Assembly: GCA_029269845.2 (NCBI GenBank) | Contig: CP149973.1 | Location: forward strand, 1,950,001-1,982,000 | Reading direction: 5' to 3' | Source of the DNA: Opitutia bacterium KCR 482 | GTDB lineage: Bacteria > Verrucomicrobiota > Verrucomicrobiia > Opitutales > Intestinicryptomonadaceae | Length of the DNA: 32,000 bases | Shown here: piece after piece, positions 1 to 32,000 of the stretch | Position numbering within the stretch: position 1 is the first letter of the stretch | Layout: each line of letters opens with the position of its first letter | Program-made: the position numbers and the translations under genes | Notes under the pieces: model-generated | Told to the model about the DNA's origin: nothing | What the model saw: the letters and a program-made list of their open reading frames with translations, nothing else | The model's database searches: none

Positions 1-761
1 GTGAGTTTCTGCGCGGCTTCGAGCTGCGCCGCGAGGAACGCGGTGATAAGCTCCGACGGAATGTAGCTGCTGCCGTAGTCAATCCAAGTGTATTTGTCGA
101 TTTTCCCCTCTACGAACTGGATTCTGTTTGTGCCCTTTTCCCTGATGAAGCAGGCGCGGTCGATGAGGGATTCGTCGTTGCAAAGGAGTGCGCCGCATTC
201 GCCCGCGATTACGTTCTTTGTGCTGTGGAAGCTGAGCGCGCCGAGGTCGCCGATAGTGCCGAGGTGTCTGCCTTTGTAGTAGGCGCAGAAGCCCTGCGCG
301 GCGTCCTCCACAACCCTGATTCCCGCGCTTTTTGCGGTTTCCATAATTGTGTCCATTTCGCACCCGACGCCCGCGTAGTGGACTGGCACGACCGCCTTTG
401 TGCGCTTTGTGAGCAGTTGCGGAATTTGCGATTCGTCGATATTGAGAGTGTCGGGGCGAATGTCGCAGAACACTGGTTTTGCGCCGCGCAGAACGAACGC
501 GTTTACGCTCGAAACGAATGTGAACGTCGGCACGATTACCTCGTCGCCCGATTTGATGTCGCATAGGAGGGCCGCCATGTCTAGGGCGGAGGTGCACGAT
601 GTCGTAAGGAGGGCGGCTTTCGCCTTTGTCGCGGCGCGGAGGGCGGCTTCGCATTTTTTCAGGAACTCGCCGTCGCCTTGGAGGTGTCCGGAGGCTATCG
701 CTTCTTTTATATATTCTACTTCGCGACCCGCGAGCGGTATTTTGTTGAAATTTACTTTCAT
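1..761 (-). CDS. wecE: DegT/DnrJ/EryC1/StrS-family PLP aminotransferase, WecE/RffA-like (dTDP-4-amino-4,6-dideoxyhexose transaminase); C-terminus lies beyond the left window edge
   Basis: Absent from the supplied track because it is open at the edge. My translation of the minus strand from ATG at complement(759..761): MKVNFNKIPLAGREVEYIKEAIASGHLQGDGEFLKKCE...TSCTSALDMAALLCDIKSGDEVIVPTFTFVSSVNAFVLRGAKPVFCDIRPDT...VPVHYAGVGCEMDTIM...EDAAQG...LSFHSTKN (PLP lysine)...IREKGTNRIQFVEGKIDKYTWIDYGSSY. This is collinear with E. coli WecE as I remember it. Track ORFs 79..654(-), 225..566(+) and 400..876(+) are other frames of this gene. Confidence 0.85.
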   Translation of the reverse strand, partial: MKVNFNKIPLAGREVEYIKEAIASGHLQGDGEFLKKCEAALRAATKAKAALLTTSCTSALDMAALLCDIKSGDEVIVPTFTFVSSVNAFVLRGAKPVFCDIRPDTLNIDESQIPQLLTKRTKAVVPVHYAGVGCEMDTIMETAKSAGIRVVEDAAQGFCAYYKGRHLGTIGDLGALSFHSTKNVIAGECGALLCNDESLIDRACFIREKGTNRIQFVEGKIDKYTWIDYGSSYIPSELITAFLAAQLEAAQKL

Positions 762-842
762 GTGGACCCGAAATATTTGTTTTCGGATATTGTACCCAAA
801 CCGCTCCGATTTAAAGCAAAATATGCACTTTTTTGGGGGCTT

Positions 843-871
843 GCGCCGCGGCGACGGCGCGCGTTTTTTTT
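843..871 (+). terminator. Orphan intrinsic-terminator-like hairpin plus T8, with no plus-strand gene upstream
   Basis: gcgccg(843-848)-cggcga-cggcgc(855-860), then gcg, then T8 (864-871). It lies in the divergent intergenic region between wecE and the 972 ORF. Confidence 0.3.
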
Positions 872-910
872 ATTAGTCCGACCGCATGTTAAAAATTTTT
901 CCATATAAGT

Positions 911-937
911 TTGACACGCCGCCTATAAAGGTATAAT
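911..937 (+). promoter_or_regulatory. Sigma70-like promoter for the 972..2024 gene
   Basis: TTGACA (911-916), 15 nt spacer, TATAAT (932-937). Both hexamers are perfect consensus, but the spacer is short. A purine-rich RBS gaaaggaaagg (953-963) precedes ATG 972. Confidence 0.45.
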
Positions 938-971
938 CTTCTTCCGAACCCCGAAAGGAAAGGCATTACAA

Positions 972-2024
972 ATGAACAGTCTTAACATTGGCAGCAGTGC
1001 GTTCTTCGACAGATTTTTCGGCGCGTGGTGGGGCGCGTTCATAGGCGACGCAATGGCGTTGCCCGTACACGGGTATTCCTCCGAACGCGCAATCGCCGCC
1101 GACTACGGCAAAATTGCCGACTATGTTCCGCCGCTCGATTTCCACCCCGAAAGCGTTTTGCACGCGCTTCCGATTCCCCAGCTTCCGCCGGAATTCGACT
1201 ACATCGGCAAGCGCCGCGCGTCGCTGTGGCGCAAGCGCGGCACGCACCCGCACATCGGAATGCGGGCGGGGGCGAGCACGCTTCCACTCGTGCTTGCGCT
1301 CCACTTGGGCGCGTCGATGGCGTCGGCGGGCGGCTTCGACATCGACGCGTGGCTTGAACGCTACGCTGCCGTGATGACTTCCGAAGACGGGCACGCCGAC
1401 ACATTCATTCCGTCGATTCACCGCAGGTATTTCGAAAATCTTGCCGCGGGGAAAAATCCCGAAACGAACGGCTGTCCCGACGCCCACATGAGCGACATCG
1501 CAATCTTCGCGCCGCTCCTGTTTTCGACGCTGAAAAATCCCGACAAGAGCAGCATGGACATCTTCCGCGCCCTCAAAAAATTCACGATAGGCGAGGGCGC
1601 GTCGTCGGGGGCGTTTTTCCTTTCCGAAATTTTGGCGAAAGTTTTGCGCGGCTCGTCGATAGAGGAGGCAATCTACAAAAACATGACGCCCGACCGCCAC
1701 GTCAGCCTTGCCTTCCCCTACCGCAGGTGGATTAAAAACCGCGACGACTACGACGCCATAAGGGCGACGGGCAGGTTCGCCGCGATAGAGGAGGCGATTC
1801 CCCTCACGCTTTACATCTCGCTGAAATACGGCACGGACGTGATAACCGCGACCGTCGTCAACGCGAATATCGGCGGAGAAACGACGGGGCGCGGCGCGTT
1901 AATCGGCATGCTCGCGGGGGCGCAGTGCGGGCTTTCGCACATTCCGCGCAACTACATCGACGCGCTCGAATACGCCTCCGAAATTCAGGCTGTGGGCGAG
2001 CTTCTCTACGCAATGTTCAGATAG
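972..2024 (+). CDS. ADP-ribosylglycohydrolase (ARH/DraG) family protein
   Basis: 350-aa track ORF. The N-terminal FFGAWWGAFIGDAMALPVHGY and C-terminal NIGGETTGRGALIGMLAGA resemble the two metal-site blocks of the ARH fold. The usual GGDTDT block reads GGETTG here, so it may be a non-canonical member. Confidence 0.8.
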   Translation: MNSLNIGSSAFFDRFFGAWWGAFIGDAMALPVHGYSSERAIAADYGKIADYVPPLDFHPESVLHALPIPQLPPEFDYIGKRRASLWRKRGTHPHIGMRAGASTLPLVLALHLGASMASAGGFDIDAWLERYAAVMTSEDGHADTFIPSIHRRYFENLAAGKNPETNGCPDAHMSDIAIFAPLLFSTLKNPDKSSMDIFRALKKFTIGEGASSGAFFLSEILAKVLRGSSIEEAIYKNMTPDRHVSLAFPYRRWIKNRDDYDAIRATGRFAAIEEAIPLTLYISLKYGTDVITATVVNANIGGETTGRGALIGMLAGAQCGLSHIPRNYIDALEYASEIQAVGELLYAMFR

Positions 2025-2090
2025 CCGACAGACTCCGCGCCCTAATGGCGGGCATAGCCGCGTTCCGTTCGCGTGCGTTCGATTAAGACG

Positions 2091-2135
2091 CAAAAAATCC
2101 CGCGCGGATTTTCTCCGACGCGGGATTTTGTTTTG
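2091..2135. terminator. Bidirectional rho-independent terminator between convergent genes
   Basis: A-run (2092-2097), stem atcccgcg (2097-2104) / cgcgggat (2119-2126), then ttttgtttt. It sits between the stop at 2024 (+) and the stop at 2152 (-). Confidence 0.6.
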
Positions 2136-2151
2136 CATGAGTTTTCGCGCT

Positions 2152-3318
2152 TTATTTCGCAAAGTGCCCGTATCCCTTTGCGGGAACGCTTTCGCCCTTG
2201 TATTCGAACGGCGCGGAAGTATAGTTTACGACGATTTCCTCGCCGCTTTCGAATGTCGAAACAAACACGCCTTTCGATATTTCGCGGTGGTCCTGCATGA
2301 ATTGCAGTTGCAGGTGTTTGAGCTTCTGGAACTCGTCGTAGGCGCGTTTCATGGGCTTCAAGTTTTTGTAGTCGGTATAATAGAAAACGGGGCGGGCGTC
2401 GAACTCTATCGCTTTGAGCCAGCGCGTTTCGGGATTTTCAAGATAGTCGTACGCCTTGCGCTGGTCGGAAGTTGCGTATGACTTCGGGTAGAGGGCGTCG
2501 ATTGTCGTGTAGTAGGGGTTGCTGAGAATTATGCCGTGGTAGACAAGCTGCCAGAGCGGCACGAACTTCTCGGCGAGCTTTTCGGGCTTGCCCTCCCAGT
2601 CGGGGTACGACCACAAATAGAGCGCGAAGTCGAGTGTCGGCGCAAGGTGGTCAAGTCCGCCCTCCGACGCAAGCCCTCCGAAAATTTCGTGCGCATACGC
2701 TCCTACCTTGTTTTCGTAGTCAACCGTCTGCTGCCTGTTGAGCGGGTGCATGGGGTCTTTGCACGGATAGGGGTGCACGAAAGACATAACGTCGAGGTGC
2801 ATGATTCCGTTGAGACCGAGAGCCTTCATCTTCTTGAAGTCGTCCTTAATCCAGAGGTCGTGGTAGCGTTGGAAGCACGGGCGGAACGCCTTGCCGCCGG
2901 GCTGGAAATAGTCGAAAAACGGCGAGCCGTCGGGGTACATCGCAATTCCGTTGTCGTTCCACCTGTTCGAGATTGAAAACACCGAAAACGGGTTTATGTG
3001 GCAGTTGATGTGGTAGCCGAGCGACTTCCCCTCGGCGATTGCCTCGCGGAACTTTGCCTCGCCGCCGAGCTTCGGCTCGACGGGGAAGAACTGCGGAAAA
3101 CGTCCGTCGTGCCCCGAAATGTTCCAGCCTACGGAACACACTTCCGCCTTGTCGATTCCCTCGGCTTTCATGCGGCGCATGATGTCGGCAACGGGGACGG
3201 TAATTCTGAACGCGTCCCCAGCCTTTTCGAAAGGCACTTGCTTCTCGACAGTCTGTCCGTCAAGCTTCTTTATCCTGAGCGTCGCATTCTGGAGCGCAAA
3301 AATAAGAGATTTCCCCAT
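2152..3318 (-). CDS. Uncharacterised glycoside-hydrolase-like protein (resembles DUF5696-type proteins as far as I recall)
   Basis: The track ORF is 2152..3357 (401 aa). I prefer the internal ATG (MGKSLIFALQN..., coordinate 3318) over the upstream start. It has protein-like composition throughout, and the GWNISGHDGRFPQFFPVEPKLGGE block is reminiscent of DUF5696. No function can be assigned. Confidence 0.65.
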   Translation of the reverse strand: MGKSLIFALQNATLRIKKLDGQTVEKQVPFEKAGDAFRITVPVADIMRRMKAEGIDKAEVCSVGWNISGHDGRFPQFFPVEPKLGGEAKFREAIAEGKSLGYHINCHINPFSVFSISNRWNDNGIAMYPDGSPFFDYFQPGGKAFRPCFQRYHDLWIKDDFKKMKALGLNGIMHLDVMSFVHPYPCKDPMHPLNRQQTVDYENKVGAYAHEIFGGLASEGGLDHLAPTLDFALYLWSYPDWEGKPEKLAEKFVPLWQLVYHGIILSNPYYTTIDALYPKSYATSDQRKAYDYLENPETRWLKAIEFDARPVFYYTDYKNLKPMKRAYDEFQKLKHLQLQFMQDHREISKGVFVSTFESGEEIVVNYTSAPFEYKGESVPAKGYGHFAK

Positions 3319-3464
3319 ATATATCCTGCGCTGAATGACCGAAATGCCAGTACTCAATCGTTAGAGCAGGCGACCGTCAAGATAAAAGCCCGTTAAATTA
3401 ATTTGCGCATTCGGATTCGAAAAAACTTGACTGGAAGCCTTCGAAATGTACCTTGAACAACATT

Positions 3465-3695
3465 ATGGCAGATAAATCAGAAAAGAACGAATTTAACGTT
3501 GCGGGCAAATTCTACGTTGACTCGCAGTGCATAGGTTGCGCCCTCTGCAATTCCACGGCGGAAGGCTTTTTCCAAATGAGCGACAGCGGTTGCGCATACG
3601 TCGCAAAACAGCCCGAATCGGACGCCGACACGGCACTCTGCACGGAAGCAATGGAATCGTGCCCCGTACAGGCAATCGGCGACGACGGCGAATAA
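3465..3695 (+). CDS. Small single-cluster [4Fe-4S]/[3Fe-4S] ferredoxin
   Basis: MADKSEKNEFNVAGKFYVDSQCIGCALCNSTAEG...AMESCPVQAI contains CxxCxxC...CP. The track starts at TTG 3453; ATG 3465 is more likely. Confidence 0.8.
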   Translation: MADKSEKNEFNVAGKFYVDSQCIGCALCNSTAEGFFQMSDSGCAYVAKQPESDADTALCTEAMESCPVQAIGDDGE

Positions 3696-3718
3696 TTGCA
3701 ACAACATTTAAATCAAAA

Positions 3719-3746
3719 CGGCGCGGCATAAACCGCGCTTTTTTTG
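3719..3746 (+). terminator. Rho-independent terminator after the ferredoxin gene
   Basis: gcgcgg(3721-3726)-cataaa-ccgcgc(3733-3738) followed by T7 (3739-3745). Confidence 0.65.
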
Positions 3747-3826
3747 CGCCCATTTTTTTTCCCGCGCAAAGCGCGACTATTTTTTACTTGTTTCTTTCTT
3801 GTTTGAAGCTTCATTAAAGATAAGTA

Positions 3827-3945
3827 ATTGCCGCAGGCAATACGAACTAAACGGGGAAAGGCGCGGGTATACCCGCGCCGCATAACCACAGAAAGGAGCG
3901 AAGCTCCGACGCCGTTAAGGCTGCAGCCTTATTTGCTTGATTTTG
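3827..3945 (+). promoter_or_regulatory. Structured 5' leader upstream of lptD (four consecutive perfect hairpins)
   Basis: attgcc-gca-ggcaat (3827-3841); 20-nt perfect palindrome ggcgcgggtatacccgcgcc (3860-3879); ggagc-gaa-gctcc (3895-3907); aaggctgcagcctt (3917-3930) followed by the T-rich atttgcttgatttt. The track reads this region as the N-terminal extension of the 799-aa ORF. Confidence 0.35.
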
Positions 3946-3971
3946 GGGAGGGGTGGGGTAGAAAGTTGGGT

Positions 3972-6227
3972 GTGAAATTACTATTGGGAATATTGGCGAT
4001 AGTCGGGGCGGCGTGCATGACAGTGCAGGGCGCGGAGACATCGGAAGGCGGAAAAACGGGGCGTATGCGCCGCGATATACCGTGGGTGTCGCTCGCACAC
4101 CAGCGGGCGATGAGGGAAAAGCCCGCAGAGAAGACGGAAGAGCCGACAAAAGAGAAGTCGCTGATTTCGCGGTTTACAAAAGACGCCGCGCCGGAACTGT
4201 CGGCGGACAAGTTCGAGTACGCCGACGACGGGTCGGGAAAACTGACCGCCCGCGGCAACGCAAAGATTTCTGATAAGAACTACGAATTGGGGGCGGACAG
4301 GGTAGAATTTTCGGAAACACAGGGATACGCAAAGGCGACAGGCGACGTAAAAATATCGGCGGACAGGGCGAGAATAACGTCGGACGACATCTACGTGGAT
4401 TTCAAAAACGACGCCATGAAGTCTGGCTACGTAAAATTCGGGTCGTCGCCAGTGTTTGCGGAGTCTACGTCATTGGACGCGGATAAATCGAAAGTGTCGC
4501 TTGGTGAGTCGTACATGTACTTCGGCGAACCCGCAAGCACGTCAATGTCGGCATCGGCGTCGGCTATTTCATACGATAAGGAGACAGACATTCTGTCGAT
4601 GGACGACGCAACACTCGCAGTAGGACCTGTGCCGTTCTTCTACGTCCCGAACTACTACCAGCACGGCTTGCAGCGGCCGCCGTTCGATGTAAACACGAGC
4701 GCGGGCTATAACGGCGACTACGGCGCATATATCCGCAACAACCTTTACTATAACGGACTTGGCGACGTCTCGCCAGGGGTGCTACTCGACTATTACACAA
4801 AACGCTCGGTGCTCTTCGGACCCGCCGCAAACTACGATGCGGAACTTGCGAACTCTGTGCTCAGCGGCTGGGTTCAGGGGGCGTATATAAACGACCACGG
4901 CAACGCGTCGATACGCGGGGAGGACTCGCTTGGCAGGAAAATCGGCACGGACCGCTTCTTCGCGGAGTTCAGGCATAAGCAGACATTCGACGACAAAATT
5001 TCGCTCACGGGCAACCTCAGCTATTGGAGCGACGAATTTATCACGCGCGACTTCCGCCCCGAACTTTTCTACGACAACCAAACTCCCGACAACTTCGGCG
5101 AGGCGGTCTACTACGGCGAATTTTTCACGGGCTCGGTGTTCACGCGCTTCGCGCCGAACAGCTGGGAGATTGTCCAACAACGCCTGCCCGAAGTCCGCGT
5201 GGACGTTCAGCCGGTGGAGATTTTCAATACGGGCGCATACCAGACGGGCTTTGCGTCGTACGCATACCTCAGGAAATTCGACCCGATGTCGAGCGCAAAC
5301 TACCTGTACTCTAACCGCGCCGACGCGTACTACGGCATCTACCGCCCGATAGAGCTTTCGTCGTGGAGCAAAATCACGCCGGTAATCGGCGGCCGCGCAA
5401 CATACTACGCAAACGCGGAGGGCGGCGGCGACTACGCCAGATTCCTCGGTCAAGTCGGCTTCGACGCCCAAATGGACGTCTGGGGCACATGGGAGTACGA
5501 AAGCAAAACAATGGCAATAGACGGAATCCGCCACCATCTGATTCCGCAAATATCGTACCGCTACATACCCGCCGCCGAACAGGGCAGGGGAAAAATTCCG
5601 CAAATAGACACCGAATATCTTACGACATATCCGCCCGTGCTCGACCTCGGCACACTGCGCAACGCCGACGAAATCGCGGCGACAAACACAATGCGCTTCG
5701 GGGTGCAAAACGTGTTCGAAACGCGCGACGACGAATACGGCTCGCGCGAGATTGCGCGCTTCGACGTATATCAGGACGTCAACTTCGACAAGCGCGAAAT
5801 TCCGCAGTCGGACGGAGAAAAATCGTTCTCCGACCTGTTCGTGAACGCGTCGGTCTCGCCCGCGCGCTGGCTTACGATAGGCTCGTATACGCGCGTGAAC
5901 CTCGACAGAATAGACCTGCCCGAAACGAACGCATACGTCGGGCTGCTGGACGGCGACGCGTTTTCCGTGTACTTCATCGCAAGCTACCTTAAAAACGCAA
6001 TCACGCAGTACACGACGCTCGCCGAATACAGAATCAGCGAACGCTACAAAGTGTTCGGACGCTGGAGCTACGACGAACGCCTCTCCGCATTCACAAACCA
6101 AACCTACGGACTCTGGACGCGCATAGGCAACTCTTGGGCGATAGAATACATGATAAGCGAACGCTCCGGCTCGAAACGCCAAAACAACTTTTCGTTTGGC
6201 ATGCGCGTGAGCATGATGATTTTCTGA
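3972..6227 (+). CDS. lptD: LPS-assembly outer-membrane protein LptD (OstA N-terminal domain plus C-terminal beta-barrel)
   Basis: The track ORF starts at TTG 3828. I place the start at in-frame GTG 3972 (or TTG 3966), which gives a signal peptide (M)KLLLGILAIVGAACMTVQGA/ETSEG. The OstA-like segment reads GKLTARGNAKISDKNYELGADRVEFSETQGYAKATGDVKISADRARITSDDIYVDF. A long Tyr/Gly/Asn-rich barrel ends in a terminal Phe (...RVSMMIF). Confidence 0.75.
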   Translation: MKLLLGILAIVGAACMTVQGAETSEGGKTGRMRRDIPWVSLAHQRAMREKPAEKTEEPTKEKSLISRFTKDAAPELSADKFEYADDGSGKLTARGNAKISDKNYELGADRVEFSETQGYAKATGDVKISADRARITSDDIYVDFKNDAMKSGYVKFGSSPVFAESTSLDADKSKVSLGESYMYFGEPASTSMSASASAISYDKETDILSMDDATLAVGPVPFFYVPNYYQHGLQRPPFDVNTSAGYNGDYGAYIRNNLYYNGLGDVSPGVLLDYYTKRSVLFGPAANYDAELANSVLSGWVQGAYINDHGNASIRGEDSLGRKIGTDRFFAEFRHKQTFDDKISLTGNLSYWSDEFITRDFRPELFYDNQTPDNFGEAVYYGEFFTGSVFTRFAPNSWEIVQQRLPEVRVDVQPVEIFNTGAYQTGFASYAYLRKFDPMSSANYLYSNRADAYYGIYRPIELSSWSKITPVIGGRATYYANAEGGGDYARFLGQVGFDAQMDVWGTWEYESKTMAIDGIRHHLIPQISYRYIPAAEQGRGKIPQIDTEYLTTYPPVLDLGTLRNADEIAATNTMRFGVQNVFETRDDEYGSREIARFDVYQDVNFDKREIPQSDGEKSFSDLFVNASVSPARWLTIGSYTRVNLDRIDLPETNAYVGLLDGDAFSVYFIASYLKNAITQYTTLAEYRISERYKVFGRWSYDERLSAFTNQTYGLWTRIGNSWAIEYMISERSGSKRQNNFSFGMRVSMMIF

Positions 6228-6228
6228 T

Positions 6229-7041
6229 ATGGCGGCGGAAATACAGAACGTCGACGACGCGCTCGCGGGCGGCGGCTTCGAAATGTCCGTCAAACTGAAC
6301 GTGTTTGAAGGCCCGCTCGACCTGCTTTTGTTCCTAATCAGGAAGAACGAAATCGACATCTACGACATTCCGATTGCCGAAATTACGCGCCAATACATGG
6401 CGGTGCTGAGGTCGATGGAAAAAATGTCGCTCGACGTGGCGGGAGAGTTTTTTGTGATGGCGGCAACGCTCATGTACATCAAAAGCCGCATGCTTCTGCC
6501 GACCGACGAACGCGTGGCGCAGGCGGCGGAGGAGGACGGCGACGCCGACATAGACCCGCGCTGGCAGCTGGTTGAACAGCTCTTGGAGTACAAGAAAATC
6601 AAGGCGGCGGCGGACTCGCTCGAAGACATGATAGACTCGCGGCAGAACTTCGGGGAGCGCAGGATTTCGGACAAGGAAATCGTAGCCGACAGACCCTTGA
6701 AGGCGTCCGACAAAATGGAGATTTGGACGGCGTTCAACCTGATTTTGCGCAGACTCGCCGAAAAACTCGTGCAGGGCGAAATCACGAACGAAAACGTGAC
6801 GGTCGCCGACAGAATGGAATATATTTTGAACTTCGGGGAGCGCAAATTCACGTTTTCGTCGCTGTTCGAGGGAAAGAAAACGGGCTTGGTGTCGCTAATG
6901 GCGACGTTCCTTGCGATGCTCGAACTCACAAGGCTCAAACGCCTTTTTATCAGGCAGGACGAAGGCTTCGGCGAAATATACTGCGAGAAAATCGGCGACG
7001 AAAAACCCGCCGCCGCCGACGACGAGGAGGGGGAACTTTAA
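6229..7041 (+). CDS. scpA: Segregation and condensation protein A (SMC kleisin)
   Basis: FEGPLDLLLFLIRKNEIDIYDIPIAEITRQYM... is the typical ScpA N-terminus, and the C-terminal winged-helix region reads ...LAMLELTRLKRLFIRQDEGFGEI. The ATG is 1 nt after the lptD stop. Confidence 0.9.
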   Translation: MAAEIQNVDDALAGGGFEMSVKLNVFEGPLDLLLFLIRKNEIDIYDIPIAEITRQYMAVLRSMEKMSLDVAGEFFVMAATLMYIKSRMLLPTDERVAQAAEEDGDADIDPRWQLVEQLLEYKKIKAAADSLEDMIDSRQNFGERRISDKEIVADRPLKASDKMEIWTAFNLILRRLAEKLVQGEITNENVTVADRMEYILNFGERKFTFSSLFEGKKTGLVSLMATFLAMLELTRLKRLFIRQDEGFGEIYCEKIGDEKPAAADDEEGEL

Positions 7042-7042
7042 A

Positions 7043-7285
7043 ATGCGCGCAAACGACGGAAAATCAAAACTGTTCGGAATCGGTCTCGACTCGGACGGAC
7101 AAAAACGCATAACACAGGCGGAGAAATTCCTGCTCGTGGGAGGCACGGAGGAAACCCACGACGCCATGACCGAAACCGTCATAAAAACTTTCGAAGACCT
7201 CAAACGGCGCGGCAAGGAGCTTGAAGACGCCTCGCCCGAAGAGCTTTCCGACATAATACAAAAACACACCCGAAGGAGGGACTGA
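7043..7285 (+). CDS. Small conserved-looking hypothetical protein (80 aa)
   Basis: An in-frame ATG at 7043 lies 1 nt after the scpA stop (the track ORF 6911..7285 carries an N-terminal extension overlapping scpA). The stop is 2 nt before glmM. The sequence is MRANDGKSKLFGIGLDSDGQKRITQAEKFLLVGGTEETHDAMTETVIKTFEDLKRRGKELE...; I do not recognise the family. Confidence 0.55.
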   Translation: MRANDGKSKLFGIGLDSDGQKRITQAEKFLLVGGTEETHDAMTETVIKTFEDLKRRGKELEDASPEELSDIIQKHTRRRD

Positions 7286-7287
7286 CA

Positions 7288-8634
7288 ATGAAATATTTCG
7301 GAACGGACGGTATCCGCGGAACATACGGGGATACGGAAATCAGCGAGCCGTTTTTCGCGGCGTTGGGCGTCGCGGCGGCGGAATACCTCGCCGAAAACGG
7401 CGGCGGAAAAATAGTGGTAGGCGGCGACACCCGCGCTTCGACCGACGCGCTCAAAGCGGCGTTCTGCGGCGGGCTTGAAAAGGGCGGCGCGGAGTTTGAA
7501 GACTTGGGCGTTCTGCCCACGCCCGCGCTCGCATACGGCGTGCTATCGCGCGGGGCGGCAATGGGCGCAATGATTACCGCCTCCCACAACCCGCACACCG
7601 ACAACGGCATTAAATTTTTCGACTCCGCCGCGAGAAAGGTCGAGGACGACGCGCAGGAGCGGCTCGAAGCTCTGCTCGAAAAGCACTACCGCCCCGACGC
7701 GTCCTACGCGCCGAAAACTTTTGCGCCCCGCAAAATAGAGACGGGCGCGTTTGCTCGCAACGAGTACGCAAAAAAAATGGCGTCGATTTTCCCGAAGAAT
7801 TTTCTGAAAGGGCTGAAAGTCGCAATCGACATGGCGAACGGCGCGACGAGCAAAATTTCGTCGAAAGTCTTTGCCGAATACGGCGCGGAGGTCTTCGAGG
7901 CGGGTTGCGAGCCGACGGGGCTTAACATCAACGACGGAATCGGCAGCCAGCACCCCGAAAAAATTTCCGAACTTTGCAGGCGCGTGGGCGCGGACGTCGG
8001 CTTTGCGCACGACGGCGACGGCGACAGGGTAGTGGTTTCCGACGAAACGGGTTCGATTTTGGAGGGCGAGGAAATTCTTGGGCTAATCGCCCTCGACGCA
8101 AAGGAGCGCGGCGCGCTCGCATCAAACGCAATCGTCACGACCCTCCAAAGCAACATGGGGCTTGACGAATCGCTCGCAAAAAGCGGCGTGTCGGTTTTCA
8201 GAAGCGGAATCGGCGACAGGCTCGTAATGCGCGAAATGCTCGCGCACGGCTGCTCGGTGGGCGGCGAAAACTCGGGGCACTTCATATTCTCGGAAGTGTC
8301 GCCCTGCGGCGACGGACTGGCTGCGGCGCTCGCGCTGCTTTCGGTCATGGCGGACAGGGGCGGCAAACTCTCGGAACTGCGCGGCGGAATTTCGATGTAC
8401 CCGCAGGTTTCGAAAGCCGTGAAAGTGGCTCGCAAAACGCCGATTGCGGAGACAGCAAACCTCTCGAAGGCAATCGCCGAATGCGAGTCCGCGCTGGGCA
8501 AAGAGGGCAGGCTGCTCGTGCGCTATTCGGGCACGGAAAAGAAAATCAGACTGCTTGTTGAGGGCAAGGACGCCGCGAAAATCGGCGACTGCATGAAAAT
8601 ACTCGAAAAAGCGGTTGAAATAGACTTGCAGTAA
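7288..8634 (+). CDS. glmM: Phosphoglucosamine mutase
   Basis: MKYFGTDGIRG..., phosphoserine loop ITASHNPHTDNGIKFF, metal loop FAHDGDGDR, GENSGH. A strong SD (aggaggg) lies upstream. Confidence 0.95.
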   Translation: MKYFGTDGIRGTYGDTEISEPFFAALGVAAAEYLAENGGGKIVVGGDTRASTDALKAAFCGGLEKGGAEFEDLGVLPTPALAYGVLSRGAAMGAMITASHNPHTDNGIKFFDSAARKVEDDAQERLEALLEKHYRPDASYAPKTFAPRKIETGAFARNEYAKKMASIFPKNFLKGLKVAIDMANGATSKISSKVFAEYGAEVFEAGCEPTGLNINDGIGSQHPEKISELCRRVGADVGFAHDGDGDRVVVSDETGSILEGEEILGLIALDAKERGALASNAIVTTLQSNMGLDESLAKSGVSVFRSGIGDRLVMREMLAHGCSVGGENSGHFIFSEVSPCGDGLAAALALLSVMADRGGKLSELRGGISMYPQVSKAVKVARKTPIAETANLSKAIAECESALGKEGRLLVRYSGTEKKIRLLVEGKDAAKIGDCMKILEKAVEIDLQ

Positions 8635-8683
8635 ACGCCGCCCGACTTTAATTTATCTCCAACTTTTAATTCCTGAAATTTGT

Positions 8684-10114
8684 ATGGCAGACGAAAACAC
8701 ATCCCCCGAAGTAATCGAAGAACAAATCAAGAATCTCGACCCGCGCTTTATCAGGCAAATCGAAAGCGCGGAAAAATCGATAGACAAAAACCCCGCATAT
8801 GTAATCGACATTTGCTGCACCGTTTTGGCGAAACACCCGTCGTGCGTGGAGGTCAGAAAAATCCTGCGTCAGGCGCAGTTCAAAAAATTCGGCAAAGGCA
8901 ACCCGATTGCGAAAATCGGCGCGGCCATTCAGGGCGCGGTGTTCGCAATGCAGGCGGGCGCGAAAATCAAGAAGGGCCAGGCTATCGAAGTGATGGCGGA
9001 GGCCGAAAAACTTTTGTCGGCGTGCCCCGAAAACGAAGCCGTTCTCAAAACGCTCGCGGACGCCGCAGCAAGCCTCCAATACTGGGGGACGGTCGCTGAG
9101 GCGTATCAGGCTATCGCCCGCTTCAAGCCCGACAACGAGAAAATCCTGATGTCGCTCGCCGACGCGCTCGTAAAGAGCAAACAGCCCGACGCCGCAATGC
9201 AGGTCTGCGAAAGAATCCTCAAAAAGAACCCGTCCAACGGCGACGCGCAGGCGATTGCCCGCAGCGCGTCGGTCATCAAGACGATGGAAAAGGGCGACTG
9301 GGAAAACACGGAAGTCAGCGCGACAAAGAAAGTCAAGGACGCCGAGGAAACCCTCAACCGCCAGAAGGAGACAAGCTCCGTCAACGACGAGGAAACCCTT
9401 AACAAGATGGTCGAACGCCTCGCCGCGCAAATCCAGACCGACCCCGAAAACATCAATCTTTACCGCGAAATCTGCGGACACCTCCGCACGCTCAAACGCT
9501 TCGACGAAGCCCTCGAATATGTCCGCAAGGCCCGCCAGCAGCCGCTCGGCAAGGGCGACACCACGTTCGAGAAAATGGAGCAGGGCTTCCTCGTTTCGTC
9601 GATGGACAGAAAGATTGCCGAACTCACAAAGAAGCTCGAAGAAAACCCGTCGGACGAACAGCTCAAAGCGGAGCTTGCGCAACTCAAAAAACAGGAGCAC
9701 GACATCAAGCTCGAAAACGCAAAGCAGATGGTCGAACGCTACCCCAACGATTTCAGCTACCGCTTCGAACTCGGCACGCTTCTGTTCGAGGACGGAAATC
9801 TCGACGAGGCAATCATGCAGTTCCAGATTTCGCAGCGCAGCCCGAAAGTCCGCGCGCAGTCGCTGCTTGGCTTGGGCAGGGCGTTCACGATGGGCAAGAA
9901 ATACGACCTTGCGGTAGACCAGCTGGAAACGGCGAAGAAAGAGTCGAAGATTATGAACGACTCGAAAAAGGAAATCATATACGAACTCGGCACCGCATAC
10001 GAGCTCATGGGCAAGCCCGAACAGGCTTTCAACGAGTTCAAGGAAATCTACTCGGCGGATATTTCCTACAAGGACGTTGCCGCAAAAATCAACGCCTACT
10101 ACGCAAAGAAGTAG
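8684..10114 (+). CDS. Tetratricopeptide-repeat (TPR) protein
   Basis: 476-aa ORF with repeated A/L/Y helical-pair pattern (e.g. YRFELGTLLFEDGNLDEAIMQFQ, LLGLGRAFTMGKKYDLAVDQLE, IIYELGTAYELMGKPEQAFNEFKE). The antisense 489-aa ORF 8666..10135 is a shadow frame. Confidence 0.8.
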   Translation: MADENTSPEVIEEQIKNLDPRFIRQIESAEKSIDKNPAYVIDICCTVLAKHPSCVEVRKILRQAQFKKFGKGNPIAKIGAAIQGAVFAMQAGAKIKKGQAIEVMAEAEKLLSACPENEAVLKTLADAAASLQYWGTVAEAYQAIARFKPDNEKILMSLADALVKSKQPDAAMQVCERILKKNPSNGDAQAIARSASVIKTMEKGDWENTEVSATKKVKDAEETLNRQKETSSVNDEETLNKMVERLAAQIQTDPENINLYREICGHLRTLKRFDEALEYVRKARQQPLGKGDTTFEKMEQGFLVSSMDRKIAELTKKLEENPSDEQLKAELAQLKKQEHDIKLENAKQMVERYPNDFSYRFELGTLLFEDGNLDEAIMQFQISQRSPKVRAQSLLGLGRAFTMGKKYDLAVDQLETAKKESKIMNDSKKEIIYELGTAYELMGKPEQAFNEFKEIYSADISYKDVAAKINAYYAKK

Positions 10115-10133
10115 ACCTTGCAAAAAGACACGC

Positions 10134-10167
10134 AAAAACGCGCCCCGATTTCGGAGCGCGTTTTTTG
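10134..10167. terminator. Rho-independent terminator (A-run / GC stem / T-run)
   Basis: aaaaa-cgcgc-cccgatttcgga-gcgcg-tttttt: stem 10138-10143 / 10156-10161 with an inner cc/gg extension, then T6 at 10161-10166. Confidence 0.6.
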
Positions 10168-10288
10168 TTTGCGCGGAGCGCAGGCCTTGCGCGTTTGCCA
10201 GCGGCTAGGAGTTTGCGAGTGAGCGGTTGCAAGTATCGCAAAACTGCGAAGCCCGACGCGCGTTGCGGCGCACCCTGCGCCCTTGCGG

Positions 10289-11701
10289 CTACGCGTTTGC
10301 GAAGCGTTCGGCGAATTTTTTGTGGATGCCGTCGAACGAGCCGTTGCTGAAAAACACGCAGACGGACTTTCCGCTTTCGGCGGAGATGTCGGCGGAAAGC
10401 TTTTCAAGCAGGGCTTGGTTTGAGTCGAAAGCGTGCAGTTTTTTCGGGTTGTGGGTTGCCGCCATTTCCGCGGTGTCTATGCGTCGGGCGGGGTCTGTCT
10501 TTGCGGTGTTGGCGTGCCCGATGTAGGCGGCGTCGGCGAGTTCGAGAGCCTCGCCGAAAGCGTCCTGAAAAACGTTCATTTTCGCCGTGTTGCTGCGCGG
10601 CTCGAAAGCGACGTAGAGCTTGGCGTCGGGATATTTCTGGCGCATGGACTCAATCGTCAGGCGGATTGCCGTCGGGTGGTGTCCGAAATCTTCTACGGCG
10701 AGGATTTTTTCCGTCTTCAAAATCGTCTCCTGCCTGCGCTTGACGCCCTTGAATTTTGCGAGCGGCGAAAGGTCGATGTCGAGCGGGTTCGCCCCGCCGC
10801 GCACGAGAGCCGCGCCGACGGCGGCCATCGCCGCGTTGCGGGCGTTGTATTCTCCCTGCAAATTCCACTCGACGCGCTTTTCGATTCCGCCGCAGACGAG
10901 CGAAAACGACGACGAATCCGCCGTCTGCCTGAAATCCTTTATGCGCACGTCGCAGTTTTCTCCGAAGCCCACTTTTATGCGCTTCGTCCACGGCGTGTCT
11001 TCGAGCGACGCAATGTTGGGGTCGTCGCCGTTTTCGACAATCGCGCCGAGGGGGGATACGATTCTGCGGACATGCGAGAACGTGCGCTTTACGTCGTAGA
11101 GGTCGCGGAAAATGTCGGCGTGGTCGAATTCGATGTTGTTTACCAGAAGGACAAAGGGGCGGTAGTGGATAAATTTGCTGCGCTTGTCGAAGTAGGCGGT
11201 ATCGTACTCGTCGCCCTCAATCGCAAACGGCGCGTCGGTCGAGCCGAGGTTCGAGCCGCCTTCGGCGAGGTCTGTCGGAACTCCGCCGATGAGCCAGCCC
11301 GCATCGACGCCGTTTGCCCTCAGCAGGAACGCGGCAAGGCATGTGGTTGTGGTCTTGCCGTGCGTGCCGCTTACCACGAGCGACTTCCTGTCGCCTATGA
11401 GGTTTTCGCCGATGAGCGCCGAGAGGCTTGTGTACCTGTATTTCCGCGCCGCGAGCATGAATTCAAGCTCCGGATTCATGCGGCTGATTGCGTTGCCGAC
11501 GACGACCAAATCGGGCGCAAAGTCTTCCAGATTTTTCGGGTTCCAGCCATCGCGCGCGTCAACATGCGCGTTGGCGAGCGCGCTTTTCATTGGCTCGTAC
11601 ATGCCCGTGTCGCTTCCGCAGACGGAGTGCCCGAGGCGTTTCATGAGAATGGCGACGTTTCCCGTCGCCGTGCCGCAAATTCCGATAAAATAGATTTTCA
11701 T
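10289..11701 (-). CDS. mpl: UDP-N-acetylmuramate:L-alanyl-gamma-D-glutamyl-meso-diaminopimelate ligase (murein peptide ligase)
   Basis: True start MKIYFIGICGTATGNVAILMKRLGH... is at complement(11699..11701); the track start at 11833 adds a 44-aa Pro/Arg-rich extension. GTHGKTTTT and EGDEYDTAYFDKRSKFIHYRPFVLLVNNIEFDHADIF are collinear with E. coli Mpl as I recall it. Confidence 0.9.
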   Translation of the reverse strand: MKIYFIGICGTATGNVAILMKRLGHSVCGSDTGMYEPMKSALANAHVDARDGWNPKNLEDFAPDLVVVGNAISRMNPELEFMLAARKYRYTSLSALIGENLIGDRKSLVVSGTHGKTTTTCLAAFLLRANGVDAGWLIGGVPTDLAEGGSNLGSTDAPFAIEGDEYDTAYFDKRSKFIHYRPFVLLVNNIEFDHADIFRDLYDVKRTFSHVRRIVSPLGAIVENGDDPNIASLEDTPWTKRIKVGFGENCDVRIKDFRQTADSSSFSLVCGGIEKRVEWNLQGEYNARNAAMAAVGAALVRGGANPLDIDLSPLAKFKGVKRRQETILKTEKILAVEDFGHHPTAIRLTIESMRQKYPDAKLYVAFEPRSNTAKMNVFQDAFGEALELADAAYIGHANTAKTDPARRIDTAEMAATHNPKKLHAFDSNQALLEKLSADISAESGKSVCVFFSNGSFDGIHKKFAERFANA

Positions 11702-11752
11702 TTTCGCCGAAATTTCTAAGCCCGATTTCGCGAAAAGTCGAGCGGGATTAGC

Positions 11753-11853
11753 AAAAAAAAACGCGTCGGGCGGGGGCGGACGGATTTTGCGGGTCTTGGA
11801 AGAGCGCGGCGGCGCGGGAAATCCGTGCGGCATTCCGACGTCCCGCCGACGCG
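11753..11853 (-). terminator. Long two-tier hairpin followed by U9 immediately after the SGNH-hydrolase stop codon
   Basis: Outer stem 11762-11774 pairs with 11842-11853 (12 bp plus one bulge). Inner stem acggattt (11780-11787) pairs with aaatccgt (11819-11826). A9 on the plus strand (11753-11761) gives U9 on the minus transcript. Confidence 0.45.
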
Positions 11854-13227
11854 CTATTCCGAAATTTCGAGCGCGTATTTATGCTTTCGCGGAGTGGCGA
11901 TTGCGCGGATTTCCGCGCGGGCATTTTCGCGCTCTTCCCTTAGCAAATTCTCGCGCGGCGCGTGCTCGCGGTAGAGTTGCGCGAGGCGCACATAGTACGG
12001 ATTGTTCCGCGTCCTGCCGATTTCTTCGACGGCGTTTGCCGCGTCGTCCGCCGTCGTGCCGTCTTTGATTTTGTCGGCAAACATTTCGCGCAGGTGGGCG
12101 AGGAAGCGCAGGCGTTCGTTTATGAGCCTGATTTTCTTGCAGAGCGCAAGTATCTTGCGCGAAGCTTCAATCTGCGGGGTTTCGAGCGCGGCGGTGTCGA
12201 TTCCCCTTGCAAGCTCGGCGGAGTGGAAGACGCCGACTTTTTTGCCGTCGATTTTCAGCGCGTATTTTCCGCTCGGCAGATTTTTAACTGCAAGCGTCTG
12301 TTTGTTCAGCGAGCTGCGGAAGTCGATGTATTTTGCCGCGCTTTCCTCCGCGGGCGTCGGCGCAAGCGGCAGCGCGTATTCGAGAGACTCGAAGCGCAGC
12401 CCGCCTGCGCTTTGCTTTACGTTTGAAATTTCGCAGTTTACCGCGCAAATATTTTCCCTGTCGATTTCCGCCGAGCACACCGTCGCCGGTTCTCCGAGCG
12501 ATTTTAGGAATATCGCCGCCATCGCAAACCCTCCCGCTTCGGACGGGTGCACGCGGTCGCTTCCGATTATTGTTTTGCCGCGCCCAGCCTCGCTCTGGAA
12601 GTCGGCGTTTATCCGCACCGTCTCCGCCCAAATATCGACGAATTCCGCGTTGGGAATCCGCCTTGCGGCGTCTTCGCAGATTTTGCCGTAGCGTCCGAGC
12701 CGCGCGTTCAGCCCGACGTGCGAGTCGGTTGGGCTTTCGAGCGTTTCGTCGAAAATCGACGGCGAGAAAATGTAGAGTCTGCGCGAATTTTCCGCAAGCT
12801 TCTCCGCGACTTTCGCGAGCCGTTCTGCGTAGACGCTTTCGAGCCGCGCGATTTCCTCTTCGCACTTCGGGTTTTTCGCCCGCTCTTCGCGCGTGAAATA
12901 TTTTCTGCCGACGTCGTTCATGCCGACCATCAAAACGTAAACGTCGGCTTTGGGTTTGAGTATGTCGGTCCGCATTCGGCGCAGCAGGTGGAAAGCCGAC
13001 TGCCCCGCCGTCCCCCTGTTAAGGTATTGCAGCTCTGTTTCGGGAAAGCGCGTGCTGTAATAATATTCCAAAAACATCTGGTGGTAGCCGTTGTGCGTAA
13101 TGCTGTCGCCGACGAACGCGATTGTCTCGCCCCCGCGCACGGCGACGGGCGCAAGCCTTGTCTGCGCCGAAAGCGCGGCGGCGGCAATTGCCGCAAGAAT
13201 GAGCATGGTAAATTTCATCAAATCCAT
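11854..13227 (-). CDS. Secreted SGNH/GDSL-family hydrolase with an extra C-terminal domain
   Basis: Signal peptide MDLMKFTMLILAAIAAAALSAQ; block I FVGDSITHNG; block III VLMVGMNDV; block V GSDRVHPSEAG. Confidence 0.8.
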   Translation of the reverse strand: MDLMKFTMLILAAIAAAALSAQTRLAPVAVRGGETIAFVGDSITHNGYHQMFLEYYYSTRFPETELQYLNRGTAGQSAFHLLRRMRTDILKPKADVYVLMVGMNDVGRKYFTREERAKNPKCEEEIARLESVYAERLAKVAEKLAENSRRLYIFSPSIFDETLESPTDSHVGLNARLGRYGKICEDAARRIPNAEFVDIWAETVRINADFQSEAGRGKTIIGSDRVHPSEAGGFAMAAIFLKSLGEPATVCSAEIDRENICAVNCEISNVKQSAGGLRFESLEYALPLAPTPAEESAAKYIDFRSSLNKQTLAVKNLPSGKYALKIDGKKVGVFHSAELARGIDTAALETPQIEASRKILALCKKIRLINERLRFLAHLREMFADKIKDGTTADDAANAVEEIGRTRNNPYYVRLAQLYREHAPRENLLREERENARAEIRAIATPRKHKYALEISE

Positions 13228-13353
13228 TCTGCCTTTCCGCCGCTCAGACGCAACGGAATTTTAAGCGTAAAAGTTTGCAATGCCTTTTCACGAATCTCGA
13301 AATTTGCTTGTGAAAACACGCGCCTTGCGGCAAAATGCGCCCGATTTCCGAAA

Positions 13354-15261
13354 ATGAAAAAACTGCCGCCAGAAATACGCATTCTCACCGACGACGTCGC
13401 AAACAAAATCGCGGCGGGCGAGGTTGTCGAACGCCCAGCGGCGGTCGCAAAAGAGCTTCTCGAAAACGCGATAGACGCGGGGGCTACGCGCATCGAAATA
13501 GAATTCAAGCACGGCGGAAAATCGTTCGTGAAAGTTGTGGACGACGGCTGCGGAATGACGCGCCAGCAGGCTCTGACATGTCTCGAACCGCACGCGACAA
13601 GCAAAATCCGCGCGCCCGAAGACCTCTTCAACATTTCAAGCTACGGCTTTCGCGGCGAGGCGGTGCCGTCCATCGCAAGTGTCAGTCGTTTCCGCCTGCG
13701 CACCAGACCCGAAGCGCAGGTCTTGGGCACTGAAATCGACGTCTACGCTGGCAGTGTAAATTCCGTGCGCGACTGCGGCATGGCGGCGGGCACCGAAATC
13801 ACCGTCGAAAACCTTTTCTGCTCCGTCCCTGCGCGGCGGAAATTTTTAAAAAGCGACAACGTCGAGGCGTCGCACATCGTCAAACTTTGCAGGCTCTACG
13901 CGCTCGCCTTGCCCGACCTTTCGATAACGCTTGTCGAAAATTCTCGCACCGTCTTCCGCTCCGAGCGCAATCTCGGCGTGCTCGACAGAATCGAACGCGT
14001 TTTCGGCGCGGAGATTTCGTCAAAGCTTTTCGAACTGCGCCGAAGCGGGCGCGGCGGCATGGCGGTCTCCGGCGCGATACTTCGCGCGGGCGAATCTTTT
14101 CCGACGGGGCGCAACATCTGCGCGTTTATCAACGGCAGACCCGTGGAGTGCAAGGCGGTCTATTCGGCGATAAAGGAGGCGTATTCGCAGTTCGTGCCGA
14201 AGGGCAGGTTCGCGGCGGCGTACCTTTTCATCGAGCTAGACCCGCGCACGGTTGACGTCAACGTGCACCCAGCCAAACGCGAAGTGCGCCTAAAAAACGA
14301 GTTCCAAGTGCGCGACTTTCTCTTTGCGGCGATTTCGTCCGCGCTCGCCGAATCGAACTCGAACCTGCGCGAAAATTTTTCGGCCGAACCCGCCGCCGAA
14401 CCCGAATTTTCCGCGGTTCCGAAGCCCGCGCTTACGCCCGCAAGCGAGGCCGAAATTCCCGCGCCGCGGCTCGGCAATCACGAGACCGCGCAAGCGGCGG
14501 AGCGCGACCCCGCTCCCGCCCGCGGATTTTCAAAACCTCTTTCCGTAGCGGAAAAGCCCGCGTTTTCTCCCGCGGTTTCGGACGAACAAAAACCGCCCGT
14601 TCGCGAAATTCCCGCGCTTGCGCCCGTCGGACGCGGCGTTTCCGAACGCGCAGACGCGCCGCAAAAATCGGCAATAGCAGCAGTCGCCGCAGAGTGGCGC
14701 TACATCGGCTGCCTGAAAAAACGCTTCGCAATTTTCGAGACCGCAAAGGGGCTTGTTCTCATGTCGGTTTCCGCCGCCCTCAAACGCGTCAGATACGAGG
14801 AGATTTTGGCTGGGCTTCGCGGCGGCAAAGTGGTGTCGCAAAACCTGCTGATACCGCTGCCGCTGAAATTCGAGCGCGGCGACGACGAGTATTTCTCGGC
14901 AAACAGAAAGGCGTTCGAAACCTGCGGGTTTGTCGTCGAGGATTTCGGCAAGTCGTTTTACAGAATTTCCGCCGCACCCCTCTGGCTGAAATACGGCGAC
15001 ATCGAAAATTTCGTGCGCGACTTCGTCGAAATTGCGCGTGAGGAAAACCGCGCCCTGCGCAAGTCCGCGCTGTCGGACGAAAATTTCGCGCGGTCGCTCG
15101 TGGTCAGATACGGCGCGGCGGACTTCACATGCACCGAAACCACCGCGACCGAACTTCTGGCAAAACTCCTTTCGGGAAATTCGGGCGCGTCGTCGCCCGA
15201 TGGCAAACCCACGCTCAAAGAAATCTCCGACGCCGAAATCCTGCGCATGTTCCAGATGTAG
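13354..15261 (+). CDS. mutL: DNA mismatch repair protein MutL
   Basis: True start MKKLPPEIRILTDDVANKIAAGEVVERPAAVAKELLENAIDAGATRIEIEF...VVDDGCGM (GHKL ATPase motifs) is at ATG 13354. The track ORF 12547..15261 carries a 269-aa false extension antisense to the SGNH gene. See the finding on degenerate C-terminal endonuclease motifs. Confidence 0.92.
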   Translation: MKKLPPEIRILTDDVANKIAAGEVVERPAAVAKELLENAIDAGATRIEIEFKHGGKSFVKVVDDGCGMTRQQALTCLEPHATSKIRAPEDLFNISSYGFRGEAVPSIASVSRFRLRTRPEAQVLGTEIDVYAGSVNSVRDCGMAAGTEITVENLFCSVPARRKFLKSDNVEASHIVKLCRLYALALPDLSITLVENSRTVFRSERNLGVLDRIERVFGAEISSKLFELRRSGRGGMAVSGAILRAGESFPTGRNICAFINGRPVECKAVYSAIKEAYSQFVPKGRFAAAYLFIELDPRTVDVNVHPAKREVRLKNEFQVRDFLFAAISSALAESNSNLRENFSAEPAAEPEFSAVPKPALTPASEAEIPAPRLGNHETAQAAERDPAPARGFSKPLSVAEKPAFSPAVSDEQKPPVREIPALAPVGRGVSERADAPQKSAIAAVAAEWRYIGCLKKRFAIFETAKGLVLMSVSAALKRVRYEEILAGLRGGKVVSQNLLIPLPLKFERGDDEYFSANRKAFETCGFVVEDFGKSFYRISAAPLWLKYGDIENFVRDFVEIAREENRALRKSALSDENFARSLVVRYGAADFTCTETTATELLAKLLSGNSGASSPDGKPTLKEISDAEILRMFQM

Positions 15262-15322
15262 CGGGCTTGCCGCCGCCGGAATTCTTTCTCCTTTCCAAAA
15301 ATCAGCATAATCAAAAATACAT

Positions 15323-17035
15323 ATGAGAAAACAGAAAATAATTGCGTTTATCGCGCTTTTGTGCGCGGCGTTTCCCGCCTCCGCCGCGGAAATCCGCGTG
15401 TCCGATTTCGGCGCGAAACCCGACGACGGAAAGTGCGACATTTCGGCAATCCGAAAGGCGTTTGCCTATGCCGTTGCCAACAAAGCCACGACCGTGCGCT
15501 TCGACGCCGGCGTCTACGATTTGAATATCGGCGACGCAACTCGTGATATTTTCGAAATCGACGGCGCGGAGAATCTTTCGATAGTCGGTGCTGTCGGCCC
15601 GGACGGCGAGCCGAAGACCGTCTTTTTGCGCAGGTACAAACCCGAAAGAAATCTCTTCGGCGGAAAAATCATCAAAGTGCTGCGCTCTCCGAATCTTTCG
15701 GTCAGGGGAATTGCGTTCGACAATTTTCCGCGCTACATGAGCTGCGGCGAAATCGTCGCAAACGACGGCAGGGGCATTACCGTAAAAGTTTTCGAGGGCA
15801 ACCCGTACCTCGACGGCACATACGCCTACTGCTCCAACCTGTGGGACGGGAAAACGGGAAACCTCGTGGTCGGCAAACCGAGCACGACTTTCGGCACCGA
15901 CGTTGACAGAAATTTGCGCGAGTTCGAAATGAAGAAAATCGGCGCGGAGTCGGAAAGGCTCATGCGCCTCGATTCCCCGAAAGTCGCGCGGACGGCGGCC
16001 GTCGGCGAAGTGTTCTCGTGGAATTTCGGCTGGCGCGGACACCAAATTCTTTTCGAGCGTTGCGACAGCCTGCGCCTCGAAAACGTCGCCGTCAGAAGCT
16101 CGATAGGCTTCTGCATGCTCGCTTTCAAATGCCGCAACATCTACGCAAAAAACGTGGAATTCAGGCGCGAAAAAGGCTCGCGCCAAATGAACGTCGGCAG
16201 CCGCGACGCATGGAAAATCCGCGCATGCCGCGGGCTTGCCGTCGTCGAAAACATGTATGTCGAGGGCGTCAGGTGGGACGGGCAGAACGTCCACGGAACT
16301 TTCGTCTACCCCTACGGAAGAGTCGGCAAAAACGCCCTGCTTATGTCCAACGACTTCGGCGGGCCGACGGGTTCAAACGACGAAGTTTTCGAGGTCGGGA
16401 CAAAGGCCGGCTTCTGGAAAAATAAATCCGAGGAAGTTTTGCTTACGATAAAAAGCGTTCGCAAAAGCGGAACGAAAGTGGGGCGCAATTCGCAACCCGC
16501 ATACGAGGTCGAATTCGTCGAGACTGTCCCAGATTTCGTCGGCGAAACAACCCTCTGCAACCTCTACGGGCTGAATCTCGACTCCTACGTTCTCATTAAT
16601 TCAACGTTCAAAAATATCGCGGGGTGCGCTAGCCTTATCCGCAACGACAACGCAAACATCGCGGGCTGCACTTTCGACCACATCATGTACCCCGCAGTGT
16701 GCGTCGGCGGCGCGATTGCCGAGGTGGAGGGCGTGGTTTCCAAGAACGCGTACATTTGCGGAAACAAGTTCGTCTCTTGCGGCTGGTCGGCTCGCCACGG
16801 CGCGTCGGCGGCGGTCGCCGTGCGCATACAGCCTTCCCAAAAGACTCCGATTGAAACCGCGCCGTATATCGAAAACGTCGTAATCGGCGGCAACGAGTTC
16901 TCGGACTGCAACGTCGGAATAGACGCGGCGGGCGCGGACGGACTCTACATTTCGGGCAACAAATTCGAAAACGTTCGCAAGACAATTTTAGAGCGCAAAA
17001 ATCAAAATGTATTCATAAATAACAATGTTGAATAG
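15323..17035 (+). CDS. Secreted right-handed parallel beta-helix protein (pectate-lyase-superfamily / GH28-related fold)
   Basis: Signal peptide MRKQKIIAFIALLCAAFPASAAE. The N-terminal block IRVSDFGAKPDDGKCDISAIRKAFAYA is typical of Pectate_lyase_3-type proteins. Gly/Asn/Val-rich repeats follow. Confidence 0.8.
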   Translation: MRKQKIIAFIALLCAAFPASAAEIRVSDFGAKPDDGKCDISAIRKAFAYAVANKATTVRFDAGVYDLNIGDATRDIFEIDGAENLSIVGAVGPDGEPKTVFLRRYKPERNLFGGKIIKVLRSPNLSVRGIAFDNFPRYMSCGEIVANDGRGITVKVFEGNPYLDGTYAYCSNLWDGKTGNLVVGKPSTTFGTDVDRNLREFEMKKIGAESERLMRLDSPKVARTAAVGEVFSWNFGWRGHQILFERCDSLRLENVAVRSSIGFCMLAFKCRNIYAKNVEFRREKGSRQMNVGSRDAWKIRACRGLAVVENMYVEGVRWDGQNVHGTFVYPYGRVGKNALLMSNDFGGPTGSNDEVFEVGTKAGFWKNKSEEVLLTIKSVRKSGTKVGRNSQPAYEVEFVETVPDFVGETTLCNLYGLNLDSYVLINSTFKNIAGCASLIRNDNANIAGCTFDHIMYPAVCVGGAIAEVEGVVSKNAYICGNKFVSCGWSARHGASAAVAVRIQPSQKTPIETAPYIENVVIGGNEFSDCNVGIDAAGADGLYISGNKFENVRKTILERKNQNVFINNNVE

Positions 17036-17070
17036 CCTGAATCTGGGCTTTCAGAATCCTGAAAACGCAA

Positions 17071-17112
17071 AAAAAGACGTCCGAACGGAAACTAATTCGG
17101 ACGCCTTTTTTT
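17071..17112 (+). terminator. Rho-independent terminator after the beta-helix gene
   Basis: aaaaaga-cgtccgaa(17078-17085)-cggaaactaa-ttcggacg(17096-17103)-cc-ttttttt. Confidence 0.6.
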
Positions 17113-17287
17113 ATGTCGTCTCACGACGACCGCAACACTACAACAACACTAATACAACTATACACACGCTTTCTATATCGGACAAAATTTTTCCGCTTAA
17201 ACGGATTTTTCAAAACTTTAAAATTTTCCATTCGGGACGATTAGAAAAATACCGCCGACAAGCGCGGATATTAACCGATATAAAAAG

Positions 17288-18571
17288 ATGCAAAATATAA
17301 AAAATAAGTTGTCGTGCTCGGCGGCCGCCGCGGCATGTTTTTCAATCGCGGCGTTCGCGGAGGCGTCCGCAGAACCCCTCCCGTTCGGAAATTTCGGCTT
17401 GGACCAGCTTTCCGAATGCGTCTCGAAATTGCAGTCCGACGTGAAAAACGAAACGGGCTTCAAGCCCTTCTTCGACTACTACGCCGTTCTGCTCACAAAC
17501 CCCTACGGCGGGGCGGAGCAGGGCACCAACTACACCCACGAAATGATTTACGGCATCACCGGAGACCTCGAAAAAGTCGTCGGCTGGAAAGGCGCAACGC
17601 TCGTGGTTTCGGGGGCGTACAATGCGGGCGGAAATCTGTCGAACACGATAGGAAATTTCTTCACGGTCTCGGAGTCGTCGGTGGTTGACGGCGGCATGTT
17701 CTTCGAACTCTATCTGGCGCAGAAAATCGACTTGGCAAACGGCGATTCCGCAACCGTGCGTCTTGGCAGAATCGCGATGGCGGACAGCTTCAACTCGCTC
17801 CCGATTTTCGGCAGCCTCGTAAGCGGCGCGTTCGACTCTACGCCGGCGTCGATGTTCGGCAACAGCCCGTTCACCTCGTCGCCCGTCGCAACTTGGGGCG
17901 CGAGCGTCAAGTACGAAACCGTCGAAAACCTGAGCCTCTGCGCGGGGATTTATCAAATTCCGCAAAACGTGCAGTCTACGACGTGGAGCGGAACCGACTG
18001 GCGCATACAGTCGGACGACGGCTATATGGCGATGTTCCAAATTGCGTGGAACCCGACATTCTGCGCGGAGTCGGACGGCTCAGGCGGACTTTCGGGAACA
18101 TACCAAATCGGCGCATGGTTCTTCGGCGGCTTCGACATGCCGTACCTCGACGGCAGCACTGGTTCGCGCGGCAACGGCTACGGATTCTACGCGCACGGCC
18201 AGCAGCAAATTTGGGCCGAAAGGGATAATCCGAATAAGTACGTTTCGGTTTTCGCGGGCGCGCAGGTCGCGCCGGTAAATTCGATTTCGACAATGCCGCT
18301 AATGCTCTACGGGGGCTTCCAGTTGCAGGGCTTCGTTCCGAAAAGGGAAAACGACGGCTTGTGCGTCGCCTTCGCAAACGGGTGGTTCAGCTACGAACTT
18401 AATAAAGTTCAGGAGGCGACATACGAAAACATGATAGAAATAACATACGTCATGCAATTAAACGAAAATGTATCAATACAGCCAGATTTTCAGTATATAA
18501 TGAGACCCTATGGCAATAGCGGAATCGACGATGCCCTCGTGGTCGGCGGACAACTGATAGTGTCGTTTTAG
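17288..18571 (+). CDS. Carbohydrate-selective porin, OprB family
   Basis: Signal peptide ...AAACFSIAAFAEASAEP. The segments FKPFFDYYAVLLTNPYGGAEQGTNYTHEMIYGITGDLEKVVGWKGATLVVSG and ...QPDFQYIMRPYGN... match the OprB-family pattern. The protein ends in Phe. Confidence 0.8.
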   Translation: MQNIKNKLSCSAAAAACFSIAAFAEASAEPLPFGNFGLDQLSECVSKLQSDVKNETGFKPFFDYYAVLLTNPYGGAEQGTNYTHEMIYGITGDLEKVVGWKGATLVVSGAYNAGGNLSNTIGNFFTVSESSVVDGGMFFELYLAQKIDLANGDSATVRLGRIAMADSFNSLPIFGSLVSGAFDSTPASMFGNSPFTSSPVATWGASVKYETVENLSLCAGIYQIPQNVQSTTWSGTDWRIQSDDGYMAMFQIAWNPTFCAESDGSGGLSGTYQIGAWFFGGFDMPYLDGSTGSRGNGYGFYAHGQQQIWAERDNPNKYVSVFAGAQVAPVNSISTMPLMLYGGFQLQGFVPKRENDGLCVAFANGWFSYELNKVQEATYENMIEITYVMQLNENVSIQPDFQYIMRPYGNSGIDDALVVGGQLIVSF

Positions 18572-18686
18572 CCAGACGGGGGCTGAAAAAGCCCCGCAAC
18601 GAAAGAAGGACACAAACGGATTATAATAACAGAAAGACATTTAAGAGGGCGAGACTGGGAGATGAAAAATTTTTTTAAATTTCGCA

Positions 18687-18714
18687 TTGACAAGCCCTCT
18701 CTAAAATGTATGTT
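18687..18714 (+). promoter_or_regulatory. Possible sigma70-like promoter for tRNA-Asp
   Basis: TTGACA (18687-18692), 16 nt spacer, TATGTT (18709-18714). The predicted start site is ~18 nt upstream of the mature tRNA 5' end. Confidence 0.35.
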
Positions 18715-18739
18715 AAAGGGCATAATATTTTAAACCACT

Positions 18740-18816
18740 GGGGTGGTAGTTCAGTTGGTTAGAACGCCTGCCTGTCACGCAGGAGGTCGCGAGTTCGAGT
18801 CTCGTCCATCCCGCCA
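18740..18816 (+). tRNA. tRNA-Asp (anticodon GTC), CCA encoded
   Basis: GGGGTGG TA GTTC AGTTGGTTA GAAC G CCTGC CTGTCAC GCAGG AGGTC GCGAG TTCGAGT CTCGT CCATCCC G CCA. The cloverleaf folds cleanly and is near-identical in layout to E. coli tRNA-Asp. Confidence 0.95.
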
Positions 18817-18827
18817 CTTTAAAGAAT

Positions 18828-18870
18828 AAAAAAGGCTGATTTGCAGTAAGTTGCGAGTCAGCCTTTTTTT
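18828..18870 (+). terminator. Strong rho-independent terminator downstream of tRNA-Asp
   Basis: An 11-bp stem (18834-18844 pairing with 18853-18863, including two G.U pairs), an 8-nt loop, then T7 (18864-18870), preceded by an A-run. Confidence 0.6.
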
Positions 18871-18880
18871 GTGGCTTTCC

Positions 18881-18912
18881 ATAGCCAAATTTCAACTTGT
18901 TGATAGCCAGAT
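18881..18912 (+). repeat. Two 10-mer direct repeats in the attL arm (possible integrase arm-type or accessory-factor sites)
   Basis: atagccaaat (18881-18890) and atagccagat (18903-18912), 9/10 identical, 22-bp periodicity. A further caactg...caactg pair lies ~50 nt downstream. Confidence 0.3.
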
Positions 18913-19058
18913 TAAAACAATAACCAATTTCCAATAAAACGACAACTGCACGGCAACTGAGTCTGCGCCGAACAAAGTGGCGACACCATTGAACTGCCCC
19001 TTTTGCAGGCAACAGAAAGCCCTTTGCGAGAATCACAAAGGACTTGAGTTCGGAATGT

Positions 19059-20237
19059 TTATTGGGCGTTTACAGTTTCTGGTTTTACATAGTCCGACGG
19101 ATAAATGTTAAAGTATTTCACCGCGTCGTCATGCTTTGCGACGCCCAAATAGTGCTCGAATAAAATATCCGTATGCCTGTGCGATATTATGAGCGCGGTG
19201 TCGGTAAAGTTCCTGTGAAGCGCGACGTGATAGCTCACAAAGCTGTGTCTAAATGCGTTGTGCGGCGGAAACTTTACCTTGTCCGCCAATCCTTTTTTTA
19301 CGTCTTCTGCACTCACTAAAAGTCCTGCCCTGGGATACGCCAATTCTCTGCGTCTTTTAAACTTTCTTTCGCACATTGTAAATGCGCTCGGAGGTGTTCG
19401 TTCCAGCCAAGCCCAAAGGTTGTCTGGAAGATTTTCGATAAACTGGCGGCGGTTCTTCTTTGTCTTTCCCGCAGGCGTTTCTATTCCGCGTTCCTTGAAG
19501 TTGATTTCTTCATACGCCACGCGGGTTATGGCGGAACTTCTCATTCCTGCGAATAGCCCCAACGCCATAAGTCCGCAAATTTCTGGGTCGTAGTTTTCGT
19601 TTGCCCGAAGCAGTTGTTCTACCTCTTCCACTTTCAATATCCCGATTTCACCGCGAACTATGCGCTCTACGGGCAGCTTCACGGCGACATTCTTGCTCAG
19701 CCATTCCCTGTCGTCGAAATACGACCACGCCGCGCGGATTATGTCTTTGTAGTTTGTTTTCGTCTGCCCGCTATATGGCAGTTTGTTTATCCAAGCTACG
19801 AGTTCCTTTCGCGATATGTGGTCCAAGAAAACGTCGCCGAAAGTTTCGCAAAACATTTCGAGAATGCGTCTAACCCTCACGATATGGCTTCTGGGGCGTT
19901 CGGCGTCTTTCAATGCGAATATGTAGCTATTGCAGGCGTCGAACGTCGTGATGAGTTCCCTCGTCTTATGGTTTTCTACCCAGAAATGCCAGATGTCACG
20001 AAATGTTATGTCGTCGCCTTTTGCGGCTTTTATTTGGGCGACTTCGCTAATTTCGGACTTCGTCATTTTAAGCAGGGCTTCAAATTGATACTCCTCCAAG
20101 AAGTCGTATGTTTTGATAAATTCTTCGCGGGCATCGTATGTCTCGAAGAATCTTGCCAATCTTTGTCCGTTTACTCGCCAAGCTACCTTGAACGGAGCTT
20201 TGCGACCTTCACAGTATGATTTTGTAATATGTGCCAT
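19059..20237 (-). CDS. int: Tyrosine site-specific recombinase (phage integrase family)
   Basis: 392 aa. Catalytic signature: Arg in LFAGMRSSAI, H-x-x-R in HNAFRHSFVSYH, His in ISHRHTD and Tyr in LFEHYLG. The gene is adjacent to a tRNA gene. Confidence 0.92.
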   Translation of the reverse strand: MAHITKSYCEGRKAPFKVAWRVNGQRLARFFETYDAREEFIKTYDFLEEYQFEALLKMTKSEISEVAQIKAAKGDDITFRDIWHFWVENHKTRELITTFDACNSYIFALKDAERPRSHIVRVRRILEMFCETFGDVFLDHISRKELVAWINKLPYSGQTKTNYKDIIRAAWSYFDDREWLSKNVAVKLPVERIVRGEIGILKVEEVEQLLRANENYDPEICGLMALGLFAGMRSSAITRVAYEEINFKERGIETPAGKTKKNRRQFIENLPDNLWAWLERTPPSAFTMCERKFKRRRELAYPRAGLLVSAEDVKKGLADKVKFPPHNAFRHSFVSYHVALHRNFTDTALIISHRHTDILFEHYLGVAKHDDAVKYFNIYPSDYVKPETVNAQ

Positions 20238-20246
20238 AGTTCTTAT

Positions 20247-20275
20247 ATTATAAAACTATTTGTTGATATTTACAA
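20247..20275 (-). promoter_or_regulatory. Near-consensus sigma70-like promoter directly upstream of int (predicts an almost leaderless int mRNA)
   Basis: On the minus strand: TTGTAA (complement 20270-20275), 17 nt spacer, TATAAT (complement 20247-20252). The int ATG is at complement(20235..20237), only 9 nt past the -10 hexamer. Confidence 0.45.
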
Positions 20276-20291
20276 GATTATTATAAACAAT

Positions 20292-21347
20292 CTATTGCAA
20301 AATTCCGTCAAAAATCTGGGAGCAAATGCGCGTTGATTTATATTCGCGGGCGGTGATTGGAAAATTTGCCGAAATAACGCCTTCTTTGCAACTAAACGCC
20401 GATTCTGGGAATCCGAAAAAATCCCTGAATTTAGCATTCAAGCGGCTTGTGTATCGCGGCAGATTCCTTGTGTCGTATCCGAGCAAATCCTTTCGCAACG
20501 CGCACGCGCAAACGACCTTCCAGCTGAAACTGACTTCGCTTGTATCGTTGCTTTTGAAAATCGAAATATCCGCATAATGCGCCCTGAGCGACTTTGCGCC
20601 GTAGGCAATTTTTATTTCAGACGGAGAAACTAAATCCATACTAAGCGCGCCAAGCGTCAAATTTGCGGGTGTCGGCAAGTTTGTTCCCTGCCAAGAATAA
20701 AATGCCGTATTGTTTGACCGTTTCGTTCTTGCGGAATGCTGGCGGAACTTACCGCTGTCTTTGAATCCGTCCACGCCGAAATCTATTACCGATTCCAATG
20801 CTACGGTTCTTCCGCGATTTTCGGCGATGAACATTTCCGTTTCGCGGTCGACTTCATCAAAATAAATCACGACTGGGACTTCTCCGTTCAAAACGGACTT
20901 TGTATATTCAATGAACTTCGGCTTCGAGAAATAGAAAAACACTTTCCCCGCCGACGAATTGCCGAGATAAAATCCGTCGCAATCGTATCCACTGAATTTC
21001 CCAAGACTTTTCCCAAGCTGCGAAACATCGTCCGAAATTCCCAGAATCCGCGAGATATGACGCGCGAACGCCGTTTTATTGAACGACACTCGCAATGCGC
21101 CGGTTGCGGACATTTCAAAATAGTCGCCAAACTCGTTTACTGCAACATATCCACTTTGACATTGCGAAACATTGTAGCAAGTTTCACCAATGAAGATTTC
21201 AGAAACGCACTCTCCGTTTGGCGAATATTGCAACGCGCCGACTTTCTCCAAGGACCGTTTCTTCTTTTCGCCAAGCAGTTCGCGCCACTGTAAATTACAA
21301 AGAGGGAGATTTCGCGCCGTTTGCCACCAATATTTCAAGTTCTTCAT
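20292..21347 (-). CDS. Hypothetical protein B (351 aa), second gene of the int-proximal pair; no recognisable domain
   Basis: ATG start at complement(21345..21347), overlapping the end of gene A by 53 nt in another frame. An alternative in-frame TTG at ~21251 would remove the overlap. Composition is protein-like (MKNLKYWWQTARNL...GEVPVVIYFDEVDRETEMFIAENRG...). I found no Walker, HTH, nuclease or TM motif. Confidence 0.7.
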   Translation of the reverse strand: MKNLKYWWQTARNLPLCNLQWRELLGEKKKRSLEKVGALQYSPNGECVSEIFIGETCYNVSQCQSGYVAVNEFGDYFEMSATGALRVSFNKTAFARHISRILGISDDVSQLGKSLGKFSGYDCDGFYLGNSSAGKVFFYFSKPKFIEYTKSVLNGEVPVVIYFDEVDRETEMFIAENRGRTVALESVIDFGVDGFKDSGKFRQHSARTKRSNNTAFYSWQGTNLPTPANLTLGALSMDLVSPSEIKIAYGAKSLRAHYADISIFKSNDTSEVSFSWKVVCACALRKDLLGYDTRNLPRYTSRLNAKFRDFFGFPESAFSCKEGVISANFPITAREYKSTRICSQIFDGILQ

Positions 21348-22458
21348 AAGACATATCCCTTATTAACCCTTTACTTACGAAAAATCTTTCGACGAGTTCT
21401 TCGTCGCAACCTGTCTGAATTTTCGAGCGATACGCATTTGAAATTGTCGCCCTGTATTTCCTGTCAGACCCAATAAACGTGAATTCAAACGTAGCCGAAA
21501 CAATTTCCGAATCGTCGCGTTCCATCGTATCGAAAAACGCGAAGTTCACAAACCCGCTATACGAAAGCCTACATCCGTCTTTGAGTTCTGTATACGCGGC
21601 AACCCTTACCGTTTTTATTTCCGCCGCAAATTCGCCGAGAGCCAATACATCGTAGGATTTCAATTTGCGGAGATTGTATTTGCCGTTAAGAACATACATC
21701 ACTCCGCCGCCCAAGACTTCCGCGAACAGGCTATTGTAGACTTCAGAAAGACGTTTGCTTGTGTAGCGGGTATAAATGGAAAGTTCCCCCGTTTGGTAAT
21801 CGAGGCGCAAAATGTCCATATTCTGCGGATGATAGCGGACAAGCGATTCTTCGTCGCAATCGTTTACGGCGTTTTCGACCCTGATATTTGCTGCATGAAA
21901 TATGCAGTAGTAGGCGAATCTTCCAATCTTATGCGAATGGATTTCCACAAAAGAAAGCCCCGTGTTTGTCTTGAAATACCCGCACAAGAGCATTCGCAAA
22001 CGCTCTACTTGAAAGCCATCAAGCGGCGGCGTTTTTTGAAACTTCGTGGGGCGAAAACTTATATAGTAGTGGGCTTCCTGCGCTGTTTTCAGTGATTCTA
22101 TAATTTGACAATGCCTGTATGTTTTGTCGGCACAAACAAGCTTGAACGCCAACTCATACAAATTGTCGTTCGGGTTTACAGCTACGCCCAATTCGCGCAA
22201 ATGATTCTCCACAAATTCGCGAAGCTCGGGCTTTGCGATAGTATGCAAATGGTATAACTTTTCCCCAATGTCGGCTGGGCAGTTGTCGTAAAGATACTTT
22301 GCAAGCTTGGAATAGTCAAAGCAGGTTTTACCGTGTTCTTCGTTCCAGATTTCAAACTTTTGCAGGGAATCTTTGAGAGAAACGAACAGTAGTTCGTTAT
22401 TTGCAGTCCCCAGCTTCCTCAAAAGCGTGGGCGCAATAAAAGACTTTAATGTAGCCAT
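21295..22458 (-). CDS. Hypothetical protein A (387 aa), first gene of the int-proximal pair; no recognisable domain
   Basis: ATG at complement(22456..22458) with gaaagg 13 nt upstream. Composition is protein-like (MATLKSFIAPTLLRKLGTANNELLFVSLKD...HSHKIGRFAYYCIFHAANIRVENAV...). I do not recognise the family. Confidence 0.75.
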   Translation of the reverse strand: MATLKSFIAPTLLRKLGTANNELLFVSLKDSLQKFEIWNEEHGKTCFDYSKLAKYLYDNCPADIGEKLYHLHTIAKPELREFVENHLRELGVAVNPNDNLYELAFKLVCADKTYRHCQIIESLKTAQEAHYYISFRPTKFQKTPPLDGFQVERLRMLLCGYFKTNTGLSFVEIHSHKIGRFAYYCIFHAANIRVENAVNDCDEESLVRYHPQNMDILRLDYQTGELSIYTRYTSKRLSEVYNSLFAEVLGGGVMYVLNGKYNLRKLKSYDVLALGEFAAEIKTVRVAAYTELKDGCRLSYSGFVNFAFFDTMERDDSEIVSATFEFTFIGSDRKYRATISNAYRSKIQTGCDEELVERFFVSKGLIRDMSYEELEILVANGAKSPSL

Positions 22459-22823
22459 TTTTCATAAGACCTTTCAGTTAATTTTGTAATGTGAGTGGCA
22501 CGAGACCGTGCGTTGTTCTGCTTCGTTGTACTGAATATACCTCGGAACGAAAAAGGAGGTGGTCCTTGCGCCTCGCGGCGCACACACTCTAATCGGCTGA
22601 AAAATGTCCGACAGAGTGGGCAAAGGGTTTCCCCGATTGCCGACATAATCCAAAGGAAGAAAAATCTGTTCCTTTCGATGGTCGCGATTAGGGGATTTTT
22701 TTAGAGCGATTGCAAGAAGTTTTTTCGAAAAATTTATGTCGCTTGTTCGCAAATCAATACACCGCCTTGCTTGGGGAGAAATTCGGGCTTCGATAGGACA
22801 CACCAACCCGAGATTTTTAGCGG

Positions 22824-22854
22824 ATTACACTGTTTTTATTTTTATATTACACTG
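22824..22854. promoter_or_regulatory. Two identical 9-mers ATTACACTG, 22 bp apart, in the divergent control region (operator and/or promoter elements)
   Basis: attacactg at 22824-22832 and 22846-22854, separated by an A/T-only spacer. On the minus strand each copy contains TGTAAT (5/6 match to a -10 hexamer), and TTGTTA lies 16 nt upstream of the first. On the plus strand they read TTACAC-N17-TACACT. Confidence 0.4.
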
Positions 22855-23005
22855 GTTGTTAGAAAGATAACAATAGGACAAAAGTCGGGATATGACTGTC
22901 AGCTTCCATAGTGTGCGATTGCGGTTCTACACAAAAACAAGAACTTCGCGTTTTACCGAAAATCCCAAAATCCGCAAACGCTGACGGGAAACGCACCGAG
23001 AAAAA

Positions 23006-23422
23006 ATGGAAGTAAAACCCGACATCAATTTGGACGAAAGAGTTTCGCGTTTGGAGGATATTATCCGCACGCAAAACGACCTTCTAATCCAGTTGATTGA
23101 GCGTGTCGGTGACACGTTCGCAAAGCAGGCGTTTTCTGTTGAAGAACTTATGGTTAGGTGGGGCTATGAAAAAAGCAGCGTCTACAAAATCATAAACGAA
23201 CACAACCTTACTCTGCTTCGCGGCGCGAACGGCAAGCCGAGAAAACCGATTGCCGTTTTGCGGGCGTCGGTTCTCGATTACGAAAACGGCAGAACGCTTC
23301 AGCCAAAGAACAGGCGCAAGCCGAAACCGATTCCTAATTGGGCGGAACGCCCGTGTTTGCCAAAGCCCGAAATCAAATCCGTTTTTATCGGCAAAGGAGT
23401 TCGACTTGGAGAAATCAGATGA
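23006..23422 (+). CDS. Excisionase/MerR-like helix-turn-helix DNA-binding protein; first gene of the rightward operon (Xis- or Cro-like role possible)
   Basis: 138 aa. An N-terminal coiled-coil-like segment is followed by FSVEELMVRWGYEKSSVYKIINEHNLTLLRG...IAVLRASVLDYE (HTH_17/excisionase-type pattern). The stop overlaps the next ATG (ATGA at 23419-23422). Confidence 0.65.
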   Translation: MEVKPDINLDERVSRLEDIIRTQNDLLIQLIERVGDTFAKQAFSVEELMVRWGYEKSSVYKIINEHNLTLLRGANGKPRKPIAVLRASVLDYENGRTLQPKNRRKPKPIPNWAERPCLPKPEIKSVFIGKGVRLGEIR

Positions 23423-24369
23423 AACATAACTCATTCAAAAAAGCGAATAAAAGCGCGGTTTATCTTAAACTCGCAATTACGGGCCCGAGCGGCTCGGGCA
23501 AAACCACCGCCGCATTGCGCCTTGCGCGCGGACTCGTAGGAGACAACGGCAGAATTGCCGTAATAGATACGGAGAATTCTTCGTCGTTATTGTATGCCGA
23601 TACGTTCGACTTCGACGTATGCGTTGTCGAGCCGCCCTATACCGAAGACAAATTCATAACGGCCATCACCGATGCCGTTGAAAACAAGTATGACTGCGTT
23701 ATCATAGATTCGTTTTCGCACGTTTGGCAGGCTATTTTGGATTACAAAAGCAAGCTCGATATGCGCGGCGGAAATTCCTACACAAACTGGGCGGCGGCAG
23801 GCGGAAAATTTGAAAGCATTTTGCAGGCTGTGCTTTCGTCGAAACTCCACATCATATGCTGTATGCGCTCGAAGATGGACTACGCAATAGACATCGACGA
23901 AAAAGGCAAAAAGTCCATACGTAAAGTCGGGCTTGCCCCAATTATGCGCGACGGAATCGAGTTCGAGTTCTCGCTCGTGTTCGATTTGGATATGAATCAC
24001 AAAGCGGTAGCGTCAAAGGACAGAACGCGAATGTTCGACGGCAATATTTCGGAAATAACCGAAGAAACGGGCAAAATGCTCAACTCTTGGAGGTTTGGGA
24101 ACGCGAAAAATACCGCCCTGCCCGAAGCGGTTGCGGTAGCCGAAAATTCCGACGACGAAATCCCTATGTCGTTTTCTTCCGAGTTGGAATCCGTAATAGG
24201 CACACATTCGCAGGAAGCTAACTTTGCCCTGCGCTCTTGGGGCTGGATTCAACCCGACGAAACATGGAAGAACCTGCGTCCCGACCAAGTCTCGCAAATA
24301 CTGAAAAGACCAAACGAATTTGTGGCAAAAGCCATTGAAGCATTCGAAAGCACACAATCTGAAAAATAG
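23419..24369 (+). CDS. Sak4-like / AAA_24-family RecA-fold ATPase (phage recombination module)
   Basis: Start MKHNSFKK... is at ATG 23419 (the track begins at 23338). Walker A is LAITGPSGSGKTTAALRLA and Walker B is YDCVIIDSFSHVW. The segment CCMRSKMDYAIDIDEKGKKSIRKVGLAPIMRDGIEFEFSLVFDLD is typical of the family. Confidence 0.85.
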   Translation: MKHNSFKKANKSAVYLKLAITGPSGSGKTTAALRLARGLVGDNGRIAVIDTENSSSLLYADTFDFDVCVVEPPYTEDKFITAITDAVENKYDCVIIDSFSHVWQAILDYKSKLDMRGGNSYTNWAAAGGKFESILQAVLSSKLHIICCMRSKMDYAIDIDEKGKKSIRKVGLAPIMRDGIEFEFSLVFDLDMNHKAVASKDRTRMFDGNISEITEETGKMLNSWRFGNAKNTALPEAVAVAENSDDEIPMSFSSELESVIGTHSQEANFALRSWGWIQPDETWKNLRPDQVSQILKRPNEFVAKAIEAFESTQSEK

Positions 24370-24380
24370 GAGAAAATATT

Positions 24381-24788
24381 ATGAGAAAAATTTCAAATGA
24401 AGGCAGATACGAAACAACCGTAATTTTTGCCGAAGTCAGACAATCCGAAAATACGGGAAAATTCTTCGTGTCGCTCGGGTTCAAAACCGATGACGGCGAA
24501 TGTATTTACACCCGCTTATACCTTACCGACAAGGCGATTGAGCATTCTGTAAAGAAGCTCCGCGACGCGTTCGATTTTGACGGAGATTTCGGCAATATTG
24601 AATCCAGTGTGCTCGACAAACGTTGCAGAATTATCGTAGCCGAGCGCGAATCGGAGAATGGCAGAACCTTTCTCGATGTCAAATACATCAACCGCATCGG
24701 TTCTAATTCAGGCGTAGAGCCGTCGGAAATTTCGCGCCTTTCGGAGGAGGCAAGAAGAGTGATTTCGTCCGAAAACAGCCCGTTTTAG
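24381..24788 (+). CDS. DUF669-like protein (putative ssDNA-binding partner of Sak4-type ATPases)
   Basis: 135 aa with an AGGAG SD upstream. The pattern GRYETTVIFAEVRQSENTGKFFVSLGFKTDDGECIYTRLYL and its position right after the AAA_24 gene fit DUF669. The assignment is from memory only. Confidence 0.6.
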   Translation: MRKISNEGRYETTVIFAEVRQSENTGKFFVSLGFKTDDGECIYTRLYLTDKAIEHSVKKLRDAFDFDGDFGNIESSVLDKRCRIIVAERESENGRTFLDVKYINRIGSNSGVEPSEISRLSEEARRVISSENSPF

Positions 24789-24797
24789 GAGGATGTT

Positions 24798-24935
24798 ATG
24801 AGCAAATTATTTCCCTCTATTTTGATTGCGTTGGACGTTTTGGCGGCGCTTACATACGCCGTCCAAGACGGAGACTGGCGGCATTTTATCTACTGGATTT
24901 CGGCGGCAATTCTCACCGCTTCCGTAACATTCTGA
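24798..24935 (+). CDS. Small hydrophobic (two-helix membrane) peptide, 45 aa; not in the supplied track
   Basis: AGGAGG at 24787-24792, ATG at 24798. Translation: MSKLFPSILIALDVLAALTYAVQDGDWRHFIYWISAAILTASVTF*. It exactly fills the gap between two plus-strand genes. Confidence 0.5.
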   Translation: MSKLFPSILIALDVLAALTYAVQDGDWRHFIYWISAAILTASVTF

Positions 24936-24947
24936 AAGGGTGTTTAG

Positions 24948-25565
24948 ATGAAAAACAAATATCTGAGACTTTTCCCCGATTCGGTGAAAATCATTATGAA
25001 GCTTTCGCCAGTCGGTCAGACCGAAATTTTCGCGGCGATGGACGCGCGCAATAACGGCGATATATTCGAATTTTCCGACAAGGGAGCGGAAGTCGTTTGG
25101 TGGTCGCTTGAAAACCAGTTCAGGCGCGACGACGAAGCCTATTTGAAACGTTGCGAGAAAAACAGAATCGCCTCGAAAATGCGCTGGCAAGCAATCGCAT
25201 CGGAACGAAAGCAAACGCAATCAAACGATAGCATTGAATGCCAAGACAAAGATAAAGACAAGGACAATGAAAAAGACAAAAACCCTGTAAAAGAAAAAAT
25301 AAAGAAAAAAGAAAAGCCTGCGTTCGCAAAGCCCACGATTGAAGAGGTTGCCGCGTATGTCGCCGAAAAAGGCTATTCGGTCAATCCCGCGCGGTTTGTG
25401 GCGTATTACGATTCCAACGGTTGGATTGTCGGCAAGACAAAAATGAAGGATTGGAAAGCCGCAGTCCGCACTTGGGAACTTAAAAACAAGGAAGGAGGAT
25501 ACAATGGATTCGGACAACATCAAAGAGCTGGAACGACTGACGCAATGCACGAAAACGGCTTCTAA
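24948..25565 (+). CDS. Phage replication-associated protein (DUF6291-like N-terminus plus conserved C-terminal module)
   Basis: 205 aa. The C-terminal PTIEEVAAYVAEKGYSVNPARFVAYYDSNGWIVGKTKMKDWKAAVRTWE is a motif I recognise from phage replication-region proteins. The two halves are joined by a Lys/Asp-rich linker (QDKDKDKDNEKDKNPVKEKIKKKEK). Confidence 0.65.
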   Translation: MKNKYLRLFPDSVKIIMKLSPVGQTEIFAAMDARNNGDIFEFSDKGAEVVWWSLENQFRRDDEAYLKRCEKNRIASKMRWQAIASERKQTQSNDSIECQDKDKDKDNEKDKNPVKEKIKKKEKPAFAKPTIEEVAAYVAEKGYSVNPARFVAYYDSNGWIVGKTKMKDWKAAVRTWELKNKEGGYNGFGQHQRAGTTDAMHENGF

Positions 25566-26253
25566 GTGCATTGTATGCGGAAAAGACTTGGGAGCCGACG
25601 CAATTTACTACATAAACGGCGACGCCTTCTGTTCGCAGTCTTGCAGGGATATTTCCGACTATCGCGATAAATACGGCGGGAAAATCGACAAAACCATTGC
25701 CGAATATATCCGCCCGATTTACGCCAACAGCGACGCTGTCCTGCTTGCAAACAGGTTCAATAATGTGGAAAAAGTTCTCGGCTGGAATCCCGCTAAAAAG
25801 TCTCCGAGCGGGTTAATTGTTCACGGAAAAACTGGCTGCGGGAAAACGCGTTGCGTATCGCTACTTTTGATACGCCTTATTTCCGAAAAGCTCTACGGCA
25901 TTGAACGCTCTTTGAAGGTTTTCTATGCGGGTGAACTCGAACGCGCGATTCTATCGGCATTCGGTGGGAATAAGACCACCTATTCAACGCTTATAGAACA
26001 GATTTGCGCCGCAAAGCTTCTTGTCATCGACGATTTCGGGAAAGAAAGATTTACCGAGCGTTTCGAGATAAGCGTTTTCAACATCTTCGAATGCAGAATT
26101 TCGAGATGTCTGCCAACAATAATTACGACAAACTACGTCGGCGAAACGCTAAAATCGCGCTTTTGCGATATGGACAATTTCGCGCCGTTCTACCGCCGAC
26201 TCATCGAATTTAACGAGGCGGTATGCCTATCGCCAAGAAAGAATTTAAAATGA
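25504..26253 (+). CDS. DnaC/IstB-like AAA+ helicase loader with N-terminal zinc-ribbon-like CxxC...CxxxC
   Basis: Strong SD aggagga (25493-25499) before ATG 25504. N-terminal CIVCGKDL...FCSQSCRD. Walker A is HGKTGCGKTRC and Walker B is LLVIDDFGKE; TIITTNY is also present. Confidence 0.85.
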   Translation: MDSDNIKELERLTQCTKTASKCIVCGKDLGADAIYYINGDAFCSQSCRDISDYRDKYGGKIDKTIAEYIRPIYANSDAVLLANRFNNVEKVLGWNPAKKSPSGLIVHGKTGCGKTRCVSLLLIRLISEKLYGIERSLKVFYAGELERAILSAFGGNKTTYSTLIEQICAAKLLVIDDFGKERFTERFEISVFNIFECRISRCLPTIITTNYVGETLKSRFCDMDNFAPFYRRLIEFNEAVCLSPRKNLK

Positions 26254-26771
26254 CTTCATACGCGGAAACATATTCAAACTGGGTTAATGGGCTTTCGCAG
26301 TCGAAGCGCGAAAAGCTCGCCAAAGCGGGGCTGGACAAGCCTTTAATCGACTATCAGACAAATACGCCCGACGATACCGTAATTTTTGCAAAAATGGGCG
26401 TTGAATTTGACTATGACGCGTTGGATGCTGAGTGCGACGTCGACTCCATCGCCGAGATTGTCGAAGAGAAGGCGAAAGCCTATGGCGCGCAGTTGCTTTC
26501 GTGGGTATTTGCCCGATTGCAAGCCCACAAGAGTGCTCGGAGTGCCAGTATCGACCGCGACGCGCTCGTATTCGCGCTTGGTATGGCGAGCCTCGAAGGC
26601 AGAACCGAAACCGCCATCGCCGCGCAATACGGCATTACGAAGGCGGCATTTTCCGTCCGCGTAAAATCGTGGCAAAAGCTTTTGGGATTGTCACCGTCGT
26701 CGTTTATGCGTAGCGAAAAAGCGTGTCGGGCATACCGCAATGCGCGGCTAAAAAATTTGACACGCCGCTAA
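26223..26771 (+). CDS. Hypothetical protein with C-terminal HTH (sigma-70 region-4-like); putative transcription regulator
   Basis: 182-aa track ORF (GAGG lies 4 nt before ATG 26223). The alternative ATG at 26250 forms an ATGA overlap with the DnaC-like stop. The candidate HTH is RTETAIAAQYGITKAAFSVRVKSWQKLLGL. Confidence 0.6.
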   Translation: MPIAKKEFKMTSYAETYSNWVNGLSQSKREKLAKAGLDKPLIDYQTNTPDDTVIFAKMGVEFDYDALDAECDVDSIAEIVEEKAKAYGAQLLSWVFARLQAHKSARSASIDRDALVFALGMASLEGRTETAIAAQYGITKAAFSVRVKSWQKLLGLSPSSFMRSEKACRAYRNARLKNLTRR

Positions 26772-26775
26772 TGGT

Positions 26776-27372
26776 ATGCAGACGCAACTTTCAATCGCTT
26801 CAAAAATCAACGAACTTTACACCCAAGCCGAACTGTTCTCGAAACAGGCAAAGGATACAGCCTCGCAGGCAATATCCATTGCCGTCGAGTGCGGCAGGCT
26901 TTTGAACGACCAGAAAAAATCCGTCGGGCACGGCGCGTGGCTCGGCTGGCTTAAAGAAAATTGCCCGAGTATTTCCGAGAGAACCGCGCAAAAGTATATG
27001 CGCCTTTCCCGCAAGGTCTGCGAGCTTGAAGACTCTTCAAAAACGAATACGGATTCGGATTTGCCGACTGTTTCTTCCGAATGTGTTTCAAAGCTTCTCG
27101 ACGGTTCGCCCAAGACGTTAACGCAAGCCTACATTGCGGCGGGGGTAATTCCAGAGCCGAAGAAGCCCGATGTAAACGCGAGTGTATCCGAGGCTACAAT
27201 CACGTTTACGCGCCATATTGACGCCCTTGTCCTTTGGTATAAAAAGCGCACTGAGCACGACCCGATTGAAAATTGGCAGCCGAATATTCGCGGGCTTCTG
27301 ATAAACGAACTCCGTCCGTGGGTGAAAATCTATAACGAACTTCTCGACCTACAAGACGGAGCTGGCGAATAA
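26776..27372 (+). CDS. DUF3102-family protein
   Basis: IASKINELYTQAELFSKQAKDTASQAISIAVECGRLLNDQKKSVGHGAWLGWLKENCPSISERTAQKYMRLSRKV matches the DUF3102 pattern (HG-W--WL...S-RTAQ-YM) common in phages and plasmids. Confidence 0.8.
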   Translation: MQTQLSIASKINELYTQAELFSKQAKDTASQAISIAVECGRLLNDQKKSVGHGAWLGWLKENCPSISERTAQKYMRLSRKVCELEDSSKTNTDSDLPTVSSECVSKLLDGSPKTLTQAYIAAGVIPEPKKPDVNASVSEATITFTRHIDALVLWYKKRTEHDPIENWQPNIRGLLINELRPWVKIYNELLDLQDGAGE

Positions 27373-27378
27373 TGCTTT

Positions 27379-27450
27379 TGCAGGGTGGTCTAACGGTAGG
27401 ACATCGGGCTCATAACCCGAAGATTGGCGATTCGATTCCGCCCCCTGCAC
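27379..27450 (+). tRNA. Element-encoded tRNA-Met (anticodon CAT) with an initiator-like anticodon arm; no encoded CCA
   Basis: TGCAGGG TG GTCT AACGGTA GGAC A TCGGG CTCATAA CCCGA AGATT GGCGA TTCGATT CCGCC CCCTGCA C. U8, A14, GG, U33 and TTCGA are all present. The anticodon arm is identical to that of E. coli tRNA-fMet. Caveat: the 53:61 pair is an A.C mismatch. The tRNA starts 6 nt after the DUF3102 stop codon. Confidence 0.75.
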
Positions 27451-27495
27451 GCAATTTCACTTGAAACTTCTTATGTTTTTATTCAAAATTAAAGA

Positions 27496-28551
27496 ATGAA
27501 AACGAACATATTTTTAAATTCGTATCAACAACCCGAAAATAAACTTACATATAATTTTTTATCTGTACTTGAATATCTGAACGATAAAAAAATTGTTAAT
27601 TTCCTGACTGGATTAAATGCCGACAAAGAAAAACCTATTGAGAATATTCAAACCGTGTATGGTGGAGGAGAGACAAATCCAGATGGAAGTTTTGATGTCA
27701 TAGCAAATGGCAAGAAAATTACAATATTATATGAAAATAAAACAAATCGCAGAGGATTAAAATCCGAGCAGCTGATTGGACACTTAAGTGGTCGCGACAA
27801 AGATGTTTTACTCTTGGTAACTACGCCACGAATAACAGATAGAAAAATAGTAGATGAAATAAACGATAAAAGAATTATTTTTAAGACTTGGAGCGAATTT
27901 GCTACATTCTTAACGGAAAATTACAAAAATGATTTTATCATTTCTAATTTTGTCGAATATGGAAAACAAAGCGGTGAATTTGAAACATTATGTGAACTTA
28001 ACAGTAAAGATATAAAAATCTTTTGTGACTTTCAAAAATTGAATTTTGATAGAAAAATACGAGAGATTTTTAATACATTTAAGGACTACTTTAATAGTGA
28101 TATTAACAGACTTTATAAAAAGATGGTCTTTTCTTATAAAGATCAATGGGGGAGACGAGGAGCAGAATTTGGGAACGAAAATGAGAATACTTATGGTCAA
28201 TTCGGAGCTTTAGCGTATTATTGGGATACATACGATCACCTGATAAATTTTAAACAAGATAGCATTCCAGAGATAAGTTTCTTTTTTGATGTTCATGAAG
28301 ATAAAAAATCTCTCTTACAGAATGACGAAAATTTTAGAAAAATTGTAAACGATTTAATCTTGCTAGGTTTTGAGAGTAATTTAGACGGGGAATTAACTGA
28401 TAATGTTTGGAGACTTTTAGTTTATAGAAGATCTATAACTTCATTTGATTACCTTACTCCTCAGGTATTGTCATCTTTTGCGAATGAAGTGTTTGAAAGA
28501 CTTATCGCAGTTAAAGCGAACGAACATACATACTTCAAAGAATTGATTTAA
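27496..28551 (+). CDS. AT-rich moron: protein with N-terminal PD-(D/E)xK nuclease-like motif and unknown C-terminal domain (351 aa)
   Basis: An uninterrupted ORF in a region far more AT-rich than its surroundings (sampled 60-nt lines give 18% and 43% GC). Motif layout: E14/E26 in the first helix, P62-D63...D67 (NPDGSFDV), E80-N81-K82 (ILYENKT), then SEQLIGH. That is the order and spacing of the restriction-endonuclease-like fold. Confidence 0.7.
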   Translation: MKTNIFLNSYQQPENKLTYNFLSVLEYLNDKKIVNFLTGLNADKEKPIENIQTVYGGGETNPDGSFDVIANGKKITILYENKTNRRGLKSEQLIGHLSGRDKDVLLLVTTPRITDRKIVDEINDKRIIFKTWSEFATFLTENYKNDFIISNFVEYGKQSGEFETLCELNSKDIKIFCDFQKLNFDRKIREIFNTFKDYFNSDINRLYKKMVFSYKDQWGRRGAEFGNENENTYGQFGALAYYWDTYDHLINFKQDSIPEISFFFDVHEDKKSLLQNDENFRKIVNDLILLGFESNLDGELTDNVWRLLVYRRSITSFDYLTPQVLSSFANEVFERLIAVKANEHTYFKELI

Positions 28552-28647
28552 AATGATTACAGGGAACCTCAAAGGAATCTATTAACCAACGACATACGGC
28601 AGGGACGTTCGGCAGACCGCTTTCTTCTTACGACAGGTAATTTTTGA

Positions 28648-28755
28648 ATTTCCCACTTTTTTTGAAATAGCAAGCTCGCAAGTGTCGTAAAATCGGTGTT
28701 TGCGGGCTTTTTTTATTGCGGGAAATCTGTGGGAAATCAGCAAAATATTTCCCAC
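28648..28755. repeat. Four copies of the 9-mer GTGGGAAAT (two orientations) immediately upstream of the Nu1-like gene
   Basis: atttcccac (28648-28656), gcgggaaat (28718-28726), gtgggaaat (28729-28737), atttcccac (28747-28755). Copies 3 and 4 form a perfect 9-bp inverted repeat with a 9-bp spacer. Copies 2 and 3 are direct repeats 11 bp apart. Copies 1 and 4 share a 13-mer, atttcccactttt. Confidence 0.6.
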
Positions 28756-28777
28756 TTTTGACAGTTTTCTTTTCTAT

Positions 28778-29392
28778 ATGGACGAAAACATAAAAAACAG
28801 GATTCTTGAAGCCAATCTCCAAAATATCGCAAAGAAAGTTGCCGCAGGAAAAACTCTCACAAGTTCTGAACGCGCACTTATCGAAGTGCAAAACGGAGAA
28901 TCCGAAATTAGCAAAACATACGCCGAATCTGTCGTTGATCTTGCGGAAATTCTCGGAGTTTCACGTAGAACTATCGGTAATTGGCGCAAAATTAAGGGCT
29001 CGCCCAAACCTACCGCGAACGGCAAACACAATATTTCCAAATGGAGGCAGTTCATCAAGAAGAACGGACTGAAAGAAGCCGACACGCCAGAAGACGAGGT
29101 TTTGAAGTCGCGAAAACTGCTTGCTGAGGTAAAACAGGCGGAAATTAAGCTGAAAGTGATGGAAGGAACTTATGTGCCGATTGAAAAAGTCCGTGAAGTT
29201 TGGACTATGCACATCGGACAAATCAGAAACATTCTCGAAAGCCGATTTTTAAACGAACTTCCGCCGATACTTACCACCCTTGACGCAATTCAGATTCGTG
29301 AGAAAATGCAGGAAGTTTTGGACGAAACCTATTCCGCGCTTTCCGTCGCGGCAGAGTCAATCAAAGAGCCTGTCGATATTGAAGAATCTTAA
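28778..29392 (+). CDS. HTH DNA-binding protein resembling lambda Nu1-type small terminase subunits
   Basis: I prefer the start at ATG 28778 (MDENIKNRILE...); the track starts at TTG 28700. The HTH is LAEILGVSRRTIGNWRKIKG, followed by a coiled-coil segment LKSRKLLAEVKQAEIKLKVMEGTYVPIEKV, as in Nu1. No large terminase gene follows, so the role is uncertain. Confidence 0.55.
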   Translation: MDENIKNRILEANLQNIAKKVAAGKTLTSSERALIEVQNGESEISKTYAESVVDLAEILGVSRRTIGNWRKIKGSPKPTANGKHNISKWRQFIKKNGLKEADTPEDEVLKSRKLLAEVKQAEIKLKVMEGTYVPIEKVREVWTMHIGQIRNILESRFLNELPPILTTLDAIQIREKMQEVLDETYSALSVAAESIKEPVDIEES

Positions 29393-29664
29393 TAGTCTTC
29401 TGGAAACAACATTGTAGTTGAGCTTCTATCGGCTTCGGTGATTATCCAGAATTTCGTTTTGTCGGGAAGTTCGTATTGGCTTAGAAGCCGACGGCCATTT
29501 TCCAATGATTCGTCGTTTTCTTTCTTATCCTCTTCGCATATTGAACCCCAATCGCAATTCGCGTGGCGCAATAGATATGGGAGAAGCAAATATCTCTTTT
29601 CTTTGCAGTAGTTAAAAAGCGTAGTTGTCGCAACAATCTGCCCGAGTTCAAACTTTTGGTTCAT
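29389..29664 (-). CDS. Small conserved plasmid/phage-associated protein (91 aa) of unknown function
   Basis: MNQKFELGQIVATTTLFNY...CDWGSICEEDKKENDESL...KFWIITEADRSSTTMLFPEDY. I recognise the CDWG...EDK...WIITEADRSxTTxLFPxEY C-terminal signature from small ORFs on mobile elements but cannot name the family. It is the only leftward gene in this stretch. Confidence 0.6.
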   Translation of the reverse strand: MNQKFELGQIVATTTLFNYCKEKRYLLLPYLLRHANCDWGSICEEDKKENDESLENGRRLLSQYELPDKTKFWIITEADRSSTTMLFPEDY

Positions 29665-29794
29665 TGTGTCTTACCTTTCTCTTTTGTCGGTTGTTCATCT
29701 TATTATTATACCATATTTTATGACAATTCGCAACGGTTTTATTTGTCGTTTTCACAATAAAAAACCGAAGAAAAATGTTGCGTATATTATCCAA

Positions 29795-29817
29795 CTATGT
29801 TATTATTAACAACATAG
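29795..29817. promoter_or_regulatory. Inverted repeat in the divergent intergenic region (possible operator)
   Basis: ctatgtt (29795-29801), 9 nt spacer, aacatag (29811-29817), 26 nt upstream of ATG 29843. The sequence is AT-rich, so a chance occurrence is not negligible. Confidence 0.3.
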
Positions 29818-29842
29818 ACCAACAAGAACAAAGGCAAGATAT

Positions 29843-30460
29843 ATGAATCAATACGATACAATGACAATCACCGAAGAACAGGCAAAACGCTATAAATTCC
29901 CCGCGAAGGCAGTCGGATATTGGGCGGTAGTCGAGGAAACCCAAGAACAAATGGTTCTGCACCGACTCACGAAAAGCGGGCAATTAGGAAGCGACAGACC
30001 GAACAATATCCTGAAAGTAAAAAAGCTCGATATTGCGGAAATATTCAAGCCAGAAAAGTTCCAAGATGAAAAGGTATTAACCGCTACAGCAAGCGACGGA
30101 AAAGAAGTTGTGATTGTCCGTAGTAGAACTGTCGATATTTCAGACAACGCCGACGAGCCGAAAATAGAAAGCTTTCCCGAAGAAAACGTTAAGATTGACG
30201 AACCCACATCCGACAATGATTGGAAGAATCTAAACATCGGCACGCGAAAATCTCGATGGATAGCGCAACTAATCGAGAAGATGAAATCCGAACCGTTTAC
30301 TGGGCAATTCATCGAGAAAGTCGGCGAGAGAAAATTTGTCGAACAGGTTTTGAGGGATACAAATTCCAAACGTCGCGGAGGAAAAGTTTACAGTTCCATC
30401 GAAACCGCAATGACAACTTGGAATTCCCGCATTATGAAAGGATTCGGCTATGCCGAGTAA
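29843..30460 (+). CDS. Hypothetical protein (205 aa)
   Basis: Track ORF with an ATG start and aaagg upstream. Composition is protein-like and acidic/lysine-rich. No recognisable domain. Confidence 0.6.
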   Translation: MNQYDTMTITEEQAKRYKFPAKAVGYWAVVEETQEQMVLHRLTKSGQLGSDRPNNILKVKKLDIAEIFKPEKFQDEKVLTATASDGKEVVIVRSRTVDISDNADEPKIESFPEENVKIDEPTSDNDWKNLNIGTRKSRWIAQLIEKMKSEPFTGQFIEKVGERKFVEQVLRDTNSKRRGGKVYSSIETAMTTWNSRIMKGFGYAE

Positions 30461-30803
30461 TAATTTCTACCACATATTTTGCACTGCCGGCGAACGCGTA
30501 ATATACGAAGGGCGTTTCCAATGTCCTTCAAGAAAAGCCGCAATAACGCTCTTGCGCGAAAAGGTCGGACGACGAAATTTATCGGGCTTAACGTATTCCA
30601 TAACGGAAATCCCCGTCGATATAATCAAGGAAGTTGTCGATTCGATAATCAATAAGAAGCCCGTTCCCGAAGGCGACATTATCACACACGACAAAACAAA
30701 ATCAATCCCGCCAGCTGGGTTTGCTTCGATAATTTGCAATAAACGCAATCCAATGGCGGCGCACGGAATTGCCAATACAAGGAGAAGGCTTGGAGGGTTT
30801 TGA
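30450..30803 (+). CDS. Hypothetical protein (117 aa)
   Basis: Track ORF. The ATG overlaps the previous gene by 11 nt, and the stop overlaps the next ATG (TGATG). No recognisable domain. Confidence 0.5.
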   Translation: MPSNNFYHIFCTAGERVIYEGRFQCPSRKAAITLLREKVGRRNLSGLTYSITEIPVDIIKEVVDSIINKKPVPEGDIITHDKTKSIPPAGFASIICNKRNPMAAHGIANTRRRLGGF

Positions 30804-31219
30804 TGAAATACCTTCTCGACCTAAACCAGACGCTTGTCGACCGCGAGAAAGACGCGCCGAGAATTCGACCGTTCGAGCTTCAAATTGAGCGCGAAACATA
30901 CCGCCAGTGGCTCGTTGAAATCTTGCGAAATAGCTATGTAATTCTGATAACGGCGCGCCCCGTAAAATACAAACAAATGACACTCGAGCGGATTTTGGCA
31001 CTCACAAATTGGCAGCCTCGGGAAGCGTATTTCGCGGAAATTAAAACGCTCCCACACCTAAAAAAGGAACATCTCTTGCGCAAATACATTCTTCCAAGAT
31101 TTAACCCCGACGAGCTTTTCGGGATAGAGAGCAATCCTAAAACCCGCGCGATATATTCAAATTACGGAATAAATTCAACTCCCGCAATCGACGAAAACGG
31201 CGTCAAAATATCGCTCTAA
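30803..31219 (+). CDS. HAD-like small hydrolase-fold protein (non-canonical DxN motif I), function unknown
   Basis: ggaggg SD (30793-30798) before ATG 30803. MKYLLDLNQTLVD has the HAD motif-I layout, with Asn replacing the second Asp. VILITARP resembles motif II, a later Lys resembles motif III, and FGIESNP is a motif-IV-like end. The assignment is weak. Confidence 0.5.
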   Translation: MKYLLDLNQTLVDREKDAPRIRPFELQIERETYRQWLVEILRNSYVILITARPVKYKQMTLERILALTNWQPREAYFAEIKTLPHLKKEHLLRKYILPRFNPDELFGIESNPKTRAIYSNYGINSTPAIDENGVKISL

Positions 31220-31242
31220 ATTTGACACTTCCGCCGTTATGT

Positions 31243-31881
31243 ATGGCAGAAGACAAAGCACGCATTTTGGCGGACGGAATTGAAGTTTGGTGCGCCTACG
31301 ACAAACTCGTAAAGGTTGACGAACTCATTCCCCACCCGAAAAATCCAAATACCCACCCGCAAAACCAGATAAAGATTCTGGCGCAAAATATCCGCTACCA
31401 CGGCTGGCGGCACCCGATTGTAGTTTCAAAGCTTTCGGGCTATATTGTGGCTGGGCACGGCAGACTCGAAGCCGCAAAAGAATTGGGCGTTTCAATCGTT
31501 CCCGTGGAGTTTCAAAAATTTTCTTCCGAAGACAACGAACTTGCCGTTCTTGTCGGCGACAACCGCTTGGCGGAGCTTTCGTCGCTCGACTTAAACGGGC
31601 TTCAAGACATCGTAGACGGCTTCAAGGAAACGAGCTTCGATACAATCTTAGCAGGCTTTGAACCCACCGATTTGAACGCTCTTCTTGGCGAAAAAACTCC
31701 CGATTTTAAAGACGAAGCCGAAAAGGAGCTTACCCAGTCGGAAGTCACAATTCAGGCTGGGAACTACCGATTCCGCATAAGTCAGGAAGATTTCGGGGTA
31801 TGGATTGACAAGTTAAAGCAGGAAGTCGGGTTCGACAAGGAATCGGTAATTGCGGAACTTCGCAGGAGGCTTTCCATATGA
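31243..31881 (+). CDS. ParB-like nuclease-domain (ParB/Srx fold) protein
   Basis: I prefer ATG 31243 (MAEDKARIL...) over the track TTG at 31222. ELIPHPKNPNTHPQNQIKILAQNIRYHGWRHPIVVSKLSGYIVAGHGRLEAAKELG carries the ParB N-terminal-domain signature, including the GHGR box. Confidence 0.85.
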   Translation: MAEDKARILADGIEVWCAYDKLVKVDELIPHPKNPNTHPQNQIKILAQNIRYHGWRHPIVVSKLSGYIVAGHGRLEAAKELGVSIVPVEFQKFSSEDNELAVLVGDNRLAELSSLDLNGLQDIVDGFKETSFDTILAGFEPTDLNALLGEKTPDFKDEAEKELTQSEVTIQAGNYRFRISQEDFGVWIDKLKQEVGFDKESVIAELRRRLSI

Positions 31882-32000
31882 TAAAAATTGAGCCTCTTTC
31901 GGCGGTAAACCCGTCAACCTACAATCCGCGAACCGCCGATCCGAAGCGGCTTGATTTGATTGAGCTTTCGCTTCGCAAATTGGGATTTATCGCGCCCATT
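31878..32000 (+). CDS. Second ParB-like nuclease-domain protein (N-terminal fragment; continues beyond the window)
   Basis: ATGA overlap with the previous stop. My translation is MIKIEPLSAVNPSTYNPRTADPKRLDLIELSLRKLGFIAPI, the typical ParB N-terminal-domain opening (I-P-L...NPR...L-SI---G---P). Confidence 0.7.
   Translation, partial: MIKIEPLSAVNPSTYNPRTADPKRLDLIELSLRKLGFIAPI

Follow-up and report, generated by a model that had tools for sequence, protein, structure and literature searches.

An overlapping pair of orphan genes at the lysogeny switch position of a Verrucomicrobiota prophage lineage: a possible non-canonical immunity cassette

Genes A and B and their position in the prophage lineage

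The window analysed here, the whole stretch of 32,000 nt, carries a prophage in which two overlapping leftward genes, A and B, lie between a tyrosine integrase gene and a divergent early operon:

18740-18816: tRNA-Asp, attachment site and prophage end, coinciding with a step in GC content
19059-20237, minus strand: tyrosine integrase gene int (family match), the other flank of the cassette
20292-21347, minus strand: gene B, 351 aa, ATG start, orphan family (ORF list, homologues)
21295-22458, minus strand: gene A, 387 aa, ATG start, orphan family (ORF list, homologues)
21295-21360, minus strand: A/B junction, with a 53-nt overlap at 21295-21347 where B is read in frame +1 with respect to A
23006-23422, plus strand: p138, a conserved gene that opens the divergent early operon; contains a coiled-coil and an HTH-like segment

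ORF listing recovered both genes at the coordinates, sizes, start codons and overlap given in the initial annotation. The orientation described there was also recovered, int being co-directional with A/B and the p138/AAA_24/DUF669 operon (23006 onward, plus strand) divergent from them, so that the unit does occupy the lysogeny slot. A and B are real genes and not chance ORFs, because homologues were found at 19-94% identity and because dN/dS against close relatives is low (0.10-0.18 for A and 0.16-0.21 for B, at dS of 0.15-0.27). These ratios reveal purifying selection despite fast evolution, as amino-acid identity in A and B decays at about twice the rate seen in int and p138, a combination expected for specificity determinants.

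Three distant branches have a shorter overlap, of about 32-38 nt, than the main lineages, where it measures 50-53 nt. In all eight lineages analysed, B is read in the +1 frame from a homologous ATG or GTG preceded at 9-13 nt by its own Shine-Dalgarno (SD) sequence, AGGGA or AGGA; in the window this AGGGA (21356-21360) falls inside the conserved G-[LI]-x-[RK]-[DN] motif of A. Conservation of the overlap, the frame, the B start and its SD supports the earlier proposal of a single, probably coupled, two-gene unit. We also considered an A-B fusion produced by programmed frameshifting and rejected it: B would require a +1 shift and begins at a conserved start codon behind an SD of its own, and the overlap sequences showed no evident slippery motif.

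The initial annotation recognised no motif or family in either protein, and this held across profile libraries. Neither A and B nor 7-18 diverse members gave a credible match in Pfam, NCBIfam, PHROGs or PADLOC, or any HTH family at E<=0.1-1, and the A and B profiles gave no credible match to PDB sequences. PADLOC-DB v2 contained no family for A or B when about 20 family members were tested, and 18 B relatives returned only scattered single-member matches (E>=0.0027). No match was obtained for A or B to Peptidase_S24, the C-terminal autopeptidase with a Ser-Lys dyad, to nuclease, methylase or recombination directionality factor (RDF) families, or to toxin-antitoxin (TA) or Abi families, including ToxN/AbiQ-like proteins. 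Profile-profile comparison ruled out that A and B are paralogues, and a literature search found no description of the module. AlphaFold2 models built from shallow alignments were of low confidence (A, pLDDT 52.8, pTM 0.51; B, pLDDT 41.6, pTM 0.27), and the best Foldseek matches of the weak A model to PDB and BFVD all had TM<0.25; the models are too weak to give a fold assignment.

Alignment of the A family revealed a conserved polar core (H176, C185, H188, D215, R218, E225, Y241 and K260), in which the His/Cys/His/Asp/Glu/Lys set resembles the centre of an enzyme or a metal site. The conserved D215 and E225 fall on neighbouring strands predicted by the low-confidence model. The Lys of the canonical (D/E)xK motif is replaced, as the motif reads E225-x-S with Ser, Val or Leu at the third position across members; K260 lies 35 residues further on, and A gave no match to a PDDEXK profile. 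The invariant positions of B are all hydrophobic (P158, F264, W276, F311 and F329), with no invariant Ser or Lys in the alignment, and the protein is mostly basic (pI 8-9).

The B family comprises only 21 clusters among 1.84 billion representatives. A/B returned one match among 185,579 species representatives and none in a tblastn search of deposited phages and plasmids. Our comparison covered about 45 related loci with identities as low as about 19%, and 10-20 kb were inspected per phage. Throughout these loci A and B are adjacent with their overlap retained, always beside the integrase and early operon of one Verrucomicrobiota prophage lineage. An A/B-family pair was found at every informative locus, whether retrieved via A, B, the RNA motif described below or p138 (the RNA motif retrieved 23 pattern-matched stretches, of which only L029, cut at the motif, was uninformative), and the slot was never empty and never filled by an unrelated system. 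Linkage to int was retained through three different gene orders; L044 and L050 are exceptions to the divergent arrangement of cassette and early operon. Co-occurrence as an adjacent overlapping pair is obligate in every relative found. Pairing in unrelated prophages or defence islands, which the initial annotation proposed to look for, was not seen, A/B being confined to one phage lineage.

The proposal that A/B is accessory conflict cargo acting in defence or exclusion is not supported, because its homologues occur in a single phage lineage only, always at the same core position. Furthermore, A/B has the GC content of the remaining prophage, and the recognisable defence genes of the lineage (Mokosh-like, AbiO/Nhi-like and an Eco57I-type methyltransferase) occupy a different slot of variable content that lies between int and the tRNA at att; this neighbouring int-att slot is the real defence hotspot of the lineage. 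A superinfection-exclusion or anti-phage defence system expressed from the prophage would pair an effector, A (nuclease-like or a metal-dependent enzyme), with a sensor or specificity subunit, B, blocking incoming and especially related phages while its alleles diversified by an arms race. Such a system could explain a likely lysogen-expressed unit adjoining the integrase, the catalytic-looking residues of A, of which D215 and E225 are predicted to lie on neighbouring strands, the fast evolution and replacement of both proteins, and the coupled two-gene architecture, which is common among defence systems. We nevertheless consider it unlikely given the native composition and separate defence slot, the lack of any PADLOC family among about 20 members, the restriction to a single lineage, the constancy of the pair at about 45 loci, unlike known hotspots, and the several allele-specific sites that abut the early-operon leader (see below).

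Leader RNA upstream of A

A and p138 are separated by 547 nt. The A-proximal part of this gap contains the following features:

22459-22520, minus strand: 3' part of the leader, with a hairpin GCACG-GUCU-CGUGC at 22498-22511 and the SD of A, GAAAGG, at 22470-22475
22521-22652, minus strand: conserved structured leader RNA, 132 nt (alignments and RNAalifold)
22687-22715, minus strand: putative A/B promoter, with -35 TTGCAA at 22710-22715, a 17-nt spacer and -10 CCTAAT at 22687-22692

The initial annotation described a structured non-coding leader of ~370 nt. A structured RNA is indeed present upstream of A, but the conserved RNA spans only 132 nt, and the leader would be ~220 nt long if the conserved TTGCAA/-10 promoter is real. 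We infer this promoter from sequence: a TTGAC box is conserved at its alignment position in other loci, and the element in the window scores below the consensus-scan threshold.

In the conserved RNA, helix P0 closes a junction of P1 and P3, each with a GNRA loop, and a variable P2; this junction is followed by an invariant P4 (ACCUC/GAGGU, with the anti-SD-like CACCUCCUU), and a pseudoknot, P5 (UUCGUU/AACGAA), is possible. Pair counts gave 97% paired, the covariation score was reached by 0 of 500 shuffles, the covariance-model match scored 119 bits, and the fold of the leader had z = -3.2. An Rfam cmscan of 18000-24000 at E<=1 returned nothing in 22459-23005, including C4 antisense RNA. The element is an unclassified leader RNA that is supported by covariation and carries an anti-SD-like domain that does not vary. 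It occurs as a single copy and not as a tandem array, and precedes A in most alleles; it is missing from the L039-L043 alleles, where A/B persist. The proteins vary, but the 3' domain of the RNA does not. We considered a small ORF concealed within the leader and discarded it, as the alignments contain no conserved start codon or ORF.

The AAAGG before the ATG of A is conserved in the alignment. In the minimum free energy fold, the SD region of A pairs with a GACC stretch located just 5' of the anti-SD-like segment, a prediction consistent with occlusion of the SD.

A coupled gene pair present in every element and preceded by a structured, possibly pseudoknotted RNA might also be read as an addiction (TA-like) module that stabilises the prophage, with the leader possibly acting as a type III-like RNA antitoxin. 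We find this highly implausible: at 351-387 aa the two proteins are far larger than typical TA components and match no TA or Abi family, and the RNA, besides being single-copy, is dispensable in some alleles.

The leader also bears on another explanation, in which the cassette would be a lysis-lysogeny decision or induction module and not the repressor, for instance an RNA-controlled sensor/antirepressor pair with a logic analogous to that of P1 immI (c4 RNA-icd-ant) or arbitrium-type sensors, the repressor being encoded elsewhere or being p138. The succession of a structured leader and two overlapping coupled genes fits this idea, as do the location at the switch region and the sensor- or enzyme-like centre of A, and the invariance of the RNA 3' domain next to variable proteins suggests that a host-side signal or machinery is read. 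Conversely, the RNA matches neither C4 nor another Rfam family and is absent from alleles that keep A/B, no other repressor candidate was seen in the window or in the 10-20 kb inspected per related phage, and the allele-specific repeated sites described below would imply allele-encoded DNA binding, which is superfluous for an antirepressor. We therefore regard a decision module of this kind as quite improbable.

Cassette exchange and operator-like sites

Two further features lie between the putative A/B promoter and p138:

22793-22901, no strand assigned: operator-like site cluster around an AT-rich promoter core
22913-23005, plus strand: p138-proximal conserved segment, the 5' UTR of p138, whose inner end corresponds to the cassette recombination junction

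Comparison of L041 with L007/L019 revealed 96.8% identity over 5,575 bp comprising the early operon, p138 and its UTR, and 95% identity over int, with zero DNA similarity across exactly the unit formed by the sites, promoters, leader, A and B. The swapped A and B alleles are only about 20-27% identical. A third allele, in L047, is joined at the same junction, and L047, L049 and L041 share an identical p138-proximal segment of ~103 nt. Near-identical phages (95-97% DNA identity in the flanks) thus carry unrelated-looking A/B alleles exchanged at one sharp junction, and the promoters and 3-4 repeated sites of 8-13 nt move with A/B. The conserved p138 flanks the cassette and stays outside the swapped unit; it gave no significant Pfam, PDB or PHROG match, and may have a Cro- or Xis-like role.

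Since int is 95% conserved across the swap, A/B does not co-evolve with it, and a role as integrase accessory factor or RDF was rejected. More broadly, the polar core of A and a linkage to int that survives three gene orders could suggest an enzyme pair serving the element's own DNA transactions, be it a nuclease or a modification enzyme together with its partner, or an accessory integration/excision factor. We consider this very doubtful in view of the swap, of the missing nuclease, methylase and RDF matches, and of E225-x-S in place of a canonical (D/E)xK.

In the window, two copies of TGTCCTAT (22793-22800 and 22873-22880) flank two copies of CAGTGTAAT (22824-22832 and 22846-22854), and a palindrome, TGAC-A-GTCA, lies at 22893-22901. 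Both repeats occur in this region only within the 32 kb, where 0.17 and 0.07 copies, respectively, were expected. Equivalent allele-specific sites are present in other loci: GGGTACA occurs four times in L047 and (G/A)GGGACA is found in L049, while L041 has neither. As p138 remains at least 96% identical while the repeated sites change with the A/B allele, site sequence, as far as these comparisons go, tracks the A/B allele and not the conserved neighbour. Physical linkage could partly account for this co-swapping, since the sites lie between A and the junction. L044 was considered as a test of operators shared by two promoters and set aside, its repeats being AT-rich and ambiguous.

A possible immunity cassette and its relation to known systems

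That whole cassettes are exchanged along with operator-like sites specific to the allele suggests that they control the element's own early promoter, i.e. act in immunity. Two features that characterise phage immunity regions as a functional class are found here, a universal position at the switch and cassette exchange with allele-specific sites, and the position of CI, divergent from the early operon, is held by the A/B pair. Furthermore, neither the prophage part of the window nor the Pfam matches of related loci (10-20 kb per phage) revealed an HTH_3/S24-type repressor. The fast evolution of A and B under purifying selection, their native GC content and conserved coupling, and the contrast between a basic B with hydrophobic invariants and an A with a polar core also favour an immunity role. 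We tentatively propose, with a probability of roughly 45%, that A/B, their regulatory DNA and usually the leader RNA constitute a non-canonical immunity (lysogeny-control) cassette of Verrucomicrobiota temperate phages. Several observations count against this proposal: no profile search of A or B detected a DNA-binding domain, two proteins of about 350-390 aa are unusual as a repressor, a simple repressor needs no centre of the enzyme- or metal-like appearance seen in A, the co-swapping of sites and A/B may partly stem from linkage, and the non-divergent orientation at L044 and L050 departs from the expected layout.

In the proposed mechanism, A and B would be transcribed leftward in the lysogen, starting at a promoter within the AT-rich core between A and p138, made in a coupled manner through the conserved 50-53-nt overlap, and would act as a heteromeric regulator. 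One partner, more likely the basic and non-enzymatic-looking B, would bind the 3-4 allele-specific sites bracketing the divergent promoters, thereby holding the early (p138/replication) operon off; autoregulation of A/B is also possible. The leader of ~220 nt, with its anti-SD-like segment, would tune translation of A, whose His/Cys/His/Asp/Glu/Lys centre may serve a sensing, metal-binding or catalytic function, for example in induction. The A/B alleles would then represent different immunity specificities, exchanged by recombination at conserved junctions.

A bolder version, which we think unlikely, is that of a new type of lysogeny switch, in which immunity specificity would reside in a heteromeric pair of unknown fold, one member with a His/Cys/His/Asp/Glu metal or catalytic centre, and whether A/B are made would be controlled by a leader RNA of a previously undescribed kind, riboswitch-like or mimicking the ribosome, whose anti-SD/SD pseudoknot domain is invariant. 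If true, these phages of gut Verrucomicrobiota would read the lysis-lysogeny decision from a host metabolite or from the translational state, and not via RecA-mediated cleavage of a CI-type repressor.

An immunity role would identify what determines immunity in a prophage lineage that is widespread among human-gut as well as other Verrucomicrobiota, and would assign a function to two new protein families without detectable relatives. The three A/B alleles in isogenic backgrounds, each with its own operator-like sites, are natural experiments that make heteroimmunity and DNA-recognition specificity testable. For defence-island mining A/B carries a caution, as an integrase-proximal, fast-evolving, unannotated pair need not be a defence system.

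Several known systems resemble the A/B cassette in part. Prophage defence hotspots (P2/P4 and integrase-proximal islands) also lie near the integrase and have their content replaced between near-identical phages, but they hold unrelated systems or nothing, whereas the A/B slot always holds an A/B-family pair. Type III TA systems (ToxIN-like) combine tandem RNA repeats with a small endoribonuclease toxin, unlike the single-copy leader and 351-387-aa proteins described here. CI/LexA-type repressors join HTH_3/XRE and Peptidase_S24 domains; neither the N-terminal HTH nor S24 was found in A/B.

The immI region of P1/P7 (c4 antisense RNA-icd-ant) likewise comprises a leader-encoded structured RNA and two overlapping coupled genes. 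However, the A/B leader RNA matches neither C4 nor another Rfam family, has an anti-SD-like invariant domain and is missing in some alleles, and A and B have no sequence similarity to Icd or Ant and differ greatly from them in size. Moreover, immI encodes an antirepressor, whereas the allele-specific sites of A/B suggest a DNA-binding regulator.

The Stl master repressors of SaPIs/PICIs are located, like A/B, beside int and divergent from the early/replication operon, are extremely divergent between elements, and combine DNA binding with sensing, the combination that we propose for A/B. Stl, however, consists of one protein in which an N-terminal HTH can be recognised, whereas A/B are two coupled proteins without a detectable one; furthermore, SaPIs/PICIs are satellites, while the A/B element, with its terminase-like, MuF and DUF3102 genes, appears to be a complete prophage.

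Compared with lambdoid immunity regions (imm-lambda, imm434 and imm21; cI-operators-cro), the A/B cassette has two overlapping orphan proteins of 350-390 aa in place of HTH and S24 domains, leaves p138, which holds the position of Cro, outside the swapped unit, and includes a structured leader RNA; its binding and repression are putative. Yet lambdoid immunity regions, like the A/B cassette, form a discrete block between the integration genes and the early operon, with leftward genes divergent from that operon and with promoters and several repeated or palindromic, allele-specific sites of their own, and are swapped between near-identical phages at conserved junctions.

Genes A and B and their setting

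ORF listing bore out the two leftward genes of the initial annotation, A and B, with the same coordinates, sizes and ATG starts. They overlap by 53 nt, B being in frame +1 relative to A, and lie at a prophage end comprising a tRNA-Asp, a tyrosine integrase, a GC drop from ~56% to ~45% at about 18.5 kb of the window, and a divergent early operon.

Features of the region
18740-18816, tRNA-Asp, prophage end
19059-20237, tyrosine integrase (int), prophage end
20292-21347, (-) strand, gene B, 351 aa, ATG start
21295-22458, (-) strand, gene A, 387 aa, ATG start
22521-22652, (-) strand, leader RNA, 132 nt, just upstream of A
22793-22800 and 22873-22880, operator-like site TGTCCTAT, outer pair bracketing CAGTGTAAT
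22824-22832 and 22846-22854, operator-like site CAGTGTAAT, inner pair
22893-22901, palindrome TGAC-A-GTCA
23006, start of p138 (138-aa protein), which opens the divergent early operon

Downstream of p138, the early operon encodes an AAA_24/Sak4-like ATPase, DUF669 and DUF6291 proteins, and a DnaC-like ATPase. Comparison with three close relatives (93-95% nucleotide identity, dS 0.15-0.27) yielded dN/dS ratios of 0.10-0.18 for A and 0.16-0.21 for B, low values indicating that both are real genes; the ratio for int was 0.01-0.03 at similar dS. Between the tRNA-Asp and the end of int, we also observed a sub-threshold match to the Rfam algC RNA motif (18995-19046, (-) strand, 28.3 bits vs a gathering score of 33.8, E = 0.0098), probably a chance match or att-region sequence.

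The protein families, which the initial annotation had failed to recognize, remained without a credible match in Pfam, NCBIfam, PHROGs and PADLOC for A, B or 7-18 diverse relatives. Profile searches of PDB sequences with A and B found nothing, and a tblastn search of deposited phages (50,697 records) and plasmids (72,556) returned no A/B match. Both families are tiny: A comprises 12 clusters in a 5.8-billion-sequence collection, profile query included, and B 21 representative clusters among 1.84 billion sequences searched exhaustively with HMMER. The B clusters are nearly all full-length (335-381 aa); therefore, B has no domain in common with a larger family. Comparison of the two proteins led us to reject the possibility that they are paralogues.

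In B, which is mostly basic (pI 8-9), the residues invariant in alignments down to 18% identity are exclusively hydrophobic or structural (P158, F264, W276, F311 and F329), a pattern more in keeping with a binding or scaffold role than with an enzyme. In A, alignments down to 21% identity revealed invariant H188, D215 and Y241, and nearly invariant H176, C185, P211, R218, E225 and K260. The resulting constellation, H-x8-C-x2-H ... D-[IV]-x-[RK] ... E ... K, suggests a centre for metal binding or catalysis. Two of these residues, D215 and E225, are located on adjacent strands of the predicted structure, although A lacks the lysine of the canonical (D/E)xK motif, which leaves it only a possible member of the PD-(D/E)xK superfamily. 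An enzyme pair dedicated to the element's own DNA transactions would be quite improbable, as A and B swap independently of int.

A conserved pair in a fixed position

Related loci of the same Verrucomicrobiota prophage lineage were retrieved via A, B, the leader-RNA motif or the neighbour p138, the latter route avoiding ascertainment bias. In every context, an A-like gene (379-410 aa) is directly followed by a B-like gene (335-381 aa), and the unit adjoins a tyrosine integrase and a p138-led early operon, even where B identity falls to about 19-22%. The usual order is early operon <- | -> A -> B | int, in which int can point either way; L044 has early operon <- | int -> A -> B, and L050 has int -> ... 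-> A -> B -> p138 ->. Overlaps in the main branches measure 50-53 nt; three distant branches have shorter ones of about 32-38 nt. In all eight lineages analysed, B is in frame +1 with a homologous ATG/GTG start, and its AGGGA/AGGA SD is embedded in the conserved G-[LI]-x-[RK]-[DN] motif of A. Conservation of overlap, frame, start and SD supports the view that A and B are partner proteins made by coupled synthesis. In one locus (L042, 8907-10032), the A-like gene is split into ORFs of 280 and 101 aa next to an intact B, through misassembly or because the allele is decaying. The single match among 185,579 species representatives was an Opitutia (Verrucomicrobiota) MAG, and many other A/B loci came from human-gut metagenomes.

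The A/B slot was never empty nor filled by an unrelated system in the retrieved loci, and its GC content equals that of the remaining prophage, in contrast to an ORF at 27496-28551 (30% GC). The initial annotation had proposed an accessory defence or exclusion module, and had itself counted restriction to one phage lineage at a fixed core position against it; because this is the distribution found, that reading is weakened, and we regard A and B as a core gene pair rather than accessory cargo. Superinfection exclusion or defence is a rather unlikely function. Recognisable defence genes of the lineage occupy a separate slot between int and the att-site tRNA, empty in the window and in L003. It holds a Mokosh MkoA-like helicase (E = 1.6e-47), PDC-S41 and AbiO/Nhi-like proteins in L041 (int to tRNA-Ser), and an N6_Mtase/Eco57I/TaqI_C protein in L008-L012.

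This int to tRNA-Ser interval is a variable cargo hotspot (L041, 9381-17579; L008, 13579-16178, with the Eco57I/TaqI-type methyltransferase; L019, 4566-8656), which in L041 also holds TPR and MazG-like genes. L031 (6994-10140) carries three extra ORFs between B and int. The window also bears a phage-borne tRNA-Met (27379-27450, (+) strand), likewise present in L008 and L020, followed by the 30%-GC island with its 351-aa ORF (27496-28551, (+) strand). This compositionally foreign ORF had no Pfam or PADLOC match and is more plausible than A/B as moron or defence cargo.

The leader RNA

The most conserved sequence of the locus is the non-coding leader RNA, which exceeds every protein there. RNAalifold predicted that P0 closes a junction with P1 (GNRA loop), P2 (variable length) and P3 (GNRA loop). 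Paired cells amounted to 97.3%, vs 21-46% when partners were slid, six pairs showed double compensatory changes, and the covariation score was reached by none of 500 shuffles. The 3' domain, GACCACCUCCUUUUUCGUUCCGAGGUAU..AACGAA, is invariant; its P4 (ACCUC/GAGGU) and interleaved P5 (UUCGUU/AACGAA) can form a candidate H-type pseudoknot, both helices being fully pairable yet invariant and hence devoid of covariation support. Within the leader, CACCUCCUU resembles the anti-SD sequence of the 16S 3' end. The 232-nt window leader has a fold z of -3.2, and its MFE fold pairs the SD region of A with a segment adjoining the anti-SD-like stretch.

No Rfam family matched the leader at E<=1. A covariance model located the RNA ahead of A in most alleles (52-140 bits, counting matches truncated by contig ends), weakly in L044 (35 bits) and L050 (26 bits), and not in the L039-L043 alleles, which have a short intergenic region of about 270-290 nt. 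Every one of the 23 exact-motif stretches from viral and metagenome collections lies ahead of an A/B pair except L029, whose contig ends at the motif. In one metagenomic variant (L026, 4408-4574), the P2-P3 part is partly duplicated in tandem. We infer that the leader RNA acts in cis to control translation, and that A and B as such can function without it. Its 3' domain stays invariant as the A/B proteins vary; the RNA therefore probably reads something host-side (ribosome, RNase or ligand) rather than A/B. A P1 immI-like reading of the locus, as a decision or antirepressor module under RNA control, is unlikely.

Operator-like sites, cassette exchange and proposed function

Each allele carries three to four copies of an 8-13-nt site, direct and inverted, over about 100-120 nt; the copies surround an AT-rich core, the innermost abutting the conserved p138 leader. 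In the window, TGTCCTAT and CAGTGTAAT (8-9-mers) have no further copies in 32 kb (chance expectation 0.17 and 0.07). L047 has four copies of GGGTACA, including the perfect palindrome GGGTAC-A-GTACCC, L049/L007 have (G/A)GGGACA, and L041 has neither, despite p138 being at least 96% identical across these loci.

A and B follow the divergence rank order of their neighbours, but about twice as fast in amino-acid identity (L001: A 49%, B 43%, int 74%, p138 76%; L008: A 28%, B 31%, int 56%, p138 59%). L041 and L007/L019 share 96.8% DNA identity over 5,575 bp, a stretch spanning the early operon, p138 and the adjoining ~93-103 nt of intergenic DNA, and 95% in int. DNA similarity is undetectable across precisely the segment L041 5576-8086, which contains the intergenic sites, promoters, leader where present, A and B. 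L047 provides a third allele in the same background (p138 96% identical to that of L007), and the L041, L007/L049-type and L047 alleles part at one common junction, '...GCGCCGCAC'. The p138-proximal segment ending at this junction, the 5' UTR of p138 (window 22913-23005; columns 1-103 of alignment A14; ~93-103 nt), is strongly conserved lineage-wide, and in some lineages it contains a GAGTTC...GAACTC hairpin. For the window's AAA_24/Sak4-like and DUF669 genes (23338-24369), tblastn (E<=1e-3) found no counterpart in most of the loci compared (L001-L015), even though an AAA_24 protein is encoded there too; this makes the replication module mosaic, while int-B-A-p138 travel together.

Within the early operon, p138 and integrase DNA inspected, A and B are the only genes differing between these isogenic phages. 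The most economical explanation is therefore that A and/or B supply an allele-specific DNA-binding activity at the divergent promoters, i.e. an immunity function. As the sites are physically linked to A and B, co-swapping alone falls short of proof. We tentatively propose, at slightly below even odds (about 0.45), that the cassette is a non-canonical immunity and lysogeny-control module. A and B, made coupled, would form one regulator that binds the allele-specific sites, silencing the early operon and possibly regulating its own expression. The leader RNA would tune translation of A, whose conserved centre could serve in sensing or catalysis, and A/B alleles would define immunity groups exchanged at conserved junctions.

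By sequence-defined membership, the cassette falls outside the CI/LexA-type repressors, every PADLOC system and the type III toxin-antitoxin systems, an addiction module being highly improbable, and the leader falls outside Rfam C4 RNA. The cassette is closest in logic to lambdoid imm regions and in layout (leader RNA and two overlapping genes) to P1 immI, and it resembles SaPI Stl in position and divergence. On these likenesses and membership results, we would file it as a candidate phage immunity/switch cassette, in which two orphan protein families are combined with an unclassified structured RNA.

Follow-up and report, generated by a model that had tools for sequence, protein, structure and literature searches.

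The prophage in this window (the whole 32,000-nt stretch of DNA that was analysed) is of the lambda-like terminase/portal type and belongs to a gut bacterium of the Verrucomicrobiota (Opitutales-like, an approximate placement by relatives of its GlmM). Between its tRNA-Met gene and its small terminase gene lies a single, very AT-rich gene, and the question raised by this arrangement is what the encoded protein does and whether it serves the phage, the lysogen or only its own spread. The answer favoured here, with middling confidence, is that the gene is mobile cargo of a prophage hot-spot and that its product is a stand-alone two-domain endonuclease, most likely protecting the lysogen through defence or superinfection exclusion. 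The relevant features are:

27379-27450, plus strand: phage tRNA-Met (CAT), the conserved left anchor of the cargo slot (ARAGORN; Rfam RF00005, 62 bits)
27454-28570, no strand assigned: AT-rich insertion (cargo) of 1117 bp, delimited by blastn and alignments and missing from the related phage L034
27496-28551, plus strand: 351-aa ORF with an ATG start, a two-domain PD-(D/E)xK nuclease family protein
27496-27981, plus strand: N-terminal domain (aa 1-162), restriction-endonuclease-like PD-(D/E)xK, putatively catalytic (model and Foldseek)
27535-27537, plus strand: codon of E14, putative helix-1 catalytic glutamate (E in 57/59 homologues)
27679-27684, plus strand: codons of P62-D63, motif PD, just ahead of strand 64-70
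27733-27741, plus strand: codons of E80-N81-K82, motif ExK, at the end of strand 73-81
27982-28548, plus strand: C-terminal domain (aa 163-351), conserved and acidic, a putative targeting or regulatory module (domain-only model)
28572-28660, plus strand: non-coding element of about 90 nt, recognised by its conservation, the right anchor of the slot upstream of the small terminase gene
28672-28709, plus strand: terminator-like hairpin followed by a T-run, in the phage backbone outside the insertion
28778 (ATG) to 29392: small terminase gene downstream of the insertion (PHROG 57, E 2.9e-15)

The edges of the insertion, at about 27454 and 28570, follow from comparison with the related phage L034, whose homology to the window ends at 27453 and restarts at 28571 with just 18 nt of L034 sequence in between. 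The left edge of 27453 proposed by an earlier, sequence-only reading of this DNA therefore stands, whereas its right edge of 28700 lies some 130 nt too far. The sole content of the insertion is the 351-aa ORF, at about 30% GC. Windowed composition agrees with the earlier description of an ORF of foreign base composition: the insertion has 29.8% GC against 46.3% in its flanks, the prophage as a whole about 44-50% and the host part of the window (1-17 kb) 51-61%, and GC3 of the nuclease gene is 24.5% as against 45-57% for the phage genes nearby. Neither target-site duplications nor terminal repeats were seen at the insertion.

Comparison across related phages establishes that this position is a slot for exchangeable cargo. 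The tRNA-Met, 46 nt upstream of the ORF, is kept in related phages both with and without the nuclease gene, and the right-hand element is kept in all eight of the loci compared, including the non-phage island L001. This element has no match in Rfam, and convincing covariation was not found in it, a compensatory change being present in one of 13 predicted pairs. The slot is empty in the related phages L034 and L035 and holds other cargo in L033, L036 and L037, and every cargo has 28-33% GC compared with 43-46% in the flanks. The cargo of L037 resembles AbiGi (E 7e-8 in Pfam, 2e-8 in PADLOC), and the other occupants include a membrane protein and a gene whose GIY-YIG match is weak and misses the Pfam cut-off (E 0.004). 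Presence and absence at a fixed position among related phages, coupled with deviant base composition, is the behaviour of a moron, and the empty-slot and alternative-cargo alleles bear out the view of an inserted, compositionally foreign single gene. The gene is not a very recent arrival, as had been supposed, because a diverged phage has it in the same slot at 85% nucleotide identity and a dS of about 0.6. A block shared by the phage and island L001 spans both conserved flanks, and the nuclease gene travels between phage and genomic island; such cassettes would be exchanged by recombination through the bracketing tRNA-Met and the ~90-nt element. A functional link with the tRNA-Met, of the anticodon nuclease or antidote kind, was considered and rejected, since the two genes adjoin only in this phage lineage and in the L001 block and since phages that lack the nuclease gene also have the tRNA-Met.

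The sequence-only reading had further implied a promoter of the gene's own. The promoter-like TTGAAA-N17-CAAAAT is present at 27461-27489, but such sites are no commoner in the region than in shuffled sequence (8 vs 5.5 +/- 2.2, in a scan that omits the consensus of the host phylum), and the match is therefore no evidence of a dedicated promoter. The hairpin at 28672-28709 is likewise weak evidence of a terminator, because terminator-like sites are as numerous as expected from shuffles.

What the gene encodes is clearest for the N-terminal half. The AlphaFold (AF2) model of the full protein has a pLDDT of 92.7, and its elements run H13-28, E48-52, E64-70, E73-81, H90-97, E104-110, which is the canonical alpha-beta-beta-beta-alpha-beta order of the PD-(D/E)xK superfamily core, with D63 ahead of strand 2, ExK closing strand 3 and an acidic residue in helix 1, all at the canonical positions. 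The top Foldseek matches are without exception PD-(D/E)xK nucleases (MspJI, E 6.8e-4; FokI, PaqCI, AspBHI, LmuA, RecU and SwaI), and the structural matches among viral proteins are Mrr-like or restriction endonucleases. P62, D63, E80, K82 and H96 are invariant in 59/59 homologues, and Q92 is kept in 58. The nuclease assignment made from the letters alone is in this way borne out by fold and by motif, and of the residues then named P62-D63, E80, K82 and very nearly E14 hold, while E26 is less well conserved (50/59) and D67 is not conserved (17/59). As modelled, the N-terminal domain is of the restriction-enzyme type with a complete predicted E14/D63/E80/K82 site. P0177 and P0182 are among the proteins in which it is joined to a different C-terminus.

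The C-terminal region, in which no recognisable fold had been noted, remains without one after structure search. The domain-only model is very confident (pLDDT 94.7, pTM 0.88), yet it finds nothing significant in the PDB (best E 0.65), matches neither SRA, EVE, winged-helix nor other known readers of DNA or modified bases, and returns none of the nuclease matches of the N-terminal domain. Across the family it is acidic, with a median net charge of -7, and its conserved residues include D247, H248, E259, D265 and E293. The most informative relative is P0147, in which the same C-terminal domain is fused to a PDDEXK_4 nuclease: the A1 profile matches its residues 268-444 (E 1.3e-29), and hhalign aligns the two from the ExK strand through the C-terminus at 99.7% probability, with the ExK strand falling on 'IIENK' inside the PDDEXK_4 match. 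P0147, whose gene adjoins a GmrSD_N gene, in turn matches PDC-S26 over residues 28-435 (E 5e-32), PDC-S26 being a PADLOC phage defence candidate proposed through 'guilt-by-embedding' (Payne et al., bioRxiv 10.1101/2024.01.29.577857). P0116 is a multi-repeat variant. Stand-alone C-domain proteins, met in the representative search, were not used as a sign that the domain is an independent module; of these P0128 was checked and proved to be a full-length gene that is broken, since tblastn on L039 gives a single alignment covering residues 1-350.

The protein belongs to a conserved family of its own, with 364 cluster representatives. It has no match in Pfam, NCBIfam or PADLOC (the last up to E 10), matches PHROGs only at E 0.04 or worse and meets only chance matches among PDB sequences in sequence and profile searches. 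No homologue was found in 50,697 deposited phage genomes, and the single plasmid match is to the N-terminal domain, at 27% identity, in a Halanaeroarchaeum plasmid. The family is for the most part chromosomal and stand-alone. Nine reference genomes, drawn from several phyla, have it at chromosomal positions that do not adjoin a tRNA-Met, and in 7/9 of these the GC content of the gene is clearly below that of its contig. Relative to L001 and L007, dN/dS is about 0.15 (0.15-0.16 in each domain), so purifying selection acts on the protein as a whole.

The neighbours of homologues include Type III R-M systems, MmeI type IIG enzymes, Eco57I methylases and an XhoI R-M pair, as well as CBASS cyclases, PDC-S01/S13/S27 and GmrSD genes. 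Judged by gene content, the association of the family with defence islands appears real yet not universal, because some homologues sit among housekeeping genes (at L014, and elsewhere beside TGT, ribosomal proteins or MutL). In PADLOC the window protein itself is unmatched, and P0147, which has the same C-terminal domain, matches a candidate system. That the gene is stand-alone is upheld by the neighbourhoods examined, in which no conserved partner gene was found; a small downstream partner, suspected from L001, L009 and L014, was rejected when the small ORFs there turned out to be unrelated.

Collectively, the AbiGi-like cargo of the same slot, the R-M, CBASS and GmrSD neighbours and the C-terminal domain shared with the PDC-S26-matching P0147 agree with the defensive role earlier suggested, and point to a probable function in defence or exclusion. 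In the mechanism proposed here the N-terminal domain would cleave DNA and the acidic C-terminal domain would control the timing or place of cutting. In the preferred version the C-terminal domain would hold the nuclease inactive until bound to a phage-derived protein or ligand; in a less likely version it would recognise some feature of the DNA, much as Type IV restriction enzymes do. Alternatively, the C-terminal domain could act in oligomerisation, could be enzymatic (through D247, H248, E259, D265 and E293) or could bind DNA. A broader and decidedly tentative proposal is that the domain is a sensor of new fold that gates PD-(D/E)xK nucleases, in which case the family in the window, P0147 and other PDC-S26-like proteins, and P0116 would form one uncharacterised class of single-protein immune nucleases, set off by a protein or ligand of the phage and moving in cassette form between prophages and defence islands.

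The version in which DNA itself is read deserves separate weighing, as it would make the protein a solitary Type IV-like (modification-dependent) or DNA-feature-dependent restriction endonuclease, whose C-terminal domain recognises modified or foreign DNA and positions a FokI/MspJI-like cleavage domain. Such an enzyme would still act in defence, by a different mechanism. The enzymes that the nuclease domain matches best in structure (MspJI, AspBHI, FokI and PaqCI) are modification-dependent or Type IIS and do rely on a separate recognition domain, there is neither a cognate methyltransferase nor a conserved partner, and homologues are grouped with R-M systems and a GmrSD gene, a setting common for Type IV enzymes. 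However, the C-terminal domain is acidic and resembles none of the known modified-base readers with which it was compared, and the carrier phage has DNA methyltransferase-like genes of its own, which would constrain a methyl-directed activity; this reading is accordingly considered unlikely.

Two further explanations were weighed. The gene could be a free-standing homing endonuclease, that is, a selfish gene whose product cuts the empty slot, or the tRNA region beside it, in related phages and which is copied in, with its flanks, by recombinational repair. Phage homing endonuclease genes are known beside tRNA genes (SegB of T4), and a PD-(D/E)xK homing endonuclease exists in I-Ssp6803I. The insertion lies exactly between conserved sequences, occupied and empty alleles of the one site occur in related genomes, the gene is better conserved between two phages than the flanking backbone (54-71% nucleotide identity for the latter), the block shared with island L001 takes in both conserved flanks as co-conversion would, and the GIY-YIG-like gene is another occupant of the slot. 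Against this, the same slot also accepts unrelated non-nuclease cargo, the AbiGi-like gene and the membrane protein, which marks it as a cargo hot-spot of a general kind and not the homing site of one enzyme. Nor is the family restricted to a specific homing site in mobile introns, in inteins or between phage genes: its members in the nine reference genomes lie with R-M, CBASS or housekeeping genes, and deposited phage genomes yielded none, all of which makes homing improbable. The other explanation is a nuclease that does not protect the lysogen and serves the phage's own life cycle or counter-defence, for instance in degrading host or competitor DNA after induction, in recombination or in processing. 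The gene does share the strand of the replication and packaging modules and sits immediately between them, PD-(D/E)xK nucleases are common in phages, and several viral proteins among the structural matches bear the annotation of restriction endonuclease or PD-(D/E)xK nuclease. Close phage relatives, however, lack the gene or have other cargo in the slot, so that the life cycle can do without it. In a non-phage island the gene has stayed intact under purifying selection, and its relatives are mostly chromosomal and stand-alone. A life-cycle role is thus improbable as well.

Should protection of the lysogen be its function, a family outside the annotation of Pfam, NCBIfam and PADLOC would join the single-gene nuclease defences, the shared C-terminal domain would offer a first functional handle on candidate PDC-S26, and a cargo hot-spot would be documented in prophages of gut Verrucomicrobiota, a group whose phage-host biology has, to our knowledge, hardly been studied by experiment. 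With a very confident model and yet no relative among solved structures, the C-terminal domain would be a sensible choice for structure determination and for finding a trigger. That an AT-rich prophage moron should encode a PD-(D/E)xK nuclease of probably defensive function follows a general principle already well established, and the finding is therefore solid and not surprising.

Several known systems provide points of comparison. The FokI/MspJI-type enzymes (MspJI 4f0p, FokI 2fok, PaqCI 8em1, AspBHI 4oc8) have a PD-(D/E)xK core like that of the N-terminal domain, with PD...ExK in the expected strands, and in them a generic cleavage module relies on a second domain for targeting; FokI-like domains cleave as dimers. 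The matches are nevertheless weak (none better than the MspJI hit, with whole-model TM of 0.13-0.25 and 9-16% identity), no relationship was found at the sequence level, the window protein has the opposite domain order, its nuclease coming first, and the partner domain is neither SRA-like nor any known DNA-recognition fold. The Type IV enzymes of the PvuRts1I/AbaSI type are also stand-alone; at about 300 aa, they combine an N-terminal nuclease with a C-terminal SRA-like targeting domain and have no methyltransferase. The window protein is alike in being stand-alone, in its N-terminal nuclease and in having no methyltransferase, but SRA-like similarity was not found in its C-terminal domain, and these enzymes are missing from its Foldseek matches. 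With regard to genomic setting, defence genes are carried in the cargo ('moron') hot-spots of P2/P4-like prophages, and here too alternative foreign cargo, one AbiGi-like, occupies a fixed position between conserved anchors, although the phage lineage is a different one and the anchors are a tRNA-Met and a non-coding element instead of two core genes. Finally, candidate PDC-S26 is comparable by way of P0147: the window protein matches no PDC-S26 model and its N-terminal domain is not recognised as PDDEXK_4 by Pfam, but the architecture is alike, a nuclease followed by the same C-terminal domain, and both are single-gene candidates.

The 351-aa open reading frame reported by the sequence-only reading is present at 27496..28551 on the forward strand, and encodes a PD-(D/E)xK-type protein. 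Its landmarks in the window are:

18740-18816: tRNA-Asp, at the start of the prophage
19059-20237, minus strand: integrase-like gene, a 391-aa ORF (Phage_integrase, E 7e-4, below the Pfam cut-off)
27379-27450: tRNA-Met(CAT), ending 46 nt 5' of the nuclease ORF
27496-28551, plus strand: nuclease ORF
28778 (ATG): small-terminase gene, 3' of the nuclease ORF (PHROG 57, E 2.9e-15)

The surroundings are assigned to a prophage because of several phage-type genes around the ORF, namely those for an AAA_24 ATPase, a DnaC-like loader, a DUF3102 protein, the small terminase and ParB-N/methyltransferase proteins; longer copies of the same element also carry a GpA-type large terminase and a Phage_portal_2 portal. 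The exact protein occurs on 18 contigs, all of them the same prophage. Its left end is marked by the tRNA-Asp and the weak integrase match (18740-20237), where GC falls from ~56% to ~45%. One copy (L030:7255-8059), otherwise 100% identical, is rearranged just past window position ~28716, with an IS1595-family DDE transposase gene inserted and the small-terminase region moved ~9 kb away. The three compositional layers described from the sequence are borne out, with GC at 51-61% in host DNA (window 1-17 kb), about 44-50% in the prophage and 28-31% around the ORF; GC3 is 24.5% for the nuclease gene versus 45-57% for adjacent phage genes. The host belongs to the Verrucomicrobiota, and the named organisms closest to it are Opitutales MAGs (GlmM, 57% identity).

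The extent of the foreign segment follows from blastn comparison of the window with related phages, retrieved through their small terminases (70-74% amino acid identity). In L034 homology runs through tRNA-Met up to window position 27453 and restarts at 28571, with 18 nt between, and in L035 the two homologous flanks are separated by 107 nt. The window therefore holds a 1117-bp insertion, 27454-28570, consisting of the nuclease ORF alone with 42 nt 5' and 19 nt 3' of it; the right edge first proposed, 28700, lies about 130 nt too far. Neither target-site duplications nor terminal repeats were seen at the insertion. Other relatives carry different cargo in the same slot: an ORF of 120 aa, encoded on the other strand, whose GIY-YIG match falls below threshold (L033), a predicted membrane protein of 265 aa (L036) and an AbiGi-like protein of 192 aa (L037; Pfam E 7e-8, PADLOC E 2e-8). 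GC content is 28-33% in every slot cargo and 43-46% in the flanks. On one side the slot is bounded by tRNA-Met, on the other by a ~90-nt non-coding element (28572-28660) with the invariant core GGACGTTCG.CAG, which all eight compared loci share, the non-phage island L001 included. This element shows no convincing covariation and no Rfam match, and may act in late-operon regulation or in packaging. Cassettes would be swapped by homologous recombination through these two anchors.

In three phages that lack the nuclease gene (L036:3839-3992, L037:2869-3022 and probably L033:~4250-4393), the homologue of the tRNA-Met(CAT) at window 27379-27450 is split by an 82-nt insertion at tRNA position 32 (ARAGORN, intron option), below group I intron size and off the canonical 37/38 site. 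Default ARAGORN misses the interrupted tRNA; the full Rfam tRNA model scores 40.4 bits across the 154 nt.

The proposal that the gene was recently acquired needs qualification: the gene also occupies the same slot in a diverged phage, L007, at 85% DNA identity and a dS of about 0.6. It is better conserved between the two phages than the flanking backbone genes (54-71% DNA identity). For all three pairs among the window, island and L007 genes dN/dS is 0.15-0.16 (0.12 in the N-domain, aa 1-162, and 0.16 in the C-domain, aa 163-351, for window versus L007), and the protein is therefore functional in both phage and island. Collectively, these computations identify an inserted, mobile and selectively maintained single gene.

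The window protein has no family match in Pfam, NCBIfam or PADLOC even at E 10, only weak PHROGs matches (E 0.04 or worse) and none among PDB sequences. A word-indexed search nevertheless recovers 77 homologue clusters, all about 350 aa and annotated hypothetical, and an exhaustive profile search 364 representatives at E <= 1e-3. They occur in Bacteroidales, Saprospiraceae, Lewinellaceae, Flavobacterium, Empedobacter, Desulfococcaceae, Desulfovibrio and Verrucomicrobiae. Among 59 aligned members the invariant residues are L37, G57, N61, P62, D63, G64, E80, K82, R85, H96, W132, F152 and E161 in the N-domain, and G219, R220, Y242 and E259 in the C-domain. The proposed motif residues P62-D63, E80 and K82 are thus kept throughout (59/59); of the two glutamates proposed for helix 1, E14 is retained in 57/59 and E26 in 50/59, Q92 is near-invariant (58/59), and D67 is not conserved (17/59).

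An AlphaFold2 model built on this alignment (mean pLDDT 92.7, pTM 0.64) places these residues in the canonical order: helix (E14), strand, strand preceded directly by P62-D63, strand ending in E80-x-K82, helix (Q92, H96) and strand. As had been suspected, its best Foldseek matches in the PDB are restriction-type PD-(D/E)xK nucleases, MspJI leading at E 6.8e-4, with FokI, PaqCI, LmuA, RecU, AspBHI, SwaI, HindIII and BamHI also matched, Cap4 and Can2 further down, and unrelated folds such as metallo-beta-lactamases and lysyl-tRNA synthetases low in the list at E > 0.2. Viral models matched are restriction endonuclease, Mrr-like and VRR-NUC proteins. TM scores, taken over the complete two-domain model, are modest (0.13-0.25), which limits the assignment to fold level. 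The C-domain modelled alone (pLDDT 94.7, pTM 0.88) gives none of these matches, which therefore stem from the N-domain, and nothing significant (best E 0.65), in keeping with the absence of any recognisable feature in its sequence; its weak, non-significant resemblances are to type III secretion chaperones, PUR-alpha and phage SSB. By computation, then, the N-domain is predicted to adopt the PD-(D/E)xK fold, and its active-site motif is intact and invariant.

The C-domain is acidic family-wide (median net charge -7) and has a near-invariant set comprising G219-R220, Y242, D247-H248, P258-E259, D265, G291-F292-E293, N295, W305-R306 and R311. The exhaustive profile search shows that the two halves also occur in other combinations. 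In the 452-aa homologue P0147 this C-domain comes after a nuclease domain that Pfam assigns to PDDEXK_4 (E 3.4e-19); hhalign aligns P0147 with the family profile from the ExK strand through the C-terminus (99.7% probability), placing E80-N-K82 on an IIENK motif within the PDDEXK_4 match. Computation thus shows that the second domain, conserved and without a known fold, is paired also with another PD-(D/E)xK family. Conversely, P0177 and P0182 are examples of proteins in which the N-domain, with the ExNxLT, PD and ExK motifs retained, is joined to an unrelated C-terminus. Candidate stand-alone C-domain proteins proved unreliable, the one checked being a disrupted full-length gene. P0116 (676 aa) carries one nuclease domain followed by three tandem C-domain copies, an arrangement that suggests a repeatable binding module.

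Homologue neighbourhoods point frequently, not universally, to defence and restriction-modification (R-M) genes. A Type III R-M system (L009) and an ABC ATPase (L010) lie beside homologues, and nine reference genomes supply a MmeI-type IIG enzyme, two Eco57I-type methylases, an XhoI endonuclease with its methylase, two CBASS-type cyclases, PDC-S01, PDC-S13, PDC-S27 and a resolvase; gene GC is clearly below contig GC in seven of the nine. Some contexts are housekeeping (TGT, ribosomal proteins L1 and L11, MutL, FolD; the L014 locus). Across the contexts examined there is no conserved neighbour gene or small downstream ORF, and tRNA adjacency does not recur outside the window's phage lineage. 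Around the P0009 gene (L009:8001-9071, L010:3413-4483) downstream genes are identical and upstream genes differ, being Type III R-M and a zinc-ribbon protein in one assembly and an ABC-type ATPase in the other, which indicates a variable hot-spot.

With moderate confidence we favour a nuclease for defence or exclusion, its activity gated by the acidic C-domain in response to a phage-derived protein or ligand: the N-domain would cleave DNA, the C-domain would control or target it, and the product would protect the lysogen. A Type IV-like variant, dependent instead on a DNA feature, is less likely and has a small probability, given the acidity of the C-domain and its lack of resemblance to known readers. 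Bearing on such modification dependence, the phage may modify its own DNA, given its ParB-N/methyltransferase genes. Among PHROGs, the ParB-N-like protein at 31222-31881 hits phage DNA-methyltransferase and ParB-nuclease families (E 7e-35), and in longer element copies it is followed by a second ParB_N protein (503 aa) and a Methyltransf_25 gene.

The reading as a free-standing homing endonuclease is improbable but a serious rival: the precise insertion, movement together with the flanks and conservation exceeding that of the backbone would all suit it, whereas the slot accepts unrelated cargo and family members are mostly chromosomal. That the gene serves the phage's own life cycle is unlikely, since it is absent from close relatives and retained in a non-phage island.

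An AT-rich prophage moron with a restriction-type nuclease, probably defensive, is already well known; the family itself lacks annotation, and its C-domain has no relative among solved structures. The 145 PDC systems are candidates taken from genes that lie inside BREX, DISARM and Type I R-M loci (Payne et al., bioRxiv 10.1101/2024.01.29.577857). The window protein itself does not match the profile of one of these, the single-gene candidate PDC-S26, yet PDC-S26 is the family's sole link to catalogued defence genes, through P0147, which matches it over nearly its full length (E 5e-32) and whose gene adjoins a GmrSD_N gene.
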